A stretch of DNA of 53,086 nucleotides from Candidatus Giovannonibacteria bacterium RIFCSPHIGHO2_01_FULL_45_24 (GTDB lineage: Bacteria; Patescibacteriota; Minisyncoccia; UBA11713; 2-01-FULL-45-33): the NCBI GenBank assembly GCA_001778495.1, contig MFHE01000006.1, positions 1-53,086 on the forward strand, written 5' to 3'. Below, piece after piece: positions 1 to 53,086 of this stretch; positions within the stretch are counted from its first letter, which is position 1, and every line of letters begins with the position of its first letter. The notes beneath the pieces were generated by a model, which ran no database searches, had not been told where the DNA came from, and saw only the letters and a list, made by a program, of their open reading frames with translations. Both the position numbers and the translations under genes were made by a program.

Positions 1-1
1 C

Positions 2-1894
2 AGAAAAGCGCGCAAGGGGTCGCCGTCGCAAGAAGCATCCCAGACCACAACCCCAACGCCATCAACGTTTATTCTGGGGCCGGGCGACTACACCAGAGAA
101 GTCCCGGGCTGGAAAGACCGTCCCTATGACCTGCATGTCCCTACAGGTTATGATGGCTCCAAGTTCACTCCAGTTGTTTTGGCTATTCATGGCGGAGGGG
201 GTAATAGCGAGGCGCAGAAAAAATTAACCTGCCCTAATGGCGATGTTAGCAATTCAAAGTGCCTTGACAAATTAGCTGACCGAGAAGGATTTATTGTTGT
301 TTATCCAAACGGAACCGGCTTTCGTCTAAAAAATGTTCGGGGCTGGAATGCGGGAGGGGGCAAAGACGGGTACGCCTGTATAAGCGCCAAGGCCTGCGAG
401 GAGAATATAGACGATGTCGGCTATTTCAGAACCCTTCTTGATGATCTTGAAAAAGCAGTTAATGTTGACTCTTCGCGGGTATATGCAACAGGTATCTCTA
501 ACGGAGGCGCGATGAGTTATCGATTGGCGTGCGAACTTTCAGACAGAATTGCGGCGATTGCTCCGGTGGGCGGCGGCTATCAATTTCCTGCCGTTGCGTC
601 TTGCGCGCCGAAACGGCCGATCCCAATGCTTCAAATCCACGGCACGGAAGATCCATTATGGCCTTATCAGGGTGGCGAATCCGCGTCTCCGCTCATGGAG
701 GACAGAGGAATAATGTATTCAATTACGGACACCATCGCCAAATGGGGCTCAATAAACGGATGCGCCAAAGGAGCGCCTATTCAGATTGAGAATTTGCCGG
801 ATACCGATACAGCTGACGGCACTACAGTGACCATGTTTACTTATCAAGGATGCAAAGCCGGGGTAGCGCACTACAGAGTCAATGGCGGCGGGCATACCTG
901 GCCGCAAGGATTCCAGTATTTTGGCGAAAAGGTTATAGGAAAAACAAGCCAAGACATCAATGCCAATGAAGTCATTTGGGAATTTTTCAAGAAGCATGCA
1001 ATTTCTGGTGAGGTATTGTCTCCATCAACTCTTGGCCCTGGCGATTACGAATTTTCCTTGGAGCATGACGGGCTAACACGAACCTACAAAGTTCACGTGC
1101 CACCGCAATACGATAGCAGGTCCCCGGCATCGGCAGTGATTTACGTTCATGGCGGCGGAGGCAATGCGAGGTCCGCGTATTTGGACAAGATGGACAAAAC
1201 TGCAGATAAATTCGGTTTTATCTTGGTTATTCCGGAAGGGACAGGCGAGGTGAAATTTGGCGAACTGCGCGCCAGCTGGAACGGCGGGAAATGGGATATG
1301 GGAGAATGTTGCGGCAATGCCGATGACGTTGGCTTTATATCTGCCATGATCAGTGATATCAAAAAGAATTTTAATGTGGACAGTAAACGCATCTACGCCA
1401 CAGGAATTTCAAACGGTGGATTGATGGTTAATCGTCTTGGCTGTGAGCTGGCGGATAAAATCGCGGCAATTGCCACGGTGGCGCCGGCGGGGATAGAATC
1501 TAGCTGCAGCCCCTCGCGGTCGATTCCGGTAATGGACATCCACGGCACGGCCGATACTTGCAATCCTTATAACGGCGGCGAGCCGTCCAATTCGTTTTGC
1601 CGCAACGTGGGCTACACGCGTATGGCCCCTGACCAGGTGGTAAATAGGTGGCTATCAATCAACGGATGCGCGGCTGATCCCAAAAAATCCAAATTAAACG
1701 AGAAGGTTTCTTATACTACGTACTCTAATTGCAAAGAAGGTGCAGAGGTAGTGTTTGTGAAAGTGGGAGGAATGGGTCATGCCTGGCCGAGCGGTTTTGA
1801 GTCAAAATTGCTTGGCATCTATCCAGTGTCATATGATATTTCGGCTGACCAGATTTGGGAATTTTTCAAAGAAAATCGCCCATCAAAATTTTAA
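2..1894 (+). CDS. Tandem two-domain PHB-depolymerase/LpqC-family esterase (alpha/beta hydrolase), 5'-truncated by the window edge
   Basis: Frame is open from base 2 (…ILGPGDYTREVPGWKDRPYDLHVP…). Two homologous domains, each with HGGGG, a GISNGG nucleophile elbow, IHGTxD and GH(T/A)WP. Confidence 0.85.
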   Translation, partial: RKARKGSPSQEASQTTTPTPSTFILGPGDYTREVPGWKDRPYDLHVPTGYDGSKFTPVVLAIHGGGGNSEAQKKLTCPNGDVSNSKCLDKLADREGFIVVYPNGTGFRLKNVRGWNAGGGKDGYACISAKACEENIDDVGYFRTLLDDLEKAVNVDSSRVYATGISNGGAMSYRLACELSDRIAAIAPVGGGYQFPAVASCAPKRPIPMLQIHGTEDPLWPYQGGESASPLMEDRGIMYSITDTIAKWGSINGCAKGAPIQIENLPDTDTADGTTVTMFTYQGCKAGVAHYRVNGGGHTWPQGFQYFGEKVIGKTSQDINANEVIWEFFKKHAISGEVLSPSTLGPGDYEFSLEHDGLTRTYKVHVPPQYDSRSPASAVIYVHGGGGNARSAYLDKMDKTADKFGFILVIPEGTGEVKFGELRASWNGGKWDMGECCGNADDVGFISAMISDIKKNFNVDSKRIYATGISNGGLMVNRLGCELADKIAAIATVAPAGIESSCSPSRSIPVMDIHGTADTCNPYNGGEPSNSFCRNVGYTRMAPDQVVNRWLSINGCAADPKKSKLNEKVSYTTYSNCKEGAEVVFVKVGGMGHAWPSGFESKLLGIYPVSYDISADQIWEFFKENRPSKF

Positions 1895-1955
1895 AACTCC
1901 TGCACCCTGTGGATAAAACTCTTTGAGAATGTGTGTTATATGCTAATCTAAAATC

Positions 1956-3599
1956 ATGGAAAATCACAAAGAAGAATTAGCCCAAAAGGGCCTTAAGGCA
2001 TTTCAAAAGGAATTTTTGGTCATCGGCAGGACTCACATCAAGGCCTGGCACGCCTGGCTTGTTTTAGGGTTAGTTGCCGGCATTACGGCCGGCGTTTTGT
2101 TTGTGGCGAACCGTTCCGGGAAATTTAGTTTTGGCTTGGCGGAAGGAAACGCCAAACCGGTCATAAGCCAGCCCGTACTTCCTTCCGGCAAGACCCCTGC
2201 CGAGGAAAGCGCTTCATTTACTTTTACCGCAAGCGATGCGGATAACGACGATTTGGCATGGTTTGTTGAATGGGGGGACGACTCTGTGACCTACTGGGAC
2301 GGCGAGAGAGAAGTTGCAAGCGAATCTGAACTTTGCCTCAATCCCGGGCAAAACCAAAAGGGCTGGACATTCAACGCTTCGCACAGCTGGCGGGCGGAGC
2401 AAATATATCGTATCGGCGCAGCTGCCTGGGATTGCAAGAGCGACGGAGTAGCCGATATCGTTTTTCAATTTTTCGTGGGCGTAGGAGCGGGCACGCCCCA
2501 AATTTCTTCCCCCAACTTATCCGGCCCATATACCGTGGGCGGAAGCTACAATTTTACTCTCCGTGGGAGCGGCGGATATCCTCCGGATTATACATGGCGC
2601 CTCGATGCCGGTTCGCCCGGTCCGCTCCCCCCAAATTTCACGCTCCAAAAAAGCGCAACTAACATGGGTAGCGCCGAACTCAAAGGCTCTTTTGCCACTC
2701 CGGGAAGCTATGCCTACACCATTACTTTGAGTGACGGCCAGAAACAGTCCTCCAAGCAATTTACCACGATAGTCAGGCCCCGCCCCAGCGTTGACATAAA
2801 AGCCAACGACCAGGACGGCGACATAACTATCCAGCAGGGCTCTCATCTTGGTATTTCCTGGACCTCCAGCAACAGCGATTCTTGCGCGGCATCGCCTGAA
2901 GTGCCCGCTCTTTGGTCCGGCGCCAAGCCGGCGAGCGGCTCCCAGAATATCGGCCCATTCAGCGGAACGGTGCGGTTTGGATTAACTTGTAAAACAAGCC
3001 AGGCCTCGGCTTCCGACAGCGTTACGGTAACGTCCGTACCACTGCCCAGCGTTGATCTTAAGGGCAACGGTTCGGACGGTCCGATAACTATTCCATATAA
3101 TACCTCTCTCGCTCTTTCCTGGACTTCCAGCAACGCTACCTCTTGCAACGGGGAAGGACATTCTTCTTGGTCGGGTGCGAAAGCCATAAGCGGCTCCCAA
3201 ACCATCGCTCCATTGACCAATGGTGGCACAAATAGATTTAGTTTAACGTGCACCGGATCCGGGGGTTCTAGGTCGGACGGTGTTACGGTGACGGTTGCTT
3301 CGCAACCAACTCAACAATCTTCTTTTAATGTGACATCTCCCAACGGAGGCGAAAGCTGGAAGCAGAAAAGCACTCACAAAATCAAGTGGACCTCAACCAG
3401 CAAATCAAAGAAGGTGAGCATTTCTCTTGAGAACCCTTCTTATACTCTCATCATCAACAGCAATACCGACAACGACGGGCTTTTTGAGTGGACGATTCCC
3501 AAGAACGTTCCGCCGGGGCAATATCAGATCACGATAGCGGATGCTTCCAAGCCAAGCGATTTTGACCGCAGCGACGCGCCGTTTAGTATTGTTCCCTGA
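1956..3599 (+). CDS. Membrane-anchored Ser/Thr-rich surface protein (PKD/Ig-like modules, C-terminal 'TSPNGGE' domain)
   Basis: N-terminal TM helix (WLVLGLVAGITAGVLFV), PKD-like 'VEWGD', two PSVD(I/L)KxN…SWTSSN..SC repeats, C-terminal VTSPNGGESW…IKW. Confidence 0.65.
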   Translation: MENHKEELAQKGLKAFQKEFLVIGRTHIKAWHAWLVLGLVAGITAGVLFVANRSGKFSFGLAEGNAKPVISQPVLPSGKTPAEESASFTFTASDADNDDLAWFVEWGDDSVTYWDGEREVASESELCLNPGQNQKGWTFNASHSWRAEQIYRIGAAAWDCKSDGVADIVFQFFVGVGAGTPQISSPNLSGPYTVGGSYNFTLRGSGGYPPDYTWRLDAGSPGPLPPNFTLQKSATNMGSAELKGSFATPGSYAYTITLSDGQKQSSKQFTTIVRPRPSVDIKANDQDGDITIQQGSHLGISWTSSNSDSCAASPEVPALWSGAKPASGSQNIGPFSGTVRFGLTCKTSQASASDSVTVTSVPLPSVDLKGNGSDGPITIPYNTSLALSWTSSNATSCNGEGHSSWSGAKAISGSQTIAPLTNGGTNRFSLTCTGSGGSRSDGVTVTVASQPTQQSSFNVTSPNGGESWKQKSTHKIKWTSTSKSKKVSISLENPSYTLIINSNTDNDGLFEWTIPKNVPPGQYQITIADASKPSDFDRSDAPFSIVP

Positions 3600-3655
3600 A
3601 ATTAGTATTGTGGCGGCTCCGAGCGGTGGTGGCCTGTAATACTTTAAAAAATAAC

Positions 3656-3689
3656 CCCAACCCGCGCTGGAAGACCGGCGCGGGTTGGG
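3656..3689. terminator. Strong intergenic hairpin (putative terminator or REP)
   Basis: CCCAACCCGCGCTGG-AAGA-CCGGCGCGGGTTGGG, 15-bp stem with one G-T pair; no clear U tract. Confidence 0.45.
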
Positions 3690-3701
3690 TATAATTAAAC
3701 A

Positions 3702-4703
3702 ATGGAGAAATTTCGCGAATATGATTTCATCGCCATCGGTGATACGGTAACGGACGCCTTCATTGACCTTAAAGAAGGAGGGGCGGCGCATCTGGACATA
3801 GACAAGGGAGCGCGGGAGCTTTGCCTGCGCTTTGCCGACAAAATTCCCTATGACGAGGTCTACGTCGTGCCGGCGGTGGGGAACAGCGCCAACGCCGCGG
3901 TGGCGGCCTCGCGATTGGGACTCAAAAGCGCTTTGGTTTCAAATATCGGAGACGATTACTTCGGCAAAGAGTGTCTTGACGCACTCAAAAAAGAGAAGGT
4001 GGCGACGAATTTTATAAAAGTTCACAAAGGCATTAAGACCAACTACCATTATGTTTTGTGGTATGAAGACGACCGGACGATTCTGATAAAGCACGAAAGT
4101 TTTCCTTATGAACTGCCGGATATCAATGAGCCCAAGTGGGTTTATTGCTCTTCTCTTGCCGGCAATTCGGAAGAATTTCACAAAGATATCGAAAATTATT
4201 TAAATATACATTCCCAAATCAAGTTTGCCTTCCAGCCCGGCACTTTTCAGATGAAAATGGGGAAAGAAAAGCTCGCCGGGATTTATCGGCGCTCCGATGT
4301 TTTTATCTGCAATAGAGAGGAAGCGCAGAGAATTTTAGGGACTTCGGAAGAAGACATAAAAAAACTTATGGACTGGCTTCACAAATTAGGCCCCAAAATT
4401 GTGGTTGTGACCGATGGGCCAAAAGGCGCTTACGCTTCAGACGGGAAGGAAGCGTGGTTTATGCCGCCTTATCCCGACCCCAAACCGCCCTACGAGAGAA
4501 CCGGCGCGGGCGATGCGTTTTCTTCCACTTTCGTGGCGGCTTTATGTTTGGGTAAAAGCGTTCCGGAGGCGTTGTTGTGGGCGCCCGTAAATTCCATGTC
4601 GGTGGTGCAGTATGTCGGGGCGCGGGAAGGGCTTTTGACGCGCGAAAAACTTGAAGAATATCTCGCCAAGGCCCCGAAAGATTACGAACCAAAGAGGATA
4701 TGA
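3702..4703 (+). CDS. PfkB/ribokinase-family carbohydrate kinase
   Basis: VGNSANAAVAASRLG, NREEA, C-terminal ERTGAGDAF PfkB signature; adjacent to fba. Confidence 0.9.
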   Translation: MEKFREYDFIAIGDTVTDAFIDLKEGGAAHLDIDKGARELCLRFADKIPYDEVYVVPAVGNSANAAVAASRLGLKSALVSNIGDDYFGKECLDALKKEKVATNFIKVHKGIKTNYHYVLWYEDDRTILIKHESFPYELPDINEPKWVYCSSLAGNSEEFHKDIENYLNIHSQIKFAFQPGTFQMKMGKEKLAGIYRRSDVFICNREEAQRILGTSEEDIKKLMDWLHKLGPKIVVVTDGPKGAYASDGKEAWFMPPYPDPKPPYERTGAGDAFSSTFVAALCLGKSVPEALLWAPVNSMSVVQYVGAREGLLTREKLEEYLAKAPKDYEPKRI

Positions 4704-5566
4704 GTCTTAAAGAAATTCTAGCTCAAGCTTCCAGCGAAAAATGGGCCGTCCCACATTTTAATTTTTCCAATTTGGAAATTTTGAAAGCCGTGGTCGAGGC
4801 CGCGCGCGAGACCAAAAGCCCGGTTTTGGTGGGGACTTCAGAAGGGGAGAGAAATTTTGTCGGGCTTCCCGAGGCGGTCTCAATGGTTAAAGCCTTTCGC
4901 GAATCTTCCGGGCTTCCGATTTTTTTGAACGCCGACCACACTAAGTCGGTTGAGGCCGCCAAACAAGCGATGGACGCCGGATATGACTCCGTGCACATTG
5001 ACCTCTCGGCCCTCTCTTTTGAAGAAAATGTCCGCGGGACTACAGAGGTGGTAAAATATGCGCGCGACAAATCTTCTGAAATTTCCGCGGAAGGAGAATT
5101 GGGCTATCTTCGCGGCGAGTCAAAAATAGAAAAGAAAAAAATTGAGATAAGGCCGGAAGATTATACTGACCCCGAAGAGGCGGCGGATTTTGTCAAAAAA
5201 ACCGGCGTGGATAGATTGGCGATTGCAGTCGGGAATGTTCACGGGATTACTCTGGATGAACCGAAGCTGGATGTCGAACGCATAAAAAAAATCCGCGCTG
5301 TTGTTTCGCCTGAAGTGGCGCTCGTTTTACACGCGGGTTCGGGCATTCCGGACGAGGATATCAAGACCGCGATTTCGGCCGGGATTTCCAACATCCACAT
5401 TTCCACCGAACTTCGCGCCGAATTTCGCGAGGAACTTGAAAAATCTTTGCACAAAAAAGGCGAAGCCGAATACGCACCGTATAAAATTTTGGAGCCCGTG
5501 GTCGAAGCCATAAAACAAAAAGCCGTTGAAAAAATAGAATTGTTCAGCTCGGCTAACAGGATGTAG
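4700..5566 (+). CDS. fba: Class II fructose-bisphosphate aldolase
   Basis: FLNADH, EGELG, LAIAVGNVHG, LVLHAGSG motifs. Confidence 0.9.
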   Translation: MSLKEILAQASSEKWAVPHFNFSNLEILKAVVEAARETKSPVLVGTSEGERNFVGLPEAVSMVKAFRESSGLPIFLNADHTKSVEAAKQAMDAGYDSVHIDLSALSFEENVRGTTEVVKYARDKSSEISAEGELGYLRGESKIEKKKIEIRPEDYTDPEEAADFVKKTGVDRLAIAVGNVHGITLDEPKLDVERIKKIRAVVSPEVALVLHAGSGIPDEDIKTAISAGISNIHISTELRAEFREELEKSLHKKGEAEYAPYKILEPVVEAIKQKAVEKIELFSSANRM

Positions 5567-5600
5567 GTCGGCAAGGATGAAGTTGGTTATTTAGTTGACT

Positions 5601-5624
5601 AACTTTTCGCGATCGCGTAAAGTT
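5601..5624. repeat. 24-bp palindrome, left copy flanking the PaaX-like gene
   Basis: AACTTTTCGCGATCGCGTAAAGTT, one mismatched pair. Confidence 0.8.
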
Positions 5625-5630
5625 GAACCA

Positions 5631-6194
5631 ATGGCAAAGTATCTGTATAGTCCGATAAAACAACGAGTGGTGTTACTCCTTGCGGCGGGTTTAACCTTGG
5701 GGTTTTCTCCCTCGCCGCGCGTGCACGCCAGGATTTGGAAAAGTTTGCCAAAGGCCTGGAAAGAAATAGGACGGACAACGCTTCGAAGAATTATTAAGGA
5801 GTTTAAATATAAGCGACTCGTGGATTTGAAAGAAGAAAAAGATGGAACGGTTACGGTTGTTCTGACAAAATTGGGAGAGTTACATGCCTTAAGATATAAT
5901 CCCGAAAATATCAAAATAGCTGTACCGGCTAGGTGGGACAAGAAATGGCGGATTGTAATATTTGATATTCCCGAGAAGAAAAAGAAAGCAAGAAACGCTC
6001 TTAGATGGGAGCTCAAAAAACTAGGGTTTTTTGAGCTCCAAAAAAGCGTTTGGGTTTTTCCGTACGAATGCGGCGACGCCATTGATTTTCTGATGGAGTT
6101 TTTTGAAATCCGCAGCCATGTTCGTCTTTTGGAAGTTTCTGATATGAGTCACGATGCCGATTTGCGGTTGCATTTTAAATTGGGTGTGAATTAG
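5631..6194 (+). CDS. PaaX-like protein (wHTH plus Cas2-like/PaaX central domain), CPR type
   Basis: LTKLG…WDKKWRIVIFDIPEKKKKARNALRWELKKLGFFELQKSVWVFP. ATG at 5631 preferred over TTG at 5595. Confidence 0.8.
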   Translation: MAKYLYSPIKQRVVLLLAAGLTLGFSPSPRVHARIWKSLPKAWKEIGRTTLRRIIKEFKYKRLVDLKEEKDGTVTVVLTKLGELHALRYNPENIKIAVPARWDKKWRIVIFDIPEKKKKARNALRWELKKLGFFELQKSVWVFPYECGDAIDFLMEFFEIRSHVRLLEVSDMSHDADLRLHFKLGVN

Positions 6195-6215
6195 CGCGGG
6201 CAAGTTCATTGGTAT

Positions 6216-6239
6216 AACTTTCAACGATCGCTGAAAGTT
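6216..6239. repeat. 24-bp palindrome, right copy flanking the PaaX-like gene
   Basis: AACTTTCAACGATCGCTGAAAGTT; same AACTTT-N3-CGATCG-N3-AAAGTT-GAA pattern as 5601-5624. Confidence 0.8.
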
Positions 6240-6294
6240 GAATAAAATAATTTGAGGATAGCCATTACGTCCTTTTTTGAGTATAATGTGAAAT

Positions 6295-7263
6295 ATGCCC
6301 AAGATTTTTGTAACCAGAAAGATTCTAGAGGCGGGGATTAAAAAACTCCAGAACGCCGGATATGAAGTGGAAGTAAATCCTGAAGACAGGGTTCTTACTA
6401 AAGATGAGTTGATTAAGCAAGTTAAGCAAGTTAAGCCGGATGCGGTTTTGGCGCTTTTGACGGACAAGCTGGACGCGGAGGTTTTTGAAGCGGCTGCCGG
6501 AGTGAAAATTTTTGCGAATATGGCCGTGGGGTTTGATAATGTTGATGTCGCGGCCGCAAAGAAAGCCGGGATTATGGTCGCCAATACCCCGGGAGTTCTT
6601 ACTGACACTGTCGCCGAGCATACTTTTGCCTTGATGCTCGCGATAGCGCATCGGGTTTCGGAAGGGGACAGATTCGCGCGCGCCGGGAAATACCACGGCT
6701 GGGAGCCGATGATGCTCTTGGGCACGGACTTGTCGCAAAAAGTAGTGGGAATTTTAGGGCTTGGGCGGATCGGCTCGCGCGTGGTGCATCACGCGGCCAA
6801 AGGATTTGACGCCCGCGTGATTTATTACGACGTCAAACGAAACGAGGATTTTGAAAAAGAGATTGGAGCGGAGTTTCGCGCAACCCCGGAAGAGGTTTTG
6901 AAAGAAGCGGATTTTGTTTCTATTCATGTGCCACTTTTATCCCAGACACGCCATCTGATAAACGCCGAGCGCTTGAAGCTTATGAAACCCACCGCTTATT
7001 TAATTAATACTTCCCGCGGCCCGGTGGTGGACGAGAAAGCGCTCGCCGAGGCCTTGAAAAACGGAATTATCAAAGGAGCGGCTTTGGACGTTTTTGAAAA
7101 CGAGCCCGCCATAGAACCAGAGCTTTTAAAATTGGAAAATATAATTTTAACTCCGCACATTGCCTCGGCCACCGAAGAAACCCGCGCCAAAATGGCCGAA
7201 CTCGCGGCTGAAAACATAATCGCGGCCCTTTCCGGCAAAGAACCTCCTAATCTTGTAAAATAG
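6295..7263 (+). CDS. D-isomer-specific 2-hydroxyacid dehydrogenase (glyoxylate reductase/D-glycerate dehydrogenase-like)
   Basis: GILGLGRIG, LINTSRGPVVDE, AALDVFENEP, LTPHIAS. Confidence 0.9.
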   Translation: MPKIFVTRKILEAGIKKLQNAGYEVEVNPEDRVLTKDELIKQVKQVKPDAVLALLTDKLDAEVFEAAAGVKIFANMAVGFDNVDVAAAKKAGIMVANTPGVLTDTVAEHTFALMLAIAHRVSEGDRFARAGKYHGWEPMMLLGTDLSQKVVGILGLGRIGSRVVHHAAKGFDARVIYYDVKRNEDFEKEIGAEFRATPEEVLKEADFVSIHVPLLSQTRHLINAERLKLMKPTAYLINTSRGPVVDEKALAEALKNGIIKGAALDVFENEPAIEPELLKLENIILTPHIASATEETRAKMAELAAENIIAALSGKEPPNLVK

Positions 7264-7288
7264 CCAATTCGGGTGTAGCATATGCTTT

Positions 7289-7969
7289 ATGCAGTCAATA
7301 ATCGCGGAAAAGCGCGATATTTTAGGCAAACAAGTAAAAACCTTGCGCAGCAAGGGTTTTTTGCCCGCGGTGGTCTATAGCGGTGGCAAGGCGGCGGAGC
7401 CGATCTCGGTAAAAGAGTCGGATTTCAACAAGCTTTGGCAATCGGCTGGAGAGTCCACCGTTATTGAGCTGGTTTTAGGCGGGCAGAAAAGAAACGTACT
7501 GATACACGACGTTGCAGTTGATCCTTTGAAAGACAAACCCGTCCACGCGGATTTTTACGCGGTGGATATGCATAAGAAAATCCGTGTTGACGTGCCTTTG
7601 GAATTTTCCGGAGAGTCGGAAGCCGTGAACGCCGGTGGAATTTTGATTAAGGTTCTGCACTCGCTTAAAATTGAGGCCTTGCCGAAGAACCTGCCTCACT
7701 CAATTTCCGTTTACATATCCGCCATCAAAACCATAGGAGATTCTATTTTAATAAGCGATTTAAAAATTCCGGCAGGCGTTTCCTTATTGGACGCCGAGTC
7801 GGAAACCGTTGCCGTGGTTGAAGCCCCGAGGACAGAGAAGGAGCTAAAAGCGGCTGAAACCGCTGTGGCGGAAGAGCCGCCTTTAGAGTCCATTGAGGTT
7901 TTGAGCAAAAAGCCCAAAGCCGAAGCCGAAGAGGGCGGGGAAAGCAAGGCCGCTCTAAAAAATGAGTAA
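7289..7969 (+). CDS. rplY: 50S ribosomal protein L25/Ctc
   Basis: LRSKGFLPAVVY, HADFYAV, C-terminal Ctc domain and acidic tail. Confidence 0.93.
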   Translation: MQSIIAEKRDILGKQVKTLRSKGFLPAVVYSGGKAAEPISVKESDFNKLWQSAGESTVIELVLGGQKRNVLIHDVAVDPLKDKPVHADFYAVDMHKKIRVDVPLEFSGESEAVNAGGILIKVLHSLKIEALPKNLPHSISVYISAIKTIGDSILISDLKIPAGVSLLDAESETVAVVEAPRTEKELKAAETAVAEEPPLESIEVLSKKPKAEAEEGGESKAALKNE

Positions 7970-9299
7970 TCTAATAAATTTAATAAGCGTTTTTTCGCTG
8001 GCCGTGTCTTTTGCCAACGCCCAGATTGACCCCGTTAGAGGCATTGCCTCTAACGGGGTTGACCCGGCGCTGGTTAATTCGCGCCGGACGGAGCTGGAAG
8101 CGCAGCTCCGCGAATACGAAGCGCAAATAGACCAATATCAGAATCTTATCCGGGGCAAGCAGGCGGAAGCAAATTCGCTGAAGCGGGAGATAGATATACT
8201 AAACGCCGAAATATCCAAAGCTAAGCTGGAAATCAAAACCAGAACTTTAAACATTCAAAAATTAATCGGGGACATAAATCAAAAATCAAAAAATATTGAA
8301 GAGCTGGCTGCCGAGATAAACGCGTCCCGGCAGTCGCTTACGGAATTTTTGCGCAAAGTCAGGCAAAACGACAATTTTTCCGCTTTGGAGCTCGCACTGA
8401 TTTACGACAACGCGTCGGAATTCTTCGGAGAATTGCAGTCAATTGACAATCTGCAGGTGTCTTTGCAGCAGGCGCTCGCGAAATTCAGCAATTTAAAAAT
8501 AGAAGAAGAAAAAGCCAGGGACGAACTGGAAGAGCAGAGAGGGGAAGAGCTGGAGTTGCGGGCCTTGCAGGAACTCCAGAAAAAGGTTTTAGAGAAAAAC
8601 GAAAAAGAAAAGCAAAAACTGCTGAAAGACACTAAAGGAAAAGAATCAGAATACCAGAAAATTCTCAAAGACAAGCAAAAAAACGCGGCAAGCATCCGAA
8701 GCCAGCTTTTCCTTTTGGTTGGGTCGCCTTCCATCCCGTTTGAAAAAGCTTTGGAATACGCCAATTTAGCGGAAAAAGCCACGGGCGTGCGGCCGGCGTT
8801 TCTTTTGGGGCTGATTACCGAAGAATCAAATCTGGGGCAGAACGTAGGCAAGGGAAATTGGAAAATAGATTTATCGCACGCGAGGTGCGCCAAACAAAGG
8901 GAAGCATTTTTGCAAATAACTTCGGAGCTCGGCTTGGACCCAGACCTGACGCCGGTTTCAAAAAAATCCTGGTATGGGTATTGCGGCGGCGCCATGGGCC
9001 CGGCGCAATTTATCCCGACAACCTGGCAGCTTTATAAAGACGCTGTCGCCAGGCGCACCGGAAACAACCCGTCCTCGCCATGGAACCCCAAAGACGCGTT
9101 TATGGCCGCGGCTTTGCTGTTAAAAGACAACGGCGCGCGCGCGGGCAACTACGACGCCGAATGGACCGCGGCGATGAAATATCTGGCCGGTTCCAATTGG
9201 AAGAAAAAGGCCTATCGCTTCTACGGCGACGATGTTATGGCAATCGCCAAAAAATATCAAGAGCAGATTGATTTGCTCCAGGGCCTAGCGCAGAGATAA
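7962..9299 (+). CDS. Secreted coiled-coil protein with C-terminal lytic transglycosylase (SLT_2/MltB-like) domain
   Basis: Signal peptide, long PcsB-like coiled coil, EESNLG and GAMGPAQFIPTTW. Confidence 0.85.
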   Translation: MSNLINLISVFSLAVSFANAQIDPVRGIASNGVDPALVNSRRTELEAQLREYEAQIDQYQNLIRGKQAEANSLKREIDILNAEISKAKLEIKTRTLNIQKLIGDINQKSKNIEELAAEINASRQSLTEFLRKVRQNDNFSALELALIYDNASEFFGELQSIDNLQVSLQQALAKFSNLKIEEEKARDELEEQRGEELELRALQELQKKVLEKNEKEKQKLLKDTKGKESEYQKILKDKQKNAASIRSQLFLLVGSPSIPFEKALEYANLAEKATGVRPAFLLGLITEESNLGQNVGKGNWKIDLSHARCAKQREAFLQITSELGLDPDLTPVSKKSWYGYCGGAMGPAQFIPTTWQLYKDAVARRTGNNPSSPWNPKDAFMAAALLLKDNGARAGNYDAEWTAAMKYLAGSNWKKKAYRFYGDDVMAIAKKYQEQIDLLQGLAQR

Positions 9300-9300
9300 A

Positions 9301-10254
9301 TTATTTTCTGAACGATTCTGTAATCTGGTCAATGTTGCCGGACATTATGTTTTGGATGTTGTGCCAGGATTTTTTGAGGCGGTGGTCGGTGACGCGGTCC
9401 TGCAGAAAATTGTAGGTGCGGATTTTTTCGCTTCTCTCGGCTGTGCCGATTTGCTCTTTTCTTTCTTTACGGAGCGCTTCCTCTTCTTTTCTCAATTTTT
9501 CATCCAAAAGTTTGGCGCGCAAAATCTCCATAGCGCGCTCGCGGTTTGCCTGCTGGGACCTTTCCGTTCGTGAAGATATTATAATTCCAGTCGGCTTATG
9601 AAGCAGGCGCACTGCTGTTTCCACTTTGTTCACGTTTTGCCCGCCCGGGCCGCCGGCTCTTGAAAAACTAACTTCCAATTCTGACTCTTTTATTTCTATT
9701 TCTTTTTCTTCCGCCGCGGGCAAAACGGCCACGGACGCGGTTGAGGTGTGGATTCTGCCGGATTTTTCGGTCGCCGGCACGCGCTGGATTCTGTGCACGC
9801 CGGATTCGTAGCGCAGGGTGCCATAGACGTTCTTGCCTTTTATCTCGGCGACCGCTTCTTTGTACCCGCCCAAATCATTTTTTGACTCGTCCAAAACGGA
9901 AAAGCCCCAGCCCCGTTTTTGGGCGTAATTTTTATACATGTTAAAAAGGTCAGACGCGAAAAGCGCGGCCTCGTCTCCGCCGACGCCGGCGCGTATTTCC
10001 AAAATGGCTTTGTTCCTCTCTTCACCGTCTTCGCCGGTCGCCGGACCCAGCATGCCTTTCAGTTGTTCTTCAATATCTTTTTTGCCGGCCTCGTCCGCTT
10101 TTTCGTATTCGTCAGCCATGACTTTCAATTTTGAGAGCTCTCCGAACTTCACCACTTTATTTCTGGGCCATTTAAAGCTCTCGGCGACGTCCATTTCCAA
10201 GGCATCGTATTCCTTGAGGGCATCCCCAAGTTTTTTTTGCAGTTCGGGGTTCAT
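9301..10254 (-). CDS. prfA: Peptide chain release factor 1
   Basis: [25 protein letters not shown] (PxT motif), GGQ, IRTYNF. Confidence 0.95.
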
Positions 10255-10257
10255 GCG

Positions 10258-10479
10258 TTATTTTTTAGATTTTTTCGGCGCGCTTTTAGCCGCTCTCGCC
10301 CTGAATTTTTCCACTCTGCCGGCCGCGTCAACCAATTTTTCCTTCCCGGTGTAGAACGGGTGGCAACTTGAGCAGATTTCAACGGATATTTTCTCTTTCG
10401 CGGAGCCGACTGGAAAAACCGCGCCGCAGGCGCACTCTATTTTTGCTTTGTGGTATTTCGGATGTATATCGGTTTTCAT
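10258..10479 (-). CDS. rpmE: 50S ribosomal protein L31 (Zn-binding type)
   Basis: MKTDIHPKY…CACG…[10 protein letters not shown]…GRVEKF; start moved to the ATG at 10479. Confidence 0.95.
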
Positions 10480-10542
10480 AAAAATCATTTTAACATGCCG
10501 CGCTTGCCCTTGCAACGTTTTTCGCATACACTTGATTGTATT

Positions 10543-11262
10543 ATGGAAATTACGGAAAATACCGAAATTGAGGCGCTTTTTGGCGCAGGCGCGCATATAG
10601 GATACACAAAATCGCGCCGCCATCCCAAGATGTCCGAATTTGTTTTTGGGACCAGAAATAACGTGGAGGTTTTTGATTTGGTTAAAACCGAGTCAAGGAT
10701 TAAGGAGGCGGAAGAATTTTTGAAGGCGCTTGGCAGGGCCGGCGCGGCGGTTTTATGGGTCGGCACAAAACCCCCGGCCAGGGCGCATATTGAAAGTGTT
10801 GGTAAAAAAACAAAATCGCCCTATGTTTTTGAAAGATGGCTTGGCGGGACATTGACTAATTTCAAAATTTTTGAGGGCCGGCTGGGATATCTGGCAAAAC
10901 TTGAGGCGGAAGAAGCGTCCGGCGAATTTGAGAAATATTCCAAGAAAGAAAGAATGATGAAGATGCTGGAAATCAGAAAACTTGCTAGAATGTTCGGAGG
11001 GCTAAGACTGCTCAAGGCTCTCCCCGCGGCGCTGGTAATCGTTGACCCGGGCGAGGAAAAAACTGCTCTGGCGGAAGCCGAAAGAAAAAATATTCCGGTT
11101 GCGGCTTTGCTCAATGTTGATTGCGACCCGAGGGGCGTAAATTACCTCATACCGTTAAACGACAACTCTTCGGCCGCAATCGCCTTGGTTTTGGCTCGCC
11201 TTGGCTCGGCTTACGAGGCTGGAGCCCGAGAGAAAGAAAAAGAACAAACAGCACAATCATGA
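10543..11262 (+). CDS. rpsB: 30S ribosomal protein S2
   Basis: AGAHIG…[18 protein letters not shown]; start at ATG 10543. Confidence 0.95.
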
Positions 11263-11711
11263 ACATATCTGCGGATTCAGTCAAGCGCCTAAGGGAGCTT
11301 ACCGGCGCCTCCGTGGCGCTTTGTAAAAAGGCGTTGGAAGACGCGGAAGGGGACGCGGACAAAGCAATGGCGCTGCTCCAAAAATCTTCCGAAGCGCTGG
11401 CCATGAAAAAAACGGAGCGCAAAACCGGCGCCGGCGTTGTTGATTCTTACATCCACGTAAATAAGCGCGTGGGGGTTTTGTTGGAGCTCCGGTGCGAAAC
11501 GGATTTTGTCGCCAGAAACGCGGAGTTCCAAGCCCTGGCGCACGATTTGGCTTTGCACATTGCTGGAGTGGCTCCGGAGGACGTCCCGTCGCTTATGGGG
11601 CAGCCATATGTTAAAGACCCTGGCGCGAGCATTGAAGAATTAATCAAGCGCGCCGTCGGGCGTTTTGGAGAAAAAATAGAGGTCGCGCGATTTACAAGGT
11701 ACGAGGTGTAA
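11259..11711 (+). CDS. tsf: Elongation factor Ts (short form)
   Basis: VKRLRELTGASVALCKKAL, ELRCETDFVARN; follows rpsB. Confidence 0.95.
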   Translation: MNISADSVKRLRELTGASVALCKKALEDAEGDADKAMALLQKSSEALAMKKTERKTGAGVVDSYIHVNKRVGVLLELRCETDFVARNAEFQALAHDLALHIAGVAPEDVPSLMGQPYVKDPGASIEELIKRAVGRFGEKIEVARFTRYEV

Positions 11712-11720
11712 ATTAGTATT

Positions 11721-12038
11721 ATGTTGTTTTATTTAATAATTTTTCTTTTGAGCGTCGGCGGGATAATAATGATTATCCGGCGCAACCGCGAAGAGTTCGT
11801 TTCTTTCAACTTTGCCGAGTTTATGGATGGGCTCGTGGATGACGCCGCGGAGGCGTGGCATTCGCACTTGCGCGAAAGGTCACTCACTTTTTTGGAGAAG
11901 CGTTTGCGCGAGGCGAGAATCTGGGTTTTGAAGACCGAAAGCATGCTTTTCCGCACGGCCAGCAAAATCCGCGGGATAAAAGAGAGAAACGGGAACCCAG
12001 AAAACGGGAACGGCGCTTCAGACGAAATATTAAAATAA
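11721..12038 (+). CDS. Hypothetical protein with N-terminal TM helix
   Basis: 105-aa ORF continuing the operon, hydrophobic N-terminus. Confidence 0.6.
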   Translation: MLFYLIIFLLSVGGIIMIIRRNREEFVSFNFAEFMDGLVDDAAEAWHSHLRERSLTFLEKRLREARIWVLKTESMLFRTASKIRGIKERNGNPENGNGASDEILK

Positions 12039-12041
12039 TTT

Positions 12042-12116
12042 GCCACCCTAGCTCAACGGCACCGCGCCTGCAACGCTTCGCGTAGCGATGCGGGCGGGGG
12101 GCAACGGTTTTGTAAA
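12042..12116 (+). pseudogene. 5' half of a tRNA-Thr(TGT) interrupted by a GC-rich hairpin
   Basis: GCCACCC-TAGCTCAACGGCA-[insert]-GGGCAACGGT-TTTGTAAA; no matching 3' half follows. Confidence 0.6.
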
Positions 12117-12129
12117 TTTTCTATAAAAT

Positions 12130-12378
12130 ATGTTTTACTATACTTATGTTTTGAAGAGTAAAAAAGACGGTAAGTTATATATTGGTTTTTATGAGAATTT
12201 GAAACGAAGATTTGAAGAACACCAAAAAGGGTTAGTAGAAGCAACAAAAAATCGTAGGCCGCTAGAATTGATTTATTACGAAGCTTGTAGAAAAAAGGTA
12301 GATGCCATTGATCGTGAAAAACAATTTAAAACAGGTTTTGGCCGAGCTTACTTGAAACACAGAATTTCAGATTTATAA
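12130..12378 (+). CDS. Small GIY-YIG nuclease family protein
   Basis: YTYVLKSKKDGKLYIG…RRFEEH…YYEA…AIDREKQFK. Confidence 0.9.
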   Translation: MFYYTYVLKSKKDGKLYIGFYENLKRRFEEHQKGLVEATKNRRPLELIYYEACRKKVDAIDREKQFKTGFGRAYLKHRISDL

Positions 12379-12382
12379 ATTC

Positions 12383-12454
12383 GCCGGCGTAGCTCAGCGG
12401 TAGAGCAGCTGTTTTGTAAACAGCAGGTCGTCAGTTCAAATCTGACCGCCGGCT
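12383..12454 (+). tRNA. tRNA-Thr(TGT)
   Basis: Acceptor stem GCCGGCG/CGCCGGC, anticodon arm GCTGT-TTTGTAA-ACAGC, T loop TTCAAAT. Confidence 0.95.
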
Positions 12455-12499
12455 CAAAGTTGTAAAAAAAGCAACAAATCGCGTATTATAATTAAGCCA

Positions 12500-14407
12500 A
12501 TGAAAAAGCTTGTTTTTGTTGCCTCCTTTTTACTTTTGACGGCTGTTTTTACAGCCCCTCTTTCTGTTTCTGCTGCCGAAAACGCCGGAATTAAGCCTGG
12601 CAGTTTTTTCTACGGCTTTGTCACGACTTTTGAGAAAGTAAATCTATTTTTTACTTTCAACCCCGAGAAAAAAGCGGAGAAAGCTCTTAAATACGCCGAA
12701 AAGCATCTCGCCGAAGCAGAGGCGGTTGCCGGAGATAAAAATTCAAACGCGGTTAAAACCGCGATTTCCGGCTATGAAGAAAACATCGCCCTCGCGGCCG
12801 AGGCCTCAAAAAAAGTTAAAGATGAAACAAAAGTCGAAAACTTGCTTAATTTAATCGCGGAAAACACATCAAAACACCAAACAATTCTGTCGGATGTCTT
12901 ATCTAAAGTCCCCGACGAAGCCAGAGAAGCCATAACGAAAGCAATTGAAGCCAGCAAAAAAGGCCAAGAGGAAGCTCTAAAACAAATTCAAGAGTTAAAC
13001 AAAACAATAACCGGACAAAGCGCAGAAATCGAAGCCTTACGAAAAGAAGTTGAGGCATTAAAATCTCGCCCCTCGCAAACACCGCTCGTTATCTCATCAC
13101 CAAAAATCACACAAAAACTTTCTAACGCTGAAATAATAAGAAAAATCAAACCTACTATTGTTTATGTTGAAACCAATAACAGTGTTGGTAGCGGAATGAT
13201 TTTGAGTGTTGACGGATTTATTTTAACCAATGCCCACGTTATTAGTGGCGTCTCGTCTGTTCAAATTAAATTATTTAACAGCAAAACATTTTCTGGAGTT
13301 GTGGTTGGAAGAGACGAAAATATAGATTTAGCTTTGTTAAAAATCAACACAGATAATGTTTCTGCGATTGAATTGGGCAACTCTGACGATGTCCAACAAG
13401 GAGATGAAGTATTCGCTTTGGGTTACCCATTTGGTTTAGAGGGGGATGTTAGTTTTAAAGAGGGCACAATTTCGAGAAGAATAGAAAATTATCTTGAAAC
13501 ATCAGCAGAAATGCATCCCGGCAACAGTGGCGGACCATTGGTAAATAGATACGGCCAAGTTATTGGCGTAAATACTAAAAAAATCGGCAAGGGCGTTTCA
13601 GGTGTTCAAATTGGCGAAACAATTAAACTGGCAATACCTATTAATATAGCAAAAGACTATATTCCAAAATTAAAATCAGGAATAAATGTGATTAACGTGG
13701 TGGATGGTACCAAAAACTCAACGCACATCCAACTATCATGCGAAAAAATTAGTGATGCGGTAATTGCGTTCGATACGGAATATAATATATTGTCAAAATC
13801 ATATCTAGACATATCTAAAATATTTTCTGATGCATTGTCATCAACCAGTTTAAAAGGATTAGCCGCTTTCAAGTATTGGTACAATAACTGGGTTGCCATG
13901 CACGATCAGATAAGTCTTAAAACCAAGGCCTTACAGGAAAAAGCGCGGCGAAATTATGTTCTATATATAGAGCAAGATAATTTGATAAGCTTGAATACGG
14001 CTTTCGCACAAACAGCAATTTATTCTAAGGGGTATTATGATGCTCGCCTAGAGACTTTAAATTTTATTGTAAATAACGATTATTGGGATGATTATTTTAT
14101 TATAAAAATAAAAGATTTATTGGCTAAAGACAATGAAATAAAACAAAAAGCCGATGACTCGTACGAAGTTGCAAAATTATGGTATAAAAATATTCAAAAT
14201 GATTACATTAGGTTCAAGACAGATAATGGGTGTTCGTTAAAGATGGCGCAGACAATTAGGAGAAGTGTTCTTGATGCAATGACACTAAATCCACAGTTAA
14301 GGTGTTCTGATCTTGGCTTTTCTCAATCAGATATTAATTCATGTAGTTTGTATAGAAACTACTCATCTTATTACGATTGGAAAATTATAGAGGATAATCA
14401 GCAATAA
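12500..14407 (+). CDS. Secreted DUF5667-like plus trypsin-like (HtrA-type) serine protease with an unknown C-terminal region
   Basis: Signal peptide, AGIKPGSFFYGF…FTFNPEKKAE, catalytic LTNAHV / DLALLK / GNSGGPL; no PDZ recognisable. Confidence 0.8.
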   Translation: MKKLVFVASFLLLTAVFTAPLSVSAAENAGIKPGSFFYGFVTTFEKVNLFFTFNPEKKAEKALKYAEKHLAEAEAVAGDKNSNAVKTAISGYEENIALAAEASKKVKDETKVENLLNLIAENTSKHQTILSDVLSKVPDEAREAITKAIEASKKGQEEALKQIQELNKTITGQSAEIEALRKEVEALKSRPSQTPLVISSPKITQKLSNAEIIRKIKPTIVYVETNNSVGSGMILSVDGFILTNAHVISGVSSVQIKLFNSKTFSGVVVGRDENIDLALLKINTDNVSAIELGNSDDVQQGDEVFALGYPFGLEGDVSFKEGTISRRIENYLETSAEMHPGNSGGPLVNRYGQVIGVNTKKIGKGVSGVQIGETIKLAIPINIAKDYIPKLKSGINVINVVDGTKNSTHIQLSCEKISDAVIAFDTEYNILSKSYLDISKIFSDALSSTSLKGLAAFKYWYNNWVAMHDQISLKTKALQEKARRNYVLYIEQDNLISLNTAFAQTAIYSKGYYDARLETLNFIVNNDYWDDYFIIKIKDLLAKDNEIKQKADDSYEVAKLWYKNIQNDYIRFKTDNGCSLKMAQTIRRSVLDAMTLNPQLRCSDLGFSQSDINSCSLYRNYSSYYDWKIIEDNQQ

Positions 14408-14415
14408 ATATTCGT

Positions 14416-14691
14416 ATGAATTTGATAAAAAGTTTCTTTGAAAAGAAAAGGGCAAAAAAAATCGAACAGAAAGTTTTGAATCATTACAAAGAATTGGCTG
14501 GCGCATTTGGAAGTAGCGGCGAGATGTTAAATAAAGACAAAGAAGGTCGCGCAAGAGTTCGGGTTAAAGAGCAAGAGAAACTTGCACCCAAACTCGAACC
14601 CTTTTGGAATAGTCGGACAATACAAGCGGCGTTTATCGGTGGCGGTTTTGTTGTATTGGCTACCCTGCTTACGCTCTATTTATCAAATTAA
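14416..14691 (+). CDS. Hypothetical protein with C-terminal TM helix
   Basis: 91-aa ORF directly after the protease, hydrophobic C-terminus. Confidence 0.5.
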   Translation: MNLIKSFFEKKRAKKIEQKVLNHYKELAGAFGSSGEMLNKDKEGRARVRVKEQEKLAPKLEPFWNSRTIQAAFIGGGFVVLATLLTLYLSN

Positions 14692-14787
14692 CTTAGTCTA
14701 CGTCAAAAATCCGCTGGCCCGAGCGATGTGCGAGACGGAAATGAGATTTACGCAACTATTTTTCCGGCGGGCGGGCGGGGGAAAATG

Positions 14788-14807
14788 CTTGCCTGCCGGT
14801 AGGCAGG
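14788..14807. repeat. Short REP-like palindrome
   Basis: CTTGCCTGCCGGTAGGCAGG hairpin. Confidence 0.5.
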
Positions 14808-14845
14808 GAGGGATTTGAGTTATCCACAAAGCCCGCTAGCGTGGG

Positions 14846-14874
14846 TTGACAGTAATTTTTACTTTTGCTACACT
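14846..14874 (+). promoter_or_regulatory. Sigma70 promoter driving a short RNA upstream of the NYN gene
   Basis: TTGACA (14846)-17 nt-TACACT (14869), with extended -10 TG. Confidence 0.75.
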
Positions 14875-14879
14875 ATGAT

Positions 14880-14926
14880 TATTAACCACCCCCGCGCCGT
14901 CTTCGGATCGTGCGGGGTTTTGTTTT
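14880..14926 (+). ncRNA. Putative ~45-nt NYN-associated small RNA ending in an intrinsic terminator
   Basis: CCCCGCGC…TC-TTCG-GA…GTGCGGGG-TTTTGTTTT directly after the promoter. The NYN gene has its own TGcTAAAAT -10 at 14928-14936. Confidence 0.5.
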
Positions 14927-14942
14927 GTGCTAAAATAGCCTT

Positions 14943-15476
14943 ATGAATGAGAAAGAAAGAATTTTTATACTAATTGATGGGAATAATTTCTATCATCGTC
15001 TCAAGGAGTTAAAACTTAATAATTTATTGTCGTTTCATTATGAAAAACTGTCTGACTTTCTGACAGGCCAAAGGCTTTTAATATTCAAACATTATTATAT
15101 AGGAGCTATTCGCGAAGAGCAGGGCAACCCGAAAAGTAAAGAATTGATGCGCGGGCAAAGAAAATTGACTAGCATACTTCAAAGAGACGGCTGGATAGTT
15201 AAATTTGGTCATATGCTTAAAACCGATGGTTATCACGAAAAAGGGGTTGATGTTCAAATCGCCGTTGATTTACTGATTGGAGCTTACGAAAATCTTTATG
15301 ATACAGCAATTTTGGTCAGCTCCGATACCGATTTGATTCCCGCATTAGCTAAAGTGCGCTTTATGAAAAAGAAAGTTGAATATATGGGGTTTAGTCATAA
15401 ACCATCTTATGGCTTGATTACACATTCGGATATAAGAAGGCTTTTGACAAAAGAAGATATTAATCAATTTCTATGA
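14943..15476 (+). CDS. NYN-domain (LabA/DUF88, PIN-like) ribonuclease
   Basis: ILIDGNN, EKGVDVQIAVD, LVSSDTDLIP catalytic Asp motifs. Confidence 0.92.
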   Translation: MNEKERIFILIDGNNFYHRLKELKLNNLLSFHYEKLSDFLTGQRLLIFKHYYIGAIREEQGNPKSKELMRGQRKLTSILQRDGWIVKFGHMLKTDGYHEKGVDVQIAVDLLIGAYENLYDTAILVSSDTDLIPALAKVRFMKKKVEYMGFSHKPSYGLITHSDIRRLLTKEDINQFL

Positions 15477-16717
15477 TTCATGAAATTATAATTGTCGGAG
15501 GGGGGTTTGGGGGAGCGAGGGTGGCGAAATTGCTGGCGGAGGAACCGAATTTCCATATCACGCTGGTAGACAAAAGCCGATACCATACTTTTTATCCCAA
15601 TCTTTATGAAGTGGCTACTGCCTATTTGCCGGAAGCCTTCGGCCATCTGCCGATTGATTTTGTTGATTTGAAATCTTCCGCCATCTATCCCTTGGAGGAT
15701 ATTTTTTTGGACGACATAAATGTCTCCGTATTAGAAGACGAATTTTTGGGCGCGGATTTTAAAAAGCATTTTGTGAATTTGCGAAAAACAGGGAAACTGC
15801 GCTACGATTTTTTGGCGCTTGCGATGGGCAGCGAGACGAATTATTTCGGCATCCCCGGCATGGCGGAAAAGGCCCTGCCGCTTAAAAACTTTTTTGACGC
15901 GCTCGGGCTTCGGAACGCCATTGACGAGCTTTTTTTCAGAGCTCCGAAAAACCAGCTCATAAAAATCGTGATAGGCGGAGGAGGGTTCACCGGGTGCGAG
16001 CTGGCCGGAGAGCTTATGGGATATATGGATAAACTTTCCCGGATTCACGGCAGGCCGCGCTATTACGCGGAATGTTTGATTGTTGAGGCGGCGGAAACTC
16101 TTTTGGGGAGCGCAAGCCCATGGGTTCAGAAAAAAGCCAAAGCGCGGCTGGAAAAACTCGACGTGAAATTTATGTTCAAAAGCGCCATAAAAGAAATCCG
16201 GCAGAATGAAATCATTTTGGGTGTCGGTTCCAAAGTTCCATACGATTTGCTTATCTGGACGGCCGGAGTAAAAGCAAGCGAATCAGTCAAAACGCTGGAG
16301 AGCGTGAAATTAGAAAAGGCCTCGTGCGTGCCGGTTGATAAAAATTTGAGAATCGCGCCGCATGAAAACGTTTTCGGGGTGGGGGATATTACTTACTCTG
16401 TTGACGAAGCAACTGGCAAATCTCTTCCTATGACCGCCTCCGTCGCTTTAAGGGAAGCGAAATGCGTCGCGGAAAATATAAAAAGGATGGCTGCCAAAAA
16501 ACCGCTTCTCTACTACCGCGCGAGCCACCCCGGCTTTATAATCCCGCTTGGGGGCAGATACGCGCTTTTGGAGCTTTACGGCGTCCGTCTTTCTGGCCTT
16601 TTACCGTGGCTTTTAAAAGAATTTATCGCACTTAAGTATTGGGCCGGACTTTTGGGCTGGCGGAGGGCGTTTGGCTTGTGGAAAAAGGGACTTGAAATCC
16701 ACTCGTGGAATGACTAA
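15473..16717 (+). CDS. ndh: Type II NADH dehydrogenase-like FAD oxidoreductase
   Basis: IIIVGGGFGG, IGGGGFTGCELAGE, LIWTAGV, VFGVGD. Confidence 0.85.
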   Translation: MIHEIIIVGGGFGGARVAKLLAEEPNFHITLVDKSRYHTFYPNLYEVATAYLPEAFGHLPIDFVDLKSSAIYPLEDIFLDDINVSVLEDEFLGADFKKHFVNLRKTGKLRYDFLALAMGSETNYFGIPGMAEKALPLKNFFDALGLRNAIDELFFRAPKNQLIKIVIGGGGFTGCELAGELMGYMDKLSRIHGRPRYYAECLIVEAAETLLGSASPWVQKKAKARLEKLDVKFMFKSAIKEIRQNEIILGVGSKVPYDLLIWTAGVKASESVKTLESVKLEKASCVPVDKNLRIAPHENVFGVGDITYSVDEATGKSLPMTASVALREAKCVAENIKRMAAKKPLLYYRASHPGFIIPLGGRYALLELYGVRLSGLLPWLLKEFIALKYWAGLLGWRRAFGLWKKGLEIHSWND

Positions 16718-16741
16718 AATCGGACTATAAGTGTCCGATTT
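16692..16741 (+). promoter_or_regulatory. Promoter plus Rrf2/IscR-type operator
   Basis: TTGAAA (16692)-17-TAAAAT (16715), overlapped by the 9-7-9 inverted repeat AAATCGGAC-TATAAGT-GTCCGATTT (16717-16741) directly before the rrf2 ATG. Confidence 0.7.
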
Positions 16742-17017
16742 ATGAAAAAGTTTGATTATGGGGTTATTTTGATTGAGCGCCTGAAAGTCGCGGAAAGGGC
16801 TTATTTGGACGCGAAAAGCGTGGCAAAAGAGCATGGCTTACCCACTGCTTACATGGAAAAGGTGGCGCAGGAGCTTCGGCGCGCAGGGTGGCTTGAGGCG
16901 CGCCGGGGCATCGGCGGAGGGTATAAGCTTATAAAAAAAGACTTGGAAATTTCTGAGCTGATTAATTTTTTTGAAAGGCCTTATAATATTTGTCCGATAA
17001 CAAGAATGCAAAAATGA
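16742..17017 (+). CDS. Short Rrf2-family transcriptional regulator
   Basis: DYG, LPTAYMEKVAQELRRAGWLEARRGIGGGYKL. Confidence 0.88.
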   Translation: MKKFDYGVILIERLKVAERAYLDAKSVAKEHGLPTAYMEKVAQELRRAGWLEARRGIGGGYKLIKKDLEISELINFFERPYNICPITRMQK

Positions 17018-18267
17018 AGAGAATCTATTTGGATTACGCGGCGACGACCCCAACGGACCAGCGCGTGAAAGACGCGATGGGGCGTTTTTGGACGGAAGAG
17101 TTTGGCAATGCCGGAGGGCTTTATGAAGAGGGCAGGCGCGCCAAAGAAAATTTGCGCGCTTCGCGCGAGCAGATTGCCAGAGCAATCGGCGCGCGCCCGG
17201 ACGAAATTATTTTTACTTCCGGCGGCACCGAGTCGGACAATCTGGCGATTTTCGGCGTTTCTGGAGCGGCGAAGCACGGGCATATAATTACCACCGAATT
17301 TGAACATCACGCGGTTTTGGAGCCCTGCCAACGTTTGAAAAAGGAGGGGTTCGATGTAACTTTTTTGGACGTCGGCGAGGACGGAATTGTAAAGCCGGAG
17401 AACGTCAAACGTTCTTTACGGCCGGAAACGATTTTGGTTTCCATAATGTATGCCAACAACGAAATCGGAACTATTCAGCCGATCGCGGAGATTGGAAAGA
17501 TTATTAAAGAATTTAAGGGGGGTGGGGCGGGTTATCCATATTTCCATACCGACGCCTGCCAGGCGGCGGGGTATTTGGATTTGAACGTAAATAAGTTGGG
17601 CGTTGATTTGATGACGGTCAACGGCTCTAAAATTTATGGTCCGAAAGGAATCGGATTTTTATATAAGCGCGCTGGGGTGAAAATAAAACCGCAAATCATC
17701 GGCGGCGGGCAGGAGATGCGGATGAGGTCGGGCACGGAGCCAGTGGCTCTAATCGTTGGTTTAGCAAAAGCGTTAGAGATTGCCCAAGCCGAGCGCGTTG
17801 CCGAATCGGCGCGGCTTGCTCCACTTCGCGACTATTTCGTTTCCGAAATACAAAGGCGCGTTCCAAAAGTCATTTTAAACGGGCATCCGGCGAAGCGGCT
17901 CCCAAACAATATAAATATTTCCATTTTGGACATTGAAGGCGAGGCGTTGGTGCTTTATCTGGACGCCAAAAGAATTTCTTTTTCTACCGGCTCGGCTTGC
18001 ACATCGGAGTCGCTGGAGCCGTCACATGTTATTTTGGCATTGGGCAAGCCCTACGAATTCGCGCATGCGTCTATGCGTTTTACAATGGGCAGGAGCACGA
18101 CTAAAGAGGACTTGGATTATGTTTTAAACGAACTGCCGAATGCCGTTCTGTGGCTCCGCAAAGTTTCTCCTTTAAATCTTGAAGCCGGCGCAAAATCAAT
18201 GAGTCACCCCGAAGCGTTTGCCGGAGAAAATTTAAAGGTTAAAGCGAAAAGTAAGAGTTATAAATAA
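17014..18267 (+). CDS. iscS: Cysteine desulfurase
   Basis: IYLDYAATTP, FTSGGTES, NNEIGTIQP, KIYGPKG, STGSAC. Confidence 0.95.
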   Translation: MKRIYLDYAATTPTDQRVKDAMGRFWTEEFGNAGGLYEEGRRAKENLRASREQIARAIGARPDEIIFTSGGTESDNLAIFGVSGAAKHGHIITTEFEHHAVLEPCQRLKKEGFDVTFLDVGEDGIVKPENVKRSLRPETILVSIMYANNEIGTIQPIAEIGKIIKEFKGGGAGYPYFHTDACQAAGYLDLNVNKLGVDLMTVNGSKIYGPKGIGFLYKRAGVKIKPQIIGGGQEMRMRSGTEPVALIVGLAKALEIAQAERVAESARLAPLRDYFVSEIQRRVPKVILNGHPAKRLPNNINISILDIEGEALVLYLDAKRISFSTGSACTSESLEPSHVILALGKPYEFAHASMRFTMGRSTTKEDLDYVLNELPNAVLWLRKVSPLNLEAGAKSMSHPEAFAGENLKVKAKSKSYK

Positions 18268-18268
18268 T

Positions 18269-18928
18269 ATGAATAACAAACAAGATATAGACGTCATTAA
18301 CCAGTATACCGGAGAGAAGTGGTATTATTCGGATATCGTTAAAGACCACTTTTTTCATCCGAGAAATTTATTGTGGGAACGGCCGAAGGATGAGTCGGAA
18401 TACGACGCGCATGGGATGGTTGGCTCGCCGGCCTGCGGAGATATGATGGAGATGTGGATGAAAATTGACCCGGCAACGGCACGGGTAAAAGATTTAAAAT
18501 GGAAAACGTTCGGATGCGCGTCGGCGATCGCGGCGACCTCAATGTTTTCGGTGATGGTGACTGAAAACGGCGGCTTGTCGGTTGAGGAAGCGCTGAAAGT
18601 CCGTCCCCAGGACGTGATGCTGCGCTTGGGAGGGCTGCCTAACCGCAAAATCCACTGCTCTGTCTTGGCGGATAAGGCGTTCCAGAAGATCGCTAATGAC
18701 TATTTCAGAAAAACCGGCCGATTTGATAAAATAGTTGTGGAGGGCGCGCGGGTGATTGACCCGCGGCTCAATATCACGGACAAAGATATAGAGGAAGCCG
18801 TTTTGGAAGGTGCGCAAAATTTGGAGGACGTACAAAAAAAGCTCAAGGTCGGCGTCGGCGCCTCGGAAGAAGTCAAAACCGAAGTTGAGCAGTTAGTCAG
18901 ATTTTATAAGGATAAATATTATGGATAA
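18269..18928 (+). CDS. iscU: IscU/NifU Fe-S scaffold fused to a BFD-like domain
   Basis: GSPACGD, TFGCASAIA, KIHCSVLA; C-terminal ITDKDIEEAV…LEDVQKKLKVG. Confidence 0.88.
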   Translation: MNNKQDIDVINQYTGEKWYYSDIVKDHFFHPRNLLWERPKDESEYDAHGMVGSPACGDMMEMWMKIDPATARVKDLKWKTFGCASAIAATSMFSVMVTENGGLSVEEALKVRPQDVMLRLGGLPNRKIHCSVLADKAFQKIANDYFRKTGRFDKIVVEGARVIDPRLNITDKDIEEAVLEGAQNLEDVQKKLKVGVGASEEVKTEVEQLVRFYKDKYYG

Positions 18929-19148
18929 AAAAATCGCGAAAATCTATGTTGACCGGGAGCTTTGCATTGGGGCGGCGAGTTGCGTAGCCATCGCGCCGGG
19001 GGTTTTCCAGTTGGACGAAGAAAATAAGGCCTACGTGGTAAACCCAGAAGGCGCGGATGAGGAAACCATACTTTTGGCGGCGCAGAGCTGCCCCACGCGC
19101 GCGATTTCGCTTTACGACAAAGACGGAAACAAAATTTATCCGGAATGA
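18921..19148 (+). CDS. Single-cluster ferredoxin ([3Fe-4S]/[4Fe-4S] type)
   Basis: CIGAASCVAIAP…AAQSCPTRAI. Confidence 0.88.
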   Translation: MDKKIAKIYVDRELCIGAASCVAIAPGVFQLDEENKAYVVNPEGADEETILLAAQSCPTRAISLYDKDGNKIYPE

Positions 19149-19158
19149 TTATAAATTT

Positions 19159-19761
19159 ATGGCACGCGAAATAAAAAAATTAAAATACACGGAACTGGAC
19201 GGGCTTTCGGAGAAGCAGTTAAAAGAGCACCACAATGTGCTATACGCCGGCTACGTCAAAAAAATAGGGGAGATTGAGGAGAAGTTGAAAAGTGTTGATT
19301 TGTCTTCCGCCAACGCGACTTATTCCGACCTCCGCGAGCTTAAAATAGAAGAAACCTTTGCCCTAAACGGCGTAAAACTGCACGAAGGATATTTTGATAA
19401 TATGGTAAGCGCGGGCAGTCCGACGTCAGGGAAAATTCTTGAAATGATTAATCGCGACTTCGGCTCTTATGAAAACTGGGAGAAGGAGTTTAAAGCACTC
19501 GGGCTTGCGGCGCGCGGCTGGGTCGTTTTGGGGTATGATTTGGACGAAAAAAAACTAAAAAACATCCTCTGCGACTCGCACCATCAAGGCGCGCCGTGGA
19601 ATATGTTCGCGCTTCTTATTATGGACGTCTACGAGCATGCTTATTTTATTGATTACGCCACGGGCCGCAAGGCCTACATTGAGGCATTCTTTAAAAATAT
19701 AGATTGGAAATACGTTGATATGCGCATTTCCGAATACAGCCTGTTTTTCTTAAAGAAATAA
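19159..19761 (+). CDS. sod: Fe/Mn superoxide dismutase family protein
   Basis: EHHNVLYAGYV, NGVKLHEGYF, MDVYEHAYFIDY; start at ATG 19159. Confidence 0.88.
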   Translation: MAREIKKLKYTELDGLSEKQLKEHHNVLYAGYVKKIGEIEEKLKSVDLSSANATYSDLRELKIEETFALNGVKLHEGYFDNMVSAGSPTSGKILEMINRDFGSYENWEKEFKALGLAARGWVVLGYDLDEKKLKNILCDSHHQGAPWNMFALLIMDVYEHAYFIDYATGRKAYIEAFFKNIDWKYVDMRISEYSLFFLKK

Positions 19762-19985
19762 TGGAGGCGGCAATCAAAGAAATTCTGGAAAAAGAGGTAA
19801 AGCCGATGCTGAAGATGCATTTGGGAGCTTTGGATTTCATCGGTTTTGAAAACGGCGTGGTTTCAGTGCGTTTTCAGGGCACATGCAAGGGGTGCCCGCT
19901 TTCTAATTTGACCCTAAAAACAGGAATTGAATCCCTGCTTAAGGAAAAAGTTAAGGGAGTTGAAAAAGTGGAGGCAGTTGACTAA
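19761..19985 (+). CDS. NifU C-terminal (NfuA-like) domain protein
   Basis: VKPMLKMHLG…FQGTCKGCPLS. Confidence 0.88.
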   Translation: MEAAIKEILEKEVKPMLKMHLGALDFIGFENGVVSVRFQGTCKGCPLSNLTLKTGIESLLKEKVKGVEKVEAVD

Positions 19986-19994
19986 AATAAATCT

Positions 19995-21245
19995 ATGAAC
20001 GACATGAATAAGCAACAGCTTGTCCTTTTGGTGCTTTTGGTGAGCTTCGTAACCGCCTTGGTTACGGGCATCGTCGCCGTAACTTTGCTGAATCAGGCGC
20101 CGCAGCCCATCACCCAGACTGTCCAGCGCGTCATTGAAAAAACCATCGGCTCCTTGCCGGAGCCCTTAAAGAGAGACGAGAAAAAAGAGCTGGAGGCGAG
20201 CGCCATAGCCCGCGATATTTTAATTGAAGACATCGTGCAAAGAGTTTCTCCATCGGTAGTGAGCATTGTCGCCTCAAAGGATATACCGGTAATTGAACAG
20301 TATTTTATAAACCCTTTCCCAAACGATGATTTTTTCGGCGATATCAGGATACCGCAGTACCGCCAGCGTGGCACGGAGAGGCGCCAGGTTTCCTCCGGCA
20401 GCGGATTTTTTGTTTCTTCGGACGGATATATCCTGACCAACAGGCACGTTGTTGAAGACGCCGAGGCGGAATATTCGGTTATCATGAACGACGGGAGAAA
20501 ATTAAAAGCGAAAGTTTTAGCGCGCGACGTTTTGAACGACACGGCCGTGCTTAGGATGGACGGAACGTATATCCCCATTGATTTGGGCGATTCCGAATCT
20601 TTGCGGATAGGCCAGACGGCGATAGCCATCGGGAACGCTTTGGGTGAATTTCAAAACACGGTTTCCATAGGCGTGATCTCCGGGCTCCGCCGGACCATTG
20701 TCGCTTCCGGCGCGCTTTCCGGGCCGGAGGAGCTTTCACAGTTGATTCAAACGGACGCCGCAATTAATCTAGGCAACTCCGGCGGGCCGCTTTTGAATTT
20801 AAGAGGTGAGGCAGTCGGCTTAAACACGGCCAAAGCCCAAAACGCGGAAAATGTAGGGTTTGCGATTCCCATAAACCAAATCAAGCGCGCGCTCCGCGAC
20901 GTCCAGACAAAAGGTAGAATAGTAAATCCGTACGTCGGCGTGAGATATGTGCTTGTTGCGCCCCAGCTTAAGGAAAAAAATAAATTGTCCGTTGATTATG
21001 GCGCGCTGATTACCAAAGGTGCAGGGGGCGAGGATGCAGTGCTTTTAAATTCGCCGGCGTCCACGGCAGGAATAAAAGAGGGCGACATTATTTTGGAATT
21101 CGGCGGGATTAAGGTGAATATGGATAATCCATTAAACAAGCTTATCCAGCTTCACAGCGTCGGCGATAAGGTCACAATCAAAATTTTACGCGACGGTCGC
21201 GAGATAAAGCTGGAGCTGACTCTTGAAGAGCGCAAGAATTTTTAG
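19995..21245 (+). CDS. htrA: HtrA/DegP serine protease with PDZ domain
   Basis: TM anchor, LTNRHVV, IQTDAAINLGNSGGPL, C-terminal PDZ. Confidence 0.92.
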   Translation: MNDMNKQQLVLLVLLVSFVTALVTGIVAVTLLNQAPQPITQTVQRVIEKTIGSLPEPLKRDEKKELEASAIARDILIEDIVQRVSPSVVSIVASKDIPVIEQYFINPFPNDDFFGDIRIPQYRQRGTERRQVSSGSGFFVSSDGYILTNRHVVEDAEAEYSVIMNDGRKLKAKVLARDVLNDTAVLRMDGTYIPIDLGDSESLRIGQTAIAIGNALGEFQNTVSIGVISGLRRTIVASGALSGPEELSQLIQTDAAINLGNSGGPLLNLRGEAVGLNTAKAQNAENVGFAIPINQIKRALRDVQTKGRIVNPYVGVRYVLVAPQLKEKNKLSVDYGALITKGAGGEDAVLLNSPASTAGIKEGDIILEFGGIKVNMDNPLNKLIQLHSVGDKVTIKILRDGREIKLELTLEERKNF

Positions 21246-21258
21246 TATAATATCAATT

Positions 21259-23976
21259 ATGCCTCCATTAGGACAATTTACGATAAAGGCCCAGGAGGCC
21301 TTGAAAAAGGCGCATGAGCTGGCGATAGAGCGCGGCTCAAGCCAGATAGACGGCTCGCATCTTTTGGCCGCGCTGATTTTGCAGGAAGAAGGCGTTGTGC
21401 CATCTTTGCTGGACAAACTGGAAATAGACAACGCCGGCCTTTTGGATTTGGTGACGGGCGAGCTTGAGAGCCCCATCCGCTCCAGCGTCCTTTCCCCGGC
21501 GCATCAGATTTACCTGACGCCGGAGCTGGCCAGAATTTTGGAAGAAGCCCACAAGTCAGCCATCTTTTTAAAAGACGAATTCATTTCAACCGAGCACCTG
21601 TTTTTGGGCATTTTGGAAGCGCCGTCGCGGGCGAAAGATTTACTCTCCAGATTTTCTTTAAACCGCGAAATGGTTTTGCGAGCGCTTGCCGACATACGCG
21701 GAACCCAGAGGGTTACGGACGCCGAGCCGGAGAATAAATATCGCGCGCTTGAAAGATACGCCAGAAATCTGACCCGGCTCGCGCGCGAAGACAAGCTTGA
21801 CCCGGTTATCGGCAGGGATGGCGAAATCAGGCGGGTAATGCAGGTGCTTTCCCGCCGGACGAAAAACAACCCGGTTTTAATAGGCGAGGCCGGCGTGGGA
21901 AAAACCGCCATCGTTGAGGGTTTAGCTCTGCGCGTTTCTTCCGGGGACGTTCCGGAAGGCCTGAAAGACAGGGAATTGATTTCTCTTGATTTGGGGGCTT
22001 TGGTGGCCGGGACAAAATATAGGGGAGAATTTGAGGAGCGCTTAAAAGCTGTAATGAAAGAGCTTGAGCGCGCTTCCGGCAAATTCATATTGTTCATAGA
22101 CGAACTCCATACGCTCGTTGGCGCCGGAGCCGCCGAAGGGTCAATGGACGCTTCCAATATGCTGAAACCCGCTTTGGCCAGAGGGGAGTTGCACGCGATC
22201 GGCGCCACAACTTTGAAGGAATACCAAAAATACATAGAAAAGGATGCAGCGCTGGCCAGACGCTTCCAGCCGGTTTACGTTGAGGAGCCCTCAACGGAAG
22301 ATACAGTTTCAATCCTTCGCGGCATAAAAAGCAAATATGAACTGCACCACGGCATAAAAATTACCGATTCGGCGATAACCACGGCCGTAAATCTTTCCGC
22401 GCGCTACATCACTGACCGCTTTTTGCCGGACAAAGCCATTGACCTTATAGACGAAGCAGCTTCTTCACTGCGCCTCCAGATGGATAGCATGCCAAATGAA
22501 CTTGAGGAAGCCAGAAGGGAAACGATGCGGCTGGAGATTGAAAAGGAGGCGCTGAAAAAAGAGGAAAATGCCCCGGAGAACAAGCAAAAAGTGAGAAAAC
22601 TGCAAAAACAGCTGGGCGAGCTCAAAGAAAAAACCGGAGGGCTGGAGTTTCGCTGGAAGCACGAGAAAGAAACCATAGATTCCATCCGCCAGCTTAAAAA
22701 AGATTTGGACGCTTTGCGCCAGGAGTCAGAGGCGGCGGAGCGGAAAGGCGATTTGGCGAAGGTCGCCGAAATACGCTACGGGCGCGTTCCGGAATTCCAA
22801 AAAAAGCTGTTTGCCGAGGAGGGCAAGCTCCGGAAACTGCAGGGGTCAAGGCGCATTTTGCGCGAGGAAATTATTGAAGAAGACATCGCAGACATTGTTT
22901 CTAAGTGGACGGGCATACCCGTGCGCCGGATGCTTGAATCTGAAGCCAAGAAACTTTTGAGAATGGAAGGCGAGCTTAAAAAGCGCGTCGTGGGCCAGGA
23001 AGAAGTTATTGAAAAAATATCCCAAGCCATCCGCCGCTCGCGCGCCGGGATTGCGGATGAGAAGCGGCCCATAGGGTCCTTTATGTTTTTGGGGCCGACC
23101 GGGGTAGGCAAGACAGAACTCGCTCTGGCTTTGGCGGAGTTTCTTTTCAACGACGAAAAAGCGCTGGTGCGGGTGGATATGTCGGAATACATGGAGCGGC
23201 ACGCCGTCTCCAAATTTATCGGCTCGCCGCCGGGATACGTCGGCTATGAAGAAAGCGGGCACCTTACCGAGGCCATTCGCCACAGGCCTTACGCCGTTTT
23301 GCTTTTTGATGAAATTGAGAAAGCGCACCCGGAAGTTTTCAACATAATGCTCCAGATTTTGGACAACGGCACCCTCACCGACGCTAAGGGTAGGCATGTG
23401 AATTTCAAAAACACGGTTATCATTATGACCTCCAACATAGGCGGGGAATTTACCCGTGAGATGGGGAGTTTGGGATTCGTTTCGGAGAGCAGCGGTAAAA
23501 TTGCCAAGCGCGAAGACGAGCTTAAAGCCAAAATCCAGCGCGCGCTGGAGAACCATTTCCGCCCGGAATTTTTAAACCGGCTGGACGATATAATCATATT
23601 TAATTCTCTGACGCCGGAGATGTTGAGGCAAATCGCCAAAATACAGATTATGAAGCTTGCCCGGCGCGTCAGCGGCAGAGGCATTGAGATTTTGGTAAAT
23701 AAATCCGCCGAGGACGCTCTGGCAAAAGATGGCTACGACCCCAATTACGGCGCGCGGCCTCTGCGCCGGCTTATCCAAAACAAAATTTTGAACCTGCTTG
23801 CTGAAAAAATAATTTCAAAGCAGATAAAAGAAGGCGACACGGCTTTGGTGGATTACAAAGACGGCGAGTTTGTAATCTCCGTAAAGAAGTCATCCGCCCC
23901 TTTGCCAGAGAAGCCGAAAAAGGTTAAAATAGTTGCGGGCGCAGGTGGCGGAGTGGTCAATCGCACGCGGCTGTAA
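21259..23976 (+). CDS. clpB: ATP-dependent chaperone ClpB
   Basis: Two AAA+ modules ([16 protein letters not shown]) and long middle coiled coil; start at ATG 21259. Confidence 0.93.
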
Positions 23977-24023
23977 ACCGCGCGCCCGGAAGGGCTACGA
24001 AGGTTCGAATCCTTCCCTGCGCA
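23939..24023 (+). tRNA. tRNA-Tyr(GTA)
   Basis: GCGCAGG/CCTGCGC acceptor, CGCGG-CTGTAAA-CCGCG anticodon arm, long variable arm, TTCGAAT. Confidence 0.93.
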
Positions 24024-24033
24024 AAATTTTTTT

Positions 24034-24106
24034 GCCGAGGTAGCTCAGTTGGCAGAGCACGCCCTTGGTAAGGGCGAGGTCGGGAGTTCAATCCTCCCCC
24101 TCGGCT
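24034..24106 (+). tRNA. tRNA-Thr(GGT)
   Basis: GCCGAGG/CCTCGGC acceptor, CGCCC-TTGGTAA-GGGCG anticodon arm. Confidence 0.95.
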
Positions 24107-24186
24107 TAAATTTCAGCAATTGATTTTCTTGGCACGGCCTGTTAAACTTGTTTCAGTATTTGTTCGTTTGATATGTCGCCCAATTT

Positions 24187-25167
24187 TTATTTTATCTCGC
24201 AGAGCGTCTTCAGTGCCGCGAGGTCGTCAGGAGTCGCGGTTTCGTTCATTCCGCTGTTTAGGCGGTACATTATCGCTTTGTGATTTTCCAGATGCTCCAG
24301 CCCAAGCGCGTGCCCAAGCTCGTGCGCCAGCACCCTTACCAATTTTTGGCGACTGTCAAACTGGTAAATGTCTATTTGCTCGCCCCCTGGGCCGCTCCGG
24401 TAGGTTCCCTCTTCAAACTCTCTTCCCGCGGCGCCACCGATTTCGTTGTATTTTGTGACGTTGAGGTTGAGCGTCTCTACCAATCTATTCAGAACAATCA
24501 CAAACGCGTTTATGTCGTCAACTTTTGCGTTGAGCTCGGCTTCCAGCGCTTTTATTTTTGAAAATTCCTGGTCAAGCGCTTTTTTTTCCGCCGTTAGGCG
24601 GTCGTAGATATCTTTAGGCGCGCCGCCCTTCCGGTTCCAGCTCCCCACCTCGGCGTTGTAACTATCTTGGCGGACTTCAAATTCGGCAACGAGCTTTTCG
24701 TAATTCGCTTTAAGAACGCCGTAAGAAACTTTCATCGCTTCATACTGCGCTTTTAACGTTTCGTAGGAGGATTTTGTGTCCTTTACGGCAATCCCCAGTT
24801 TTTGGAGTTTAAGCGTCGCATCTTGGCGGTAGTCGTAAATCAGGTTTATTTTAAGCGCCCCGCCAGGCTTGTAAGAAAACAGCTCCAGACCCATCGGGCG
24901 CTCCCAGACATCTTCGGCCTTGGATACAGCATCCAAGAAATCTTTTTGTGAGAGGCCAAATTTTTCGTCAAAAGAACCCAAGCCGTAGGCGATCGGCTTT
25001 TGACAAGGGGAGAGTGGTAATTCAAAATTCGCCAGCGGAAGCTCAAAGTTTTCGCCCGCTTCGCCGAATCGAGGCGAGCCGTTTTTTTCCTGAATCTGCC
25101 CCCAAAAGATATAAAAAACCGCCGCAACCGCGGCAAGCAAAAGCGCAATTTTTACCGCCTTATTCAT
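24187..25167 (-). CDS. Matrixin-family (M10) zinc metalloprotease with coiled-coil insert
   Basis: N-terminal TM helix, AHELGHALGLEH and Met-turn AIMY. Confidence 0.88.
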   Translation of the reverse strand: MNKAVKIALLLAAVAAVFYIFWGQIQEKNGSPRFGEAGENFELPLANFELPLSPCQKPIAYGLGSFDEKFGLSQKDFLDAVSKAEDVWERPMGLELFSYKPGGALKINLIYDYRQDATLKLQKLGIAVKDTKSSYETLKAQYEAMKVSYGVLKANYEKLVAEFEVRQDSYNAEVGSWNRKGGAPKDIYDRLTAEKKALDQEFSKIKALEAELNAKVDDINAFVIVLNRLVETLNLNVTKYNEIGGAAGREFEEGTYRSGPGGEQIDIYQFDSRQKLVRVLAHELGHALGLEHLENHKAIMYRLNSGMNETATPDDLAALKTLCEIK

Positions 25168-25254
25168 AAATACTAATTTTAACCGATATTCAATCAAATA
25201 AAAAATCCCCGGCCTCTAGCCGAGCTTCTTATTTTTTGTTATAATCTTTTTGAT

Positions 25255-25325
25255 GGGAGATTAGTTAAGTGGCATAACTGCGGTCTCCAAAACCGCTATC
25301 GGGGGTTCGATTCCCTCATCTCCCG
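25255..25325 (+). tRNA. tRNA-Trp(CCA)
   Basis: GGGAGAT/ATCTCCC acceptor, GCGGT-CTCCAAA-ACCGC anticodon arm, TTCGATT. Confidence 0.92.
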
Positions 25326-25328
25326 AAT

Positions 25329-25487
25329 TTATTTTTTCCCTTCTTTATGCGTAGTGTGCTTGCGGCACCACTTGCAAAATTTGGAAAGCTCAATTTTCCG
25401 TTCCATCTTTTTCTTATTTTTGCGGCTCCAATAGCCGATTCTTTTGCAGGATTGGCACTGCAGTTTTATCAGGTTGTCTTGAGACAT
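25329..25487 (-). CDS. rpmG: 50S ribosomal protein L33 (52 aa, absent from the ORF track)
   Basis: Manual translation: MSQDNLIKLQCQSCKRIGYWSRKNKKKMERKIELSKFCKWCRKHTTHKEGKK. Confidence 0.95.
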   Translation of the reverse strand: MSQDNLIKLQCQSCKRIGYWSRKNKKKMERKIELSKFCKWCRKHTTHKEGKK

Positions 25488-25504
25488 TTAGATATTTTAG
25501 CAGA

Positions 25505-27454
25505 TTATCTGACGAGCCGCAAGAAGGCGTCGTATACCGAACCGGGAGAAAATTCCGCAGGCTGCTGGAAATTCGTGGGGGCTTTGCATTGGGCGCCGTC
25601 CCAAACTCCGCCTTGGGATTCGCATTGCCTCTGAAATTCTTCCTGATACTGCTGCTGGTACTGCTGTTGATATTGTTGTTGTGACGGCGGCTGTTGTGGT
25701 TGCTGTAAATGTAAATTAGAAAAATTACATTGGTTTCCGTCCCAGCTGCCTCCCTGTTTGACACATTCCTCGCCGCCACGCTCAATGTGGGGGTAATTAC
25801 AATTTGTTCCGTCCCAGGCGCCTCCCTGCTTGGCGCATTCTTCCGTGCCGCGATCACTGCCGGGGAAATTACAAGTTTCGCCGTTCCAACTGCCCCCTTG
25901 TTTTACGCATTCCTCGCCGCCATGGTCTCCACCGCCAAATCCGCATGCTTCCGGATTTGATGTGCAGTATGCCTCGCATTCCTCGCGCGACCTGCAACCT
26001 CCCAGACCGTTAAATTGCCCGTTTTCGCCAAACTCAAATTGGCCTTCCATGCCCTCCGGAATCATTTTTTCAAAACACTCTTTCATTTTTTCTCCCAGCT
26101 CCGGCCCGCCGGCGAATCCTCCCTGTTCCAATTTATCTATGTCTATCACGGATTTAAGGCATTCCTGAACCTCGGGCGGCCCGCTTTCAATCTGCCCGCG
26201 CAAAATGCGCTTGCCTTCTTCCATTCTGCTTAAATCTTCTTCGGAGATAAGGCCATATTGTTTGCCGAACTCAAAACAAGCTGTTTGATTTGCCGGGTTC
26301 TCGCAGAACGTCTGGCAGGCCCTCCCACGGCAACCGCCGGGACCCTTGCCGCCGGTTTTCCGCATTATCTCAAGGTCTTTTTCGGACACAAGCCCCGCTT
26401 TTTCCGCGAAAGCAACGCATTCGTCAAAATGCCCCTCGTCTTCGCAAAAAACTTCGCATTCTTCTTTGGATTTGCACCCTCCGGGCATCTGGCCGCTTCT
26501 CATAAGCGGAAGAATCTTTTCCATCTCTTTTAATTCCTCTTCGCTTATAAACCCGGCTTCTTTGGCAAAAGCCACGCATTCGTCCGCGTGCTCGGGAGTT
26601 TTGCAGTAAAGCTCGCAGGCGGCGCGGTTTGTGCAGTTGCCGGGGAATTTAGTTCCGCGTTTGACCGCGTTTTGAATTTTTTTCATCTCTTCCAGCTCCG
26701 CGCCGGAAACCAAGCCGCTATTTTCCGCGAAAACGACGCATTCTTCAAGCCGCCCGACATCGTTGCAGTAATCCTTACAAGAGGCCTCGGTTTTGCAGCC
26801 CCCTGGCCCGCCGCCCGTTTTTACTATCGCGGCGAATTTTTTGCCGCGTTCAATTTCGCCTTTTGTTAAAAGCCCGTTTGTCTCGGCAAAAGCGATACAG
26901 CGCTCAAGGTTCGCCGGCGTGTCGCAATAAGTTTTGCAGGCCTCTTGGCTCTCGCATCCGCCCAATTCTTTAATCGGATATTCTAAAACCGCGGGCGTTG
27001 CTTGAGTAGTCGCTGCGCCCGCCGAAGTCTCTGACGAAGGCTGGGAGGCCTCTGTCGGAACTGCTGGCGCTGATACTGGCTCAGGAAGAGGCGGCTCAAC
27101 TTTTTTCACTTGGGCAACTCCGCCAACCGGCGCGGTTATTTCAAATTCCGTTTCCTCTCCGCGGCAGTCAACGATTACCGCCTTCATCATCGGCTTAAAA
27201 TCGGAGATTTCGTTTATCAAAACATTGTCTATTTTGCGGTTTTGGGGGCACCCGTTCAAATCGCCGCTGTAAGGAAGCTTATCGGTTGGGAAAACCAGAG
27301 CGAAACTCCGGATGCCTTGGGAGTCGCGCATATTCAATATAAAAAGGTCGGTGCTTTTGTCTTTTTGAAGCGAAAAGGAAGCGTTGCCGCCGGAAGTGGC
27401 GTTTACCTGCAACGCGGCGATTAATAACCCTGCCAAAATTATCGCTTTTTTCAT
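25505..27454 (-). CDS. Secreted cysteine-rich repeat protein
   Basis: Signal peptide, repeated (P)GGCx5Cx2(Y/F)C…C units, C-terminal EECxKQGGxW(D/N)Gx2CN repeats and a Gln-rich tract. Confidence 0.8.
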   Translation of the reverse strand: MKKAIILAGLLIAALQVNATSGGNASFSLQKDKSTDLFILNMRDSQGIRSFALVFPTDKLPYSGDLNGCPQNRKIDNVLINEISDFKPMMKAVIVDCRGEETEFEITAPVGGVAQVKKVEPPLPEPVSAPAVPTEASQPSSETSAGAATTQATPAVLEYPIKELGGCESQEACKTYCDTPANLERCIAFAETNGLLTKGEIERGKKFAAIVKTGGGPGGCKTEASCKDYCNDVGRLEECVVFAENSGLVSGAELEEMKKIQNAVKRGTKFPGNCTNRAACELYCKTPEHADECVAFAKEAGFISEEELKEMEKILPLMRSGQMPGGCKSKEECEVFCEDEGHFDECVAFAEKAGLVSEKDLEIMRKTGGKGPGGCRGRACQTFCENPANQTACFEFGKQYGLISEEDLSRMEEGKRILRGQIESGPPEVQECLKSVIDIDKLEQGGFAGGPELGEKMKECFEKMIPEGMEGQFEFGENGQFNGLGGCRSREECEAYCTSNPEACGFGGGDHGGEECVKQGGSWNGETCNFPGSDRGTEECAKQGGAWDGTNCNYPHIERGGEECVKQGGSWDGNQCNFSNLHLQQPQQPPSQQQYQQQYQQQYQEEFQRQCESQGGVWDGAQCKAPTNFQQPAEFSPGSVYDAFLRLVR

Positions 27455-27457
27455 TTT

Positions 27458-27715
27458 TTATTGTTCAAAAGGGTTCTTATAAGCGTCTTTAAAAGGATTC
27501 GCCCGGTCAATCGGGTTCAGTTCTGGCACTTTATTTTGAATCGGGTTTGAGGGCACCTCCAGATTGGGCGTCGTCACGGCCTCCACAACGTCTTCGGCGG
27601 TTTTTATGGGTTCGGACTTTCCCGCAAACCAATACCAGTACCAAGCCCCGGCCGCGATTGCTATAAGCGCGATACCCGCCAGAATCAGTTTGGTCTTAAT
27701 ATCTTGAATCTCCAC
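27458..27715 (-). CDS. Small membrane-anchored hypothetical protein
   Basis: TM helix followed by …PELNPIDRANPFKDAYKNPFEQ. Confidence 0.65.
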   Translation of the reverse strand: MEIQDIKTKLILAGIALIAIAAGAWYWYWFAGKSEPIKTAEDVVEAVTTPNLEVPSNPIQNKVPELNPIDRANPFKDAYKNPFEQ

Positions 27716-27754
27716 GTTATTTTAATTTTACCATAGGATGCTAACATTGAAAAT

Positions 27755-28378
27755 ATGGCGCTTGTGGATGATTTAGTTGAAAAGGGTGCGTTAAAAAACC
27801 CGAATCTAATCAGGGCTTTCCGCGCCGTTGACCGCTGGGATTTTGTTCCGGAGCCAATGAAAGATTTCGCTTACGTTGACGAGCCGCTTGCGATAGGTGA
27901 GGGGCAGACCATCTCCCAGCCGTGGACGGTGGCTTTTATGCTTGAGCTTTTAAGTCCTAGCCCCGGGGATAATATTATGGAGGTCGGCTACGGCTCCGGC
28001 TGGCAGACGGCGCTTTTGGCCTATGTAGGTGCGAATGTCTACGCAGTTGAGCGGATTCCAAAATTGTGTGAATGGGGGAAGAGGAATGTTGAGAAATGCG
28101 GGTTTCGAGGCGTGAAATTTTTCTGTCAGGACGGAACCATGGGTTTGCCGGACATTGCCAAGCGCGTCGGAGGTTTTGATAAAATCATCGCCGCCGCCTC
28201 CGGCAGAGAACTGCCTCCGGCTTGGAAGAACCAGCTTAAAACCGGCGGGAAAATCATTGCCCCAATAGGGCACAGCATTTTTGAATTTACGAAACGGACT
28301 AAAGCCGCGTTTGACGCGTTTCCGCACCACAGCTTTGCGTTTGTGCCTTTAATTTCTGACAATGATTCAAAATGGTGA
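27755..28378 (+). CDS. pcm: Protein-L-isoaspartate O-methyltransferase
   Basis: GQTISQP, MEVGYGSGWQTALLA, FDKIIAAAS, FVPL. Confidence 0.92.
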   Translation: MALVDDLVEKGALKNPNLIRAFRAVDRWDFVPEPMKDFAYVDEPLAIGEGQTISQPWTVAFMLELLSPSPGDNIMEVGYGSGWQTALLAYVGANVYAVERIPKLCEWGKRNVEKCGFRGVKFFCQDGTMGLPDIAKRVGGFDKIIAAASGRELPPAWKNQLKTGGKIIAPIGHSIFEFTKRTKAAFDAFPHHSFAFVPLISDNDSKW

Positions 28379-29129
28379 CATCAAAAAACTTTTAATCGCG
28401 GCCTTTGCGCTAGTCCTTCTTCTTTTTAGCATTTTCTTTTTGGGAAAATTTCCGGCGTACATAAAATATAAAGAAGAAGAAAAAATAGTTTCCAATGAGG
28501 TGGCCGTGACCATTCCGGAAGGATACAACGTCCGCCAGATGGGGGAGACGTTTGAGAAAGCGGGGCTTTTCCCAAAAGACGAATTTGTTTTGGAGGCCCG
28601 GAAACACGAAGGATATTTGTTCCCCGACACTTACAGATTTTACAAAACTGCGAAGCCGGAGCAGGTGATAGGCCGGATGAGAGATAATTTCAACAAGAAG
28701 ATAACTCCCGAGATTTTGGCGGAAGCAAAAAACTCCGGCAAAACTCTGGAGCAGATTATAATAATGGCGTCTATCTTGGAAGAAGAAGTTAAAAGCGCTG
28801 CGGACATGAAAATCGTAGCGGGGATTTTATGGAAGCGGCTCCAGCTTGGCATGGGGCTCAATGTTGACGCGTCGCTCACTTACGTTTTGGGCAAACCCAG
28901 CAGCGAGTTGACGGAGGAAGATTTGAAATACGATTCTCCTTACAATACCTACCGCTATCGCGGTTTGCCGCAGGGACCGATTTCCAACCCGGGGATGGAC
29001 GCGATTTTGGCGGCTTTGCGGCCGATGGTCTCCGAATATTTTTATTACCTTACGGATAAAGGCGGCGTTGCGCGCTACGCCTGGACGCTGGAGGAACACG
29101 GCTCAAATAAATTTAAATATCTAAAGTAA
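28362..29129 (+). CDS. mltG: Endolytic transglycosylase MltG
   Basis: VTIPEG, EGYLFPDTY, MASILEEE, SPYNTY…GLPQGPISNPG. Confidence 0.92.
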   Translation: MIQNGDIKKLLIAAFALVLLLFSIFFLGKFPAYIKYKEEEKIVSNEVAVTIPEGYNVRQMGETFEKAGLFPKDEFVLEARKHEGYLFPDTYRFYKTAKPEQVIGRMRDNFNKKITPEILAEAKNSGKTLEQIIIMASILEEEVKSAADMKIVAGILWKRLQLGMGLNVDASLTYVLGKPSSELTEEDLKYDSPYNTYRYRGLPQGPISNPGMDAILAALRPMVSEYFYYLTDKGGVARYAWTLEEHGSNKFKYLK

Positions 29130-29168
29130 GAGTTGACCTAATTTCTTTTATAATATATACTTCCATTT

Positions 29169-29411
29169 ATGTTAATTATCCGCTTACAGCGCGTTGGCCG
29201 GAGAAACGACCTGAACTTCCGGCTGGTGGTTACGGATTCTAAAAGGGGGCCCAAGAGCGGCGGCTATTTAGAGGCGCTCGGCTCCTACAGCCCGAAAACG
29301 AAGAAAGCAATTTTCAAAAACGAACGCATTAAGCGCTGGGTGGCGAACGGTGCCCGGATCTCTGCTACGGCGCGCAGTTTGCTGGTTAAGGGTGGTATAA
29401 TTATCAAGTAA
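29169..29411 (+). CDS. rpsP: 30S ribosomal protein S16
   Basis: IRLQRVGRRN…FRLVVTDS…EALGSYSP. Confidence 0.95.
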   Translation: MLIIRLQRVGRRNDLNFRLVVTDSKRGPKSGGYLEALGSYSPKTKKAIFKNERIKRWVANGARISATARSLLVKGGIIIK

Positions 29412-29469
29412 CGCCGAAAATGGTCGAAAATTCGGATATTACAGGGGCTAAAGAACGGAATTTGCTATA

Positions 29470-29796
29470 ATGGTTGCAAAAGCATCTAGCACGTATTCTG
29501 ACGAGGAATTTTTGGAGTATGTGGTCAAAGCGCTTGTTGATAATCCCAGCGCCGTCAAGGTTGCGAGGAAAGTTGATGAGATGGGTGTCCTTTTGTCCGT
29601 GCAAGTGGACAAGGAAGACGTCGGCAAGCTCATCGGCCGCCAAGGCAACACCGCTAAAGCGCTCCGCACGCTTCTGCGCGTGGTCGGCATAAAGAACCAC
29701 GCGCGGGTGAACCTCAAGATTGAGGAACCGGAAGGAGGAACTCACGTTCCAAGAAGCCGGGAAGTGGACGACATGGTTGACGACCTCAAGTTATAA
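29470..29796 (+). CDS. khpA: KH-domain RNA-binding protein KhpA
   Basis: ALVDNP…DVGKLIGRQGNTAKALRTLL; rpsP-khpA-trmD synteny. Confidence 0.9.
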   Translation: MVAKASSTYSDEEFLEYVVKALVDNPSAVKVARKVDEMGVLLSVQVDKEDVGKLIGRQGNTAKALRTLLRVVGIKNHARVNLKIEEPEGGTHVPRSREVDDMVDDLKL

Positions 29797-29810
29797 TTTT
29801 GTTTAAGCAA

Positions 29811-29844
29811 AATAGAAAAACCCTCAATTGAGGGTTTTTCTATT
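29811..29844. terminator. Bidirectional intrinsic terminator
   Basis: Perfect 34-nt palindrome AATAGAAAAACCCTCAATTGAGGGTTTTTCTATT. Confidence 0.8.
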
Positions 29845-29845
29845 G

Positions 29846-43923: not shown

Positions 43924-44985
43924 ATGGCAATCGCGTTTTTGATATTTTTGGCGGCGCTGCTACTTTTGGTCATTTCTCACGAGGCGGGGCATTTTTTCGC
44001 GGCGCGTGCTTTTGGGATAAAAGTTGAAGAGTTCGGTTTTGGAATTCCGCCGCGCATTTTTGGGTTGTGGCGGGATAAGCGCGGCACGCTTTTTTCTTTG
44101 AACCTTCTGCCTTTCGGCGGGTTTGTGAAAATTTTTGGAGAGGAGGGAAAAGAAGTTTCCAACCCGCAAAGTTTCGGTTCCAAACCGGCTTGGGCGCGCG
44201 CCTCGGTGCTTATAAGCGGCGTTTTGGCGAATGTATTTTTGGCGTATATTTTATTTGTTTTTGTAAGTGGTTTGGGTGTTATGGAAGCGGTTTCCGAAGA
44301 CGGGGCGGCGCTTTATCCGGACGCAAAGATAACGATTTTGGAAGTTGCCCCGAACTCGCCGGCGGAGAGTGCGGGCATACAAATAGGCGACAAAGTAGGC
44401 GGCTTTAAAAAAATAGAAGGATTGCAAAAATTTTTAAAAGAAAATGCCGGCAAAAGCGTCGTTTTAAATATTTCTCGCGGCGGAAAAGAGCTGTTTATTG
44501 AAGCATCTCCGAGAAAAACGCCTCCGGAAGGGGAAGGCGCTTTGGGAGTGGCTTTGGGATGGACAAGAATAAAAAAAGCTCCGTGGATGCTTGCTCCTCT
44601 GGAAGGGGCCAAACTCACGGGGCGGGCGGTTTGGGGAACCATATCGGGATTTTACTGGCTCGCAAAGGATTTTTTGGCGCAAAGACCGCCCGAAGTTGAG
44701 GTGGCCGGCCCGGTGGGAATTTTTAACATCACCGCCTCCGCCATCGGCGCCGGGTGGGGGTTTCTGCTCACTCTTTTGGGGCTGCTTTCAATAAATCTCG
44801 CTATTATAAATATAATTCCTTTCCCGGGCCTGGACGGCGGCCGGCTATTTTTTGTGCTTTTGGAAGTCGTTCGCGGCAAGCGCATTTCTCCAAAAACCAG
44901 CGCTTTGGCCCACAGCTTGGGACTTATGATTTTAATCGCCCTCATGCTTGCCGTAACCTACCGCGATATTGCAAAAATTTTCTGA
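43924..44985 (+). CDS. rseP: RseP-type site-2 membrane zinc protease with PDZ domain
   Basis: HEAGH, LPFGGFVK, NIIPFPGLDGG. Confidence 0.92.
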   Translation: MAIAFLIFLAALLLLVISHEAGHFFAARAFGIKVEEFGFGIPPRIFGLWRDKRGTLFSLNLLPFGGFVKIFGEEGKEVSNPQSFGSKPAWARASVLISGVLANVFLAYILFVFVSGLGVMEAVSEDGAALYPDAKITILEVAPNSPAESAGIQIGDKVGGFKKIEGLQKFLKENAGKSVVLNISRGGKELFIEASPRKTPPEGEGALGVALGWTRIKKAPWMLAPLEGAKLTGRAVWGTISGFYWLAKDFLAQRPPEVEVAGPVGIFNITASAIGAGWGFLLTLLGLLSINLAIINIIPFPGLDGGRLFFVLLEVVRGKRISPKTSALAHSLGLMILIALMLAVTYRDIAKIF

Positions 44986-44990
44986 CCAAC

Positions 44991-45013
44991 TGGTCAACCT
45001 GGCAGGTTGACCA
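44991..45013. repeat. REP palindrome upstream of the RAYT gene
   Basis: TGGTCAACCTG-G-CAGGTTGACCA, perfect 11-bp arms. Confidence 0.85.
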
Positions 45014-45042
45014 AAGAGTGCCCGCGGGTATAATATAACGAC

Positions 45043-45714
45043 ATGAACAAGGAAATAACTTTTGAGGGCGAGCATTCGGTATACCATATTTTTAGCAGAG
45101 GCGTAGAAAAACGTGATATTTTTTCTGATGACGACGACAGAAATAGATTTTTATTTTTGCTCTGCGCGCTTCAGGGTAATGTATTTTTCAATCACATTTC
45201 CAGCTTAGCGAAAAAATTTGGTCAACGTGGCACGTCGGCGCTTCAGGAAATTGAGCGAGACATTTTTAATGCGCAGATTGTTGAGCTTATCGGGTTTGTT
45301 TTGATGCCAAATCACTATCATTTGATGCTTCTGGAGTTACAAGAAAATGGAATTAGTAAGTTTATGAGCAGATTAGGAAATAGCTACACTAAATATTTTA
45401 ACCTTAAACACAAGCGCAATGGCTATTTGTTCAGCAGCCACTGCAATAAAATATTGGTTGATACTAATGAATATCTTTTGCATTTATCTGCGTATATTCA
45501 TCGCAATCCTAGAGAGTTGATTGGCTGGCGCAATAAAGAATCTAAGTATCCATGGTCTAGTTATCAAGATTATATCGGTTCGAATAGATTCGGAAATTTT
45601 ATAAACAGGTCTATTTTGTTAGATCAATTTTCTAGTCCTGAAGAGTACGGCGCGTTTGTAAGCAGCAGTAAAGCAAAGGATTACGAAGATTTTTTGGCCA
45701 ACCTGCCAGATTGA
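45043..45714 (+). mobile_element. REP-associated tyrosine (Y1/HUH) transposase, RAYT-like
   Basis: YHIFSRGVEKRDIF, LMPNHYHLML (HUH), YTKYFN, YIHRNP, YPWSSY; AT-rich and flanked by REPs. Confidence 0.88.
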
Positions 45715-45717
45715 CCA
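45695..45717. repeat. REP palindrome overlapping the RAYT stop codon
   Basis: TGGCCAACCTG-C-CAGATTGACCA, a variant of the 44991 copy. Confidence 0.8.
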
Positions 45718-45772
45718 AAGTTGTGGAGTTTTATTTTTTGATTTTTTATTGAAATACGGCTAACATATTCTC

Positions 45773-46984
45773 ATGCGTTTAAGCGAGCTTTTTACTAAAA
45801 CCCGAAGGACTCCGCCCAAAGACGAGGAGAGCGCGAACGCCATTTTTTTGGAGCAGGGAGGATTTATTAAAAAAGAAGCGGCCGGAGTTTATACTTTTCT
45901 GCCCTTGGGGTTGAGAGTTTTAAATAAGGTAGAAAATATTGTCCGGGAGGAAATGGACAGAGTCGGGGGCGCAGAGATTTTGATGCCCGCGCTGCATCCA
46001 GCTGAAAATTGGGAGGCGACAGGCAGGTGGAATAAGTTTGACGCGCTTTTTAAAACCGAAAGCCGTTTCGGCGGCAGGTACGCTTTGGGTCCGACGCACG
46101 AAGAGATAATTTATCCTTTGCTTAAGCATTTCTTGAGCTCGTATAAAGACCTGCCGATTAAGGTTTACCAGATTCAGACTAAGTTTAGGGACGAAAAAAG
46201 GGCAAAGGCCGGGCTTTTGCGCTCGCGCGAGTTTCGGATGAAGGATTTTTACAGCTTTCACGCAGGCGACAAGGAGCGCGATAAGTTTTACGAAGAGATG
46301 AAAAAGGCCTATCTTAAAACTTTCAGGCGTATTGGGCTTAAAGTGATAGTGGCGGAGGCATCCGGCGGAACTTTTTCGGAGCTTTCGCTGGAGTTTCAGG
46401 TCGCCTCGCTTGCGGGAGAAGACACTTTGTTTTTGTGCAAAAAGTGCGGTTCTGCGCGAAATAAAGAAATCGCCGCCAGCGGCGAAGAATGCCAAAAGTG
46501 CGGCGGAGAAACGGAGGAAATTAAAACAATAGAAGTGGGCAACATTTTCCCGTTAAAAGAGAAATTCGCCGAGGATTTTGGCTTGAAATTCAAAGACACC
46601 AAAGGCAAAGAGCACCTGGTCTCCGCCGGATGCTACGGGCTGGGAACGACGCGCGTAATGGGCACGGCAGTGGAGGTAGGGCACGATGAGCGCGGAATAA
46701 TTTGGCCGAAAGAAATTGCCCCGTTTCAAATACATCTCGTAGGACTGGATAAAGACGCCTCAAAAATTTACTCCATGATGATTGCGGAAGGAAGGGAAGT
46801 GTTGTATGATGACCGCCGGGGCGCGACGGCAGGAGAAAAATTCGCTGACGCCGACTTCATTGGCGCACCCGTAAGAGTTATCCTAAGCGCCCGGACAATG
46901 CAAGACGGCTCGGTTGAAATTAAAAAACGTTCGGCGAAAAATGCAATCATGGTTAAAATTAAAGATTTGCTCAAATATGTTTAA
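45773..46984 (+). CDS. proS: Prolyl-tRNA synthetase (short form, no editing domain)
   Basis: LGPTHEE, YQIQTKFRDEKR…LLRSREF, IEVGNIF, GCYGLG. Confidence 0.93.
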   Translation: MRLSELFTKTRRTPPKDEESANAIFLEQGGFIKKEAAGVYTFLPLGLRVLNKVENIVREEMDRVGGAEILMPALHPAENWEATGRWNKFDALFKTESRFGGRYALGPTHEEIIYPLLKHFLSSYKDLPIKVYQIQTKFRDEKRAKAGLLRSREFRMKDFYSFHAGDKERDKFYEEMKKAYLKTFRRIGLKVIVAEASGGTFSELSLEFQVASLAGEDTLFLCKKCGSARNKEIAASGEECQKCGGETEEIKTIEVGNIFPLKEKFAEDFGLKFKDTKGKEHLVSAGCYGLGTTRVMGTAVEVGHDERGIIWPKEIAPFQIHLVGLDKDASKIYSMMIAEGREVLYDDRRGATAGEKFADADFIGAPVRVILSARTMQDGSVEIKKRSAKNAIMVKIKDLLKYV

Positions 46985-48029
46985 TAAACTCTTCGGAGCA
47001 TTTTCAAAAGACCTGGGGATTGATTTGGGCACGGCCAACACGCTGGTTTACGTAAAAGGCGAGGGGATTGTGATAAACGAGCCGTCCGTCGTCGCGCTTA
47101 ACCAAAAAACCGGGCAGGTGGTGGCCATCGGCAATGAGGCGAAGAAAATGGTCGGCCGCACGCCGGGGCATATCGTGGCCATGCGCCCTTTGGTGGAGGG
47201 CGTGATTTCCGACTTTGAAGTAACGGCGGAGATGCTTACTTATTTTATAAAAAGCGTGCACAGCGCGACTTCCCAGCTTTTCGCGCGTCCCAGGGTAGTT
47301 ATCGGCATTCCTTCAAGCATTACTGAAGTGGAGCGGAGGGCCGTACGAGACGCGGCGCATAGCGCCGGAGCGAGGGAAGTTTATTTGGTGGAAGAGCCCA
47401 TGGCCGCGGCTATCGGCGCGCGCCTGCCCATACAGGAAGCGGTCGGAAGCATGATTATAGATTTGGGCGGAGGGACTACGGATATAGCGGTGATTTCCTT
47501 GGGCGGGATAGTCGCTTCGCGCAATCTCCGTATCGCCGGCGACAGATTCAACGAAGATATCGCCAATTACGCCAGGGACGAATTTAAGCTTCTCATCGGC
47601 GAGCGCACCGCGGAGGACGTTAAAATTTCAATCGGCTCCGTCTGGAAAACAAACGAGGTTTTGGAAGGGACTTTGCGCGGCAGGGATTTGGTTACCGGTT
47701 TGCCGAGGGAAGTTTTAATCACGGATGGCGATGTGCGAGCGGCTCTCTCTAAATCCACGAAGGCAATCGTGGAAGCGGTGAAAGCGACCATTGAAGACAC
47801 CCCTCCGGAACTTGTGGCGGATATTATGCGCCGCGGGATACTGCTTGTGGGCGGAGGGGGCCTGATAAGAGGCTTGGACCGGCTCTTGGAAAGGGAAACC
47901 AAAATGCCGGTTTATCTGGTTGAGGATCCGCTTACTGCTGTCGTCCGCGGCACGGGAATAATTTTGGAGGACTTGGACGGACTCCGCGAAGTTTTCATTG
48001 AAGACGACTATGACATTCCGCCAAAATAA
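46977..48029 (+). CDS. mreB: Rod shape-determining protein MreB
   Basis: GIDLGTANT, EEPMAAAIG, DLGGGTTD; upstream of mreC. Confidence 0.94.
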   Translation: MFNKLFGAFSKDLGIDLGTANTLVYVKGEGIVINEPSVVALNQKTGQVVAIGNEAKKMVGRTPGHIVAMRPLVEGVISDFEVTAEMLTYFIKSVHSATSQLFARPRVVIGIPSSITEVERRAVRDAAHSAGAREVYLVEEPMAAAIGARLPIQEAVGSMIIDLGGGTTDIAVISLGGIVASRNLRIAGDRFNEDIANYARDEFKLLIGERTAEDVKISIGSVWKTNEVLEGTLRGRDLVTGLPREVLITDGDVRAALSKSTKAIVEAVKATIEDTPPELVADIMRRGILLVGGGGLIRGLDRLLERETKMPVYLVEDPLTAVVRGTGIILEDLDGLREVFIEDDYDIPPK

Positions 48030-48726
48030 TAAAGCGCCAGGACTTAAATTTTACGCGGGGGCACTTTTCTGGCTGGCGCTTCTGGCGCTCATTTTTTTTA
48101 ACGCGCCCAAGGTGTTTTTAAAAAATATTACCACGAAAGCCGTTTTATTTTTCGCTCCGGAGCTGGCAGGATTGCGCGCGAGCCGCCAAAATCTCGCCTT
48201 GCTTTTGAGAATAGCGGACCTTGAGCACGAAAATGAGCTTCTTAGAAAATCTTTGGGTCTACGGCCGGCGCAGACTATTTCGGCGAAGGTTATTTTCGGC
48301 GGCGGGTATTTTTTTATGGACGCGGTTTTTATTAACGTAGGGAATGAGGCGGGGGCAAGGCCAGGAGACTTAGTAACTTCGGAGGACGGCGTTTTGGTTG
48401 GTAAAATTGTCGAAAGCTCAAGCGGCTGGAGCAAGGTTTTGCTTTTCGGCGGAGTGGGCGAGGAGGCGGCGCTCCGCTTGGGCAAGGAGCCCGGCGCCCC
48501 CGTAGGAGCAATGGGGCGAGGAGGCGGCGAGTTTATCGCCGAGCTCCCGGCCGGCGCGGATGTTGAAGTCGGGGATGCGGCGCGCTTTTCTGATTTGCCA
48601 GATTACATAGCCGGGCTTGTGGATAAAATCGCGGTTGAAGAGGGGAGCAAATTAAAAAGAGTTTTTATTAAAACGCCGTTTTCCCCAAGCGCGCTTTACG
48701 AAGTTAGAGTGCTTCTGAAAAAATGA
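48010..48726 (+). CDS. mreC: Rod shape-determining protein MreC
   Basis: TM helix, LEHENELLRKSL, INVG…GVLVGKI; synteny. Confidence 0.85.
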   Translation: MTFRQNNKAPGLKFYAGALFWLALLALIFFNAPKVFLKNITTKAVLFFAPELAGLRASRQNLALLLRIADLEHENELLRKSLGLRPAQTISAKVIFGGGYFFMDAVFINVGNEAGARPGDLVTSEDGVLVGKIVESSSGWSKVLLFGGVGEEAALRLGKEPGAPVGAMGRGGGEFIAELPAGADVEVGDAARFSDLPDYIAGLVDKIAVEEGSKLKRVFIKTPFSPSALYEVRVLLKK

Positions 48727-49031
48727 TTGATTACAGGATTTTACTCCCGGCGTTTTTGTACGGCATTATATTTGAAAGTTTCGGAGCGGCCCATTTTGGG
48801 TTTTATTTGGCTCCTTTGATGGTCGCCGCGTTTTTGCTTGCGGCGCTCCCTTTTACGATTAGGATCGCAAATCTGGCTATCGCTTGGATTTTGGGCACGT
48901 CACTTATGTTGTTTTTAGCGGTTTTTTGGGGCGGCGGCGCTTTGCCGTCAACCAAGGTATTGATTCATATCGCGGCTTACTTATCGCCGTTTTTAATAAT
49001 TGCAAGCGCATTTTATGATACGAAGAGATAA
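48723..49031 (+). CDS. Small polytopic membrane protein at the mreD position
   Basis: Hydrophobic 102-aa ORF between mreC and mrdA. Confidence 0.55.
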   Translation: MIDYRILLPAFLYGIIFESFGAAHFGFYLAPLMVAAFLLAALPFTIRIANLAIAWILGTSLMLFLAVFWGGGALPSTKVLIHIAAYLSPFLIIASAFYDTKR

Positions 49032-50697
49032 AAGAGAAATAGAAATAGACGAAATTTTTCTGGACCAAAAAAACGCGCCCGGTTTCCATAAAGAAAATCT
49101 TGAGGGCGTAATAGAAAATCCGGTAAAAAAAGAATTATTTTGGTTTTTGGGCACGGCTATCTTCGTCGTATTTTTGGGTTTCGGATTGCGCGCCTATTTT
49201 CTTCAAATTGTAAATGGAGACGCGTTTTTGGCGCGCGCGGAGAAAAATTTTTTAAGAGCGGTGAGTCAGCGCGTTGAGCGGGGGATAATTTACGACAGGG
49301 ATTTGCTCCCCCTTGCTTACAACGAAACTGTAGCCATAGGCAGCATCAGAAAATATCCGCCGCGCGGACTCCTCCATATTTTGGGTTTTTTAAGCTATTC
49401 CGGCAAAGAGCAGGGCGAACTTGCTTACGGAGCGAGCGGCCTTGAATCGGCTTACGACGAGGTACTCCGGGGAGAACCCGCCAAGGGGATTGAAGAAATT
49501 GACGCGAAGGGGAATATAATCAGCGAAGGGATTTCGGAAAAAGGCAAGCCGGGCGAAAATATTTTAACGAGCATCTCTTACGACCTTCAGCAAAAGCTTG
49601 CGGAAGCGCTGGGCAGGACAATGCTCTCCCGCGGATTTCGGGGCGGAGCCGGAGTGATTATGGACGTAGAGAGCGGCGAAATTCTGGCTCTCGTAAGCGC
49701 GCCGGAGTTTGACCCTAATCTGCTAGCCGGGAAAAATGAACCAGAGGAAGTAAACAAGCTTCTCAATGACGCGAGCAAGCCGTTTTTGAACAGGGCTGTC
49801 TCCGGACTTTACGCGCCTGGGTCAATAGTCAAGCCAGCGCTGGCGGCTGGCGCGCTTTTTGAAAATATTATAACCCCCGAGGAGAAAATACTGAGCACCG
49901 GGAGCATAAGCTTGCCGAATCCTTACAACCCGTCCCGCCCCAATGTATTTCTGGACTGGAAAGCCCACGGGTGGGTTGATATGCGAGAAGCCCTTGCCCA
50001 ATCCAGCGACGTTTATTTTTATGAAATTGGCGGAGGATACCAGGGCCGGAAAGGGCTGGGGCCGTGGAACATAAAAAAATATTTATCCATGTTCGGGATG
50101 AATTCAAAAAGCGGGATTGATTTGCCCGGAGAAGCGGCCGGGCATTTGCCTGACCCTTCAGAAAAACAGGGCGGAAGAGCATGGACCATCGGCGATACTT
50201 ATCACGTCTCCATCGGCCAGGGGGATATTTATATTACGCCGATTGAGGCCGCCGTTTACGCTTCGGTCCTCGCGTCGGAGGGAGCGGTGGTTTACCCACA
50301 TTTAGTTACCGCGATTTTGGACCAAAATAAAAAACCGGTTCAGATTTTAAGCTACCCACAAAAAGAAAAACTTGCTTTGCCGCCGGAAATTTTTAAAGTT
50401 ATACGCGAGGGAATGAGAGCGTCGGTGCTGCGCGGCACAGCAAGCGGGCTTAGCGACATTCCTTTGGAAATCGCGGCCAAAACGGGGACGGCGGAAATAG
50501 GCCAAAAAGACAGGGTGAATTCCTGGTCAATAGGATTTTTGCCGGCAGGAGCTCCCCGGCTGGCATTCGCGATATTGCTTGAATCCGGGCCGCGGCAGAA
50601 CACGATTGGCGCGACGTACGTCGCTTCGGAAGTTTTCCGGTGGGCGGCGGACACAGATTTTCTTTCCGGGATGGATGGTGCTATACTACGGAGATAA
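49015..50697 (+). CDS. mrdA: Penicillin-binding protein 2
   Basis: RGIIYDR, PGSIVK (SxxK), SSDVYFY, AKTGTAE. Confidence 0.9.
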   Translation: MIRRDKREIEIDEIFLDQKNAPGFHKENLEGVIENPVKKELFWFLGTAIFVVFLGFGLRAYFLQIVNGDAFLARAEKNFLRAVSQRVERGIIYDRDLLPLAYNETVAIGSIRKYPPRGLLHILGFLSYSGKEQGELAYGASGLESAYDEVLRGEPAKGIEEIDAKGNIISEGISEKGKPGENILTSISYDLQQKLAEALGRTMLSRGFRGGAGVIMDVESGEILALVSAPEFDPNLLAGKNEPEEVNKLLNDASKPFLNRAVSGLYAPGSIVKPALAAGALFENIITPEEKILSTGSISLPNPYNPSRPNVFLDWKAHGWVDMREALAQSSDVYFYEIGGGYQGRKGLGPWNIKKYLSMFGMNSKSGIDLPGEAAGHLPDPSEKQGGRAWTIGDTYHVSIGQGDIYITPIEAAVYASVLASEGAVVYPHLVTAILDQNKKPVQILSYPQKEKLALPPEIFKVIREGMRASVLRGTASGLSDIPLEIAAKTGTAEIGQKDRVNSWSIGFLPAGAPRLAFAILLESGPRQNTIGATYVASEVFRWAADTDFLSGMDGAILRR

Positions 50698-50705
50698 TAA
50701 ATTTT

Positions 50706-51176
50706 ATGAACGACCTAGATTCAGCGTATTTTTCAAAAGAGGGTTTGGCCAAGCTTAAAAACGAACTTGGAACTCTTAAGACTAAAAAGCGGAAAGAAAT
50801 AGCCGACCGGCTTGAGTTCGCGAAAAGCTTGGGAGATTTGTCCGAGAACTCGGAATATCAAGAGGCGAAAGAGTCGCAGATATTAAACGAGGCCAAAATA
50901 GCCGAGCTGGAAGATATGCTTCGCCGCGCCGTGGTTGTTGAAGGCGGCGCCAAAGGGGGCGCGGCGAACATTGGATCAAGAATTACGGTTGAGGATTCCT
51001 CCGGCCAGCGGCTCAATTTCACCATCGTGGGTTCCAATGAGGCCTCTCCGGCCGAAAACAAAATTTCAAACGAATCCCCGCTTGGCAAGGCGCTCTTGGG
51101 ACGGAAAAAATACGATTCCGTTTCGGTTCAAACGCCAAAAGGCGCGGCTTTGTATAAAATCGTTGATATAATATAA
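50706..51176 (+). CDS. greA: Transcription elongation factor GreA
   Basis: GDLSENSEY, ISNESPLGKALLG. Confidence 0.95.
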   Translation: MNDLDSAYFSKEGLAKLKNELGTLKTKKRKEIADRLEFAKSLGDLSENSEYQEAKESQILNEAKIAELEDMLRRAVVVEGGAKGGAANIGSRITVEDSSGQRLNFTIVGSNEASPAENKISNESPLGKALLGRKKYDSVSVQTPKGAALYKIVDII

Positions 51177-51178
51177 GT

Positions 51179-52606
51179 ATGCCTTCTCCGGGGGAAGAAA
51201 TAAGAAAACATCGCGTTGGGAAAATCGGCCTTTTGCGCTCATTTGGAATTGACCCTTATCCCGCCATCGCGCAGTTCGCGCTTACGGAAATAAGCGCCGT
51301 GAAAGAAAATTTCAAAAGGCGCAGGGCTGCGGGAAAACCCGTGTGCGTTGCGGGGAGAATTATGGCCAAGCGCGGACACGGCGGTTCCGTTTTTTTTGAT
51401 ATTTTTGATGGTTCGACTTCGCTCACCACAAGCGGGAAGCTTCAGATTTTTATGGGAGAAGATAAAGTAGGCGCCGAGGCGTATAAATTATTTACGGACA
51501 CGGCCGACATCGGCGATTTCGTTGCCGTCTGCGGCAAACCATTTTATACAAAAAAGAAAGAACCGACCATAGAAGTTTTGAAATGGAATATGCTTGCGAA
51601 ATCTTTGCTGCCGCTTCCAGAAAAATGGCATGGACTTCAGGACGTAGAAGAAAGGTTTAGGAAAAGATATTTGGACGCCCTGATGAACCCGGAGGTGCGG
51701 GAGCGTTTTTTGTTGAGGTCCAACATCGCGCGGAATTTGCGGAATATTTTGGACAAGGAAAATTACGTGGAAGTGGAAACCCCGATGCTCCAGCCGATAT
51801 ACGGCGGGGCGCTGGCGGAGCCGTTTAAGACCCGCCACCGCATGCTGGATATGGATATGTATTTAAGAATCGCCCCGGAGCTTTATTTAAAAAGATTGCT
51901 CGCGGCGGGATTTAATAAAATTTACGAAATCGGAAAAAATTTCAGGAATGAGGGCTTGGACGCGACGCACAATCCGGAATTCACCACCATAGAGCTCTAC
52001 GCCGCTTACAAAGACGCGGCGTATCTTAGAGATTTTATGTCCGCTGTTTTAGAACGGCTGATTAAAATTGTTTTGGGCGCGTCATCGTTTGAATTTGGCG
52101 GGAAAACAATAAAATTTCCTAAAAAGATCCCCACGATAAAATTTTGGCAGGTTTTGGAAAAGCACGCCGGTCTTGCGGACACGAAGAAGTTAAACCCAAA
52201 CGATGCGGATGAAATTTTTAAAAAAATATGCCGCCCCAAAATTATAAACCCTGTCTATGTCGTGGATTATCCGATAGAAATGTCTCCTTTGGCGAAAAAT
52301 CGCGCAGGGAACCTGAAAATTGTTGACCGCTTCCAGCTTATCGTCGGCGGGATTGAACTTATTAACGGTTTCTCTGAACTTAACGATCCGGAAGAGCAAA
52401 GAAAGCGCTTGGAAGCCCAAGAAAAATTAAGAGCCGCAGAAAACAAAGAGGCCCATCCGATGGACGAAGATTTTATAGAGATGCTTGAATACGGCATGCC
52501 GCCCGCCGCCGGATTAGCCGTAAGCATAGACCGGCTAGCCATGCTTTTAACGGATATGCACAATATTAAAGAAGTCATTATTTTCCCCACAATGAAGCCG
52601 AAATGA
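51179..52606 (+). CDS. lysS: Lysyl-tRNA synthetase (class II)
   Basis: LPEKWHGL, YLRIAPELYLKRL, FRNEG, HNPEFT, YGMPPAAG. Confidence 0.95.
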   Translation: MPSPGEEIRKHRVGKIGLLRSFGIDPYPAIAQFALTEISAVKENFKRRRAAGKPVCVAGRIMAKRGHGGSVFFDIFDGSTSLTTSGKLQIFMGEDKVGAEAYKLFTDTADIGDFVAVCGKPFYTKKKEPTIEVLKWNMLAKSLLPLPEKWHGLQDVEERFRKRYLDALMNPEVRERFLLRSNIARNLRNILDKENYVEVETPMLQPIYGGALAEPFKTRHRMLDMDMYLRIAPELYLKRLLAAGFNKIYEIGKNFRNEGLDATHNPEFTTIELYAAYKDAAYLRDFMSAVLERLIKIVLGASSFEFGGKTIKFPKKIPTIKFWQVLEKHAGLADTKKLNPNDADEIFKKICRPKIINPVYVVDYPIEMSPLAKNRAGNLKIVDRFQLIVGGIELINGFSELNDPEEQRKRLEAQEKLRAAENKEAHPMDEDFIEMLEYGMPPAAGLAVSIDRLAMLLTDMHNIKEVIIFPTMKPK

Positions 52607-52618
52607 TATAATTGGTTT

Positions 52619-52763
52619 ATGGCCCAACTGACAAAACAACAAATCAAACGGCAAGATTTCGTGGATAACGAAGTTTTTGAGTTGGTTCAACGGCTTGCGC
52701 AATCCGCAAAAATTAAATGGGATTATGAGTGAGATGCGGTTTTATCCTTATCTAAAAATATGA
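52619..52763 (+). pseudogene. Probable internally deleted or frameshifted small hypothetical gene
   Basis: MAQLTKQQIKRQDFVDNEVFELVQRL…KWDYE* (52619-52732) overlaps a second-frame MSEMRFYPYLKI* (52725-52763); TATAAT lies 6 nt upstream. Confidence 0.4.
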
Positions 52764-52766
52764 AAT

Positions 52767-53086
52767 ATGACAATTAGTACCATAGAAAAAATTGATTTAT
52801 TTAATAAGAAGACAAAAACCAAAGTAAAAGCAAACGTCATTCTTGGTAATTGTCTGGATGTCTTAAAAAACATGCCAAACAATTCTATTGATCTTATAGT
52901 CACATCACCGCCGTATGCCGATCAAAGAAAAAGCACTTACGGTGGAATTAGCCCTAATAAATATGTAGACTGGTTTTTGCCTATCGCTGAAGAGTTATTG
53001 CGTGTTTTACATCCAAAAGGAACTTTTATTTTAAATATCAAAGAGAAGGTTGTTAATAGTGAACGACACACTTATGTCATGGAATT
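52767..53086 (+). CDS. N4/N6 DNA methyltransferase (beta class, SPPY), truncated by the window end
   Basis: Manual translation …ILGNCLDVLKNMPNNSIDLIVTSPPYADQRKSTYGG…ELLRVLHPKGTFILNIKEK; AT-rich. Confidence 0.88.
   Translation, partial: MTISTIEKIDLFNKKTKTKVKANVILGNCLDVLKNMPNNSIDLIVTSPPYADQRKSTYGGISPNKYVDWFLPIAEELLRVLHPKGTFILNIKEKVVNSERHTYVME

What the first reader, a model, noticed from the sequence alone, without database searches (positions are those of the whole stretch)
14846..15476. Free-standing NYN gene with its own promoter-short RNA-terminator unit: the module outside an intein
Seen: TTGACA-17-TACACT, a ~45-nt RNA with a cUUCGg-capped hairpin and U tract, then a separate TGcTAAAAT -10 6 nt before the NYN ATG. 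All three NYN domains in this window are therefore paired with a tiny terminated transcript (tandem here, convergent in the inteins). Inference: a type III-like NYN/RNA toxin-antitoxin family, or an attenuated leader.
Basis: partly seen in the sequence, partly recalled or inferred. Interest (0 to 1): 0.78.

Follow-up and report, generated by a model that had tools for sequence, protein, structure and literature searches.

The report
NYN nuclease gene with partner small RNA
A small nuclease gene in a tiny-genome groundwater bacterium always travels with its own strongly promoted 45-base hairpin RNA gene, which looks like a new kind of RNA-controlled nuclease module, possibly a toxin with an RNA antidote.

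Summary
TTGACA(14846)-17-TGcTACACT is followed by a ~46-nt RNA (14881-14926: 5' AUUAACCAC, a cUUCGg-capped hairpin, a U tract). TGcTAAAAT then sits 6 nt before the NYN ATG (14943).

It is not chance. Of 52 assessable homologous NYN loci in 301 genomes of the class, 45 carry the same RNA directly upstream by covariance model. Five more carry a divergent version, and the two without are degenerate genes.

The hairpin shows compensatory changes (84 double-change cells against 36±5.7 in shuffles). In the reverse search, 18 of 19 model hits lie beside a NYN gene. Gene neighbourhoods are not conserved, the distribution is patchy (47 of 221 genera), and decayed copies occur.

A second NYN subfamily includes the two intein-borne domains of this window. 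It has a different small RNA gene placed convergently at the 3' end in 11 of 11 closest free-standing relatives. This argues against a purely cis-acting leader.

The second -10 fits a genome-wide leaderless-mRNA signature.

Best reading: a mobile two-part module of a NYN RNase plus a dedicated small RNA, most likely type III-like toxin-antitoxin logic. It fails membership of the known type III families. Function is untested, and no RNA data were available.

The parts
14820..14828 (+). TTATCCACA, a DnaA-box-like 9-mer 17 nt upstream of the -35 of P1
   Evidence: Sequence. A box with at most 1 mismatch lies within about 50 nt upstream of the -35 in 23 of 44 tandem-type loci. It is found in 0 of 44 control windows. 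In the own genome only 5 of 106 strong promoter-like sites have one.
14846..14874 (+). Promoter P1 of the small RNA: TTGACA-17-TGcTACACT
   Evidence: 10 of 12, TG extension. A promoter with at least 9 of 12 matches sits at the same distance from the RNA in 38 of 46 RNA-positive loci.
14881..14926 (+). Small RNA gene (~46 nt). It has a 5' single strand AUUAACCAC, a hairpin at 14890-14917 with a 1x1 mismatch and a cUUCGg cap, and a U tract that acts as its own intrinsic terminator.
   Evidence: Fold. Covariance model R1 match at 14881-14926, 42 bits, the best hit in the genome. Covariation. The start at A14881 is inferred from the 6-7 nt -10-to-start spacing, not measured.
14928..14936 (+). Promoter P2: extended -10 TGcTAAAAT, 6 nt before the ATG, giving a leaderless NYN mRNA
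   Evidence: Sequence. Genome-wide, a -10-like hexamer lies exactly 6 nt before the start codon in 42 of 413 long ORFs, against a background of about 0-11 at other spacings. A -10-like hexamer lies 5-8 nt before the start in 26 of 46 loci, 18 of them at exactly 6 nt.
14943..15476 (+). NYN nuclease gene (177 aa). Its stop overlaps the start of the next gene (ATGA at 15473-15476).
   Evidence: PF01936 at E 8.7e-21. D12, E99, D103, D120, D128 and D130 are invariant in 30 of 30 homologues. AlphaFold model pLDDT 91. Closest solved folds are 2QIP (TM 0.74/0.81) and the MARF1 NYN domain.
15473..16717 (+). Downstream pyridine nucleotide-disulphide oxidoreductase (NDH-2-like) gene, translationally coupled to NYN. 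It is context, not part of the module.
   Evidence: Pfam Pyr_redox_2 at E 3.5e-37. Synteny is shared only with the same-genus genome G019.
36777..36851 (-). Antisense promoter (TTGACA-16-TACAAT), a CCUGCC-GCAA-GGCAGG hairpin and a U tract. The unit is convergent with the second intein-borne NYN domain.
34727..34806 (-). Antisense promoter (TTGACA-17-TAGGAT), two hairpins and a U tract. The unit is convergent with the first intein-borne NYN domain.
   Evidence: read by eye; the scanner did not list it

Best explanation
This is a self-contained, horizontally mobile two-gene module: a small RNA gene and a NYN-family RNase gene.

A near-consensus sigma-70 promoter (P1), often preceded by a TTATCCACA box, makes large amounts of a ~46-nt RNA. 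The RNA's own hairpin and U tract terminate it. The NYN gene behind it is expressed weakly, as a leaderless mRNA from a -10-only promoter (P2), by terminator read-through, or both.

The RNA has a conserved 5' tail, a conserved lower stem with a 1x1 mismatch or bulge, and a covarying apical stem. I infer that it is a dedicated ligand of its cognate NYN protein and most likely holds the nuclease in check, as an RNA antitoxin does in type III toxin-antitoxin systems. If the short-lived RNA is no longer made, the nuclease would be freed to cut cellular or invading RNA.

Shown: the parts, their conservation, the covariation, and the specific two-way association with NYN genes. Inferred: transcription start and end, RNA-protein binding, inhibition, and toxicity.
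For: 1. A paralogue in the same genome lies between rplC and rplD. It has the same unit with a different, compensating stem.

2. Forward survey. The 55 match rows give 54 loci, of which 2 sit at contig starts. Of the 52 assessable loci, 45 have an R1 hit directly upstream on the same strand. Five more have a promoter-hairpin-U-tract unit read by eye. Two have none, and both are degenerate genes.

3. Reverse survey. R1 against 151 genomes at E<=1e-4 gave 19 hits, 18 of them beside a NYN gene. In the own genome the two best hits are the two NYN loci, and the weaker hits have no promoter at that spacing and no NYN gene behind them.

4. Covariation. There are 84 cells with changes on both sides against 36±5.7 in shuffles (0 of 500 reach it), in 9 of 11 pairs. 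UUCG, GNRA and CUUG caps and G-U pairs point to RNA rather than DNA.

5. A second NYN subfamily has a different small RNA gene placed convergently at its 3' end. This holds for 9 of the 11 best free-standing relatives by scanner and the other 2 by eye, but for 0 of 18 'core' NYN loci. Model R2 found one new case beside a NYN gene, in G050. Both intein NYN domains have such a unit. A convergent RNA cannot be a leader.

6. The pattern is typical of a selfish or accessory element. Homologues occur in 50 of 301 genomes and 47 of 221 genera, and identity does not follow taxonomy. Neighbours are shared in only 3 locus pairs of 36 loci. There are decayed or truncated NYN copies that keep the RNA (L015, L016, L018, L061) and orphan RNA genes.

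7. In all 4 genomes with two tandem-type copies, the co-resident RNAs are of different subtypes.

8. The active-site acids are invariant. A bacterial NYN protein is reported to be a robust, sequence-nonspecific ssRNA nuclease (abstract of 10.1101/2024.04.08.588522). An enzyme of that kind would need restraint.
Against: There is no expression, binding or toxicity data.

The RNA is a single hairpin, not the repeat array of known type III antitoxins. The toxin fold is not ToxN.

The NYN stop overlaps the start of a housekeeping-type oxidoreductase gene (ATGA). NYN must therefore be translated often enough to couple that gene, which sits oddly with a tightly silenced toxin.

The nearest defence-database relative (HEC-09, E 2.3e-18) gave no phage protection when tested. 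I saw passages of 10.1101/2024.01.29.577857.

Linked inheritance alone would also make RNA subtype follow NYN clade.

Part of the reverse-search result is circular: most hits came from loci that trained the model. The independent hits are G094, G081, G123, G013 and G062. The first four lie beside a NYN gene (G013's RNA is identical to the training sequence from G014); G062 does not.
Confidence: 0.5

Rival explanations
1. Purely cis-acting control and insulation. The terminator shields a dosage-sensitive NYN gene from outside transcription, and P1 with its leaky terminator only sets a low, fixed expression level. The short RNA is a by-product with no function in trans.
For: In about 10 of 46 loci the start codon lies within about 10 nt of the RNA end with no room for P2, so NYN can only be made by read-through. 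One non-NYN gene in the genome (C10:103164, - strand) has a similar promoter, hairpin, U tract and second -10.
Against: The convergent RNA genes of the second subfamily and the inteins keep near-consensus promoters, although a terminator alone would insulate. Sequence conservation of the 5' tail, the lower stem and the mismatch goes beyond what a terminator needs. Orphan RNA genes persist without a NYN gene behind them. Only 8-9 nt precede the hairpin, so there is no room for an antiterminator or sensor.
Confidence: 0.2
2. The RNA is a positive cofactor or the natural substrate of NYN rather than an inhibitor. It could be a specificity or scaffold RNA, or a processed product. It could also be part of a homing-type mobility function, given that the related domain occupies the endonuclease position of inteins.
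For: NYN domains sit where inteins normally carry a homing endonuclease. The module is inserted between conserved genes such as rplC and rplD. Cognate-specific RNA subtypes occur.
Against: The 5' tail is conserved rather than variable, so it is not a programmable guide. Insertion sites differ in nearly every genome, unlike site-specific homing. No DNA-cleavage evidence was found for PF01936 proteins in the papers seen.
Confidence: 0.15
3. The small RNA is an antisense or base-pairing regulator of the NYN mRNA (type I-like control).
For: The convergent RNAs overlap the last few nucleotides of the NYN ORF. The intein RNAs are fully antisense to the host mRNA.
Against: For the tandem type there is no cognate-specific complementarity between the 11-nt 5' tail and the 600 nt downstream. 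The mean is -7.62 kcal/mol for cognate pairs against -7.69 for non-cognate pairs, and the median rank is 18 of 37 (37 of the 46 RNA-positive loci were used).
Confidence: 0.05
4. Coincidence: the hairpin is only the terminator of the upstream genes, and the TTGACA-TACACT match is inactive.
For: The hairpin lies downstream of the 14416-14691 ORF on the same strand. Promoter-like matches are common in this region (8 found against 7.6 expected).
Against: The promoter, the 15-16 nt spacing and the hairpin recur upstream of NYN homologues in unrelated gene neighbourhoods in dozens of genera.
Confidence: 0.02

Closest known systems
Type III toxin-antitoxin systems (ToxIN, CptIN, TenpIN)
   Same: The gene order is promoter, small non-coding RNA, intrinsic terminator, then endoribonuclease gene. 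RNA is expected to exceed protein. Distribution is mobile and patchy, and co-resident copies look cognate-specific.
   Different: The RNA is a single hairpin of about 46 nt, not an array of 34-36-nt direct repeats. The nuclease has a NYN (PIN-like) fold, not the ToxN fold. Many loci add a second promoter for a leaderless mRNA. A sister subfamily has the RNA gene convergent. Binding, processing and toxicity are untested. My description of type III systems is recalled knowledge, not from a call.
LabA-like NYN proteins (Pfam PF01936, COG1432; solved structure 2QIP, VPA0982)
   Same: Same domain family and fold, with conserved acidic active-site residues.
   Different: The family is listed as 'function unknown' in the PIN-superfamily classification. 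I saw passages of PMC5499597; the paper has no occurrence of 'intein' and I saw no mention of a partner RNA. The near-universal 'core' NYN of this class (276 of 301 genomes) lacks the RNA unit (0 of 18).
CRISPR-associated NYN ribonuclease of Bacteroides fragilis
   Same: It is a small bacterial NYN protein, and it is reported as a Mn2+-dependent, sequence-nonspecific ssRNA nuclease that acts on small RNAs (abstract only).
   Different: It belongs to a type III CRISPR locus and trims crRNA. Here there is no CRISPR context, and the RNA is a dedicated hairpin with its own promoter.
HEC-09 (PADLOC candidate defence gene with a NYN domain)
   Same: It is the best defence-library match (E 2.3e-18).
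   Different: HEC-09 was defined by being embedded in Hma defence loci, and it gave no protection against the phages tested (passages). No small RNA is mentioned in the passages seen. Its supplementary tables were not available to me.

Membership tests
NYN domain family (PF01936, LabA-like) | Match to the Pfam model above its gathering score | tested here: met
   75.4 bits against a cut-off of 24.2, E 8.7e-21
NYN domain family (PF01936, LabA-like) | Conserved acidic metal-binding residues and a PIN-like fold | tested here: met
   D12, E99, D103, D120, D128 and D130 are invariant in 30 of 30. Model pLDDT 91. 2QIP at TM 0.74/0.81 and the MARF1 NYN domain at TM 0.63/0.73.
Type III toxin-antitoxin | Order promoter, RNA, intrinsic terminator, nuclease gene | tested here: met
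   (sequence level only)
Type III toxin-antitoxin | Antitoxin is an array of tandem direct repeats processed by the toxin | tested here: not met
   No tandem repeat in 14692-14942. The only array in 14500-15600 lies at 14578-14601, inside the upstream ORF.
Type III toxin-antitoxin | Toxin of the ToxN/CptN/TenpN families | tested here: not met
   NYN was the only Pfam family matched at E<=0.01. Fold neighbours are NYN and PIN-like proteins.
Type III toxin-antitoxin | RNA binds and neutralises the protein; the protein alone is toxic | not testable with these tools
   No RNA-protein modelling or experiment was available
Intrinsic (Rho-independent) terminator | G+C-rich hairpin directly followed by a U tract | tested here: met
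   Termination itself was not measured.
Attenuator or riboswitch leader | Sensor or alternative antiterminator structure, and an obligatory position in the 5' leader of the regulated gene | tested here: not met
   Only 8-9 nt precede the hairpin. No Rfam family matched. The RNA genes are convergent in the sister subfamily and in the inteins.
Type I toxin-antitoxin (antisense RNA) | Cognate complementarity between the RNA and the toxin mRNA | tested here: not met
   Cognate -7.62 against non-cognate -7.69 kcal/mol, median rank 18 of 37
Free-standing homing endonuclease gene | The same insertion site in different genomes | tested here: not met
   Neighbouring genes are shared in only 3 locus pairs among 36 loci

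The most novel reading that the evidence does not exclude
This is a previously undescribed class of RNA-protein toxin-antitoxin or defence module in candidate-phyla-radiation bacteria. The toxin is a NYN RNase and the antitoxin is a single-hairpin small RNA, possibly under DnaA-box control. It exists in tandem and convergent forms. Inteins have captured it in place of a homing endonuclease, so those inteins would be kept by addiction rather than by homing.
Probability: 0.3. Interest if true: 0.85.

Novelty: new variant of a known kind. Interest (0 to 1): 0.74.

Why it matters
Bacterial PF01936 NYN proteins are abundant but listed as function unknown (passages of PMC5499597). A dedicated partner RNA gives the first concrete handle on what an accessory NYN subfamily does.

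If the RNA restrains the nuclease, the module would add a new toxin fold and a minimal single-hairpin antitoxin to RNA-antitoxin systems. It would also show such systems in the reduced genomes of uncultivated groundwater bacteria.

It would give a testable explanation for nuclease domains in inteins that are not classical homing enzymes.

The module is small, about 700 bp. It can be tested directly in E. coli.

The data also show that this lineage starts many operons with leaderless mRNAs.

Tried and rejected
- **RNA evidence:** The look-up of sequencing runs listed 9 DNA holders and no RNA holder. Expression is untested.
- **Rfam:** only 4 tRNAs in the window at gathering scores. Nothing near threshold in 14650-15000 (best E 1.4).
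- **Small peptide in the RNA:** one RNA subtype has an AUG at +4, but the others have none. In G019 the frame hits a stop inside the hairpin, and the terminated RNA would lack a stop codon. Rejected.
- **Antisense pairing with the NYN mRNA:** no cognate signal.
- **NYN as a replacement for RNase P:** a bacterial RNase P RNA is present at C2:1032-1519, 133.9 bits. Rejected.
- **PDB sequence search:** 0 matches at E<=0.01. The fold search was needed.
- **Phage origin:** 1 weak hit in 50,697 phage records. Four distant relatives on viral contigs carry no R1 match beside NYN.
- **Repeats of the intergenic region within the genome:** only short G-rich and palindromic pieces.
- **Literature:** 'NYN' + 'intein' gave 29 papers; the 15 listed all concern NYN PAM codes. 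'NYN domain' + 'type III toxin-antitoxin' gave 0 papers. 'NYN domain' + 'Patescibacteria' gave 0. 'NYN domain' + 'antitoxin' gave 20 papers; among the 15 listed, no title or abstract describes an RNA partner.
- **Order-level search:** it returned the same 20 genomes as the family.

Full report
**1. The observation**

The sequence is as described. On the + strand:
- TTGACA lies at 14846-14851, followed by a 17-nt spacer ending in TGc.
- TACACT lies at 14869-14874. This is 10 of 12 with a TG extension, the best + strand promoter-like site in 13500-17000.
- Fifteen nucleotides later a hairpin spans 14890-14917: CCCCGCGC, a C/C mismatch, GUC, a UUCG loop, GAU, GUGCGGGG. The 70-nt stretch folds at -20.7 kcal/mol, z -2.36.
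- The run UUUUGUUUUG follows at 14918-14927.
- TGcTAAAAT lies at 14928-14936, then 6 nt, then the ATG at 14943.

The ORF 14943-15476 is a NYN protein (PF01936, E 8.7e-21). Its TGA overlaps the ATG of an NDH-2-like oxidoreductase gene (ATGA). An Rrf2-like ORF (my reading of the translation, not scanned) follows. Then come two ORFs that look like NifS and NifU, again from my reading of the translations.

**2. The host**

The window is contig C6 of a 531-kb genome in 14 contigs, about 90% complete. DNA holders are groundwater and soil metagenomes. This fits a candidate-phyla-radiation bacterium; that label is my inference.

The genome has five NYN domains:
- the one in the finding;
- a close paralogue on C14, between rplC and rplD;
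- a distinct 'core' NYN on C14, downstream of rpsO;
- two inside Hint/intein-like insertions of a 2778-aa ORF at 30866-39202.

**3. The second -10 is a real kind of promoter here**

Among 413 long ORFs, a -10-like hexamer lies exactly 6 nt before the first start codon in 42. Other spacings have about 0-11 each. Shine-Dalgarno-like words give only a weak peak. Many operons in this organism therefore seem to start with leaderless mRNAs, and TGcTAAAAT-6-ATG fits that signature.

**4. The unit recurs wherever this NYN subfamily occurs**

The C14 paralogue carries the same arrangement on its own strand:
- a TTATCCACA box in reverse orientation;
- TTGACT-17-TGcTATACT;
- a 13-14 nt gap;
- the hairpin CCUGCGCCUG-CUUCGG-CAGUGUGCAGG;
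- UUUUUCAUUUUG, then an A+T-rich stretch and the ATG.

The stem differs from the window's but still pairs.

With the window protein as query, homologues at E<=1e-15 occur in 50 of 301 genomes of the class, or 47 of 221 genera. Identity does not follow taxonomy: 77-79% in other families against 40-49% within the own family.

The 55 match rows are 54 loci, and 2 of them touch a contig start. I fetched the rest. Of the 52 assessable loci:
- 45 have a hit of the covariance model R1 directly upstream on the same strand.
- 5 more (G123, G180, G187, G154, G165) have a promoter-hairpin-U-tract unit of a divergent RNA type, read by eye. In G180 the promoter is unclear.
- 2 (G098, G080) have none. Both genes are interrupted by stop codons.

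Among the 46 R1-positive loci examined, which include L013 from the family search:
- a promoter with at least 9 of 12 matches lies 5-8 nt before the RNA start in 38;
- 4 score 8 of 12;
- for 4 the script found none. By eye one of these, L019, has TTGACT-17-TATACT.

**5. The RNA**

The presumed RNA is 44-56 nt long. Read, it consists of:
- an 8-11 nt 5' tail (AUUAAC.., ACUAUGAUC.. or GAAAGUCG.., by subtype);
- a 6-8 bp lower stem;
- a 1x1 mismatch or a bulged U;
- a 3-5 bp apical stem;
- a UUCG, GNRA or CUUG-type cap;
- a U tract.

On the model-fitted alignment A5 (46 sequences, 11 pairs) there are 84 cells with changes on both sides, against 36.0±5.7 in column shuffles (0 of 500 reach it). The covariation score is 0.402 against 0.214. 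Nine of 11 pairs show a double change. Sliding the partner by one to three columns lowers every measure.

This alignment was fitted to the model, so it leans towards the structure. Related sequences can also beat shuffles. Even so, independent RNAfold predictions sequence by sequence give the same hairpin.

Within subtypes the 5' tail and lower stem are conserved in sequence across families, while the apical stem covaries. That is more than a terminator needs.

There is no tandem repeat and no Rfam family.

**6. Reverse test**

In the own genome the two best R1 hits are the two NYN loci (42 and 37.7 bits). The four weaker hits have no promoter at the right spacing and no NYN gene behind them; one follows the RNase P RNA gene.

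In 151 genomes of the class at E<=1e-4 there are 19 hits. Eighteen lie beside a NYN gene, 17 of them directly upstream and 1 convergent. One, in G062, has no detectable NYN gene.

Most of these loci trained the model. The hits outside the training set are G094, G081, G123, G013 and G062. G013's RNA is identical to the training sequence from G014. The first four lie beside a NYN gene.

A generic scan of the own genome for 'promoter, then hairpin plus U tract' found 10 units. Three are at NYN domains, and one (C10:103164, - strand) precedes a gene whose product starts like a secreted protein, by my reading of the translation.

**7. Two architectures**

In 26 of 46 loci a -10-like hexamer lies 5-8 nt before an in-frame start, and in 18 of these it lies at exactly 6 nt. 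In about 10 loci the start codon lies within about 10 nt of the RNA end, so NYN can only be expressed by read-through of the terminator. Both versions put a strong promoter and a terminator in front of the nuclease gene.

**8. A DnaA-box-like element**

A TTATCCACA box with at most 1 mismatch, in either orientation, lies within about 50 nt upstream of the -35 in 23 of 44 loci, and is perfect in 13. It occurs in 0 of 44 control windows.

In the own genome only 5 of 106 strong promoter-like sites have such a box, against about 0.5 expected. The box also precedes most convergent RNA promoters seen, including those in the inteins, where it reads TTGTCCACA. Whether DnaA binds it is unknown.

**9. 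The convergent relatives decide against a mere leader**

With the first intein NYN domain as query, 276 of 301 genomes have a match. Most are the near-universal 'core' NYN of 170-200 aa.

Among the 29 best loci fetched:
- The 11 closest (33-39% identity) all carry a near-consensus promoter and a terminated small RNA on the opposite strand. Its terminator abuts the NYN stop codon.
- Nine were found by the scanner and two by eye, with a longer RNA.
- The other 18 loci, of the core type, have none.

This RNA is a different family: AAUGUCAAACC, then UCUCCCCGC-UUCG-GCGGGGGGA, then a U tract. Its model R2 hit 6 of 151 genomes. Four were training loci. One new hit (G050) lies convergent to a NYN gene, and one (G056) is an orphan.

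The two intein-borne domains of this window have the same arrangement inside the host ORF: 36851->36777 and 34806->34727 on the - strand. Their RNAs are not detected by R1 or R2. No other genome of the 301 had this NYN type in a frame longer than about 290 aa.

G123 shows a NYN gene with its own tandem unit plus a second, convergent RNA gene, and no second NYN gene behind that RNA.

**10. Mobility and decay**

Flanking genes are shared in only three locus pairs among 36 loci: the same-genus pair, L012/L014 and L025/L045.

Truncated or interrupted NYN genes that keep the RNA unit occur:
- G013 and G014, which belong to different genera, share an identical ~330-nt upstream region and an 81-aa remnant.
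- G008:C5 has two stop codons.
- G081 has a 58-aa frame.

In all four genomes with two tandem-type copies, the co-resident RNAs are of different subtypes.

Relatives on phage records and viral contigs are few and distant, and carry no R1 match beside NYN.

**11. The protein**

D12, E99, D103, D120, D128 and D130 are invariant in 30 of 30 homologues (24 columns are invariant in the 25-sequence alignment). The AlphaFold model is confident (pLDDT 91). Its nearest solved structures are 2QIP, a LabA-like protein of unknown function (TM 0.74/0.81), and the MARF1 NYN domain. The PDB sequence search found nothing.

**12. How it most likely works**

Shown: a conserved, specific, two-way association of a small structured RNA gene with a nuclease gene, in two geometries.

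Inferred: P1 makes much RNA and the terminator ends it. NYN is made at a low level from P2 or by read-through. The RNA binds its cognate NYN through the lower stem and mismatch, with a single-stranded end at the active site, and keeps it inactive. Loss of RNA synthesis frees the nuclease.

This follows the logic of type III toxin-antitoxin pairs. I give it 0.5. The rivals are:
- cis-only insulation and dosage control (0.2);
- a positive cofactor, substrate or homing role (0.15);
- antisense control (0.05);
- coincidence (0.02).

The ATGA coupling to a housekeeping-type gene and the negative phage test of the distant relative HEC-09 (passages) count against a classical toxin.

**13. What is known**

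The PIN-superfamily classification lists PF01936/COG1432 as function unknown and has no occurrence of 'intein' (passages). A CRISPR-associated NYN protein is reported as a nonspecific ssRNA nuclease (abstract). My four literature searches found no description of an RNA partner of NYN genes or of NYN domains in inteins. Subscription journals and supplementary files were not searchable, so prior description cannot be excluded.

**14. Limits**

- There are no RNA data, and all transcript ends are inferred.
- Five of the 50 positive loci rest on reading by eye.
- Genomes are a sample of one class, and relatives are not independent.
- I left out rows as follows:
  - A3 left out L014, L016 and L039.
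  - One search left out L014, L016, L017, L053 and the R1-negative loci.
  - One search used 37 of the 46 loci. It dropped those with long gaps, truncated genes or contig ends.

Noticed in passing
whole genome G000 (window = C6): A -10-like hexamer lies exactly 6 nt before the start codon in 42 of 413 long ORFs, and the Shine-Dalgarno signal is weak. Leaderless mRNAs seem to head many operons in this lineage.
   Followed up: partly
window 14820-14828; also 30758, 1916(-), 39519(-), 48626(-); G000:C9:22106-22135: The perfect DnaA box TTATCCACA occurs 19 times in 531 kb. Three tandem copies on C9 look like an origin. Others sit just upstream of promoters, and the box is enriched before the small-RNA promoters of NYN modules.
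   Followed up: partly
window 30866-39202 (+): A 2778-aa ORF has two Hint/intein-like insertions, each carrying a NYN domain. It also has a C-terminal Peptidase_S74 domain and an Ig-like domain. No other genome of 301 sampled had this NYN type in a long frame.
   Followed up: partly
G000:C14:5733-6506 (L005/L019): A NYN paralogue with its RNA unit and a 106-aa membrane-like ORF sits between rplC and rplD, inside the otherwise conserved ribosomal protein operon.
   Followed up: partly
G000:C14:71746-72207 (L001): A third, 'core' NYN gene lies downstream of rpsO. Its type is present in 276 of 301 genomes of the class and has no RNA unit. It is followed by a DUF559-like endonuclease ORF, by my reading of the translation.
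   Followed up: partly
window 14762-14790; L008 (G019) upstream of NYN; L017 (G012): A G-rich box TTCCGGCGGGCGGG(GG)AAAATG precedes the module in the window, in the paralogue and in G019. In G019 and G012, copies of GATTTCCGGCGGGC flank a ~130-nt element with a long perfect hairpin, which looks like a miniature inverted-repeat insertion.
   Followed up: no
L015 (G014) and L016 (G013): Two genomes of different genera share an identical ~330-nt region that holds the RNA unit and an 81-aa remnant of the NYN gene. This suggests recent transfer or a binning artefact.
   Followed up: no
G000:C10:103044-103164 (-): This is the one non-NYN case of the same layout: TTGACG-17-TAGCAT, a hairpin, seven U, then TGtTAAACT shortly before the ATG. 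The gene behind it has an N-terminus that looks like a signal peptide, by my reading.
   Followed up: no
L024 (G118), L039 (G094): The RNA unit lies 110-120 nt from the NYN start. In L024 the gap is filled by an element with terminal inverted repeats, inserted between the RNA and NYN.
   Followed up: no
L053 (G123) 1501-1546; L117 (G056) ~1501-1542: These are orphan small-RNA genes with intact promoter and terminator but no NYN gene behind them. One abuts the 3' end of a different NYN module.
   Followed up: partly
window 15473-15476: The NYN stop codon overlaps the start codon of the NDH-2-like gene (ATGA), and no -10-like hexamer lies before that start. The housekeeping-type gene therefore depends on the module's transcription and translation.
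   Followed up: no
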